Source of the DNA: Dimorphilus gyrociliatus
Lineage: Eukaryota; Animalia; Annelida
NCBI GenBank assembly: GCA_904063045.1
Contig: CAJFCJ010000125.1
Coordinates: forward strand, 1 to 43,416
Direction: 5' to 3'
DNA length: 43,416 nucleotides
Below the pieces are notes generated by a model that was not told the DNA's origin, did no database searches, and worked only from the letters and a program-made list of their open reading frames with translations. Of this stretch, positions 1 through 43,416 are shown one piece after another. Both the position numbers and the translations under genes were made by a program. How positions within the stretch are numbered: the first letter of the stretch is position 1; each line of letters starts with the position of its first letter.

Positions 1-1
1 A

Positions 2-723
2 ATGGACCTAAACAAAACCAAGCTCCTAGAAGAAAAAAAACAGGAAGAAAGACACCCTACTCCAGAGCTCCAGACAAACCAGATGGGTACAAGTCACAAA
101 GAGCAGACTGCACCTGATGCAAATGGTTTTAAAGGTTCTCTAAGTGACAAGGAAAAAGCCCTGACTAGAGCTATGAGTAAAACTTACAGTTCTATTCACC
201 AGATTGAGAGACTTAAGGAATATAACCCTTGGACCAAAAAGGCCATGGATATGATGGACTCAATTAGAATCACAGGAGGTCCATTACTGGGGAAAGACTC
301 AACCAACTACATGAAATAGCCAATACTTGTGCTAGAGAAACAAATAGAGTGGTGCTGGAGGAGCTCAATGAGAGGCTCTCTAAAATGAGGGACAAGATAA
401 AAAATGATCAGCAAAATTACAATCAATCAGAGGTTAAGAAAGCTATTGAAGTAGCCAAAACCAGATCGATACAAAAATATGGCAAAAAGATTAATTGGGC
501 CAACTTAAAGAAAGTGTATACTTGGTTACAAAAATCTAAAAGCTCCTTAGATGACTCTTTCAATAGAGAGCTCCATGAAAATTTCCTACCATACAGAGAT
601 CCAAGAAACCAGCAGACAAAACGCACGACAAAGAACTTACAAGAATCTAAGGATGAAATCTCAGAACTAAGAAAGGAATTGGCAATCATGACTGTCTTAT
701 TAAAGGAATTACAGAGAAAATGA
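2..723 (+). pseudogene. Coiled-coil N-terminal/ORF1-like region of the PLE (two ORF pieces in different frames)
   Basis: ORFs 2..319 and 349..723 are K/E/L-rich, lie on the same strand and share the A-rich composition of the RT ORF directly downstream. Assignment to the PLE is inference. Confidence 0.5.
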
Positions 724-828
724 GTGCTGATGAGGAGACTATGGACCAGGGAAACTCCTAACTCTTCAAGCACAACAGCATAAAATTTATGTTTTTAAAC
801 ATGTTTTTATCAATAAAACAGAACCAAG

Positions 829-2956
829 TATGGTTTTTAACCTATGTAGGAATCTAACATCAAGAGTTTTGCCTGAACACTATGGACAAGGTCTGGGCTT
901 TGCTGGACTTGGGCCCCAAATAAATTTATAAACTTGCACTTCACAGGGTCTTGGATTATACATTAAATGGCTAAAGATCATTGAGAAAAATGGTACACCA
1001 AGATTTCGAAATAATCACTAAAGAAAAACTTCTTGACATACAAGCACGCATCTCTACTGAACTAATGAGGGAGTTAAATTACATGCCCTCTAGTCATATT
1101 CCAGAAATTAACCATATCACAGACAGGATATATGACATTATAAAGGGCTCTGAAAAAATTAATAGAGCCCAGAAGGGTTTTGAAAATCAAGGCCTAATGA
1201 AAAACTTCCTCAACAATCATCCTAACATTATCATTAAACCAGCTGATAAAGGAAGAAGGATTGTCTTAATGGACAAAGAGGACTATGTCTTTGAAGCCAT
1301 GACACAGCTCTGTGACAGAACAACCTACAAACAGGTCAGCAATAAAATAAGCTCTACCCAATGGACCCGGTTAAATGAAATCTTAATGAATTGGTTACAA
1401 TGAAAATTATTACCAATCTACAGCAACTCTGATGGCTCCACAGAATAGCCCAGGAGATAGAAAGTTTTACCTCCTACCTAAAATTCATAAACACAGCTCC
1501 AATGGAGAGTACCATATAGGATCCCAAGGGGAGACAGTGGTGAGCTATGTAGGCTCTGATCTATATAAATATCTAAATTTGTTGATCACTATCTGGTCAA
1601 AATGGCAAAAAGTACTAGCTATGTTAAAAACACCCAACATTGCATTGGCAAACTATCTATGATACATAATTGGCAAAAGAGGGATCTTCACAGCAGATGT
1701 AGAAGCTCTATACCCAAGCATTAACCCTCAATGGGGCATAAAAGCTGTTAAAGAGTTCATGTTAACCCACTACCATGAAGGTAGACCTGATGAACTAATC
1801 TTGGAATCCTTTGGATTTGTCTCAACAACAATGATTTCACCTTTGGAACCACAGGTTCCTGCAAATAAAGGGCACAGCTATGGGAGCTCCATTTAGTCTG
1901 CATATGCAAACATAGTGTTACACACCTGGGAACATGAATTGGTCACAGATTTTACAGAGGACATTGAGTACTATGGCAGGTACATTGATGATATCATTTT
2001 GGTCACTAAACCAGACAGGGACATCATGGAGTTCAAGACAAGACTAAACAACAGAAATCCAGATATCAAGCTCACTTGGTCCCAGAACCTAAATCAAGTA
2101 CTTTTCTGGACTTGGACCTACATATACTAGGGAATCTCTTTCCTGGGAAACCCATTTTAAGGCTACTGACTCCAGAATACTGCTACACACCAAATCCAAT
2201 CATCCACCACACACATTCAGAGGTATCCTAATGAGCCAGCTAACTAGATATATGAGAAACTGCAAAGATCCCAAAATGGCTATCTCACAGTTCAAAGATC
2301 TCATTAGAATCAATAAAGTCAATGGCTACACCTGGAGAATGGGGAGGGACACCATCAAAAAATTCAACACCAGAGCTGAAGAAAAAAAGGCACTGAGGTA
2401 TAAAGTCAATAAATGTTGTAACACTAGATGTGATACTTGCCTCAGACTGGACTCCAGAGATGAGGTATTTGACCTATACCAGGTCAACTCTTGGAGCTTA
2501 ACCCAAAGCATTAACTGTAACACCAAGGGTTGTGTCTATATCCTACAATGCTCTATGTGTGGGTTAGCATATGTGGGTATGACTACAGATACTATCAAGT
2601 GTAGATGGGGTACCCATAATTTGGGCTTCAAAAACAAGATAGATAGACCACTATATAACCATATGGCAACACATGATATCAAGAAGTTCAAGATCTACAT
2701 AGCTGCTGTAGCTCCTAAGGAACTCACAGAGAGCTCAGTAATAGTTTGGTTAATGAGAAAAGAAACTGAAATCATCAACCATTTGGATACACTGTTCCCA
2801 CATGGTCTTAATAAACATGAAGGTTTTACCACCAGGGAAATGGTACCACTCCTCATACCACAACACAATGGAGCCCAACTAATAGCTGAGAAAGTCAAGA
2901 GAACAATCCACCAGCTAGCCCTAACAGCTCTCACTTCCAAATGTATAAGTCAATAA
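829..2956 (+). pseudogene. PLE reverse transcriptase - GIY-YIG endonuclease polyprotein, multiple frameshifts/stops
   Basis: RT motifs are spread over ORFs 981..1403, 1432..1662, ~1690-1900 and 1915..2130. The GIY-YIG domain with its Zn-finger-like linker is in 2231..2956. Confidence 0.92.
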
Positions 2957-3158
2957 CTGCCTTTAGGATTCCAACTACTACCAGACACTGGCTTATCAAT
3001 AAGAAGGTTGATGAGATGATGGAAAAACACATAGAAAAAATTCTACTCCAGAAAAGCCAAAGTGAACTCCAAGAACTGTAATGAATTTCAGCAGCTACAA
3101 CAAGCTCTACAAGCTACAATGAACTCCAAAAGCTACAGTTAGCTACAATAAGGTCCAA

Positions 3159-3319
3159 GAGCTCCAAGGAGCTACAGTAGCTCAGTTGAGCTCCAATACC
3201 ACAGGAGACCTTGAAGAGCTCAGTAGAGCTCCAAGAACTCAGTAGAGCTCCAAGAGCTCTAAGAGCTCAGTAGAGCTCCAAGAACTCAATAGAGCTCCAA
3301 GAGCTCAAGTGAGCTTCAA
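3159..3319 (+). repeat. GAGCTC-based tandem repeat (alternating 10/9-bp units such as GAGCTCAGTA/GAGCTCCAA)
   Basis: Directly visible, e.g. gagctcagta gagctccaa gaactcagta gagctccaa gagctctaa gagctcagta gagctccaa. Confidence 0.85.
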
Positions 3320-3348
3320 CAGTTCTTACAACTTAGTCAGACAAAGAA

Positions 3349-3540
3349 ATGGTCCCTACCAAGGAACAGACTGAGGAGGAAGAAGATGATGACAACTATG
3401 ATGATATGGAAGATGGTGAGTATCAATATGAAAGCACTCCAAAAGAGAATAGCAATATTGGAATACAACAAAGACTCCTAATCAAAAGATCAGGTGATGA
3501 ATTTGAAGTAGTACCTTCAAAGAAACAAAGAAAAATGTAG
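3349..3540 (+). CDS. Small acidic ORF ending in a basic NLS-like motif (PSKKQRK), inside the PLE 3' region
   Basis: 63-aa ATG ORF with EEEEDDDNYDD. No homology recognised; may be the tail of a longer decayed ORF. Confidence 0.3.
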   Translation: MVPTKEQTEEEEDDDNYDDMEDGEYQYESTPKENSNIGIQQRLLIKRSGDEFEVVPSKKQRKM

Positions 3541-3612
3541 TTAGGTGGCGCTAGTGCAAGGGCAGCCATCTTGTTTTCATGTTTTATATATAAATTTTTT
3601 TTGTGGTGATGG

Positions 3613-3619
3613 TATAAAT
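3613..3619 (+). promoter_or_regulatory. TATA-like box of the putative PLE pLTR
   Basis: TATAAAT about 25-30 nt upstream of the hammerhead motif, consistent with pLTR promoter architecture. The AT-rich background lowers confidence. Confidence 0.4.
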
Positions 3620-3643
3620 ACTTATGTTTGTGTTCAGTTTAAC

Positions 3644-3688
3644 TTACAACCTGATGAAGCCTCAAGTAGAGGCGAAATATTGTTGTAA
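3644..3688 (+). ncRNA. Minimal type I hammerhead ribozyme (PLE-associated)
   Basis: Stem I TTACAAC (3644-50)/GTTGTAA (3682-88); core CTGATGA (3651-57) plus an extra A; stem II GCCTC-AAGTA-GAGGC; GAAA (3674-77); then TA-TT, a vestigial palindromic stem III (ATAT) with predicted cleavage after 3681. Confidence 0.85.
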
Positions 3689-3997
3689 TATGTTTTAAAG
3701 TTTAAAATAAAAAGTTGATGAAAAAGAAAAAATTTAATTGTTATTGAATAAGACTAAGAGTTTGACAGAGCACTGAAGCACCAAGGAGCTCATACATAGA
3801 GAACTCCTACCTATTGGAAAATTGGTAGAACCCTGGAACACCAACTAACCAGTTCCCAAAACCTGACTAAGACTGGGAGCCCAGATCTATAATCCTGACC
3901 AAGGAGAACCCCTACCTAACATTGAGTAAAAGTTAGGTATTACACTGGAACACTAGCTAACCAGTTCCCAAAAACATTACCAGAGTTGTGTGAGTGG

Positions 3998-4043
3998 CCT
4001 AACCCATAACCCTTACCAAACCCTAACCTAACCCTAACCCTAA
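3998..4043 (+). repeat. Degenerate telomere-like (CCCTAA)n tract
   Basis: cctaacccataacccttaccaaaccctaacctaaccctaaccctaa. Confidence 0.85.
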
Positions 4044-5800
4044 TCTCAAATCTTTTTACAGAATTCAGTTATCTCTTACTGTTCCAGAGTTATGGCGCCT
4101 TCAAAATTTGTTTATTATTTCTTACATATAAGCAGCCAATAGAAAATATTTGTCAGGGATGAATTAAATCTCTTAGGAATTAACATACATCTTTGTTATT
4201 CTGTACATAGAATAATATTACTACCCTGTTCATAAATCTTTTTACAGAATTCAAGTATCTCTTATAGTTTGAGAGCTACATTTACTTAATATTTAATGCA
4301 TATTCCTTATATAATTCATTATAATAATTAATGTTTTTTAAATGACAAATACTTAATTAATGTACTGAATGTCTTTCTAATTGTACATATTTTTTTCTGA
4401 CAATAATTATGGTTCAAATTTGATCAAAATCGGCCCAGTAGTTGCTGAGATATGCATTCTTTTGAATGTTGTACTTTAACACTGTTACAGGCTAATATAG
4501 ATAAAAAAATATTTGTCATAAAAAAATTAAATTTGTTAATTTTTAAGCTAGAGCTTTCAAATTTGGTACATAAGCTAATATTCTTAAGCCAATCTCAAAT
4601 CTTTTCACAGAATTCAATTATCTCTTATGGTTTCCTAGCTAGGTTACCTTGAAGTTTAGTAGCATCTTCCTTATATAATTCATTATATAAATTTTTTTTT
4701 TTAAATGGAAAATATTGTGTTTGTGTAACTAATATATTTCTAATTATCCATGTCTTCTTCTGCCAATAATTTTACTTCAAATTTCGTCAAAATCTGCCAG
4801 GTAGTTGCTGAGATATGGATCTTTTTTAATGTTATGTTTAAACTCAGTTGTATGACATAAAAATAAAACATTTGCCAAAAAAAACTAGATTTGTTATCAA
4901 TTATGATAGAGCTTTGAAATTTTGTACATATACTAATATAGGTATTCTAATCTCAAATCTTTTTACAGAATTTTGTTATCTCTTATAGTTTTTGAGCTAC
5001 GTTGCCTTGAAGTTTAGTGCATCTCTTTTATGTAATTCATTAAATAATTTATTTTTTTATATAAGTTACTTTTGAACAGTACATTAAATGTCAGCCTATA
5101 ATCATATTTTCGTCACAAAATTTTTATTCTGTTATTAATTAAGTTAAAGCTTTCAAAAACTGTACATAGATTGATATTATTACGCCTATATCAAATCTTT
5201 TTACAGAACTCAATTATCTTTTATGGTTCAAAAGATATGGCGCTGTCACGTTTTATTCATTATTCTTTATTTGTGAGCTGTATGAAATATTCGTCAGGGT
5301 TAAACTAACTCTGTTATTAATAATCATAAAGCTTTCAAAGTTGGTACATAGATTAATATTAGTGGGCCTATTATAAATCTTTTTACAGAATCCAAATATC
5401 TCTTTTAGCTCAAAAGTTATGGCAACTTTATATTTTAATTGATACTTTGTATATAGACCTACAAAAAACATTTGTCGTCTGAAATCTAACTTTGTTATTA
5501 CTTAACTTAGAGCTTTGAAACTTGGTATATTGACTATTTTTGGTTTGCCAATCTCAAATCTGCTTACAGAATCCAAATATCAGTTACTATTAGAAGTTAA
5601 GGTGTTTTACAGTTTGCTATTATAAGGAAATTAGAAACAATTCCAACAGAGTGTTTATGTAGAAAAATTTTCTACCTACCAGAATGGAAAGTACATTTAA
5701 AATAGCCAAACTGCAGTTTATTGACTAATTGTTGTTAATTAAGATAGAGATTTGAAATTCAGTACATACATTAATACTATAATGCTGATATCAAGTTACA
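4043..5800. repeat. Degenerate tandem array, ~182-bp period with ~360-bp dimeric units
   Basis: The motif AAATCTTTTTACAGAA recurs at ~4048, 4234, 4597, 4955, 5193, 5375 and 5556; from 4234 on, each copy is preceded by (A)GCTTT(C/G)AAA...TGTACATA-like sequence. An alternate block, CAAATTT..TCAAAAT..GCC..GTAGTTGCTGAGATAT, occurs at ~4415 and ~4778. Confidence 0.8.
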
Positions 5801-5959
5801 ACAAACTCTTATCTCTCTTTAACATGTTTGTAGAACTTTCTCACACTCAGATGTAATTTGATTATCAGTGATTTTAAAGTTTACTAACTAACTTCATGTC
5901 TCCACATTGGTGTTATATAATTTTATCTAGGCCAGATTAGCTTATGGCATGTTCCCACA

Positions 5960-6300
5960 GGATTTTCCATGTGTCTTATATATATTATAAATGTTTTTTT
6001 CACAGAAATCATTTATAGTTTGAAGATTAAGGAGTCAACATCACCTTAAAAATAGCTGGTCTTATGAACAACTTCTACAATTCCTTTCAAAATATACATC
6101 CTTCAATGATATAATGGTATGTAGATATGTCATTGAACAGGAAAGTGTGTTATATATATTTTGAATGTTTTATTCACATGGTTCATATTTAGTTTGAAGA
6201 ATAAGGAGTCAAAATCACATTTAAAATACCCAGTTAAATGAACATCCCCTACAATTGCTGATGATTTTAAAATGGTATGTACAAATTCTGATATACAGTA
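5960..6300. repeat. Diverged ~175-bp tandem duplication
   Basis: gtgt.ttatatatatt...tagtttgaaga.taaggagtcaa.atcac occurs twice (~5971-6060 and ~6146-6235). Confidence 0.6.
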
Positions 6301-6608
6301 TCATAATACATAGCACTTTCAATATGATATATATTAAAAAAAACCTGGCGATTGTATTTCTCTCAAAGGTTTTTGAATAAGTAGTACACAGGTATAAAAT
6401 AGTAACAGATTAATTTTTGTTTACAGCCTTCAGAAGCATATTACACAGTATTGAGTTATTGAAGTCTTAAACTGGTTTTTTTGCTATTCATTTTATCATA
6501 AACTCCATATTGTCAAAAAAATATAAAAGATATATATATGTATATATATCAACTAGAATATTTTATACTTTCACACATTTCAAATCTTTTACAAGCTACT
6601 TCCAAATC

Positions 6609-6914
6609 ATGAAATATCTTTTGGGCATTTGTCTTGTTATTATGCTGGCACATTGTGCAATTTCTGCACCATTTCAAAGTGAATTGATGGAGTTATTGGA
6701 TGGAAGAGATGAAGGATTGATGGAAACTCTTCTTATGAGAGAATTATTGGAGAAGGTATTATATATAGAAAATTTATTCCATAAGCTTTATTTGTACTTT
6801 TCCTTTCAGCGATATACTAGCAGAAATTCTTGCCTACATTGCAAACGACAATTTTTTGAGAATTGTAATTCAAGAAGATCATATTGTCTTGCAACCTATA
6901 ATATATCTTTCTAA
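6609..6914 (+). CDS. Secreted prepropeptide, 83 aa: signal peptide, acidic propeptide, KR site, 4-Cys mature peptide. Exons 6609-6755 and 6810-6914
   Basis: MKYLLGICLVIMLAHCAISA signal peptide. A 54-nt GT..polypyrimidine-AG intron (6756-6809); splicing joins ...ELLEK|RYTSRNSCLHCKRQFFENCNSRRSYCLATYNISF. Confidence 0.72.
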   Translation: MKYLLGICLVIMLAHCAISAPFQSELMELLDGRDEGLMETLLMRELLEKVLYIENLFHKLYLYFSFQRYTSRNSCLHCKRQFFENCNSRRSYCLATYNISF

Positions 6915-7509
6915 TATCAGAAAGAAGGGGAGAAAAGCTTATGTAAAATTAACAAAAGCTCCACACATTAAGGAAAAACACTAGAATGCATAATTTTTTG
7001 AGAGTAGAATGTTTTTATTACATCTGATATTTTTTCTCTTTAATACATATTTTACAAGATTTATGATTACTTGTATTGTACTTTGTTGTATTGTGATTGT
7101 AGGAATTTTGTTCTCATCCCAAACATATTTGTCCATACCCCTCATTTAATATTACACCAAAGCACTTGTCCAAATAGAACCTCAACAAATGAATGATATT
7201 TGTCCAAAGTTTTATATCAAACTTTCAACAAAAAGCCAGTGTTTTCCAAATAAGATATGTATTGAATATTCTGAGCTTTTATCTCTATCTGTACCCAGCT
7301 CACAATGCTATTGTTAAGTATTCATATTAAATAGTATTGAATTAAGTCTATGGTTTTCTAAAAGAGCATCTATATTGAACTGAAGTATCACAATTTATTT
7401 TTAAACATTCATTTTTTCACTCACACAGTACTGTCACATATTTTCCCTTTTATACCTCTCACAGTTACCCTTGTCATTTAAGTGTGGGCCTGATTCTACT
7501 CGTCTTCAA

Positions 7510-7790
7510 TATTACTAAAAAGATTGAGGGAAACCTCAATTGTAATTCAGACCACATGTTTTTCATTGCTGATTGTAAAAAGTGTAATTGGGCTATGGCT
7601 AGCTTCACCATATCTCCACTACATAGAATGTCTGGCTCTTTTGCAAATACCAACACTCTGAATCTATTAGAATGTTGGCCATCCCCATGGTGGCATATTA
7701 AAACAGTCTTGTGGAGAATTTGTAAGTGGTTTTGTTGGAGATACAGTTACAGCTTAGGCTGGGGAATTGCTACTCAAGATAGCAACTCCT
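7510..7790 (+). pseudogene. Remnant of a second PLE GIY-YIG domain
   Basis: GNLNCNSDHMFFIADCKKCN...FTISPLHRM parallels SINCNTKGCVYILQCSMCG...MTTDTIKCRW of the first PLE. A further frame gives IPMVAY*NSLVENL*VVLLE, like the PVA.HF..L.V.ILE segment. Confidence 0.45.
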
Positions 7791-7876
7791 CAATAGCTAC
7801 ACCAACCCTTAGCCAAAGCTTGGTTATAAGTGTGTGTGCACTTTTGGGATTACCAGTCTGTACTGATTGTGCTAAT

Positions 7877-7913
7877 CCCTAACCCCAAGACCTAACCTAA
7901 CCTAACCCTACCC
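7877..7913 (+). repeat. Telomere-like tract (CCCTAA/CCTAA) with CCCCAAGAC core
   Basis: ccctaaccccaagacctaacctaacctaaccctaccc. The same aaccccaagac-taacc core recurs at ~19069. Confidence 0.8.
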
Positions 7914-7914
7914 G

Positions 7915-8330
7915 GATTAAAGGCTAATGGGATTATCAATATTGTCAGGCAAAAGATTATTACTGAGGGAATAATGATAACGATGTATTTTTGAAAAATT
8001 GATTCGTCAAATGGTCTAACAATGGCTTGGTGTCTCTCCAACGTAACGAGTAGGGTACAAATAGATGATAATATCCGTGAAAATGTCATTAGTGCACCTA
8101 ATATTTGGCAAATTGTGCCATTTTTCCAAATATTGTCGTTTTCCAGATAGGAATTTGAAAAGTACATATCCGCAATACCAACAAAAAGAATATAGAGAGA
8201 TGTAACAAAATCACCAAATTCCAAAAAGCCAAAAGATAAGTCTTATCAAATCTGAACTTAATAATCTATCGCAACTGAAAAACATTTGTACAGACGGTAA
8301 ACAGTCGACATGCTTGCCAATATTCTTCAA
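7915..8330 (-). pseudogene. GRL101/LGR (relaxin-receptor-type) GPCR fragment with internal deletion
   Basis: Hinge/TM1 start CLPSVQMFFSCDRLLSSDLIRLIFWLFG is joined out of frame to TM2-TM4 (GDFVTSLYILFVGIAD...W..GTICQILGAL...VTLERHQAIVRPF), then truncated at the telomere-like tract. Confidence 0.8.
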
Positions 8331-8654
8331 TACTGGACAGCAAAACTGGAATTTATCACCGAAAATCCTTTTAATCTTTACTAAACCTAATAGACTATTC
8401 TTTAATTGTAATAATACAACGTAAGATTCCTTTAAATTTGAAACTATTTGAAATTCAATTTGTGGAAAATTTGTGAATATTTATGTATTAAATCAATCTT
8501 TCATAAGTAATGTCTTTTGACATTGTAATAGTAATGTCAGTTTAAAATTTATGAAATAAAAGTATCAAGTTAATAGAGAATTAAAGAAAACACTGATTTC
8601 TTCTGTTTGTTTAAGCCAAATTTTTAAATGTGAATTATTCAATTGACTTGAATA

Positions 8655-10133
8655 TTAGTTAATATCTTTGAACATATAGTTGGTCATCTTCATAGGTTTT
8701 AAAATTTCATTTGTGTCAAGTAACCAGCAAGCTTGACCATTTCTTTTTACAACATTTCCTTTTAACAAATTTTTGTCCACTTGAACAGCTACTATTTCAC
8801 TTGTCAAAATATTCTGGTCTACTTGAACTGGTGAGAAGAATTGAAATTCTTTCTTGCCAATATCTCCAATCAATCCACCCATTTCAATATAATTTTTAGG
8901 CAAAAGTCCAAAACCTACATCAAGATGCATTTCCCCTAAAAAGTGTTTTGATTTTTCAACAGCAATTTGAAATGATGACTTTAATTCAGTACATAAAAAC
9001 TTTTTGTCATTTACAATTTCACATTTCAACTCATTTGTCTGAAAAGTCATTTCCTTTATATTTTCATTCCACTCAATATTATGTTTATGACCAAAAAGAA
9101 TATCATCTAATGCTACTGTGACATTGGCAGATGGAGATTGAATGACAATTTGATGCATATAATAATCATCTTTCAGTTGGCCAAAAACCTTTATTCCACT
9201 ATTAGAAAATGATGCAATATATATATAATCTCCCATTTTCCCAGTTACATCATAACATATTTGTTTAGTAGACATAGTTGATTGGTCAACAACATTTTGA
9301 GCAAAATGTGGATCTCCTGTTGCAGATGCAAATGGTGAAGGAGCAGTTGCAGAGAAGTAAACTGGAATTCTGCTTGTAAATGATTTTCCACCATCTGAGC
9401 ATACTGAAGAAAGTAAAAGGGAGCTTTGGGAACCAGTTTTAGTAACTACAATTGTCATTGGATCTTGCTGAAATGAAACTGGTCCAAGATTGTCTACTGT
9501 GGCTACATTAGCATCTGGTGCAGTTATGCTGAAATAGAGAATAACAGAAAAATAAATGATGATAAACTGAAATTTATTATGAAACATTACCTGCAAGTAG
9601 GACCACCAGTACCACCCTCAATGGAAACTGTAACTGGTGAACTTTGTTGAGTTGATATTTCTATCTTAATACCAAATGTTGCTGGTAAACTAGACCCACC
9701 AAAATCTAACAAAGCATTATAAATACTTAATAGATATTGACTAAAACATTCCATTGCATACCTTCAATTGAATGAACATATGATTCCATCTGAAAGTTAA
9801 TGGTGTCACCTTGAAATGAGCAGTCAAAATTATAAGTCGCTAAAAAATCAGCAGTGATCTGTGTAAAAAGAGAACTGGCCAATGTAAAAGATTTAAAGCC
9901 ATCTATCACTAGTGAGCCTGTAGTTATTTCACTTCCATCTGGTTTATTAAGTGTAAAGCTGGAGAACAAAATTGAATTTTTAAAATTTGTCATTTAACAA
10001 TAATAAAAAAATAGAAACCTGCATGTAGGACTTCCAGTACCTTTAGTAAAATACATATAATCTTCCGAACCTTCTATCATCTGAGCAGGAACCTGAACTT
10101 TCAAGTCAAAGTTGTTTGCATGAGTTCCATAAA
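8655..10133 (-). CDS. 3' part of a gene with repeated beta-rich modules and an ITIH C-terminal-like domain; 5' exons not found
   Basis: Exons 10133-10019, 9958-9762, 9705-9591 and 9528-8655 are joined by 60, 56 and 62-nt GT-AG introns with consistent phases and an open frame. ATGDPHF..ICYDVTG..G...GIKVFGQL matches the ITI heavy-chain C-terminal motif pattern. Confidence 0.75.
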
Positions 10134-10179
10134 CTGTTAATTAAAAAAGGCAATATATAAGTTTGATTATATATTAGTT

Positions 10180-10415
10180 TTGTACACATTTAGGCAGTTT
10201 GTAGGTACTAAACACATAAGCTCGTAACCAGGCTCACAAACTCACACAATACACCCAAATTGTTACATTTCATTCATCAATGGAAAGCAATATTGAAAGA
10301 GTATTATAGAGTACTTTACATACCTAAAACTACAACATACACTATTTAAACTAAGTTGTAAAAGTATTTTACAACTTAGATGTTAACCCTAATTATTATA
10401 CACATCATATTTAAT
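10180..10415 (+). repeat. Left arm of a >=236-bp inverted repeat (partner 15173-15408); runs into the assembly gap
   Basis: Reverse complement of 15173-15408 with about 5 mismatches by eye. Contains a 13-bp-stem hairpin CTAAGTTGTAAAA-GTA-TTTTACAACTTAG (10351-10379). Confidence 0.95.
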
Positions 10416-10425
10416 NNNNNNNNNN
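10416..10425. other. Assembly gap (10 N; true size unknown)
   Basis: Run of N. Confidence 1.
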
Positions 10426-13350
10426 CTTAATTGTTCACAGAATTTGCAATTCTTTATATGGTCTTTAATTGTTTTCTTAAGTTGTGGATGCCAGAAAGCT
10501 GTTCCAAAGTATGAATTGTTATGTCTACACCATAGTGTTCAATATTTGATGTGATGTATTTGGTTCAGTAGGTTTGTTAAGTAGTAGTGGAATTACCAGT
10601 AATGGTTGACAACCATTCAGATACCATACTAAATCATCTTGACAAACATATGTTCAATAAAATTTTTGTATTCCTTGAACATTTCAACATCAATATTTGC
10701 TCCTTCCAATTTTCTACAATTTTCATTAGCGTGTCATCCAAAACTTGTTCAGTGTAGAAGTTTATCTCAACAGGTTTATTTTTTAATTTCATGACCTGTA
10801 ATTTTTTGTCATCTGCTTCTTCATCATAACCATCATTATTGTCTAAAATGTCATCCAAACAATCAGCTAAGTCTTCTAAATCTTCTGTATCAATATAAAA
10901 GCATTTAAGCATATCCTTTCTTTCTGCTAATTGTGGAATTGTATTGCCATTTTGTTTTTCTTCATTTAGTCTTTCCTTTAGTAAATTTCGGAAATCAATA
11001 ACTTCATCAGTTTCTCCAATTCTGGATATCCAGTCTGCTCTGTTGGTTCTTCCAGGTATGTAAATTATTTCAAAGTCCATATCCATAAGTACCATAACCC
11101 ATTTAACAGTACTTGAATTTAATTTGTTTTATACAAATGTTTGTACCAAATTTTGGTGATCAGTGTAAAGAAAAAATTTCTTATACTGCAAGTAATGGGA
11201 GAATTTTTGTACTGCCCAATAGACTGCAAAAGCTTCTTTTTGATAAGCTGCATACCTTAGTTGTGTATTGATTAGGAGTTTTGAAGCAAAAGAAATTGGT
11301 TTTCTTATTTTCTTTCCATCTTCTTCCCATTCTTGTTCTAAAACTGCACCAACTGCATAATTGGAGGCATCTGTTGTTAGATAGAATGGTTTACTAAAAT
11401 CAGGTAGTTGAAGTATTGGTGGTTCTGTCATTGATTTCTTTAGTGTCTGATACGCTTTCTCTGCTTCTGTAGTCCATTTTAGTCTTTCAGTCTTCTGATG
11501 TAGTTTTAATAATTCTCTCAATGGTTTTGTAATTTTTGCAAAGTCCTTGATAAATCTTCTATAATAACCACAAAATGCCACAAAACTTAGTAAAGTATTT
11601 GCAAACATTGGTAATTCAGCATCTTTTATCTTTTGAATCTTTTCTGGATCAGTTTCAATACCATTCTGTGTAATTCTATGACCAAGAAATTGTACTGATT
11701 CTTGTAGAAATGCACATTTGCTTAACTTGATTCTGAAGTCCTTTTCTTTGATTTTCCATCAGTTTCTGTAGACTTGTGTAGTGTTCCTCCAATGTTTGGT
11801 AAAAACAATAATATCATCCATATAGTTAATACAGAAATTTTCCAATCCATTTATGACAAAATTTGCCATAAGATATAGGCGAAGTGTGAGGGTGCATTTG
11901 CTAAACCAAGGCATTCGATTAAATTCAAATAGACAATGGTGTTATGAAAGCAGTTTTTTCTTTGTCTTCTTCCTTGATAGGGATGTGGTGAAATGCACTT
12001 GTCAATCCAAGATGGAAAAGTATTTATGTCCTCCTCCAAGTTTGTCAAATAAACTTCTTGGTGGGGATTGGATAACAATTCTTTTTGAATGCTTGTTAAG
12101 TTTTCTGTAATCTACACACTTCTTAATGTTCCTTCTTTCTTTTCACAAAACAATTGGTGAAGCCCATTGGCTTTTGCTTGCTCTAATCAAACCATTTGCT
12201 AATACCATTATTGTTCCTACATTCCTGTTGTTTGTTGGGTGGTAATCTATGGTCTTTGTTTAAAAGGTTTCACATCTTCCAAAATTCAATTGCCATTGGT
12301 GGAACATCTGTGAGCCAATGTCATTTTGATTTGTAGCAATAATGTCTTCATAATTCTTGATGATTTCTTTCAATTCTTCCCTGATTTTGTCAGGATTATT
12401 TTTGGAAACATGTAAATAGTTGTCAATTTCTACTGTAGTTGAATTAATGTGGTGTATATTTTGATTAGACATATGTTCAAACTCAACACTTTCTTCTATC
12501 TCAGGAGTTGCTGGAGTTTTCATTTGTTCTTTTTCAACTTTGATAGTTATCTATCCTTAATTCTATGTATTGTGTTTTCATTTCCATTTCTGTAATTAAT
12601 TCTTCAGATTCAGTTTCAGTTTCTTCAGCAGATGAGTTAACGATAATAACTGAGTCATTGTCTGAATCTGTTGTGTTGCCATTTTCTTCTTCAGATGACT
12701 TTATACCATTAACAATATCCAAATCTGAGTCTGAGTTATGCTCTGGTTCATTACTCATCTCTGTATCATAATTTTCAGAAGAACTCAAAGTTTCATTTGA
12801 GCCATAAGTATTACTTGTATCATATCCAGTATCTGGCTCAGTAATATCCATATCTGAATCCACACTATCTGACACTCAGATGGGTCATCATGTTCATGAG
12901 CATATTGTCCAATCATTCCACAGTTAGTTTGTTAGGTTTCCTTGGTTTCTTTTGTGTTTGATCCTTTGTCTTTTTTGTAGAAAAGTTTTAACAGGTTCTC
13001 CTTTTCTTATAAAGAATGGAGTGAAACTTGTTTAATTGCAAAGTTGATTATTGCTCCAGACTTTCTTAGAAGTCACATCCCAAAATTATTGCCATATCCA
13101 ATTTTTCCATTATAAAGAATTCTTGTTCCATTATTCTTCCAGCAAATTGTATGTTAAGTTTTGCTTTACCTTTAGTTTTCAAAGCATTTCCATCAGCTGA
13201 AGTTATTATTGGTAATGAAGTGGTTTCTTTCTTTACCCATTTTTGTCCAATAATTAATTTCTTTTTCAGTGATAAATGACATGAGTGCTCCGTGTCACAT
13301 AATGCAATCACTTCTCTTCCATTATGATTTTCAACGAAATTGGAAATCAT
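10426..13350 (-). pseudogene. pol: Gypsy pol (protease, RT, RNase H, start of integrase), frameshifted
   Basis: PR ALCDT(G) is broken by a 1-nt frameshift. RT pieces at ~11600-12300; RNase H FYLTTDASNYAVGAVLEQ...YTDHQNL; FEIIYIPGRTNRAD.ISR linker. Confidence 0.9.
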
Positions 13351-13467
13351 CTCTTCCTTTTATTTGAGATGTGCACTTGAAATGTGCACTTTCTCCTCTT
13401 AAGATTAAATATTGCCATTGTACCTTGGAAGTTTCTCTTCCATTAGGTTGATCAGGTTCAGCATGAA

Positions 13468-14523
13468 TTAATCTGTTGAAGTACCTCTCTCATTTCCAGA
13501 TCTTTGGTATTGATGGGTCCTATTTTGAGAAAAAGGTGTAAATTTATGGTTATTATCATTTGCATAACTGTTATTGTTATCAAATCTTTTTTTGAATTGC
13601 TTGAATTCATTTTCATCTTCTCTCCTTGCATTATTAAAGTAAATTTCTGCTCTTTTTGCCAATTTAATATATTGGATTACTGAGCTAATTTTTCCATCTT
13701 TTTCCACATGGTTCACAATTTTTCCTTTTAGACCATTCCTGAATATACTAAGGAGTTGCAGTTCTCTAACTCTCTCAGTAACACATACCATCTCAGTAGG
13801 TTTGAATGGTAGGAATTTCTCTACAAGTTCTTTACTTCTTCTAACAAAACTTTGAACAGTTTCATCATTGAACTGTCTCAATCTATCAATATCTTTTTTA
13901 TAAGCCATAGGATCTGGATTAAATTCTTCATCCAATGCATCCCAAATTTCATTTTCAGTTGCCCTGGAGGGTAAGCTTTCAATTACATCTCTGGCTCTTC
14001 CAGTAGTGTATTTTCTCAACATTCGAATTCTCTTTTCCTCTGTATCCCAAAGGTTTAATTCACAAGCAGTTTGAAAGTTCCTCTTAAAGGCCCAAGTATC
14101 TTTGCTACCAGAAAAAGGTCTTAGCAAAGTAGTATTAGGTTTCTCATTAGCATCAATTAGAAGACTTGCAATTGTCTTTTCCAAAGCATTATCTTGAATG
14201 CCATCATTATTGAATTTTGGTTGAGTAGGATAAGGGTTCTCCATACCTTCAGGAATTATAGCTGCCCCAGTCATCAAATGGTATTTCAAAAAACTATTAC
14301 CATCAACCTTGGCTCCACTACTTTTAATTCTCAACATTAATTCATTTATTTTAGTAAGATACTCATCTATTTCTTTGCCTCTGGTCTTGTCATTTTCAAA
14401 AACCAAAATATCATTCATTGTAGAAGTGTTGTGGGCTGTCGACTGTGCCATATTTGTACTTTGTTGTATTGTAATTGTAGGAAGTCCTAGCTCGTCACTA
14501 TCAAATTCGTCCTCTCCAATCAT
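13468..14523 (-). CDS. gag: Gypsy gag (capsid-like), open 351-aa ORF starting inside the LTR
   Basis: LLRPFSGSKDTWAFKRNFQTACELNLWDTEEKRIRML capsid-like segment; clearly homologous to the ORFs at 28101-29265; no CCHC knuckle seen. Confidence 0.85.
   Translation of the reverse strand: MIGEDEFDSDELGLPTITIQQSTNMAQSTAHNTSTMNDILVFENDKTRGKEIDEYLTKINELMLRIKSSGAKVDGNSFLKYHLMTGAAIIPEGMENPYPTQPKFNNDGIQDNALEKTIASLLIDANEKPNTTLLRPFSGSKDTWAFKRNFQTACELNLWDTEEKRIRMLRKYTTGRARDVIESLPSRATENEIWDALDEEFNPDPMAYKKDIDRLRQFNDETVQSFVRRSKELVEKFLPFKPTEMVCVTERVRELQLLSIFRNGLKGKIVNHVEKDGKISSVIQYIKLAKRAEIYFNNARREDENEFKQFKKRFDNNNSYANDNNHKFTPFSQNRTHQYQRSGNERGTSTD
14436..14450 (-). promoter_or_regulatory. Primer-binding site, tRNA-Ser type
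   Basis: Minus strand TGGCACAGTCGACAG, 4 nt after the LTR end ...AAAGTACA. One mismatch to the PBS at 29249-29264. Confidence 0.75.
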
Positions 14524-14917
14524 TTAGCAATGTGCCAAAGTACTGGTCCAAATAGAACCTTTCAAGTTCGTCCACAAGTAGTCTTAATAAATGTAATTCC
14601 AGTAAAAATTAACCAACAAACACCAGTATTTCATTCAAAGAATATGTATTTGAGTAAATGAGTTTCTAGTTCTAAACAAGCAAGTTTGAACAACCAGCTG
14701 ATGGTTAGAAAACTGAACTGACTACTGTTAAATTCGTAGGGTTTATATACTTTTCCAATAGTTCACAGTTCACAGATAAAAATATTCACACAAACAAATG
14801 TAACAATTTGGATAAAGGGAAAGTTCAAATATACTTCCATGTTTGTTACTTTTTCTTTATCTTGGAGAACTTTTGCTCCCTATTTTAGTAGGTCAGAAAG
14901 TTGCCTAAGATGTAACA
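14455..14917 (-). repeat. 5' LTR of Gypsy family A (outer boundary approximate)
   Basis: Begins TGTTACA (14917) and ends GTACA (14455) before the PBS. TATATAAA at ~14742-14749. Homologous to 24987-25345. Confidence 0.75.
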
Positions 14918-15172
14918 ATTAATAATAGAAGTTGGATTGATTCCAAAACACAAAAATAGGAAAAGGTCAACTTGATGCCGTTTTAATATACAACAAATTA
15001 TTAATAATAATTGTTTGTGTAAGATAATATGTTTCTGTGTAAAGGACTGGTAGGATAAAAGTATTAAACTTAATCATCCAATATAGTATTGTGCATACAA
15101 TACTGTTGAAAAGTGACAATAATCTAAAAGCTCCAAATATAAATAGAATAGTGGAAGATATAATTAATATTC

Positions 15173-15408
15173 ATTAAATATGATGTGTATAATAATTTGG
15201 GTTAACATCTAAGTTGTAAAATACTTTTACAACTTGGTTTAAATAGTGTATGTTGTAGTTTTAGGTGTGTAGAGTACTCTATAATACTCTTTCAATATTG
15301 CTTTCCATTGATGAATGAAATGTAACAATTTGGGTGTATTGTGTGAATTTGTGAGCCTGGTTACGAGCTTATGTGTTTAGTACCTACAAACTGCCTAAAT
15401 GTGTACAA
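15173..15408 (-). repeat. Right arm of the inverted repeat (partner 10180-10415)
   Basis: Direct sequence comparison; about 98% identity by eye. Confidence 0.95.
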
Positions 15409-16349
15409 CAACTTTTCTCATTTGTGCTTCAACTTCATTGGCACTTGTTTTTGGATGTGAATGTTGCCCTTTTTCTAAAAAATGTGATCCTTTTTGTAGA
15501 ACAATGGCTGGCCATTTGTACTTTCCTGTTCTTTTACTACAGCACCAAGTTGTTTGTCTGTCAGATTTCTTCTTCACTGCAAAAGTAAAGCCATTTTTTG
15601 TCAATAGATCTTTGCCTCTTCTTGATCCTTCTTTGATAATTTCAAAGCCTTGCTTTTCTGACTGTTTTGTTGATTGACTGGGTGTCACCTCAAAAGAACT
15701 TTCATCAGAAACATTGATAGAATTTGTGAGATTCTTTGGCTCATAATTGTCATCAGATGATTCTTCAGCATCTATTGAACTTTCATGTGAAAAATCAAAT
15801 GAAAGCTCAAGCTAAAGGTTAAATTTCAAATTTTAAATAATAATAAATTAAATGTTATTCTAAAACACTAACCTCTTGATTATCAAATTGTTGTTTATTT
15901 GAACAGGTATCAGTTGAATTTTCAATTTCAGAGGATTCTATATCAGTTATTTCATTTTGTTCAAAGTCCATTGGAGTTCTTATTTGAAGTTCATTACCAT
16001 TTTCCAGTTCATTGCCATTTTCCAGTTCATTACCATTTTCTAGCTTCTTTTCATTTTTCAATTCAGATTGAACTTGTATTTTTTCTACTACAAGCTGATT
16101 GGCATTTTGTACCATAAAGTGCTTGGACATTTGAGCTAACTGAATCTGGCATGTTGTTGTTTTTATGTTTTTGCAAATATTGCAATAGTGTTGGCCTTTA
16201 TTTTAGAAACTGAGTTATATGAATTAGTGGATACAATAATACAGACCTTTGAAGCAGTCCTCATGAAAAACATGTTTACATAAACAACATGTCTTATTCA
16301 TTTGGTTTGAAAAAATCATTTGTTTGCAGTATAAGCATTTGGAAGCCAT
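15395..16349 (-). pseudogene. Mutator-like (MULE) transposase N-terminus: PHD-like finger + acidic linker + FLYWCH, truncated at the inverted repeat
   Basis: Exons 16349-16247, 16195-15873 and 15811-15395 with 51- and 61-nt introns, in frame. CLYC..CCLC..HEDC..CNIC (C4HC3); SRRGKDLLTKNGFTF..WCC..R..WPA.V..GQHSH (FLYWCH, one Cys changed to Trp). No DDE domain follows. Confidence 0.75.
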
Positions 16350-16639
16350 TTGTTGGATAGAAATGTATCAAAATTCCCTTTTAATTTTTTAAATGAAGAA
16401 TATATCTATGCTGATTATGTAGACAAACAAAAAACATGAAAAAATTCAATATTTACCAACAATTTCAACAAAATGTTGTCAAAATCAGTATTATAACATT
16501 TTACTTTTATATAAAATATACAATATAATATTAACAATTTAATTAATCACAAAAAATCAACAATAAATACTAAAGTGACTTACCTCAAATTGAGTGATAT
16601 TTAAAAAGGAAGTAAATTTTACTTTTTTTTTTTAGTTTT

Positions 16640-17075
16640 CTAAAGACTAGCCGAAATAATAATTTTATGTCGGTTTATATGGTGAACTCTTATAGAATGT
16701 CTTAGTGAACCTTCACTGCTCCTAATGGTTAATGTTGACTCAGTCAATGCATTGAAAGCTGAACTCAGACCAATAAAGTAAAGGCCAGTGCTGAGTACAT
16801 TCAATTTATCTCCAATCTTCTGAAATCCTCTCAAAGCCATAGTTATGGGTAATGGAACAACACTTTCTATTTCCCACTCTTCGTCACGTGCTCCATAAAA
16901 ATAATGATTAGTGTTGTAGCGAAAGCCAGCCCATGCCGTTTCTCTATTGATACCACCAACCAAACCGGATGTAGAAAAGACTTGTTTAACATAAGGTCTA
17001 TTTAGTGAAGTAAGGAGGTGAAGACTACAACACAAGTCAGATATAGATAGATTATCAATTGATAAGAAGATTATT
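16640..17075 (-). pseudogene. Decayed paralog of the adjacent multi-C1q gene, inverted
   Basis: LNRPYVKQVFST..WAGFRY..YFYGARDEEW..GLYF aligns with LNKPYIQQAFST..WAGFHY..YFFGARDEEW..GLYF of 17471..18589. The upstream part is full of stops and the 3' part is missing. Confidence 0.8.
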
Positions 17076-17470
17076 CTTTTCCATAGAAAAGAGATTGAAA
17101 GATAAGGAGAAAATCAGTCTACAAAAGCTTTTACCAGCAATTTCCACTTTGAGTAACATTGTAAAAGTGTCATCATCAAAGTTTACTACATGACATCTCT
17201 TTTCATAAAACATCACGGAAGATGGTGAAATTGATATAATTATAGTACTCAATTCTATTTCTTAGGAAGATAATGCCTAAGAGATCTCGACCAGAATGTA
17301 TTTCATGTTTGCGATTTGACAAAGAGGAAAATGCCAAAAAGATAACAATATCTGTAATGGAATATCTTCTGAGATAAGAAAACACAGTTAAGTTGTGATG
17401 TAAATATTCTGATCTCCTGGATAAAGATATAAAATGGCAATTGTCTCATTCTATCTAGTCATTCAGTAGA

Positions 17471-18718
17471 ATGAAAATACTTTATTCTTGTATTTTTGTG
17501 GTCTTTTGTTGTTCAACTGCTTCTAGCAATGAAAATATGAATGACCTTGTTCAAGAAAAAGATGTTGTAAAATCGAATAATCCAGCGTTTGTGGTATCAC
17601 TTAGCAACACTGGAAATGTTGGAGAGGGAAGAATGAATTGGGAAAAAGTGTACTTCAACTCTCAACAATTATTCAATCCAGCTGATAATAGTCTTCGTAT
17701 AGCAAAATCTGGAATGTACTTTTTAGCAATGACAGCAACAGTTGTCAAGAATTCAAGGGTGTCTATGCAGCTAAATGGAACTGGTAGAGAGTTGGGAATG
17801 ACTAGACAAAAGTCAGTTAATAACCTCAATACCATTACAAGAGACAGTCTCTTTTTTCAAACACCATTGAACAAGCCATACATCCAACAAGCATTTAGCA
17901 CTGCAAACCTCACTGGAGATAACAATACGTTATGGGCTGGTTTTCATTACGATTCCAGTTTGTATTTCTTTGGTGCTCGCGATGAAGAATGGATTGAAAA
18001 ATCATCATCAATTCCCCTATCCATTATCATGGCTATGAGAGGTTTTCAATTGGAAAATAACAACTTGAAAGTTATTGAATCCGGTTTATACTTTGTTAGC
18101 TTTTCTTCTGGTTTTCTTGCAGCTGATGACACAATTGTCAGCTTCCATATAAATAATGGTAAAGAACAGTATAAAAGCATTAATACGTTCTACATGGGCC
18201 ACCACACAACTCACCATACGAAAAGTTTTCTAACTTTCCTACAAGCTGGAGACAGCGTTGGCTTGACCCTAACTGATGGAACATCCTATGCCGATGCTGA
18301 TTTGCAAATGTATTTAACTATATTCAAGTTGGACAGCGAAAAACCTTATTTTTGCGGATCTAATAATTTCGATATTGATAAATCAGAATTTGTCAGATTT
18401 CGCAATATAAAACTTGATTCTCACAATTCATGGAATAATGTTGAAGGAAAATATGTCGTTCCGCAATCAGGGACCTATTACGTAACGGCTAACTTTCCGT
18501 TCGAAAGTAATAAGAATGAACTGGATATTGAAATAAGAGTTAATGGAGATTTATTGTCAACTTTCTACGCTGGTCAATGGAAGGACTAGGATCCATATTT
18601 AACATCAACTTCAATGTTATTATCCTTGTCTAGAAATGACTTTCTACAAATAAAAATACAGGGAAGTGATGCTAAAGCTAAAAATCAAGGTGTATTGTCA
18701 ATAGTTTACATTGATTAA
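17471..18718 (+). CDS. Secreted protein with three tandem C1q-like domains; in-frame TAG at 18587-18589 within domain 3
   Basis: Signal peptide; three repeats of the F/Y..(P)xSGxY(F/Y) strand pattern. The frame continues after TAG for 42 codons (TSTSMLLSLSRNDFLQIKI...LSIVYID) that complete the C1q fold. Confidence 0.8.
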
Positions 18719-19068
18719 TTATACATTTCATCTTTTCAATCCTAAAATATTTCATCAATCAATTTTAAGCCTATAAATATATTTTAGGAAGGGCAAGATT
18801 GTTAGATTTCTCCTTTTTCTGATTTGTGACTTGACTTTGTTTATACATTGCATACAAGGGTTACTTGTAACCAAACAATTAAATTCAAATTTCCTTTGTT
18901 TTATAATTATGACTTCTCTCCTTCATAAAACATATATAGATATATATTCACTTGAAAGAAAGTGATCAAGAATTTTTCAATTTAAAAAACAAGTGTTTCA
19001 TGACAAAGATAAACAATTATCTCCTAAATGAAGATAATACAGACTTGGAATCTTGAAAACCCTTCACC

Positions 19069-19097
19069 AACCCCAAGACTTAACCCTAACCCTAACC
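19069..19097 (+). repeat. Telomere-like tract with CCCCAAGAC core
   Basis: aaccccaagacttaaccctaaccctaacc. Confidence 0.75.
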
Positions 19098-19429
19098 TTG
19101 ATTTTAAATTTTTCAATATAATCCAATTGAAGTGATAGGGTTGATGTTTGAAATTCAATACAAGTATCTGTATCTTTGTCACGTAGTGGAAAAAGACTTT
19201 GAAAGCATCCACTGTCTTCTATGACCTCTATCTGAGGTAAGATACATACAAGTGGACCTATAATATGTTTTGCATATTCCTTAGAAGTATCCAAATCACT
19301 ATACGACGTTTGAATTAATGGTAATCTGTCATGTAGAACAGAGATTTGGACGTTTTCTCTCAGTTTGTGGATGTTTTCTGTCTCCTAGATTAAACTATCA
19401 AAATCATTTTTTTTCAGTTTTAATTAAAT

Positions 19430-19738
19430 GTACATATAAAAATAAATTACCTTTTATACAAATCAGAACCAACAATGATGTTGAAGGATGGCACAGGAGA
19501 ATAAATGAAAAGACTCCTGCAAAAGGATCATTTTGTATTCTCATCGATATTTTAAAACAGGAATCAAGTCTTATTGCAGTTGTAGAAAAACTTTTATCAG
19601 AAAAAAGGCTAAAGAAGTATCAGAAGAAAAGCGCGATTAAGATGTTTTTTCTCACCTTTGGAACGTTTTTCCCAATTCTTAGGATATTTTCTCCACTTTG
19701 AGACGTTTTTTTCCCAAGGACATTTTTTCCCACACTCC
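19430..19738 (+). mobile_element. MULE transposase C-terminal fragment plus subterminal repeats
   Basis: RTNNDVEGWHRRIN, a typical animal MULE motif, followed by five ~20-bp GGAC(A/G)TTTTTTCCC-like repeats (19640-19738). Confidence 0.7.
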
Positions 19739-21363
19739 ACAGATGATTTTGTATAGCCAAGAATAAGAGGATTAATTGTTGAATTTGACAGAAGAGATGC
19801 TGTAAGCATAGAGATAGAAAACCTATAAAATGATGATACTGCAATAATTAAAAAAAACTGGTTGTGTTGGGGAAAGACAATTGCGTGAGTTTTCATGTTT
19901 ATCAGAAAGATAGAAGAAGAATAGAATGTACTTATGGAATATCTAACATTGGTAAAAGTCAATGCAGTTAAACTAAAATTCTTTAATTTCTGAATGTAGA
20001 TAAAATTCAAGATGGCTGATTTTGTCAAAAGTTCTTTTTTTTTATGGACAAAAAAACTTGTAATTTTCTTTTTCTTTACACAATACAAAATCTGTATCAT
20101 AGGCAAAAAAATTCAGGATTATGCTCTTCAATATTTTCTCTGTATATTTAAAATTTTGAATAATTAGCCAAAGCTTCTATTGTCAGATAGAGAATCTTAC
20201 CAATTAAAGTTACACAATTAGTAGTTTTTGAGTCAACTAGTTCAAACTGTTGAAATATGCATTTCAGTTTGTTAATAGCATATTGTAATTTCACTCCAGA
20301 AGCTTCAACATCACCAAGTAAAATTGTCTTTAAAGGTGGATTGTATGATTTTACAGAGAAAATTCCACTAAAGTAAATCTAAGTGTGGGGGGTATTGTAT
20401 AACATCATGCATTTATATTTATAATAGATTGGAAAGTTCTATCTGAATGTGATAGAATGAACTGCAATGAGTCAAAAAGAATCTTATTATATTCATCAAA
20501 GGACAAAGAAATTTGCAAAGATTGGAAGATACTTTCAAAAGTTCAAAAACACCTGCATATTAAATGCAATTTTACTGAGAACAATTCTCTTCAAAGGTGT
20601 ATATAGAAAAAAAATCCCCTAACCATGTTATAACTTGTAAACACAATAGTTTGGTCAATGAAGACAATTTGTGTGTATAACAATAAAGTATGTCAATTTT
20701 TAAAATATGTTATAAATGCATTTGACTGTTTGAAAGAATTTCTGTCTGAACCAATAAATATTCTTTGAACAAAATACTCAACTCAATATTTCGTGTACTA
20801 ATTATTTACTCATTGATATACTCGAATTTCATCAATAATTACTCTTGCAAAAAGGGGACGACTTTTCCCAGGGATGAGTTTTTCCACTCCCTGACTAGTC
20901 GCATCTTCAATTAATTTCAAACATCTGTATTTAAAATCATATAATTTTGACATTTTTTGAATGAATGGAATGATGACATTGTTTTGATTGCCAAAAAGAT
21001 AGAAATCTAATGCATAAATTCATAGGTGGAAACAATTCAAAAGTGATTATGACACCAAATCACAGACACCTAGCCAACTGGGAGAACATTTCCTGAAAAT
21101 ATATTAAAGAATTTAAATGACAGTGAAAAATGGTAAGTAAATATTAATTAATGTAAATATTGTTTTTTTTCCATTTATGCCGTGTTTTAGTAACACCCAT
21201 TTGTAAAAAAATTCTGATTTAATCACAACAAAAGAATATATGAGTTTTAATTAAATAAAATAAATAAATATATTTTTTTAAAATTATATCAAATCATAAA
21301 ACAAAAAAAAAATCTTTAGAAAACCAAATTTACAAAGGAAAATAAATATCATACACTTTCAAA

Positions 21364-23670
21364 ATGGCGACCAGAAGATATAACCTACAAACATTGGAAT
21401 GTGCAATCTGTTCAGAAGTTATTAAAGAAACTACTGGAAATTTACTTCCTTGTCAACATATATTTTGTAATAAATGTCTGCAAGAACTGCAAGTTGAAAA
21501 TGATGAATTTAATTGTTCAAAATGTCAACAAAACAATGACAAAATATCAAAACACCAAATTGAACAATTAGAAATATCTTTTACTCAGAAATCTCCAAAT
21601 GATTCAGCTAGTCCTCCCTCCAAGGAAATACTTACTCATAATCTAATGTTGAAAATTTGTGAAGGAATTAAAATGTCATCAAATAGTTTAAAGAAACTTG
21701 ATTTTCTCAATTGTAATTTAAATGAAAAACAAGGTATAGAGATTGGAAATATGTTAAAATACTGCTCACGAATACAGTCAATAAATCTATATAGAAATGA
21801 AGGGATTGGTATTGGAATATCAAATATTTGTGAAGGACTTCAAATGTCATCAAATAGTTTACAGACCTTGAAATTTAGCTTGTGTGAATTAGATGAAAAG
21901 CAAGGTAGCGATATTGGTAATTTATTGAATCATTGTTCTGGGATAGTAACAATCTACTTATCAGGGAATAGTTTGATTGGCAAAGGAATATTGAACATTT
22001 GTGAAGGACTTCAAAAATCATCAAATAATCTGAAGACTCTTCATATTAATAGTTGTAAATTAGATGAAGAACAGAGTAGAGAGATTGGAAATTTGTTAAA
22101 ACATTGCTCAATAATTGAATCAATAAATTTATCAGGGAATATTCAAATGGGTAATGGGATAATAAATATTTGTGAAGGTCTTAAAAAGTCATCAAATACT
22201 TTAAAGTGTCTTAAGTTAATTCACTGTAATTTAGATGCAAAACAAGGTGAAGAAATTGGAAATTTACTAAATCAATGCTCTTGTATACAAACTATAAATC
22301 TATCAAAAAATTTAATGTTGAATAATGGAATATTAAAAATTGCTGCGGGACTTCAAATGTCATCTCATAGTTTAACAACACTGGATTTAAGTTGGTCTGA
22401 ATTAGATAAAACTCATTGTAAAGAGATTGGAAATTTATTAAGTCAATGCCCTAGAATAGAAACTATCAATCTTTTACGAAATACGAGGATACTTGATGGA
22501 ATATCAAATATTTGTAAAGGACTTCAAGTGTCGTCAAATAATTTAAAGACACTGAAATTAGGATTGGAATATTTAAATGAAGAAAATATAAATGAGATTG
22601 GAAATTTGCTTAATCATTGCTCAAATTTAGAAACAATATGTCTATCAGGAAAAAGATCAATGGATAATGGAATGTTAAGCATCTATGAAGGACTTGAAAA
22701 GTCATCAAATACTTTAAAAATTATTGAATTAACTGCAAGTAATTTTTATGAAAATGATTGGATAGGGATTGGAAATTTGCTTAAACATTGTTCCAGACTG
22801 GAAAAAATAAGTCAATTTCCAAGTGAAGAGATAGGCAATGGAATTTTTAATTTTTGTGAAGGATTTCAAATGTCATCAAACACTTTAACAAATCTTGACC
22901 TAAATTATTGTAATTTAAATGAAGAACATAGTAGAGAAATTGGAAATGCTTTAAAGCATTGCTGCAAAATTGAGATTATAAATCTATCTATGAATGAAAA
23001 TATGGGTAATGGAATATTTAATATTTGCGAAGGACTTCAAACGTCATCAGCTAGTTTAAAATCTTTAGAATTTAGATGGTGCAATTTAGATGAAATACAG
23101 AGTAGAGAGATTGGAAATTTGTTAAAATATTGCTTTAGAATTGAATCAATAATGCTCTCTGGCAATGAGAAAATGGGTAAAGGAATATGGAATATTTGTA
23201 AAGGACTACAAGCATCATCAAATACTTTGATATATTTTGAATTTGGTTGGTGTAATTTAGATGAAACACAATGTAAATATATTGGAAATATGTTAAATTA
23301 TTGCTCAAGAATAGAAACAATAAAACTATCTATGAATGAACAAATGGGTAATGGAATATTAGATATTTTTGGGGGACTTCAAATGTCATCAAGCACTTTG
23401 AAAATTCTGGAGTTAAGTAGATGTAATATACTTGAAAAACACTGTAAAAACTTTGGTAATTTGCTGAAACATTGTTCAAGAATTAAAACTACAACTCTAT
23501 CCTGGAATGACAAGATGGGTAATGGAATATTGGATATTTGCCAAGGGCTTAAACAATCACCAAATACTTTGAAAGGTTTTTGTTTAGTATCTTGTAATTT
23601 AGGAAGAGAAATTGAGTTAAAGATTAGAAATGAACTAAAAAATTGTTCCAAATTAGAATTTATCTTGTGA
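21364..23670 (+). CDS. Intronless RING (C3HC4) + ribonuclease-inhibitor-like LRR protein, 768 aa, about 12 x 56-aa units
   Basis: CAIC..LPCQHIFCNKC..CSKC RING. Twelve copies of ICEGLQxSSNxLxxL alternate with EIGNLLKHCSxIExINL (28+28 aa, 168-bp period). No NACHT/P-loop. Confidence 0.92.
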   Translation: MATRRYNLQTLECAICSEVIKETTGNLLPCQHIFCNKCLQELQVENDEFNCSKCQQNNDKISKHQIEQLEISFTQKSPNDSASPPSKEILTHNLMLKICEGIKMSSNSLKKLDFLNCNLNEKQGIEIGNMLKYCSRIQSINLYRNEGIGIGISNICEGLQMSSNSLQTLKFSLCELDEKQGSDIGNLLNHCSGIVTIYLSGNSLIGKGILNICEGLQKSSNNLKTLHINSCKLDEEQSREIGNLLKHCSIIESINLSGNIQMGNGIINICEGLKKSSNTLKCLKLIHCNLDAKQGEEIGNLLNQCSCIQTINLSKNLMLNNGILKIAAGLQMSSHSLTTLDLSWSELDKTHCKEIGNLLSQCPRIETINLLRNTRILDGISNICKGLQVSSNNLKTLKLGLEYLNEENINEIGNLLNHCSNLETICLSGKRSMDNGMLSIYEGLEKSSNTLKIIELTASNFYENDWIGIGNLLKHCSRLEKISQFPSEEIGNGIFNFCEGFQMSSNTLTNLDLNYCNLNEEHSREIGNALKHCCKIEIINLSMNENMGNGIFNICEGLQTSSASLKSLEFRWCNLDEIQSREIGNLLKYCFRIESIMLSGNEKMGKGIWNICKGLQASSNTLIYFEFGWCNLDETQCKYIGNMLNYCSRIETIKLSMNEQMGNGILDIFGGLQMSSSTLKILELSRCNILEKHCKNFGNLLKHCSRIKTTTLSWNDKMGNGILDICQGLKQSPNTLKGFCLVSCNLGREIELKIRNELKNCSKLEFIL

Positions 23671-24660
23671 ATTCGTAAATGAGTAACACATAATCTCTTT
23701 GATGTCTTCAACAATGTATTTAAAAGCTATGTATATGTCTAAAATATAATTGGTAGTAGCGCCATCTATTGTAAACCTAACCCTTTTTAAAATTCATTGA
23801 TTAAAAAGTTTGATTAATTGTCAATTGTGCAAATGTTGAATTGAATGAAATTTAAGCCAAACTGGATTAAAATTGTTGATAATTATCATTTCCGTTGAGT
23901 ATCGATTAGATATAAATTAATGATTTGTTTTAATACCAAATTTTCTTTGTTGTATATTTTCAATAGTTTTAGTGACATCAATTAGATGTTTAAATGACAA
24001 AAATTCCTAAAAAAAATTATTTGAAAATTGATTAGAAAGATGTTTTACATTTCCTTTTTGTAGAACATTTTTCATTTTCTATAGTTTCAATTCTATATTT
24101 AGAATATTTTATTGAAATAGAAATAAAAGAGAGAAAGTATTAAAAAGGTAAAAGAAAACAAAGAATTAGAAGATAAATGGTATCATTCATTAGATGACCA
24201 ATCTTTCAAAGGGAAATATATTGCCATATATCTTTATCCATATAGAAATCCAGAAATTTTACAAGGATAAACTTTGGCTGTACCTAACCCTTTTCCATTA
24301 TCCTAAATCAAAGATTGAAAAGGGTCATACACAAATATTTGAAAATTGTTCCATTTCTCCATTTCCTAGTAAGTTTATTGATTTTAGATATTTGCTATGG
24401 ACTCTTTCAATCATCAAAATATTTAAGAGATATCAATATATTTCAGACATTGTGATATTAATCGAAAAATGTGTACAAATATGTTTCAATATCATTAAAT
24501 TGCTGAAAAAATACTAAAACTTTAAATGATTGTTTAATAGTAAATTTTATAAAAGTTGATCTGATCATGTTGCCACAAATTAAAGATAATTTGCCAACAG
24601 AGGGACACAAAATGTACAGTTTTAGCCAATGATACTAGATCTGTTTTCATCTATTTAAAC

Positions 24661-24810
24661 AATTGCTATTATTTGTATGAATTTTTCAAAAAATTGACTT
24701 TCAACGAAGCTGAAAGATTTTGTCAATTGAAAGGCAAGAAATTAGTAACGATATCTGGTGAAGACGAAGCAATGTTTGTAAAAATTGCTCTTGTATCAAC
24801 ATTCAGATAG
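24661..24810 (+). pseudogene. C-type lectin domain, N-terminal half
   Basis: NCYYLYEFFKKLTFNEAERFCQLKGKKLVTISGEDEAMFV followed by a stop; the rest of the domain was not found. Confidence 0.75.
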
Positions 24811-24986
24811 TTTAATGAAGCCTTCACAATTACTCTAATGCACTTAAAACTTGATTGGTAAATTCCAACTGCTTGTAAAAACTATTTTTGACATTACAAA
24901 AATAAGAAAGTAGACTGATTTTGTTTCTATTTGCAAACTTTAGGCTTATTAAAGGATAAAGGGAAAAATCAAAATTGGACAACTAG

Positions 24987-25356
24987 TGTACTTTGTTGTA
25001 TTGTAATTGTAGAAACCTCAAGCTTGTCACAATCAAATTTGTCCTCGCCAATCATTTGCCAATGTGTCAAAGTACTCAAACAAATAAAACCTTTCAAGTT
25101 CGTCCACAAGTAGTCTCAATAAATGAAATTTCTCAAGAAATTTACCAACAAAACTCGATTATTTCATTTAAAGAATGTTTATTGAGTAAATGAGTTGCTA
25201 GTTCTAAGCAAACACCAAGTTGACTGTTAGAAAACCAAACTGAAACTGACAAACTGGGAAAATACTTCTCCTTATATACATTTGCCAAAGCTTGGGTTCA
25301 GTTGGTCAAAAGTTTACTCGGATGAAATGTAGCATTTTGATATTTCATATGTAACA
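24987..25356 (-). repeat. Gypsy family A LTR: solo LTR, or 3' LTR of the adjacent integrase-env block
   Basis: Colinear with 14455-14815, including identical AACCTTTCAAGTTCGTCCACAAGTAGTCT. Ends AAAGTACA with no PBS; AATAAA and TATA on the minus strand; no TSD found. Confidence 0.85.
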
Positions 25357-25580
25357 AAAATTCTTTTGAAGATGAAAGACTATTACATAATATTATCTAA
25401 TATGCAATCAGGGTAAATGAAAGCCACATGGCCAACATGTGGTATTACATAATATTTTGTGAAATGTAACAAATCTGAACCATCAAAATCAGGTATTACA
25501 TAACATGTAGCAATTTTGACCTGCATCTTTTTTGGTTTCTTTGTTCTCTTATTGAGCCCTTTTAGAATATCAAACTCTGC

Positions 25581-25733
25581 TGCCACCTAGACCTGTCTAC
25601 AAGTTTGTAGACCTCAGACTTGTAGACAGGTCTAGGTGGCAACTATTTTATTAGAGGAAACCTATTTTAATCTACTATAGAGAAGATTGACTTTTAGAAA
25701 GGCTATAGGTTTCCTCTAATAAAATAGTTGCCA
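25581..25733. repeat. Two overlapping perfect inverted repeats (24-bp and 29-bp arms)
   Basis: 25581-25604/25618-25641 (13-nt loop) and 25637-25665/25705-25733 (39-nt spacer), sharing TGGCA. Confidence 0.95.
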
Positions 25734-25768
25734 GACTCTAAGATCAGCTACTGCTTGGTGCACAAATA

Positions 25769-25780
25769 TCCCACCCTTTT
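25769..25780 (-). promoter_or_regulatory. Polypurine-tract-like sequence
   Basis: AAAAGGGTGGGA immediately at the stop of the env-like frame. Confidence 0.55.
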
Positions 25781-26760
25781 AAGACCTTGCTACCATGAAA
25801 GATCTAGGAGTTGTGATTACAACTGTGTCACCTTCTCTGGATATCCTTGGATAAGTCTGTAAAGGTATAGTTTCTTGTTCAGGAGCTGATTGTTGAGGCT
25901 TCCTTTTAGGTATGTACTTTAAAAATGTTCTCATTCCAATCATTTTCCAATCTTTTTGGTATCCTTTCCAAAATAATATTCCAATTCCAATAAAATAAGT
26001 ATTGGTAGTATGGCATTGTTTTGAATGGTGTCTTCAACCATGATGAGAATAAATGTTGTTTTCTTGACAATGTAGAATCAATGCCTAAGTCATTTGCAAA
26101 ATTAATATGGTTATTATGTCTCATCAGTGTATCCTGAATATATTCTAATACATGCTGAAATTGCTGGTGTTTCTTAATTGATTGTGCTACTGCCCTCTGA
26201 AATTTGCAACCATTCTTTGTGTAATAAATGAATGTCTTTTTTCCAAGTTTTGCCATATAAGAACTGTTTTGAACATTTTCCAATTTTTGTTATGATATCT
26301 GTATCACAAACTACTTGAACTGCTTTCAGTTTTGTGCAAGAATGCAGGGTTGTTAAGTCACCAAGCAAGTACTGTGTGTCCCATGTTTTGATCCAAGTAT
26401 AGTTGGTAACTGAGGAGCTATTGGAGTTAACAATGCAACCATTTTATGACAAAGTTATGAAACTTGTTTAAAAACTGTTTGCAAGTTCTGAAAGTTCCTG
26501 TCTGATTTTCTGTTATTGGCAAAATTGGATTGTGTTAAATCTGTTCTCAGAATGAGGTACCAATACTCTTGTTCCATGACCAGCATATCCTCTTATATAT
26601 CTATCTTCATATGGAAGATCCATTATAGCAAAGTTTGGACATGAAAAATATCCTCCAAGTTTTACACATTCAATGTTAGATGCTACCAATTTCCAAGGTG
26701 AAACATGACCAAGAAAACTTTGTCTTTTTTTAGGATTGAAAATAATAATTGAATCCAAAG
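25779..26760 (-). pseudogene. env-like third ORF of a Gypsy element, frameshifted
   Basis: Lies between the integrase C-terminus and the PPT. Stitching frames gives a Cys-rich region with NxS/T sequons (NSSSVTNYTW), a heptad-like stretch, FSSWLK, a hydrophobic segment AILPILIL/IGIGILFWK and a short tail. Confidence 0.55.
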
Positions 26761-26793
26761 TTCTGCAATATTTCCTTTTGATTGAACAATCTC

Positions 26794-27232
26794 CTAAAAT
26801 TCAAGGTCTGTTGTTATTTCATCTTGGTTAGGTTGCCAATATGCTTTACCAATTTGAAGAATTGTTGCCTTTGGCCATCTGTAAAATCCTCCCTTGTTTT
26901 CATTGTAAACCAGTTGTTTTCCTTTTTCCAGGACTTTTTGTCCTTTGAATGCTGTCTTGTTGTCAAACATGCTTTTGCATAGTTTTTCAGGTAATGTCAT
27001 TGTCTGTTTCTTAATTCTGTGTTTCTTTGATCCAAAGAAGTAGTAGGTATAATAATTAATTCTTCCTTTAACCATAAATTTTGTTGTAGGTTCCAATCTT
27101 GGAACTTCCATTAACAAATCCAAGACATTTCTATTTTTCAATCAAAACAATATTTCATGTGGAGTTTTTCCAGTACTTCCCACTGACATTTGATTCAGGC
27201 ATGCTTGAATGTAATTCTCTTGTCCAATCTTT
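26794..27232 (-). pseudogene. Gypsy integrase C-terminal part
   Basis: DWTREL..IQACLN..STGKTPHEILF(G)..R..LD, then a tail with K..FD..GKQLVY..RW.KATI. Confidence 0.75.
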
Positions 27233-27518
27233 ATTTTTTTCTTTTTTTCTTTGTTCATTCATTTAAAGAATTTTCCTATTCAAATTCACAATACTATACC
27301 TTTGCAGCCATGTTGTTTTTTTTTTAATTTTTCAAATAATAGAAATTATTATTTACATTGTTATAGTTTATTTATATTTCTTTCACATTTATTTATGATT
27401 ATTGGAAATTTAAAGTAAAATTTTTTTAACATTACGCAATTAAATTTTCAATTGTTAAGAATTCCTTTGTCAAATTTTTTACAATGGATAGATTGGTGAA
27501 TATTTTCCTTATTAGGTA

Positions 27519-27536
27519 AGAGAGAGAGAGAGAGAG
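27519..27536 (+). repeat. (GA)n microsatellite
   Basis: Directly visible. Confidence 0.9.
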
Positions 27537-27909
27537 GTTAGTGTTAGGGTTAATAATTCTCTTCTCTTCTCTTTTTTTTCTACTGAAAATGCTTGGTAAT
27601 CAAGCAATGGAAAATGCTTTAGAATTGGGATATTTGTGCACTTTGGAATTATAATATAAAGACTTTAGATAGATCTTATTTTAAAGGAATTAGAATAGTG
27701 AAATATTAGAAAAAACCACTTTTTGATGGAATTAATAACCCAAACCTAAGAAAGACCTTATTTAGTAGAATTAGATGCTTTAAATTCTAGAAAGGCTTTT
27801 AGTTTGCACAAAGTATAATTCTCTGAACAAAACAGATGTTGCCATGGTGGTATAAACAATGGAACAAAGAACAGGAAAAAAAGCATGTCAAAATTGTTAC
27901 ATCTTATTC

Positions 27910-29264
27910 AATAACAGATGCTGAAAACTAAGGCTTGTTTTCGAAGTACCACATGTTACCTTATCACCTAACAGCTGTATTGCCTTTTCTGTAATGAAGG
28001 ACATGAGAGTACCTGAATCACACAGAGCCAAAGTTTCTCTCCCTTTTGGATTCACAAATCTAAACATGAAGTCATTTCTTCCCTTAACTCGAGAAGTACA
28101 TCAAAAATGGTACTTTATTTCTTGTCCCACATGATATATTGCAACTGTTCCAGCTGTATTTTTGCCATCTGATGGTTTATCAGGTTTTTCAAAACTGATT
28201 CTGTGGAGGGTTGACTTTGATTCAGCCCTCCTGTTTCCATGATGGTTTCTACCATATCTTGGATTGTAACCTCTATTCTCTGGATTACTGTGTCTGTGTT
28301 GTGGAGGATTATAAGTCTTCCAATCATTTTTCTTCCAATATTGTTCCTCTTTTTCCTCTATTCGTAGAGTACTAAAATATGCTTCAGCTTCTTTTGCCAA
28401 ATTTAGATACTGTTTTGCATTGTCAATATTCCTGTGTTGTTCCACATGATTGACTATATCAGCCCTCAGGCCAGATCTCAAGGTGTTTAATAACTGTATT
28501 TGTCTTATCCTTTCAATCACAGCAGGCTGATCATTTGCATTTCCAGGCAAGAATTTCTCAATAAGATCACTTGCTCTCCCAGCAAAACTTGATACAGTTT
28601 CACCACTTAATTGATTCAATCTTTCAACATCTCTTTTATAGATAATAGGGGGAGGGTTAAACTCAAAGTCTAAAGCTCCCCATATATCTTTTTCTGATGC
28701 TTCAGGAGGAAGTCTTTCAACAAACAAGTCTAGCTTTATCTACAGTATACTTTCTTAACATTCGTATTCTTTTTGCTTCAGTATTCCATGAACTTATTTC
28801 TGCAGCTGTTCTAAAATTCCTTTTAAAATTCCAGGTGTCCTCTCTTCCAGAATATGGTTTCAACAATGTAGTATTTGGTCTTTCACCAGCATCCAAGAGT
28901 AAATTTGCCATGGTGTTTTCCAATTCAGTGATTCGCATTACTAACTGTTCTGTTGTCCTCTGTCCCCTATTTCTCTCTTGAGACATTGGTTCACTTGAAC
29001 TACCAGATTGCAATTTGCGGCTACTTGAACTTCCATACATAGAAGAGTTCTCAGGAAGAGTTAATGAACCAGACTGCACATGTTTTGCAATGAAGGATTC
29101 ACCATCAACAGCTCCACCCAAATTCTTTATTTTCTCCATGTATTCTTCCAATTTCAGCATATATTCACTGATTTTCTTTTCATCTTTACTTGCTCTACTA
29201 GTAGAGGGATCACTTCCAGCACTAGCCATTTTCAAAAAAAATGAGAATCCTGTCGACTGCGCCA
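27910..29264 (-). pseudogene. gag: Gypsy family B gag-protease, frameshifted; RT/RNase H missing
   Basis: ORFs 28717..29265 and 28101..28727 are homologous to family A gag (ERPNTTLLKPYSG..TWNFKRNF..RIRMLRKYT). Protease ALCDSGTLMSFI at ~27980-28020. Confidence 0.88.
29249..29264 (-). promoter_or_regulatory. Primer-binding site complementary to the tRNA-Ser 3' end
   Basis: TGGCGCAGTCGACAGG, 4 nt after ...AAAGTACA; similar to the tRNA-Ser PBS of Drosophila 17.6/297-type elements. Confidence 0.85.
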
Positions 29265-29268
29265 AGTT

Positions 29269-29650
29269 TGTACTTTCCTGCTGAGGTATCAGGAGTAAAC
29301 CACTTAGAAGAGAGATGTAGAATTGAGGGAGGATGAATATAGAACCAAAATGTAAGAATAATATAACTGTATTCTAAAGTAATACTAGACCTGTTCACTA
29401 AGGGAGTTGATTCAGGACTGAATGCCTGTTACTGCCTATGCCCTGCTTTTATACAATTCCTTATCAGTTGTTCATGCCTTGGCTGTCAACAACAAGGGTC
29501 TAACCCCAGATAAGGATTGTTCACAACAAACAGGGTCAAGGGTTATCATATTATGCAATAGTGATGTAAACAACAACAACTGTGTGTAGGTTGCCCCTCA
29601 AGGGTCAATTCTTACATCATATTTATGTAAATAAACACTTGTTGTTGTCA
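29269..29650 (-). repeat. 5' LTR of Gypsy family B (outer boundary uncertain)
   Basis: Ends AAAGTACA before the PBS; TATAAAA at ~29447-29455. Not alignable to the family A LTR beyond the terminal 8 bp. Confidence 0.6.
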
Positions 29651-31243
29651 ACATGTTTGTTATGTAATATCTTATACTTTGCCTATAAAAGGGGTTGATT
29701 CTGGCAGTTGGGTACCATCTACCCTAGAGGCAACATCTACTTCAACAACTTCTACCATATAGTAAGTATCATTTATAAAATATCTATCAACTATAGTTCA
29801 TAAGTGTACACTGGATGTTGTTGAAAACGCCCACAACTGAATATTCACCAAATTATCAACATTATATTTATTATCTACCAGTTTTCTCCTGGCAAATGAT
29901 ATATTTAAATAGTGGAGTTGAACACTTGGTGTTGAAAAGGTTTAGACAATGAACTTATCATATCTAGAGAAATATAGACACTACTAATCTCTGACCTTGT
30001 TTCCAAATAGCCTGTTCTACAGGAAAAAAATGAGAAGGAAGAGTATTTTGTTTAAAAGGTTAAAAAATGTAAATTAATTTTTATACCAAAAGGGAAAGCC
30101 TCTTGACTGGATTTAAAAGATTTTTCAAAATTTCAGTATTCACTCTCATAAACTTTTTTAGACAATTTCCAACACTCTTTGAACAATCTGTAGATTTGAA
30201 CATTACGTAATGTATACTCATAAAACTAGATGATAAAACTAATTCCCTTCTAGAGAATGCAAAAGTTCTCCATTTCTAAATGTTTCAGTGATTAAATTTT
30301 CCAATTTTTTGATCTAGATAAAGACGTAAACATTTGGGCTCCACATTACTTTCAATTTCGGCATCAAACAATATATATGATTTGTATTCAAAATGCGTTC
30401 ATATACTATTTGATTATTGACTGAAGAGTTGATAAAAAATTCTGTAGAATAAATAAAAGATGACAAATGAATTTGTTTTAAAACCCAAAAATCGCCATTT
30501 TGTTTTTTACTCACATGGCTTTTAGTAAAGGCAACATTTAATGGATTTTGCCTAGAAATCTTTAGCTTTTAGTCAATCATCATTTACTAAGGAGATGTAC
30601 AATCAACGCCAATCAACACTTGTACAGGTCGTTGAACAGCAGTGTAGATTGTCCTTTTTAGAAGACTGTTAAACTTTATTTCTGTATTGATTGTAGTGTG
30701 TTGAGTTCAGAGTGAGGCAGATAATCTTTCTCTCATAATTCCCTTCTGATTTTAGGAGATAGCTCTCGTCATTCAGATAAGATCCGACTTGTCCAGAATA
30801 GTATCTTTAAACAGTTGAATGATACGAATCTAGAAAGGCTGTCATGGAAAACGTCCACAAAACTTTTTATAAGCCGAACTGTACAAGACAATGGGGGTCG
30901 ATCATCTTGTTAATTCAAAATAAGCAACTTCTGAGCCAACATAAGCTTTTCAGATTATTTACTGATTTTCAATAAATTATTATTAGCATGAGTAAAGCTT
31001 ACAAAAATAACAAATAGACAATTAGAGGAAAATGATATAAGTAAACAAATGATGATTTGGTGATAGTTTAATCAAAGAGATGAAATGGTTTTTTGTAGTT
31101 GAAAATGTTAAAGCCATTAAAAAATCATTACTTTTTTTCTTGTAAATGTTTTCTCAAGTATATCAAGTTTTGGCATTCGATAACAACTCATTCATATATA
31201 ATAGTGTCCTACATTTCTATAAACGAGAAGTGAAACTGAAATC

Positions 31244-32413
31244 ATGTTTAGGGAATCACTAATCTTAGTCCTATCATTTTCGGAAATCTTGGCAGTTGAG
31301 CTTAGCAATGGCTATATTGAAAAATCGCGTTAGTTTTTATACAATCGCCTTTTACTTGGAAAAAAATATATCTTCTTTTAACTTTCAGTGTGTTCAACCT
31401 ACACAAAACATTATAGAGAGGTGTACACTTATAAAACTAGAAACGTAATGAGCACAGAGGATAATTTGAAAGATTGTCTGCAAAAGTGCGAAAATAAAAA
31501 TGACTGTTCTAGCTTCGAATACAATAGTTTGACCAAAGAGTGCAATGTTAATGTTTTTGGGTCACATGGACCTAGTCTTAAAGAGGCTGAAAATTTTATT
31601 CATTATTCAAAAATTAATAATCCTAGTAGGTTTTTTAAAAAAAAATTGCATCAATATTCTGTCTATGCTGTAAAAATATCATTATTTTATAGGCTGTAAC
31701 AGCTGGATTAAAACTGAGAAAAAACTTATAGCAAGTTGTGGCTGTTCTATAAAATCTGTGCTTACTGATAATGAGCAAAGCTGCAAAAGCAAATGTCTAC
31801 TGCACCAAAAATGCTATTCTGTGCATTTTATAAAGGAGAATACGCCAAATTGTCAACTTCTCGGGGCAGTTTCTGTTCAGGCTGCTCTATTTGCAAAGGC
31901 CAATTTTGATCTGCTGCAACGACCAATATGCCTCAGTAAGCGAGACAGTTATTTATCTAAATTTTTCTTTGATTTAGGTAAAATTATTCTTCCCTATTTG
32001 CAGCTTTGTTTAACGTGTCGATATCGGATGTTTGCTTGGCTAATACATCAGTTCAGAATTACATTCAGTCGCTTGGTGACACAAATACTGAATGTGCTGA
32101 AAATACTCCTGATATTCCAATGTATACAAAAGTAATTTACACAGCTAGTGAGATATTCAGTCCAAATATTCAGATAGAAGTGAGTATTTTCACTTTGGGC
32201 GATAATCAACAATGTCTGAACATTATTGTTGATATGCATGAATTTTCTTATAAGGAAATGTGTACTGTTAAAAATGTTATGGGTAATTTGTGTACATTTA
32301 TTTGTGATGGTAAGAATTTTCATGAAATAACAATAACTAATTTTTCACCAAACTTAAAATTTTGTGAAATTAAATTGTCGTCTGATGAAAAGTTGATTAA
32401 CGTTTGTCTGTAA
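31244..32413 (+). CDS. Secreted protein with two PAN/apple domains and a Cys-containing C-terminal domain, 324 aa
   Basis: Exons 31244-31328, 31389-31625, 31693-31935 and 32004-32413; phase-1 introns of 60, 67 and 68 nt; total 975 nt, open. DCLQKCENKNDCSSFEY..C and SCKSKC..KCYSVHF..C are PAN patterns. Confidence 0.85.
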
Positions 32414-33901
32414 TCATTATCTCAAAAAATATTAAAGCATAACCTATTGAAACAAATAAATTGAAAAAGGAAATTTCAATCCCCAAAGTGAAATACAAAA
32501 AATTTCTACAAATTTGACACATGTGACTACAATGTCAGGTGATTCGTCAATTAATCTCATGTTTTTATAGATATTTTCTACTTGGTCAATTTTTCATCCT
32601 ACTTAGAATCAAGTTATTTTCTCTTGTAGCAGCTTTAATGGCTCTATTTTTACATATAGAGAAGATAACAACAATGTTGTTCTAACTGATAGATGATTAG
32701 ACTAGATGATTAGTTGGTAGTCTAGTTCTTTTAGAGAAAAGGCACAATAAATAGTCACTTTATAAATGTAAAATATGTAGACAAATTATCAATATGAAGA
32801 TATGTGAATTGAGTGATAACATTTGAAACTGCTTCAATATTATATTTCGCTGAAAAACATGATTTATCTGAGAATGGGGCGATGGGAAAAAGATTTCAAA
32901 AGGTTTGCAAGTCACTCATTTACCCTTCTAAATCAATGAAAATAATAACGATATCTCTTTGCTTGAAGATTCATTTAGAAAACGTGTTTATCTATCTGAC
33001 AAAGATTAAATGGAAACAAGAGGTAATTTGCAAAGGGCCACAAACGTTTTTTAAACGATTTAAAAGAACTTAACATGTCTTCCTTTGACTTGAGAAATGA
33101 ATTGATAATCAAATTTAAAATCACAATATCCATTGCAGTGACTATTAAAGATTAGAAATTTTTTAACCATCTAATTCTAAAACTATTAACATTATTAGTT
33201 TTTAGAGTGAAATACAATATAGATGTCTCTGTAGTCAAATAGTCTGTAAAAATGCAAAATTACCAAGAAAACATTTCCTTGACTTGCTTCAATAGAATAA
33301 ATGTTCGCATTGTTGGTCTTTTAATACATATTTCTTAACAATTTAAAATATTTATACCAGTTTTTGTTGAGCATATTGAAACTAATAAATTATATCTTTG
33401 TCTGTAGTTCAATTGATACGAAGCTATTTTTTTGTAAAAAATTAAATATTACTTTTTGTAAATTTGAAAAAAATTTGCTCTATTTTCTTACATTTTTCAT
33501 ATTTTATTGTTTCTGTACTCATTACGTAATAATTGCAGGCATGAAATTTTTCAATCTAGGAAGAGATTTTTAAATATTTTGCAAATACTTCATTCTGACA
33601 AAAAAATTGAAAGAATGTTTGAGTAGCAACTAATAATTTGCTGTTGGTAGTTGTCCATAGTATTGTACAACTTTGGTTATATTTTACATGGTTGAACTGT
33701 ATTATTTGATGCAACTTATACATGTACATCTTAAAACCTACGCAAGAAAATGCTATAACATTGGACAAACATAAGTCTGATTAGTCAGCTTGAAGGCTCA
33801 TCTTTAATTACCAATAAAGGTTTGGCCAAGTTATAATTTAATTAACTTGCCTAGGGTGTGGCCAAGTTATAATTCAATCAACCTTCCTAAATGTTGAACC
33901 T

Positions 33902-34259
33902 TGTAACATCCTGTTACTAAACATAAATATGAACTACACATTTTGGCAACTGTAAAGTGATGATTGGATGTCAGAGGCAAACCTCAAAGTATATAAATCC
34001 TCACTATTCTCATTTGGCATGCAGCTTCCATCTGGACCCAAGGACCTGGGAAGATCTCCTGGAAACAACCTCCACTGGAACCATCCATCTACTCCTCAAC
34101 ATAGGAAGACAGTTTGGTAATTTGGCAACCTGCTATTACAAACTATCTATTCTGCTATTGAACTCTCATATTGTTACTTGCTTAAGTATTATCATTGCGA
34201 ATAAACCGTTTTAATTGAAACATTTGTTTAAAGGTTCGAGTAGAACCAGTATTGTTATA
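33902..34259 (+). repeat. Putative solo LTR
   Basis: Starts TGTAACA and ends TGTTATA; TATATAAA at ~33990, AATAAA at ~34200; less AT-rich than the flanks; no TSD seen. Confidence 0.45.
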
Positions 34260-36430
34260 AGTTGCAAACGCATAGATTTTGCCAGCAAGAGCAGTACAGT
34301 ATCTGCATATCTTCTCTCATGCCAAATATACTTAGAGTAGACGATTGGAAATTTGCAGTTTTAACTAGAGAAAATCCAACAACAATAAATCTACGATGAA
34401 CTGGTAATTTGATGAAAATTTCACTAGTAGCATAACCACAAAATGAATTATGATACATTTGTAAACTGCTAACAGCATATCCAATTGTTGCATTAGTAAA
34501 TTTACCAAAACTGGTAGTATTTTCACCAAGAACATATACTTCGCACAATTCCATGATATTATTGCCATCAATTTTATAGAACGATACTCTATCACCAAAA
34601 ATTTTACAATTAGACATTAAACATTCAATTTACTGTTTACTTTTCAAAGAGCATAGTTTCCTTGAAGATCCCTCACTAGAATTTTCAATAGTTAATTGTA
34701 TAGCCTCATAATTTTCTGTAAGAATTTACAGAAATGAAACACAACAACGACGTTTTGACCTCTTAAGTTCTACCTTTGATAAGAGGAAGAGGGAGTAGAA
34801 CAAGGACCTGCAGTATTTCATAGACATTGTCCAAGATGAGGCTAAATCTTGTTCATTGTTAAAGTTCCACTGCAAGAAGGATGAGAATCTCTTCTATTGC
34901 TTGTCATACCATTAATAACTTTTAGAGGTAATACATCCATTTCTGATACAGTAGGAAATATTGTACTGTTACCCAATTTGTCACTTTTAATAATTGGTAG
35001 AAATAAAAGATCGGAATTGGTGATTTCTTCACCAAAGACTTCAACCTCAAGAAATGATAGGCTACTAATTTGCATTGTTATATAAAACATAGCAAAGCGG
35101 CCAATAGGGAGCGGCTGTTGACAGTTCCAAATTTGATACTTATATATTGTAGTGCCACCAAAACTAAAAAAAGCATTGTTCAGCACCTGAACCTAAATGG
35201 CTGATATGAATATCTGGGATGCGACAGAAAACGTCCATAAATTCCTACTTTTACCCTAACCCTAACCCAACCCTTGGCTGTACCTATTTCCCAATAGCCC
35301 TAACCCTGAGAGGAGAGCCTCCTGAGTACAAATCAGTTGCTGTATTCTTCTTCCTAACTATGTTTCAATCCAAAATCTAACCTTCAAATTTCTCATTTAT
35401 GGACGTTTTCTGTCGACCCCGAATATCTGAATCATTGGACAATAATCCTCTCATAAAACTTGCATAGAACTGGCTTCGATTTGTAAGTTGTTGAGTAATC
35501 GCCATCTGTTGCTTGCTATGGAAGTGACTGTTTGTTCTCAAAAGACGATGACCAAGTTGGTTATTTCAACAGAATATTAATATTAAAAAAATCTGATGGC
35601 CTTAGATATTGTCGAAATATGACTATTTCTGACAAGGTAAGAACAACTCTTTGCATTGTAGAACGAAAGAAGGTATATTGGCCTTGAACGCCACCAACAG
35701 GAGATAAAAGACTTTGAATATGTTCCTTCGATTTTGGTATATTATCCAAAAGAGTGTCTTTATAAATAGATTCAAAAAGTATAAGTATCTTTACAAGAAA
35801 ATAATTCTATTTCTCATAATTGCAGAACATTATTCAATTTTTGTTCAAAGTTTATAGTAGTTGGAATTTGATTGGAAAAAGTGCAGACGACCTTTGTTTC
35901 TAACTTGAATGTTATCGGCGCAGGTATTAATTTTTGACCGGAAATAGATAAGTAATAATTGATTAACTAGAAAAAAAAAACCAATTAACAGAGCTATACT
36001 TATTAGTTGTTTGCTTTTTCATTTATCATTTGAAGGCCATAGGATAATTTTATTGACAAATATTTCGAAACGAACAAGCAAAGAAATTGAAGTTGATTTT
36101 TCCAACAATGGACTTAATTCTGGGCAAGAGCCATGTAAAGTATCATTGTGATACTGTCCATCAAAAACATGTTTTGGATGTTGATATGGTGTGTCAAATG
36201 TCCATGATTCCTTCACCTTTCCTTAAAATTAGATTCTTACCTGAAAAAATTTTACTTTGATTTTATAATACAGAAATTGATTAGGCATTTTTGACGCCTC
36301 TGTAAGTGGTCTTTGCAGATAAGCAAAAATTATTGATTGATTGGTGAAAAGATCAGAAAATCTTTGCTTGACTAAACGAAGCATTACTGCAATCTTCTTG
36401 AATACTCTAAAATATATTTCTGCCAATTTC
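34255..36430 (-). pseudogene. Multi-domain fucolectin/FTP (F5/8 type C-like) gene with a PAN-like remnant, disrupted
   Basis: Repeated FTP signatures: HVFDG...SC; GQY...LTLSEIVIF; GRF...LSFLEVEVFG; GDRV...MELCEVYVLG. Frameshifts and an in-frame stop at ~34630-34860. Confidence 0.7.
35216..35420 (+). mobile_element. 205-bp MITE with an internal telomere-like tract and 8-bp TSD
   Basis: 21-bp perfect TIR CGACAGAAAACGTCCATAAAT with GGG termini; TSD GAATATCT (35208-15/35421-28); lies in an intron. Confidence 0.92.
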
Positions 36431-36858
36431 ATCTGTGTAAATGATTTTTAGAAGGGAAAAAAATCTTGAATTTCGCCTGGATGAGAATGAAGAAAGTGAG
36501 AAATATACAAAAAATTTGTAATAATGTACATTGTTAAGGTGTAGTGAGCTAGTATATTATTATTTTGTAACAATTAACAAGCAAATCACTTTCTTCCTCT
36601 CTGTGTGACAAGGAAAACTGTAATGCTATCCAACTATAATATATTCTAGGAAACAAACTTTGAAGTCTTACCGATGATTTCAACCTGTCCTCAATTGAAT
36701 GTTTCTTTCTGTTTATACTCCGAAGGATAAATACAAATTTTAATATCAATAGGTTAATGCCTTTATTGAACGATTTTCTCCAGAACTATTTTTCTTTATT
36801 GATGCATTAACATCGATTTATTATTTAAAATTTTGTGCAAATATTATCTTATATTTGT

Positions 36859-37736
36859 TTAGACTAGACTCTCAGGAGAAAATTGCAACTGTTCCGATTT
36901 CCGCCAAAGCTTCCTTATATTGTTTAATAATTCAATAGTGACAAAGATCCCTGAGCAGTACCTAACACTTCCGGAGGTTGAGATTTCAATATCAATAACA
37001 GTGTCCATTATAAACGTATTATGTGCTCTATAAATGAATTTGTTAATATTGGTATATCTATAGCACTCTGGGAACATTTCTTCTTATCATTTTCCGGAGT
37101 GTGAATCTTGTTTCAAATTAAAAATCATAAAAGAAAGATTCAACAATAAAAATAAATCATTTGATTTCCGCTATGGAAGTTTTACAGTATGCTTGCATAT
37201 TTTTTTCACTTATTTTACGCATCGTTAGTGATAGAATATGAATTTCAATATATGATGTTTATAGTCATAATTTAAGTATTTGAATTAACATTACTCACCA
37301 CAATTCTCAACTTTTCCATAATAATCATAAGTATTATCAACTGAAAAAAGATTAGGTTTTGTATGCTTTGATTCACTATTAAAATAGCAGAGGCCTGAAG
37401 ATTTTTTGTAATCAATTGACCTTGAAAAGTAAATTGTTTTCAGCTTTCTTCCTTATCTACTGACTATAAAACTGACTTGCAAAGTATCTCGTTGTTGCAG
37501 TATTTTTGACAATCTTCAACGCTCGCGGAACCACTGAAAGAACCAGAGAATTCGGTGATTGGAATTGATGTGCCACTTATAGCTCTATTGGTAAAATATT
37601 CATACGGACAAGCTGCTTCTGAATGAACAGATCGTTATTTTAGAAAATAGACAAGTAAAACAAAACCTGAAAAAGACACTGGCCCGAAATATATCAATAA
37701 TAATGCAATATTAATTTGAAGGGTTGTTTGAAGCAT
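36859..37736 (-). pseudogene. Decayed paralog of the PAN gene at 31244 (signal exon + PAN + same C-terminal domain)
   Basis: Signal exon MLQTTLQINIALLLIYFGPVSFS; ACPY..SVEDCQKYCNNEILCKSVL* with stops. ECYRY..KFIYRA..IDIEISTSG..C aligns with ECAEN..KVIYTA..IQIEVSIFTLG..C. Confidence 0.7.
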
Positions 37737-38425
37737 TGCTGAAGTGAGAATGTAAAATTTTCTCTCCCTTCAAGAGGTTTTTAGCGTCTATAAATCAATT
37801 GATTGTTACCCAATTAATGATTCATTCAGCTAACGATTTTCAGATAATTTTGTCTATTGGAAAAATGATTGCAAGTAGACAAATATTTTTCTTCGTATTT
37901 TGATTTTGTGCTTCAAGGTCACAAAAAACCTCTATACGTTTCTGAACCTTATCCAAAGATGGACTATCAATCGTCCACTTTGTAAAGATGGTTTATAAAC
38001 TCCCACAAAAAGTTTTATAAGTCCTCCACTTTCCAATGGAAGGAAGGATTCTTGGTGATCCCAATCTTTAATTAATGACATTTCAAACAATCACTGTACA
38101 AAGAAGTAGTTTGTGCTAAATATAAAAAATTGAATATTAAAAAATAACATAGAGTATTTGTATAGAATATATTGATGCAAGCTTTCGTTTCGAATATTGG
38201 CAATCTCAGCATTTTTCAATAGACTTTGCGGATATAAAGGCCTAAATACAAGCGCGAAAAAATCTGTTGTATTAGATTAGGACTAGATGTCAGGACTAAT
38301 ATAAATCTTGCTTATTCCTCAATTAGGAGTTCTCACTCTCTTTGGAAGAGTGTTTTACAGTTTGACATTTAGCATTTTTAACAAGATGAACACCAAGTTT
38401 TTGGTTTTTTATATTTACCTATTAT

Positions 38426-39110
38426 TTATATTTTTAGGTGTTTTATATTGAATGTAAAAGAAACCGTTTTGGACCAGGAAAGAGATTTTGGAGAAAAATC
38501 ATCCGGTAATTGATAACCAGGATAAGAGAGGAAGATGCCAGATGTTGAAGCGAAAAACCTCCAGCCATCGGCTTTGCTATAATCGTTATTTGCCTTTTTC
38601 CATAAATCTGTAAGTTTTTCATACATTGCTAATTCATTTTTGATATTTTCTTTAAAGAATAGTTGAGTAGTGTCAACATCACAAATAATAAATCTGTTTG
38701 ACTAACATCCAAGCAAGTTGCGCCAACAATTCCATAGATTGATATACGAAGGCACATAGTTACTATTGTTAGATTGTAACAACTATTGAATTCTGGCATT
38801 GTTACAATGACTCGCGATTTTTCATCTACTCTTCTAGTATGTTTATAGTAAGTAGCTACCTGACGTTCCAATAAATTGATGTCAAAAATATGCTGAAAAG
38901 AGCCAATTATAATGGCGCCTACAGTAGAGTTAGCAAAGTTTTGTTTTGAAATACTATCTAAAAGTTCAAGTGTCGATTGGTACGCTTGACGTCACGAGTA
39001 TGATGATCTTTTCCCTGGGGAATTTATCATCATTTTCTGGCGGAGGATCAGCCGAAGAGATTAACTTGAAACTGTTTTCAAAGGCATCAAGGAAAATTAT
39101 GAACAGATTC
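38426..39110 (-). pseudogene. VWA + Cache-domain (alpha2delta/CACHD1-like) fragment
   Basis: AFENSFKL..KIIILVTSSVP (VWA-like); TIVTM..GIVGATCLD and WRFFASTSGIFLSYPG..DFSPKSLSW (Cache-like); frameshifts. Confidence 0.6.
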
Positions 39111-39299
39111 AGACTATAATAACACTAATTTAAGAGTTGGACATTTCAGGAAGCGAAATAGTTTGTCAACTGGCCGCGTAGAGTTGGATAAAAACCAAGA
39201 TCAGGGACGTTTCCCAAAGCAATTTAATCAAAAGGGAATGGAAGGAATATCAACCCAGAAATTTCATTAATCAGTATTGGAGTCCATTTCGAGATATTA

Positions 39300-39715
39300 T
39301 TTAATCTTTTAGCAGAAAATTTCAATTGAGAATATTAACCTTAATAATAACGTACTTCTGGATAGTGCTAAAGATAGTATTTTAAGGGGACTACTTAAAT
39401 CTTGCGAAATCTTGGAAGATTACTGAATAGCTGTAAGGTGATAGAATACATCAATTTGGAAAGTAATTTAAATATGGGAGGAGGAAAGGTTGGCATTATA
39501 GAGTGTTTGAAAAAATCCTCCAAGACCATAAAACTTTACGTCAAGAGTCCTTGAAAGACTTTTGGTCAATGAAAGAATTTTTAACAAAATTAATGAATGT
39601 GAAAATTAATTACAAAATTTTGGATTATAAATCCACAGTGAAGAGGAACAATGCAGAAAAATTGGAAATCTATTTGAAAATTGCTCTAAAATAGAGTGAA
39701 TAACTTGTAAACAAA
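39300..39715 (+). pseudogene. Decayed paralog of the RING-LRR repeat array
   Basis: IENINLNNN..ILRGLLKS; NLGRLLNSCKVIEYINLESNLNMGGG..IIECLKKSSKTIK; KIGNLFENCSKIE*. These are the same 56-aa repeat framework with deletions and stops. Confidence 0.8.
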
Positions 39716-40209
39716 TTAGTAGATTCAAAATGGACGTTTTGGGTACAGATGTTTAAAGTAATTCCAATTTCTCGGTTGCTAAATATTACTGGTAAGCTAT
39801 CTGTCGTCTTATTAAATTTCTTTACACCACTTTATATTTGTCCTGGCTTGCTCATAAATCTCCCAAAATCTGCTTCCTTTGACACTCCTCTTTTTCCTTG
39901 ACATGAATTCAAGGTAATTGTATAAGTAGTATAAAAAATAGATGTCAATATAGGAAATTGCCAATTTCTAAATACAATAGCTATCATTTGAATATTCATT
40001 GAAAAGTCTATTATTAATATTTTTAAAGACCATTTTGTAGAAAATGTTTAAACTGACAAGATTTGAATAAAAGAGTTGAAATCAGCTGAACAATAGAAGA
40101 TGATATTCATTATTCATTTTTTAATTAAGCAACTAATATTCTTGAAAGTATAACAGGATTACTATTTAAAATTTATACATTTGCAATTTAAAATTCTACA
40201 TAGCTAGAT

Positions 40210-41790
40210 ATGTTGATAAAAATATTTCTCTTTGGTATTATTCTCATTATATTACATACAAGTTTAGCTGAAAATAATAGTGAGTTTTTAATAGTTATAT
40301 TTTGTATTTAATTGAAAATCTCTTTTGAAGGCTTTTCATATTCAAAAATTGAGAATGTAAGGATGAAAAATAATAATATTTTAACTGTAGTTTATTATGA
40401 TTTTGGTGCAGATGCATGTAAAATGATATGTGACATATGGAATGTATGCAGGTAAGATTTTTCGAAAAGCTCCTTTTCTTTGCTCATTGTTGTTTTTTTT
40501 TAGGTCATTTAATGATAACATTCTATATCGAAAATGCAACCTAAAGAGCAAGAAGAAAGGCAATGGAACAATATTTGTTAATACTACTAATGTTAATTAT
40601 TTTGAAAAGGAAACAGCAGTTGGAAATAAAACATTTGAAGGTTTTTTCAATCAAAAAGATATACAGTATAGCCAAAAAGTTTTATGCCACCTGGTTAGTA
40701 CTTTGGTTAACCTACTATTTTAGATACGCAGATATCACTGAATAATTACTTAGAATTGATAGTAATTCAAAAGGGTTTGCTAAAAGGGGTCACTATCTGC
40801 TTAATCAAAAACTAGGGGGCTTAACTGCATAAATCAAACAAAATTGCAGAAATGCTTAAATATCTAGATGCAGTTCCCAAAGTATCTGGAAAGAGTTCAA
40901 GTTACAAGACACAATTGAAAATTTATCATAATGCAGCAGATAATACAAACTAAATGAGTGAGATTAGAGAATTTTAAGCCTTATATTAAGAAGAAATCCT
41001 CTCTGTGGAGCAAAAAATCTTATCAGCCCTGATCTTACTCCATTTATATCTTTTTTAATGTGCAAGAATGTTCAATTATTCAATAATTCTAAAAAGGGAC
41101 TAAAACTATGTCCACCCAACTCAATAGGGGTGGATAAACAAAATATTGAAAAGTTCCAAGAGTATTATTACTATAATTTCATAAAATATTATCATTATCC
41201 ATGTATTTAAATTCTAAAACAGGATCCTAAGGTAGATCTTCTTTTTACTGAATCCCCTTTTCTAAGGTACAATTACTAAAACTGGATTTTATAAAAGAAA
41301 GACAATTTTAACCATTTTTTTGTAAGGGATATTAATTTCTACATATTCCAAATTATGATTATCAACTCGAAGTAGTTATTCAGTGATAGCTTTGTATCTA
41401 AAATAGTAGGTTTATCAAAGTACTAACCAGGTGGCCTAAGACTTTTGTATATAGAACTCAATTGAAACTTGAAAATATTTTACAGACAATATTTATTTTC
41501 CAATGGATAATTTTACAACAACTTTAACGAGTATTTTACAATTAAGATCATCAGACAATTATCCTTTCAATATTGAAAATTGTAGGAATATTTGTAATAT
41601 AATCACAAATTGCACGTTTGTTTATATATATCTCTCTCTTTCATCATATAAATCTGTTACAAATTTTTTATAGAGGATTTGAACTTTACAACAACAAATC
41701 AAAGTGTGTACTTAAATACGAATTGAATGATGATAGTCCCATCACCTTTATTGCAGATAATAGAACAACATTTTATAAAAAATACTGTAA
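40210..41790 (+). CDS. Secreted PAN/apple-domain gene (one or two genes; middle exons unresolved)
   Basis: Signal exon 40210-40279, exon 40331-40451 and an exon from 40504 give ACKMICDIWNVCRSFN..KCNLKS. A second PAN, ENCRNICNIITNC|TGFELY..KCVLK, is split by an intron at ~41614-41660. Confidence 0.6.
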
Positions 41791-41800
41791 GTATCTATTT

Positions 41801-41984
41801 GGGAACCAGTCGAAAATGGCCATAAATGAAATATTTGAAGGTTAGATTTCAGACTGGGAAAAGTTTAGGAGGAATAAGACAACTATTGATATCTGTTTAG
41901 GGGCTCTTCTAAGGGTTAGGGGCATTAAAAAGAGGCTAGGGTTAGGGTAAAACCATAGATTTACGGCCATTTTCTACCACATCC
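41801..41984 (-). mobile_element. Second, diverged copy of the telomere-tract MITE
   Basis: Shares CCATAAATGA.A.ATTTGAAGGTTAGATTT and GGGTTAGGGTAAAA with 35216-35420 in reverse; TSD ATCTATTT/ATCCATTT (7/8). Confidence 0.8.
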
Positions 41985-42876
41985 ATCCATTTGCATTTAT
42001 TCAAAAAAGCAAACAAATTTTTAATTAATTCATTTTATTAAAACATGTCAACATGTGTTATCTAGTAGGCTTAGGTTAGGAACTTTGAAGTTACGCTTTT
42101 CAGCATTCAAATTGAACAACTTACACTATAAAGCCATTGTAAATTATTGGCTATAACTAGTTCATAACAACAAGGATAAGATTATAGCAAAGGAATTAAA
42201 AGAGATTTATATCGCCTGACTCATAGTTGAATACTTTTCCTAATGTTTTCTAACCAAATCTTGAATTAAGAAGTATAAAGAAATCAATTTACAGCAATCA
42301 ATATGACTACATACTATGAAATTTAAATGAAAATACTCTTCTTTTGCCACTTAATAAAACTTAATAAAAAGTGACTTTTTTAAAACCTTTCTTGATGAAT
42401 TGTTGGACTTTTCATCTGATTAAAAAATATTGCCATATTGATTTTTGTATTTAAGCATCACCTCCACAAATTCAATTTTTCAATAAATAACGTTAGAATA
42501 ACAAGAGATGACTGACAAATCTATTTTGGTTAGTGTATAATTAATGTAGATTTTTCTCTAGGCTCAGCTATCTAAGCTTGAAGGACTCGTGAATGGGCGC
42601 TGAATTTCGAGTTGCCCTTGTTAACCGTCTCTACTCTTTAGTTGGTCAAAGTATATTTTATGCTTAACTTTATTGAATTTTATAAATTTAGAATTTTTTT
42701 CCATTAAAATCGTGAATTGAATCGACAAGAAATTTATCTAAAAATAGCAATAAAGAATAGGAAACCGATAGGAAATAGAAATTGATGAAACTGTAAATTA
42801 ATTTCAAGACGGATTATTATGAACAACACTTGAAATAATATGTAATTGAATAGCTGATGAATGTAAAATATTCAAT

Positions 42877-42919
42877 GAGAGAGAGCGAGAGAGAGAGAGA
42901 GAGATAGAGAAAGAGAGAG
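42877..42919 (+). repeat. (GA)n microsatellite
   Basis: Directly visible, about 50 bp upstream of the ATG at 42966. Confidence 0.9.
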
Positions 42920-42965
42920 CTAGCCAACAACTACCCTGACAGACAGATAGACAGAAACAAAGAAA

Positions 42966-43277
42966 ATGAATATTTATTTGATAATATTTCTTCAATTGTT
43001 TCTTTGCAATAAAATCATGTCAAAAGTGTGTCATAACAAAAATCTTCTCTTCAACAAATCTGATGATAATGTCACTCGATATGATTTTGGATTTTTAAGA
43101 GCAACTCACATAAACAATCAGACTTATCATGTTAGATACAGCGTTAAAAATGCAAAAGCTTTTTGCAGACACTTTGGTTATAATCCAATATTTGCAATGA
43201 TAACAACAGATGGTATACTTGTTAATGATTATTATTACGATATTACTTCGGATGCGTATAAATGTTTTCATATGTAA
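42966..43277 (+). CDS. Small secreted protein of unknown family (103 aa)
   Basis: Hydrophobic N-terminus MNIYLIIFLQLFLC, several NxS/T sequons and AKAFCRHFGY. May splice at its 3' end. Confidence 0.5.
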   Translation: MNIYLIIFLQLFLCNKIMSKVCHNKNLLFNKSDDNVTRYDFGFLRATHINNQTYHVRYSVKNAKAFCRHFGYNPIFAMITTDGILVNDYYYDITSDAYKCFHM

Positions 43278-43416
43278 ATTTGAATTTTTCATTAATGAAT
43301 TCAAAAATTCAAAAATTATCTATTTAACAGAAAATTTATAAAAAAACCATCAACCTTTTTAAGAATGATTTTGAAATGCTACAAATTGAATGCGCCACCA
43401 TGTGAGATTAACTCAT

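Follow-up and report, generated by a model that had tools for sequence, protein, structure and literature searches.

The stretch of DNA that we analyzed (the window) is a 43,416-nucleotide contig of the annelid Dimorphilus gyrociliatus, and within it lies a single unbroken open reading frame (ORF) of 768 amino acids that encodes a RING finger, a short linker and a long leucine-rich repeat (LRR) solenoid (Table 1; the coordinates of the ORF include the stop codon). Given that 768 sense codons remain open at 27% GC, and do so with a perfect 57-codon periodicity, the ORF is far beyond what chance would produce. An in-frame TAA is found at 21343-21345, 18 nt 5' of the ATG. Exact contigs of a public run, X1, cover 21344-21681, 22072-23127 and 23098-23856 and leave the flanks uncovered, a pattern suggestive of an unspliced transcript that probably has a 5' UTR of ~20 nt and a 3' UTR of ~186 nt; X1 was taken as a transcriptome from this coverage pattern alone, and its contigs cannot prove transcript ends. 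The gene is real, intact and apparently transcribed, and it is also intronless, as an earlier note on this DNA had proposed, with one uninterrupted ORF and contigs that cover the locus as an unspliced mRNA would. Its product is absent from public protein sets, and no public protein is more than ~43% identical to it.

Table 1. Positions of the RING-LRR gene, its parts and a related relic in the window.
Feature	Position	Strand	Evidence
Whole RING-LRR ORF	21364..23670	+	Intact reading frame
C3HC4 RING finger, aa 13-54	21400..21525	+	Pfam, alignment, weak TRIM2 RING match
Linker, aa 55-87	21526..21624	+	Alignment, structure model
RI/NLR-type LRR solenoid, aa 88-768	21625..23667	+	PDB sequence matches, structure model, fold search
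Eleven complete 171-bp units (57 aa, 28+29)	21673..23553	+	TRF, in-register alignment
Span covered by public run	21344..23856	+	Exact contigs of run X1
Family LRR-unit relic	39405..39705	+	Two fragments in different frames, ~1.3 units

The N-terminal domain had been recognized as a C3HC4 RING from the letters alone, and at aa 12-56 it indeed scored above the Pfam cut-offs for zf-C3HC4 (25.3 bits, cut-off 21) and zf-RING_UBOX (26.0 bits, cut-off 25.2), with all eight zinc ligands present. Its spacing, C-x2-C-x13-C-x-H-x2-C-x2-C-x12-C-x2-C, falls within the pattern that we used as a test for RINGs (C-x2-C-x9-39-C-x1-3-H-x2-3-C-x2-C-x4-48-C-x2-C), and the ligands C13, C16, C30, H32, C35, C38, C51 and C54 were invariant when six heads of the family were aligned with it. 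Ile15 is kept at the position that usually contacts the E2, where RINGs have a hydrophobic residue after their first pair of Cys. Ser52 stands where a Pro usually precedes the last Cys, a substitution also seen in some paralogs, and Gln55 follows that Cys at the linchpin position, which is usually Arg, Lys or Asn and is K, R or I in the paralogs. The only RING among the PDB matches listed was that of TRIM2, the structures of which match weakly (E 4e-4). Measured over 45 codons against the nearest paralog, itself a broken gene, dN/dS of the RING was 0.79, a value that does not demonstrate purifying selection on this domain.

The linker retains a post-RING motif, I-x3-Q-I-x2-L-x2-S-F, common to the TRIM-LRR paralogs described below, and places 33 residues between the RING and the first LRR helix; the structure model has one 12-residue helix here (aa 63-74) and low confidence at aa 70-87. 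While the paralogs carry a B-box at ~aa 80-125, neither a Pfam zf-B_box match nor a B-box Cys/His pattern was found within the RING-LRR ORF, and no coiled coil was found between the RING and the LRR in the sequence or in the structure model. Pfam matches to ZSWIM1-3_C, DUF3310 and DUF3965 (0-1 short stretches) were set aside as repeat-driven noise.

The remainder of the protein is an LRR solenoid of the RI/NLR type, with the alternating 28/29-residue repeats, LxxLxLxxC/N strands and long helices of this class. TRF placed a tandem repeat at 21655-23575 (11.2 copies, 66% matches, score 722), and the 11 complete units (aa 104-730) align without an indel, preceded by half a unit and followed by a partial unit of 38 aa. 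The earlier note had rightly described a long tandem array, but its size and count (12 units of 56 aa on a 168-bp repeat) give way to units of 57 aa, of which eleven are complete and two partial. In the structure model (pLDDT 86 and pTM 0.74 for the whole protein) these form 23 strand-helix repeats, with pLDDT mostly >90 over the solenoid and lower in units 6-7, where the motifs are degenerate. A horseshoe model had been suggested as a check, and the modeled solenoid matched RNH1 in Foldseek with a probability of 1.0 and TM of 0.77-0.80; the top structural matches also include the oocyte NLRP5/2/14 complexes. By sequence, the LRRs matched RNH1 (E 4e-26) and NLRP7/9/5 (E 1e-14 to 1e-13) in the PDB, and in the Pfam search of the protein the match to LRR_1 was no better than E 0.6, with LRR_6 missing from the list. 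The units vary most at positions 8, 10, 12 and 13, which belong to the type-B strand, and at positions 36, 38, 40, 41 and 43. Entropy at the four strand positions was 1.9-2.9 bits, against 0-0.9 at framework positions, in agreement with the conserved framework and variable strand residues noticed earlier; the strand octamers listed at that time (KKLDFLNC and others) had been read correctly.

Exposed strand residues are variable in all LRR proteins, and this counts against the reading that we favor below. Among 21 disjoint pairs of units with at least 90% nucleotide identity, omega at the four type-B strand positions was 3.3 (bootstrap CI 2.2-5.3) against 0.26 in the framework, and over all 76 unit pairs the corresponding values were 1.20 (0.99-1.45) and 0.22, all by a simple NG86 count on family-wide pairs, most of which join units within the same gene. 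These values are a signal of what appears to be diversifying selection on the exposed strand positions at the level of the family. Among the older units of the window gene itself, the omega of 1.37 at variable sites is a weak signal, the pairs being non-independent and near-saturated; the framework omega of the same units is 0.18, and the overall omega is high, at 0.53. The dN/dS comparison of exposed positions proposed in the earlier note is thus positive for the family and weak for this gene alone.

The gene had been taken for a member of an expanding family. The family is certainly large, with 198 matches and 967 first-look candidates in a search of the genome, and in-register gain and loss of units changes repeat number among its many members, as a proposed count of members and repeats had anticipated; an expansion of this particular gene is not borne out, as it has no close paralog. 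Across the genome the LRR module stands behind a RING-B-box-coiled-coil head (the commonest RING form), a NACHT, a BC-box-like head or no head at all, the counts of head types, taken from 60 loci, being lower bounds. P0001, P0002, P0004, P0009 and ~20 loci join a RING, a B-box and a ~170-aa linker to LRRs of the window type; the same LRRs follow a NACHT in shared ORFs on contigs C147, C95, C36, C305, C297 and C26, and the window LRR finds its best genomic match in an ORF that has a NACHT as well. Some paralogs have a ~100-aa head resembling a BC-box/Cul2-box, and many are headless LRR-only ORFs.

When the window RING was searched against its own genome the best matches were the heads of RING-B-box-LRR ORFs, and in a tree of RINGs it fell among RBCC-LRR heads, where its sister is another short-head copy, on contig C65 (99/91 support); at 68 columns this tree is too short to tell a single from a repeated loss of the B-box and coiled coil, and the junction points differ among the short-head copies. 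The nearest paralog, on C65, is ~75% identical in nucleotides, frameshifted, truncated and without four units. In related short heads, on C36 and C105, zinc ligands are gone, so RING heads do decay within the family. Judged by these comparisons, the window RING and those of the TRIM-LRR proteins are homologous, and the gene is a derivative of a TRIM-like family without B-box and coiled coil, a point that the earlier note had missed; lacking those two parts, it falls outside the definition of a TRIM. The TRIM-LRR family itself is large, lineage-restricted and hitherto undescribed.

Elsewhere in the window, the largest piece recovered when 12 family proteins were used as queries was a ~300-bp relic. 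The decayed paralog reported 16 kb away is therefore present as a relic of the family, but its extent had been overestimated, given that ~1.3 units in two frames are all that is left of it. The identifiable surroundings of the RING-LRR gene are otherwise mostly transposon debris, together with a single-ORF gene for a C1q-domain protein 3 kb upstream.

An ancestor with RING, B-box, coiled coil and LRR would have yielded the minimal RING-LRR form by loss of the B-box and coiled coil. The product would be a cytosolic protein consisting of a RING, a short linker and the 23-repeat solenoid, in which the concave LRR face, with strand residues differing between repeats, may bind a ligand (a protein or something else), the RING would recruit a ubiquitin-charged E2, and ubiquitin would be passed to the bound target or to the receptor. 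On balance we favor this reading, of a minimal recognize-and-ubiquitinate ligase from a TRIM-like family with a probable immune function, as rather likely to be correct. The E3 activity, the binding of a ligand by the concave face and the immune role are what we infer for it; intracellular immune recognition would be the most likely role because of the analogy with TRIM5/finTRIM, LRSAM1 and F-box-LRR proteins and because the same LRR module occurs in NACHT genes. The D. gyrociliatus genome paper describes few expanded families, mostly locally duplicated immune genes (PMC7854359).

The gene shares features with several known systems. Like the TRIM/RBCC proteins (TRIM5alpha, TRIM21, finTRIM) it has an N-terminal TRIM-type RING, its paralogs have the full RING-B-box-coiled-coil, and both groups are multigene families with a diversifying recognition domain; however, recognition in TRIMs is by PRY-SPRY, NHL or another listed domain rather than by an RI/NLR-type LRR, and "LRR" occurs zero times in the TRIM surveys of Marin 2012 (PMC3503706) and Sardiello 2008 (PMC2533329). 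With the Dimorphilus TRIM-LRR proteins (for example CAD5118051.1 and CAD5126625.1, each a 'RING-type domain-containing protein') it shares homology in the RING, the post-RING motif and the LRR units, and like them it is intronless and lies on a small repeat-rich contig, but its LRR starts at ~aa 88 rather than at aa 280-320, the B-box and the ~170-aa coiled-coil region of the paralogs being missing.

LRSAM1, an LRR and RING E3 that recognizes cytosolic bacteria, couples LRR recognition to ubiquitination (PMC8567218, PMC11863841) and, like the window protein, holds both domains in one polypeptide. Its order is reversed, though, with an N-terminal LRR of a different class and a C-terminal RING, and it has SAM and coiled-coil regions; no SAM domain was found in the window protein by Pfam, and LRSAM1 is a conserved single-copy gene without homology to the expanded Dimorphilus family beyond domain classes. 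NLRs and RNH1 have the same class of LRR (alternating 28/29-aa repeats in an alpha/beta horseshoe), but RNH1 has 15-16 repeats against 23 here, and NLRs use a NACHT/STAND ATPase switch and nucleotide-driven oligomerization, whereas the window gene lacks the switch and would have ubiquitination as its output. In FBXL (F-box), PRAME and LRR-1 (both BC-box) and the bacterial IpaH/NEL proteins it is the LRR through which a ubiquitin ligase recognizes its substrate, as we propose here. The first three recruit a cullin complex through an adaptor box and IpaH is an NEL cysteine ligase, while the window gene has its RING in cis; Pfam found neither F-box nor NEL in the window protein at E up to 1.

Because the coiled coil and B-box are lost, the oligomerization scaffold that TRIM ligases use is missing here, and this counts against a ligase. 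It would suit a non-catalytic regulator or decoy, in which the LRR binds and the RING is inactive or serves for docking only; such a protein might act like a ribonuclease-inhibitor-type binder or compete, as a dominant negative, with paralogs of the TRIM-LRR or NLR kind. The Gln at the linchpin, the Ser for Pro before the last Cys and the lack of any coiled coil or B-box for RING dimerization are consistent with this role, as are the headless LRR-only paralogs and the degenerate short heads, since these show that the LRR functions or is retained in the absence of a ligase head. Given, however, that all eight zinc ligands and the E2-contact residue are kept, and that a canonical linchpin is missing from many active RINGs, we consider a decoy unlikely.

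Rather improbable, too, is a ligase of the same kind engaged in other biology, namely germline, reproductive or endogenous protein-turnover conflict, and not in pathogen defense. PRAME and the maternal NLRPs are mammalian precedents for reproductive roles of RI-type LRRs, the oocyte NLRP complexes are among the best structural matches, paralogs carry faint precomputed PRAME_C matches, and rapid turnover with diversifying selection is also typical of reproductive gene families. Against such a role, the LRR module is common to ~98 genomic NACHT matches, in the genome paper the locally expanded families count as immune genes (PMC7854359), and the neighboring C1q-domain gene is a weak argument in the same direction.

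In a birth-and-death family the gene could also be a copy that was stranded recently, has no function and is turning into a pseudogene, as might be argued from the state of its C65 paralog, the relic in the window, the transposon-rich surroundings, the high overall omega and the missing entry in public protein sets. This is quite improbable for a reading frame that is still fully open at such a GC content, with a low framework omega in its own units, a confident model across nearly the whole solenoid, and contig coverage that fits a transcript.

A misread NLR, with a NACHT exon upstream of the RING-LRR ORF, is close to refuted: although the LRRs are NLR-type and the best genomic match lies in a NACHT-bearing ORF, the stop codon 18 nt 5' of the ATG is in frame, the RING is at the extreme N-terminus exactly as in the paralogs, the exact contig begins at 21344 with nothing joined upstream, and there is no NACHT, either in the protein by Pfam, as the earlier note had stated, or on the contig (C125, with 0 of the 98 genomic matches). 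The sole upstream match to a public NLR model, at 15383-15721 on the minus strand, comes from a fragment of a FLYWCH transposon and not from a NACHT exon, and the public model concerned, P0017, itself carries FLYWCH and MULE domains.

Our literature search found no paper describing a TRIM-LRR, RING-LRR or RBCC-LRR architecture, and the Dimorphilus genome paper and its supplements hold nothing on the family beyond 'expanded immune families' (PMC7854359). In the usual view animal cytosolic immunity has two toolkits, NLRs, which combine LRR sensing with a NACHT switch, and TRIMs, which combine SPRY-type sensing with a RING; this family crosses both by coupling an LRR surface of NLR type to the head of a ubiquitin ligase, in its simplest form (RING and LRR) in the window gene. 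A wider proposal, which we make tentatively and regard as possible but doubtful, is that Dimorphilus and at least one relative use modular intracellular recognition, in which a fast-diversifying NLR-type LRR cassette is carried on alternative heads (NACHT, TRIM RBCC, bare RING, BC-box-like cullin adaptor or none), the window gene being the minimal sensor-ligase, a bind-and-ubiquitinate immune receptor that would need neither nucleotide switch nor oligomerization scaffold. It would be a natural case of domain shuffling between classes of immune receptor in a highly compacted genome and, if active, a compact, single-exon and tractable model of LRR specificity coupled directly to ubiquitination. 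These repeats escape the standard Pfam LRR models, and public entries are for that reason named only 'RING-type domain-containing protein'. Contig L061 (SRR23372229), from the Logan relatives, is absent from the D. gyrociliatus genome.

The gene encoding a RING finger joined to leucine-rich repeats (LRRs) is real, once its numbers are corrected. It lies in a region of about 27% G+C, with an in-frame TAA 18 nt 5' of its ATG, and its RING scored 25.3 bits against zf-C3HC4 (cut-off 21 bits) and 26.0 bits against zf-RING_UBOX (cut-off 25.2 bits). The zinc ligands (C13, C16, C30, H32, C35, C38, C51 and C54) show canonical spacing, and none of the eight varies when the RING is aligned with six related heads. 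The LRR starts at about aa 88. The architecture described in the earlier note, an N-terminal RING joined to LRRs, holds. The tandem array was likewise confirmed, but given the Tandem Repeats Finder period and a G-N-x-L motif spaced by exactly 57 residues ten consecutive times, its unit measures 57 aa and 171 bp instead of 56 aa and 168 bp, and there are about 11.5 units instead of 12. In a 57-residue period display 11 complete units run from aa 104 to 730 with no indel, flanked by a half unit before and a 38-residue partial unit after, and each unit is a 28 + 29 pair of LRRs.

Features of the window and of related loci
Feature	Position	Strand	Remarks
Penelope-like GIY-YIG ORF	window:2231-2956	+	
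LTR-retroelement RNase H	window:11129-11608	-	
ORF read as gag-like	window:13468-14523	-	no Pfam hit
FLYWCH zinc-finger fragment	window:15383-15721	-	one stop
Single ORF, 372 aa	window:17471-18589	+	C1q aa 39-120 (E 3e-12); second C1q/TNF-like aa 187-252
RING-LRR gene	window:21364-23670	+	one open reading frame, 768 codons
RING finger	aa 12-56 of window protein		Pfam zf-C3HC4 and zf-RING_UBOX
171-bp tandem repeat	window:21655-23575		11.2 copies, 66% matches (Tandem Repeats Finder)
Four-gene TRIM-LRR array	L061:1-15522		Logan contig, SRR23372229
Ligand-losing short-head copy	L007:952-2829 (G000:C36 ~40 kb)		
Ligand-losing short-head copy	G000:C105:16740-16940 with 15550-16773	-	frameshift between head and LRR

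Pfam LRR models barely detect these repeats (LRR_1 only at E 0.6). The closest solved structures by sequence are the ribonuclease inhibitors 3tsr (E 4e-26), 1dfj, 4peq and 1z7x, followed by the LRR domains of NLRP7, NLRP9, NLRP5, NLRP2, NLRP14, NLRP1 and NLRP3. AlphaFold2, supplied with a family alignment of 16 sequences, gave a model (mean pLDDT 86, pTM 0.74) that contained 23 strand-helix repeats with strands spanning aa 111 to 738, lower confidence in the RING region (55-70) and a disordered linker at aa 70-87. With this model Foldseek retrieved RNH1 (TM 0.77-0.80, by target) and NLRP LRRs from the PDB, both at probability 1.0. Given the sequence matches, the model and the Foldseek hits, the repeats are alpha/beta LRRs of the RI/NLR type, in agreement with the NLR-like surface proposed earlier.

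Variable strand residues in a conserved framework, also part of the earlier description, were recovered over 217 distinct, full-length, gap-free units from fetched loci. Entropy peaked at unit positions 8, 10, 12 and 13, the type-B LRR strand and the following loop, and at positions 36, 38, 40, 41 and 43, while S2, L6, C14, L16, G25, C31, N42, I52 and L56 were near-fixed. Because the model places the strands of each unit at positions 8-10 and 36-38, the variable residues are predicted to be exposed on the concave side.

Variability of strand residues is generic to LRRs, and therefore we compared 76 disjoint nearest-neighbour unit pairs by Nei-Gojobori counts of synonymous and nonsynonymous differences. 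Over all pairs omega (dN/dS) was 0.22 in the framework, 1.20 in the type-B strand (positions 8, 10, 12 and 13; bootstrap CI 0.99-1.45) and 0.88 in the type-A strand. For the 21 pairs with at least 90% nucleotide identity the values were 0.26 in the framework, 1.11 at "other" positions and 3.3 in the type-B strand (CI 2.2-5.3; 34 nonsynonymous differences over 206 sites, 37.5 synonymous over 688). The window gene's own 11 units, which are old (dS ~0.75), gave 0.18 for the framework and 1.37 for the type-B strand from non-independent pairs. These are simple counts that do not model gene conversion, with young pairs mostly from within one ORF and some pseudogene copies, and at the family level they argue with moderate force that one strand type of the two is under diversifying selection, strongest soon after unit duplication.

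The family is large, as had been supposed. The best protein-database matches are D. gyrociliatus proteins without names, and a search of the D. gyrociliatus assembly (77.9 Mb in 349 contigs, the window being the whole of one) with the window protein gave 198 scored matches out of 967 first-look candidates, spread over dozens of mostly small contigs and usually in uninterrupted frames of 400-2,173 aa. An exhaustive search of 1.84 billion representatives returned 2,402 relatives, 129 with E < 1e-30. Four paralogs (P0001, P0002, P0004 and P0009) carry, in order, a RING, a B-box-type Cys/His finger, about 170 coiled-coil-like residues and the same LRR units, so that an NLR-type LRR bears a head of the TRIM/RBCC kind; about 20 ORFs from 60 fetched loci have a RING at aa 15-50 and a B-box at aa 90-125, with the LRRs starting at aa 270-325.

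Motifs before the first LRR were scanned in 159 relatives (the best 150 of the 2,402 plus protein-database hits): 42 had a Walker-A motif (NACHT-type), 23 a RING and B-box and 4 a RING and long linker, and 24 were headless. Another group had a head of about 100 aa that matches nothing in Pfam but contains a motif like a BC-box/Cul2-box. Such a head, without a Pfam hit, is common to P0026, P0028, P0030, P0008, P0037, P0025 and P0027; it begins S/T-L-x2-L-x-L-x2-I/V ... I-P-x2-I-G-x2-I-F, resembling a BC-box plus Cul2-box, and these paralogs may be substrate receptors of cullin ligases that use the same LRR module.

Every named relative belongs to D. gyrociliatus, and the remainder come from Logan assemblies. 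A 20-kb Logan contig of SRR23372229 holds a tandem array of four intronless RING-B-box-LRR genes of about 1,160 aa, and given that its DNA is absent from the D. gyrociliatus genome (only ~100-nt matches at 73-77%), the TRIM-LRR family is present in at least one other organism and extends beyond the strain or species that was sequenced. Our literature search found no paper naming a TRIM-LRR or RING-LRR architecture of this kind; the word "LRR" is absent from the TRIM surveys searched (PMC3503706, PMC2533329), and the D. gyrociliatus genome paper mentions only that a small number of immune families are expanded and locally duplicated (PMC7854359).

Within the family the window gene represents a short-head form, with neither B-box nor coiled coil before its LRR. 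Its RING and post-RING motif (I-x3-Q-I-x2-L-x2-S-F) align with those of RBCC paralogs. In a poorly resolved RING-region tree it falls among TRIM-LRR RINGs, as sister (99/91) to a short-head copy on the minus strand of contig C65. That the window gene is a B-box- and coiled-coil-less derivative of a TRIM-LRR family is a new point. The C65 copy is the nearest relative (units up to 86% nucleotide identity, gene overall ~75%) and is frameshifted and truncated; by our own reading of the translated units it is without counterparts of window units 6-9, and repeat number seems to have been altered in register between the two. At this locus (L034, G000:C65:109937-113110) the broken short-head gene stands head-to-head with a plus-strand gene that has the complete RING-B-box-coiled-coil-LRR set, with starts within ~500 bp.

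Further short heads with other junctions occur on C36, in an intact copy of 570 aa (L012), and on C136 (L059), and in two more, on C36 (L007) and C105, zinc ligands have been lost. The degenerate RING sequences of the latter two (C-Q-H-T-C-C-F-Q-S and C-Q-H-T-Y-F-S-Q-S, respectively) look like heads decaying into headless LRR genes. Since junctions differ and ligands have been lost, family heads are undergoing remodelling and loss, the window gene being the intact representative of one remodelling.

The window protein combines in cis a RING and a long RI/NLR-type LRR with individualised exposed strand residues. The LRR would bind a target, and the RING would recruit E2~Ub, whereupon the bound target would be modified; we infer this E3 activity, and an immune role, by analogy. 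TRIM5, TRIM21 and finTRIM offer a precedent in joining a variable domain to a RING, as does LRSAM1, a ligase with both LRR and RING by which bacteria are recognised, in an oyster among others (PMC8567218, PMC11863841). Cullin ligases, with their F-box-LRR and BC-box-LRR receptors, provide a third precedent. On the other hand, the protein may be a decoy or regulator, a reading kept alive by Gln at the linchpin position, Ser in place of Pro before the last RING Cys, the lack of any B-box or coiled coil through which it could dimerise, and RING decay in sibling copies, although retention of all zinc ligands and of Ile15, an E2-contact residue, favours a ligase. A germline, non-immune role may also be considered.

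Two further new points are that the window gene is apparently transcribed and that its protein is absent from public protein sets (best identity 43% in either library, exact look-up negative). In X1, a public sequencing run kept as Logan contigs, its kind not on record, 68% of sampled words were present. Exact contigs over 20000-25000 covered 21344-21681, 22072-23127 and 23098-23856 at a depth of ~9-10, the gap at 21682-22071 being filled by high-depth fragments common to paralogs, and coverage was essentially nil at 20000-21343 and 23857-25000. Because coverage brackets the ORF so tightly, X1 may be transcript-derived, and it suggests an unspliced mRNA of ~2.5 kb, its ends and strand left unfixed by the contigs, rather than a DNA library. 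According to the genome paper there is no trans-splicing in D. gyrociliatus (PMC7854359).

That the gene has no NACHT domain was also borne out: none of 98 genome-wide matches to the NACHT model lies on this contig, and no X1 contig over 20000-25000 joins to any upstream exon. Several of the 98 share long ORFs with the best LRR matches (C147, C95, C36, C305, C297 and C26), which shows that true NLR-type genes use this LRR module too. A hidden NLR upstream was rejected, given that its only candidate, the minus-strand match to the public NLR model P0017, is to a FLYWCH finger embedded in that model. P0017 (CAD5126542.1, DgyrCDS14643, 2396 aa) has NACHT at aa 178-306, the FLYWCH finger at 880-937, a MULE transposase domain at 1051-1147 and family LRRs from aa ~1337, and reflects either annotation that ran through an inserted transposon or a chimeric gene model.

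The window gene sits between a C1q/TNF-like ORF, 3 kb upstream, and retroelement remains. Within ~10 kb we found transposon remains and this single-ORF gene, not the intron-rich neighbourhood that had been described, and the surroundings are rich in transposons rather than demonstrably in introns. Short stretches match the P0017 C-terminus (window:7646-7702(+), 95% over 19 aa) and its aa 1230-1253 (window:19456-19527(+), 71% over 24 aa), and a weak LRR-like match (E 7e-4) lies at window:32852-32962(+); all three may be scattered remnants, left either by family members or by the transposon that P0017 contains.
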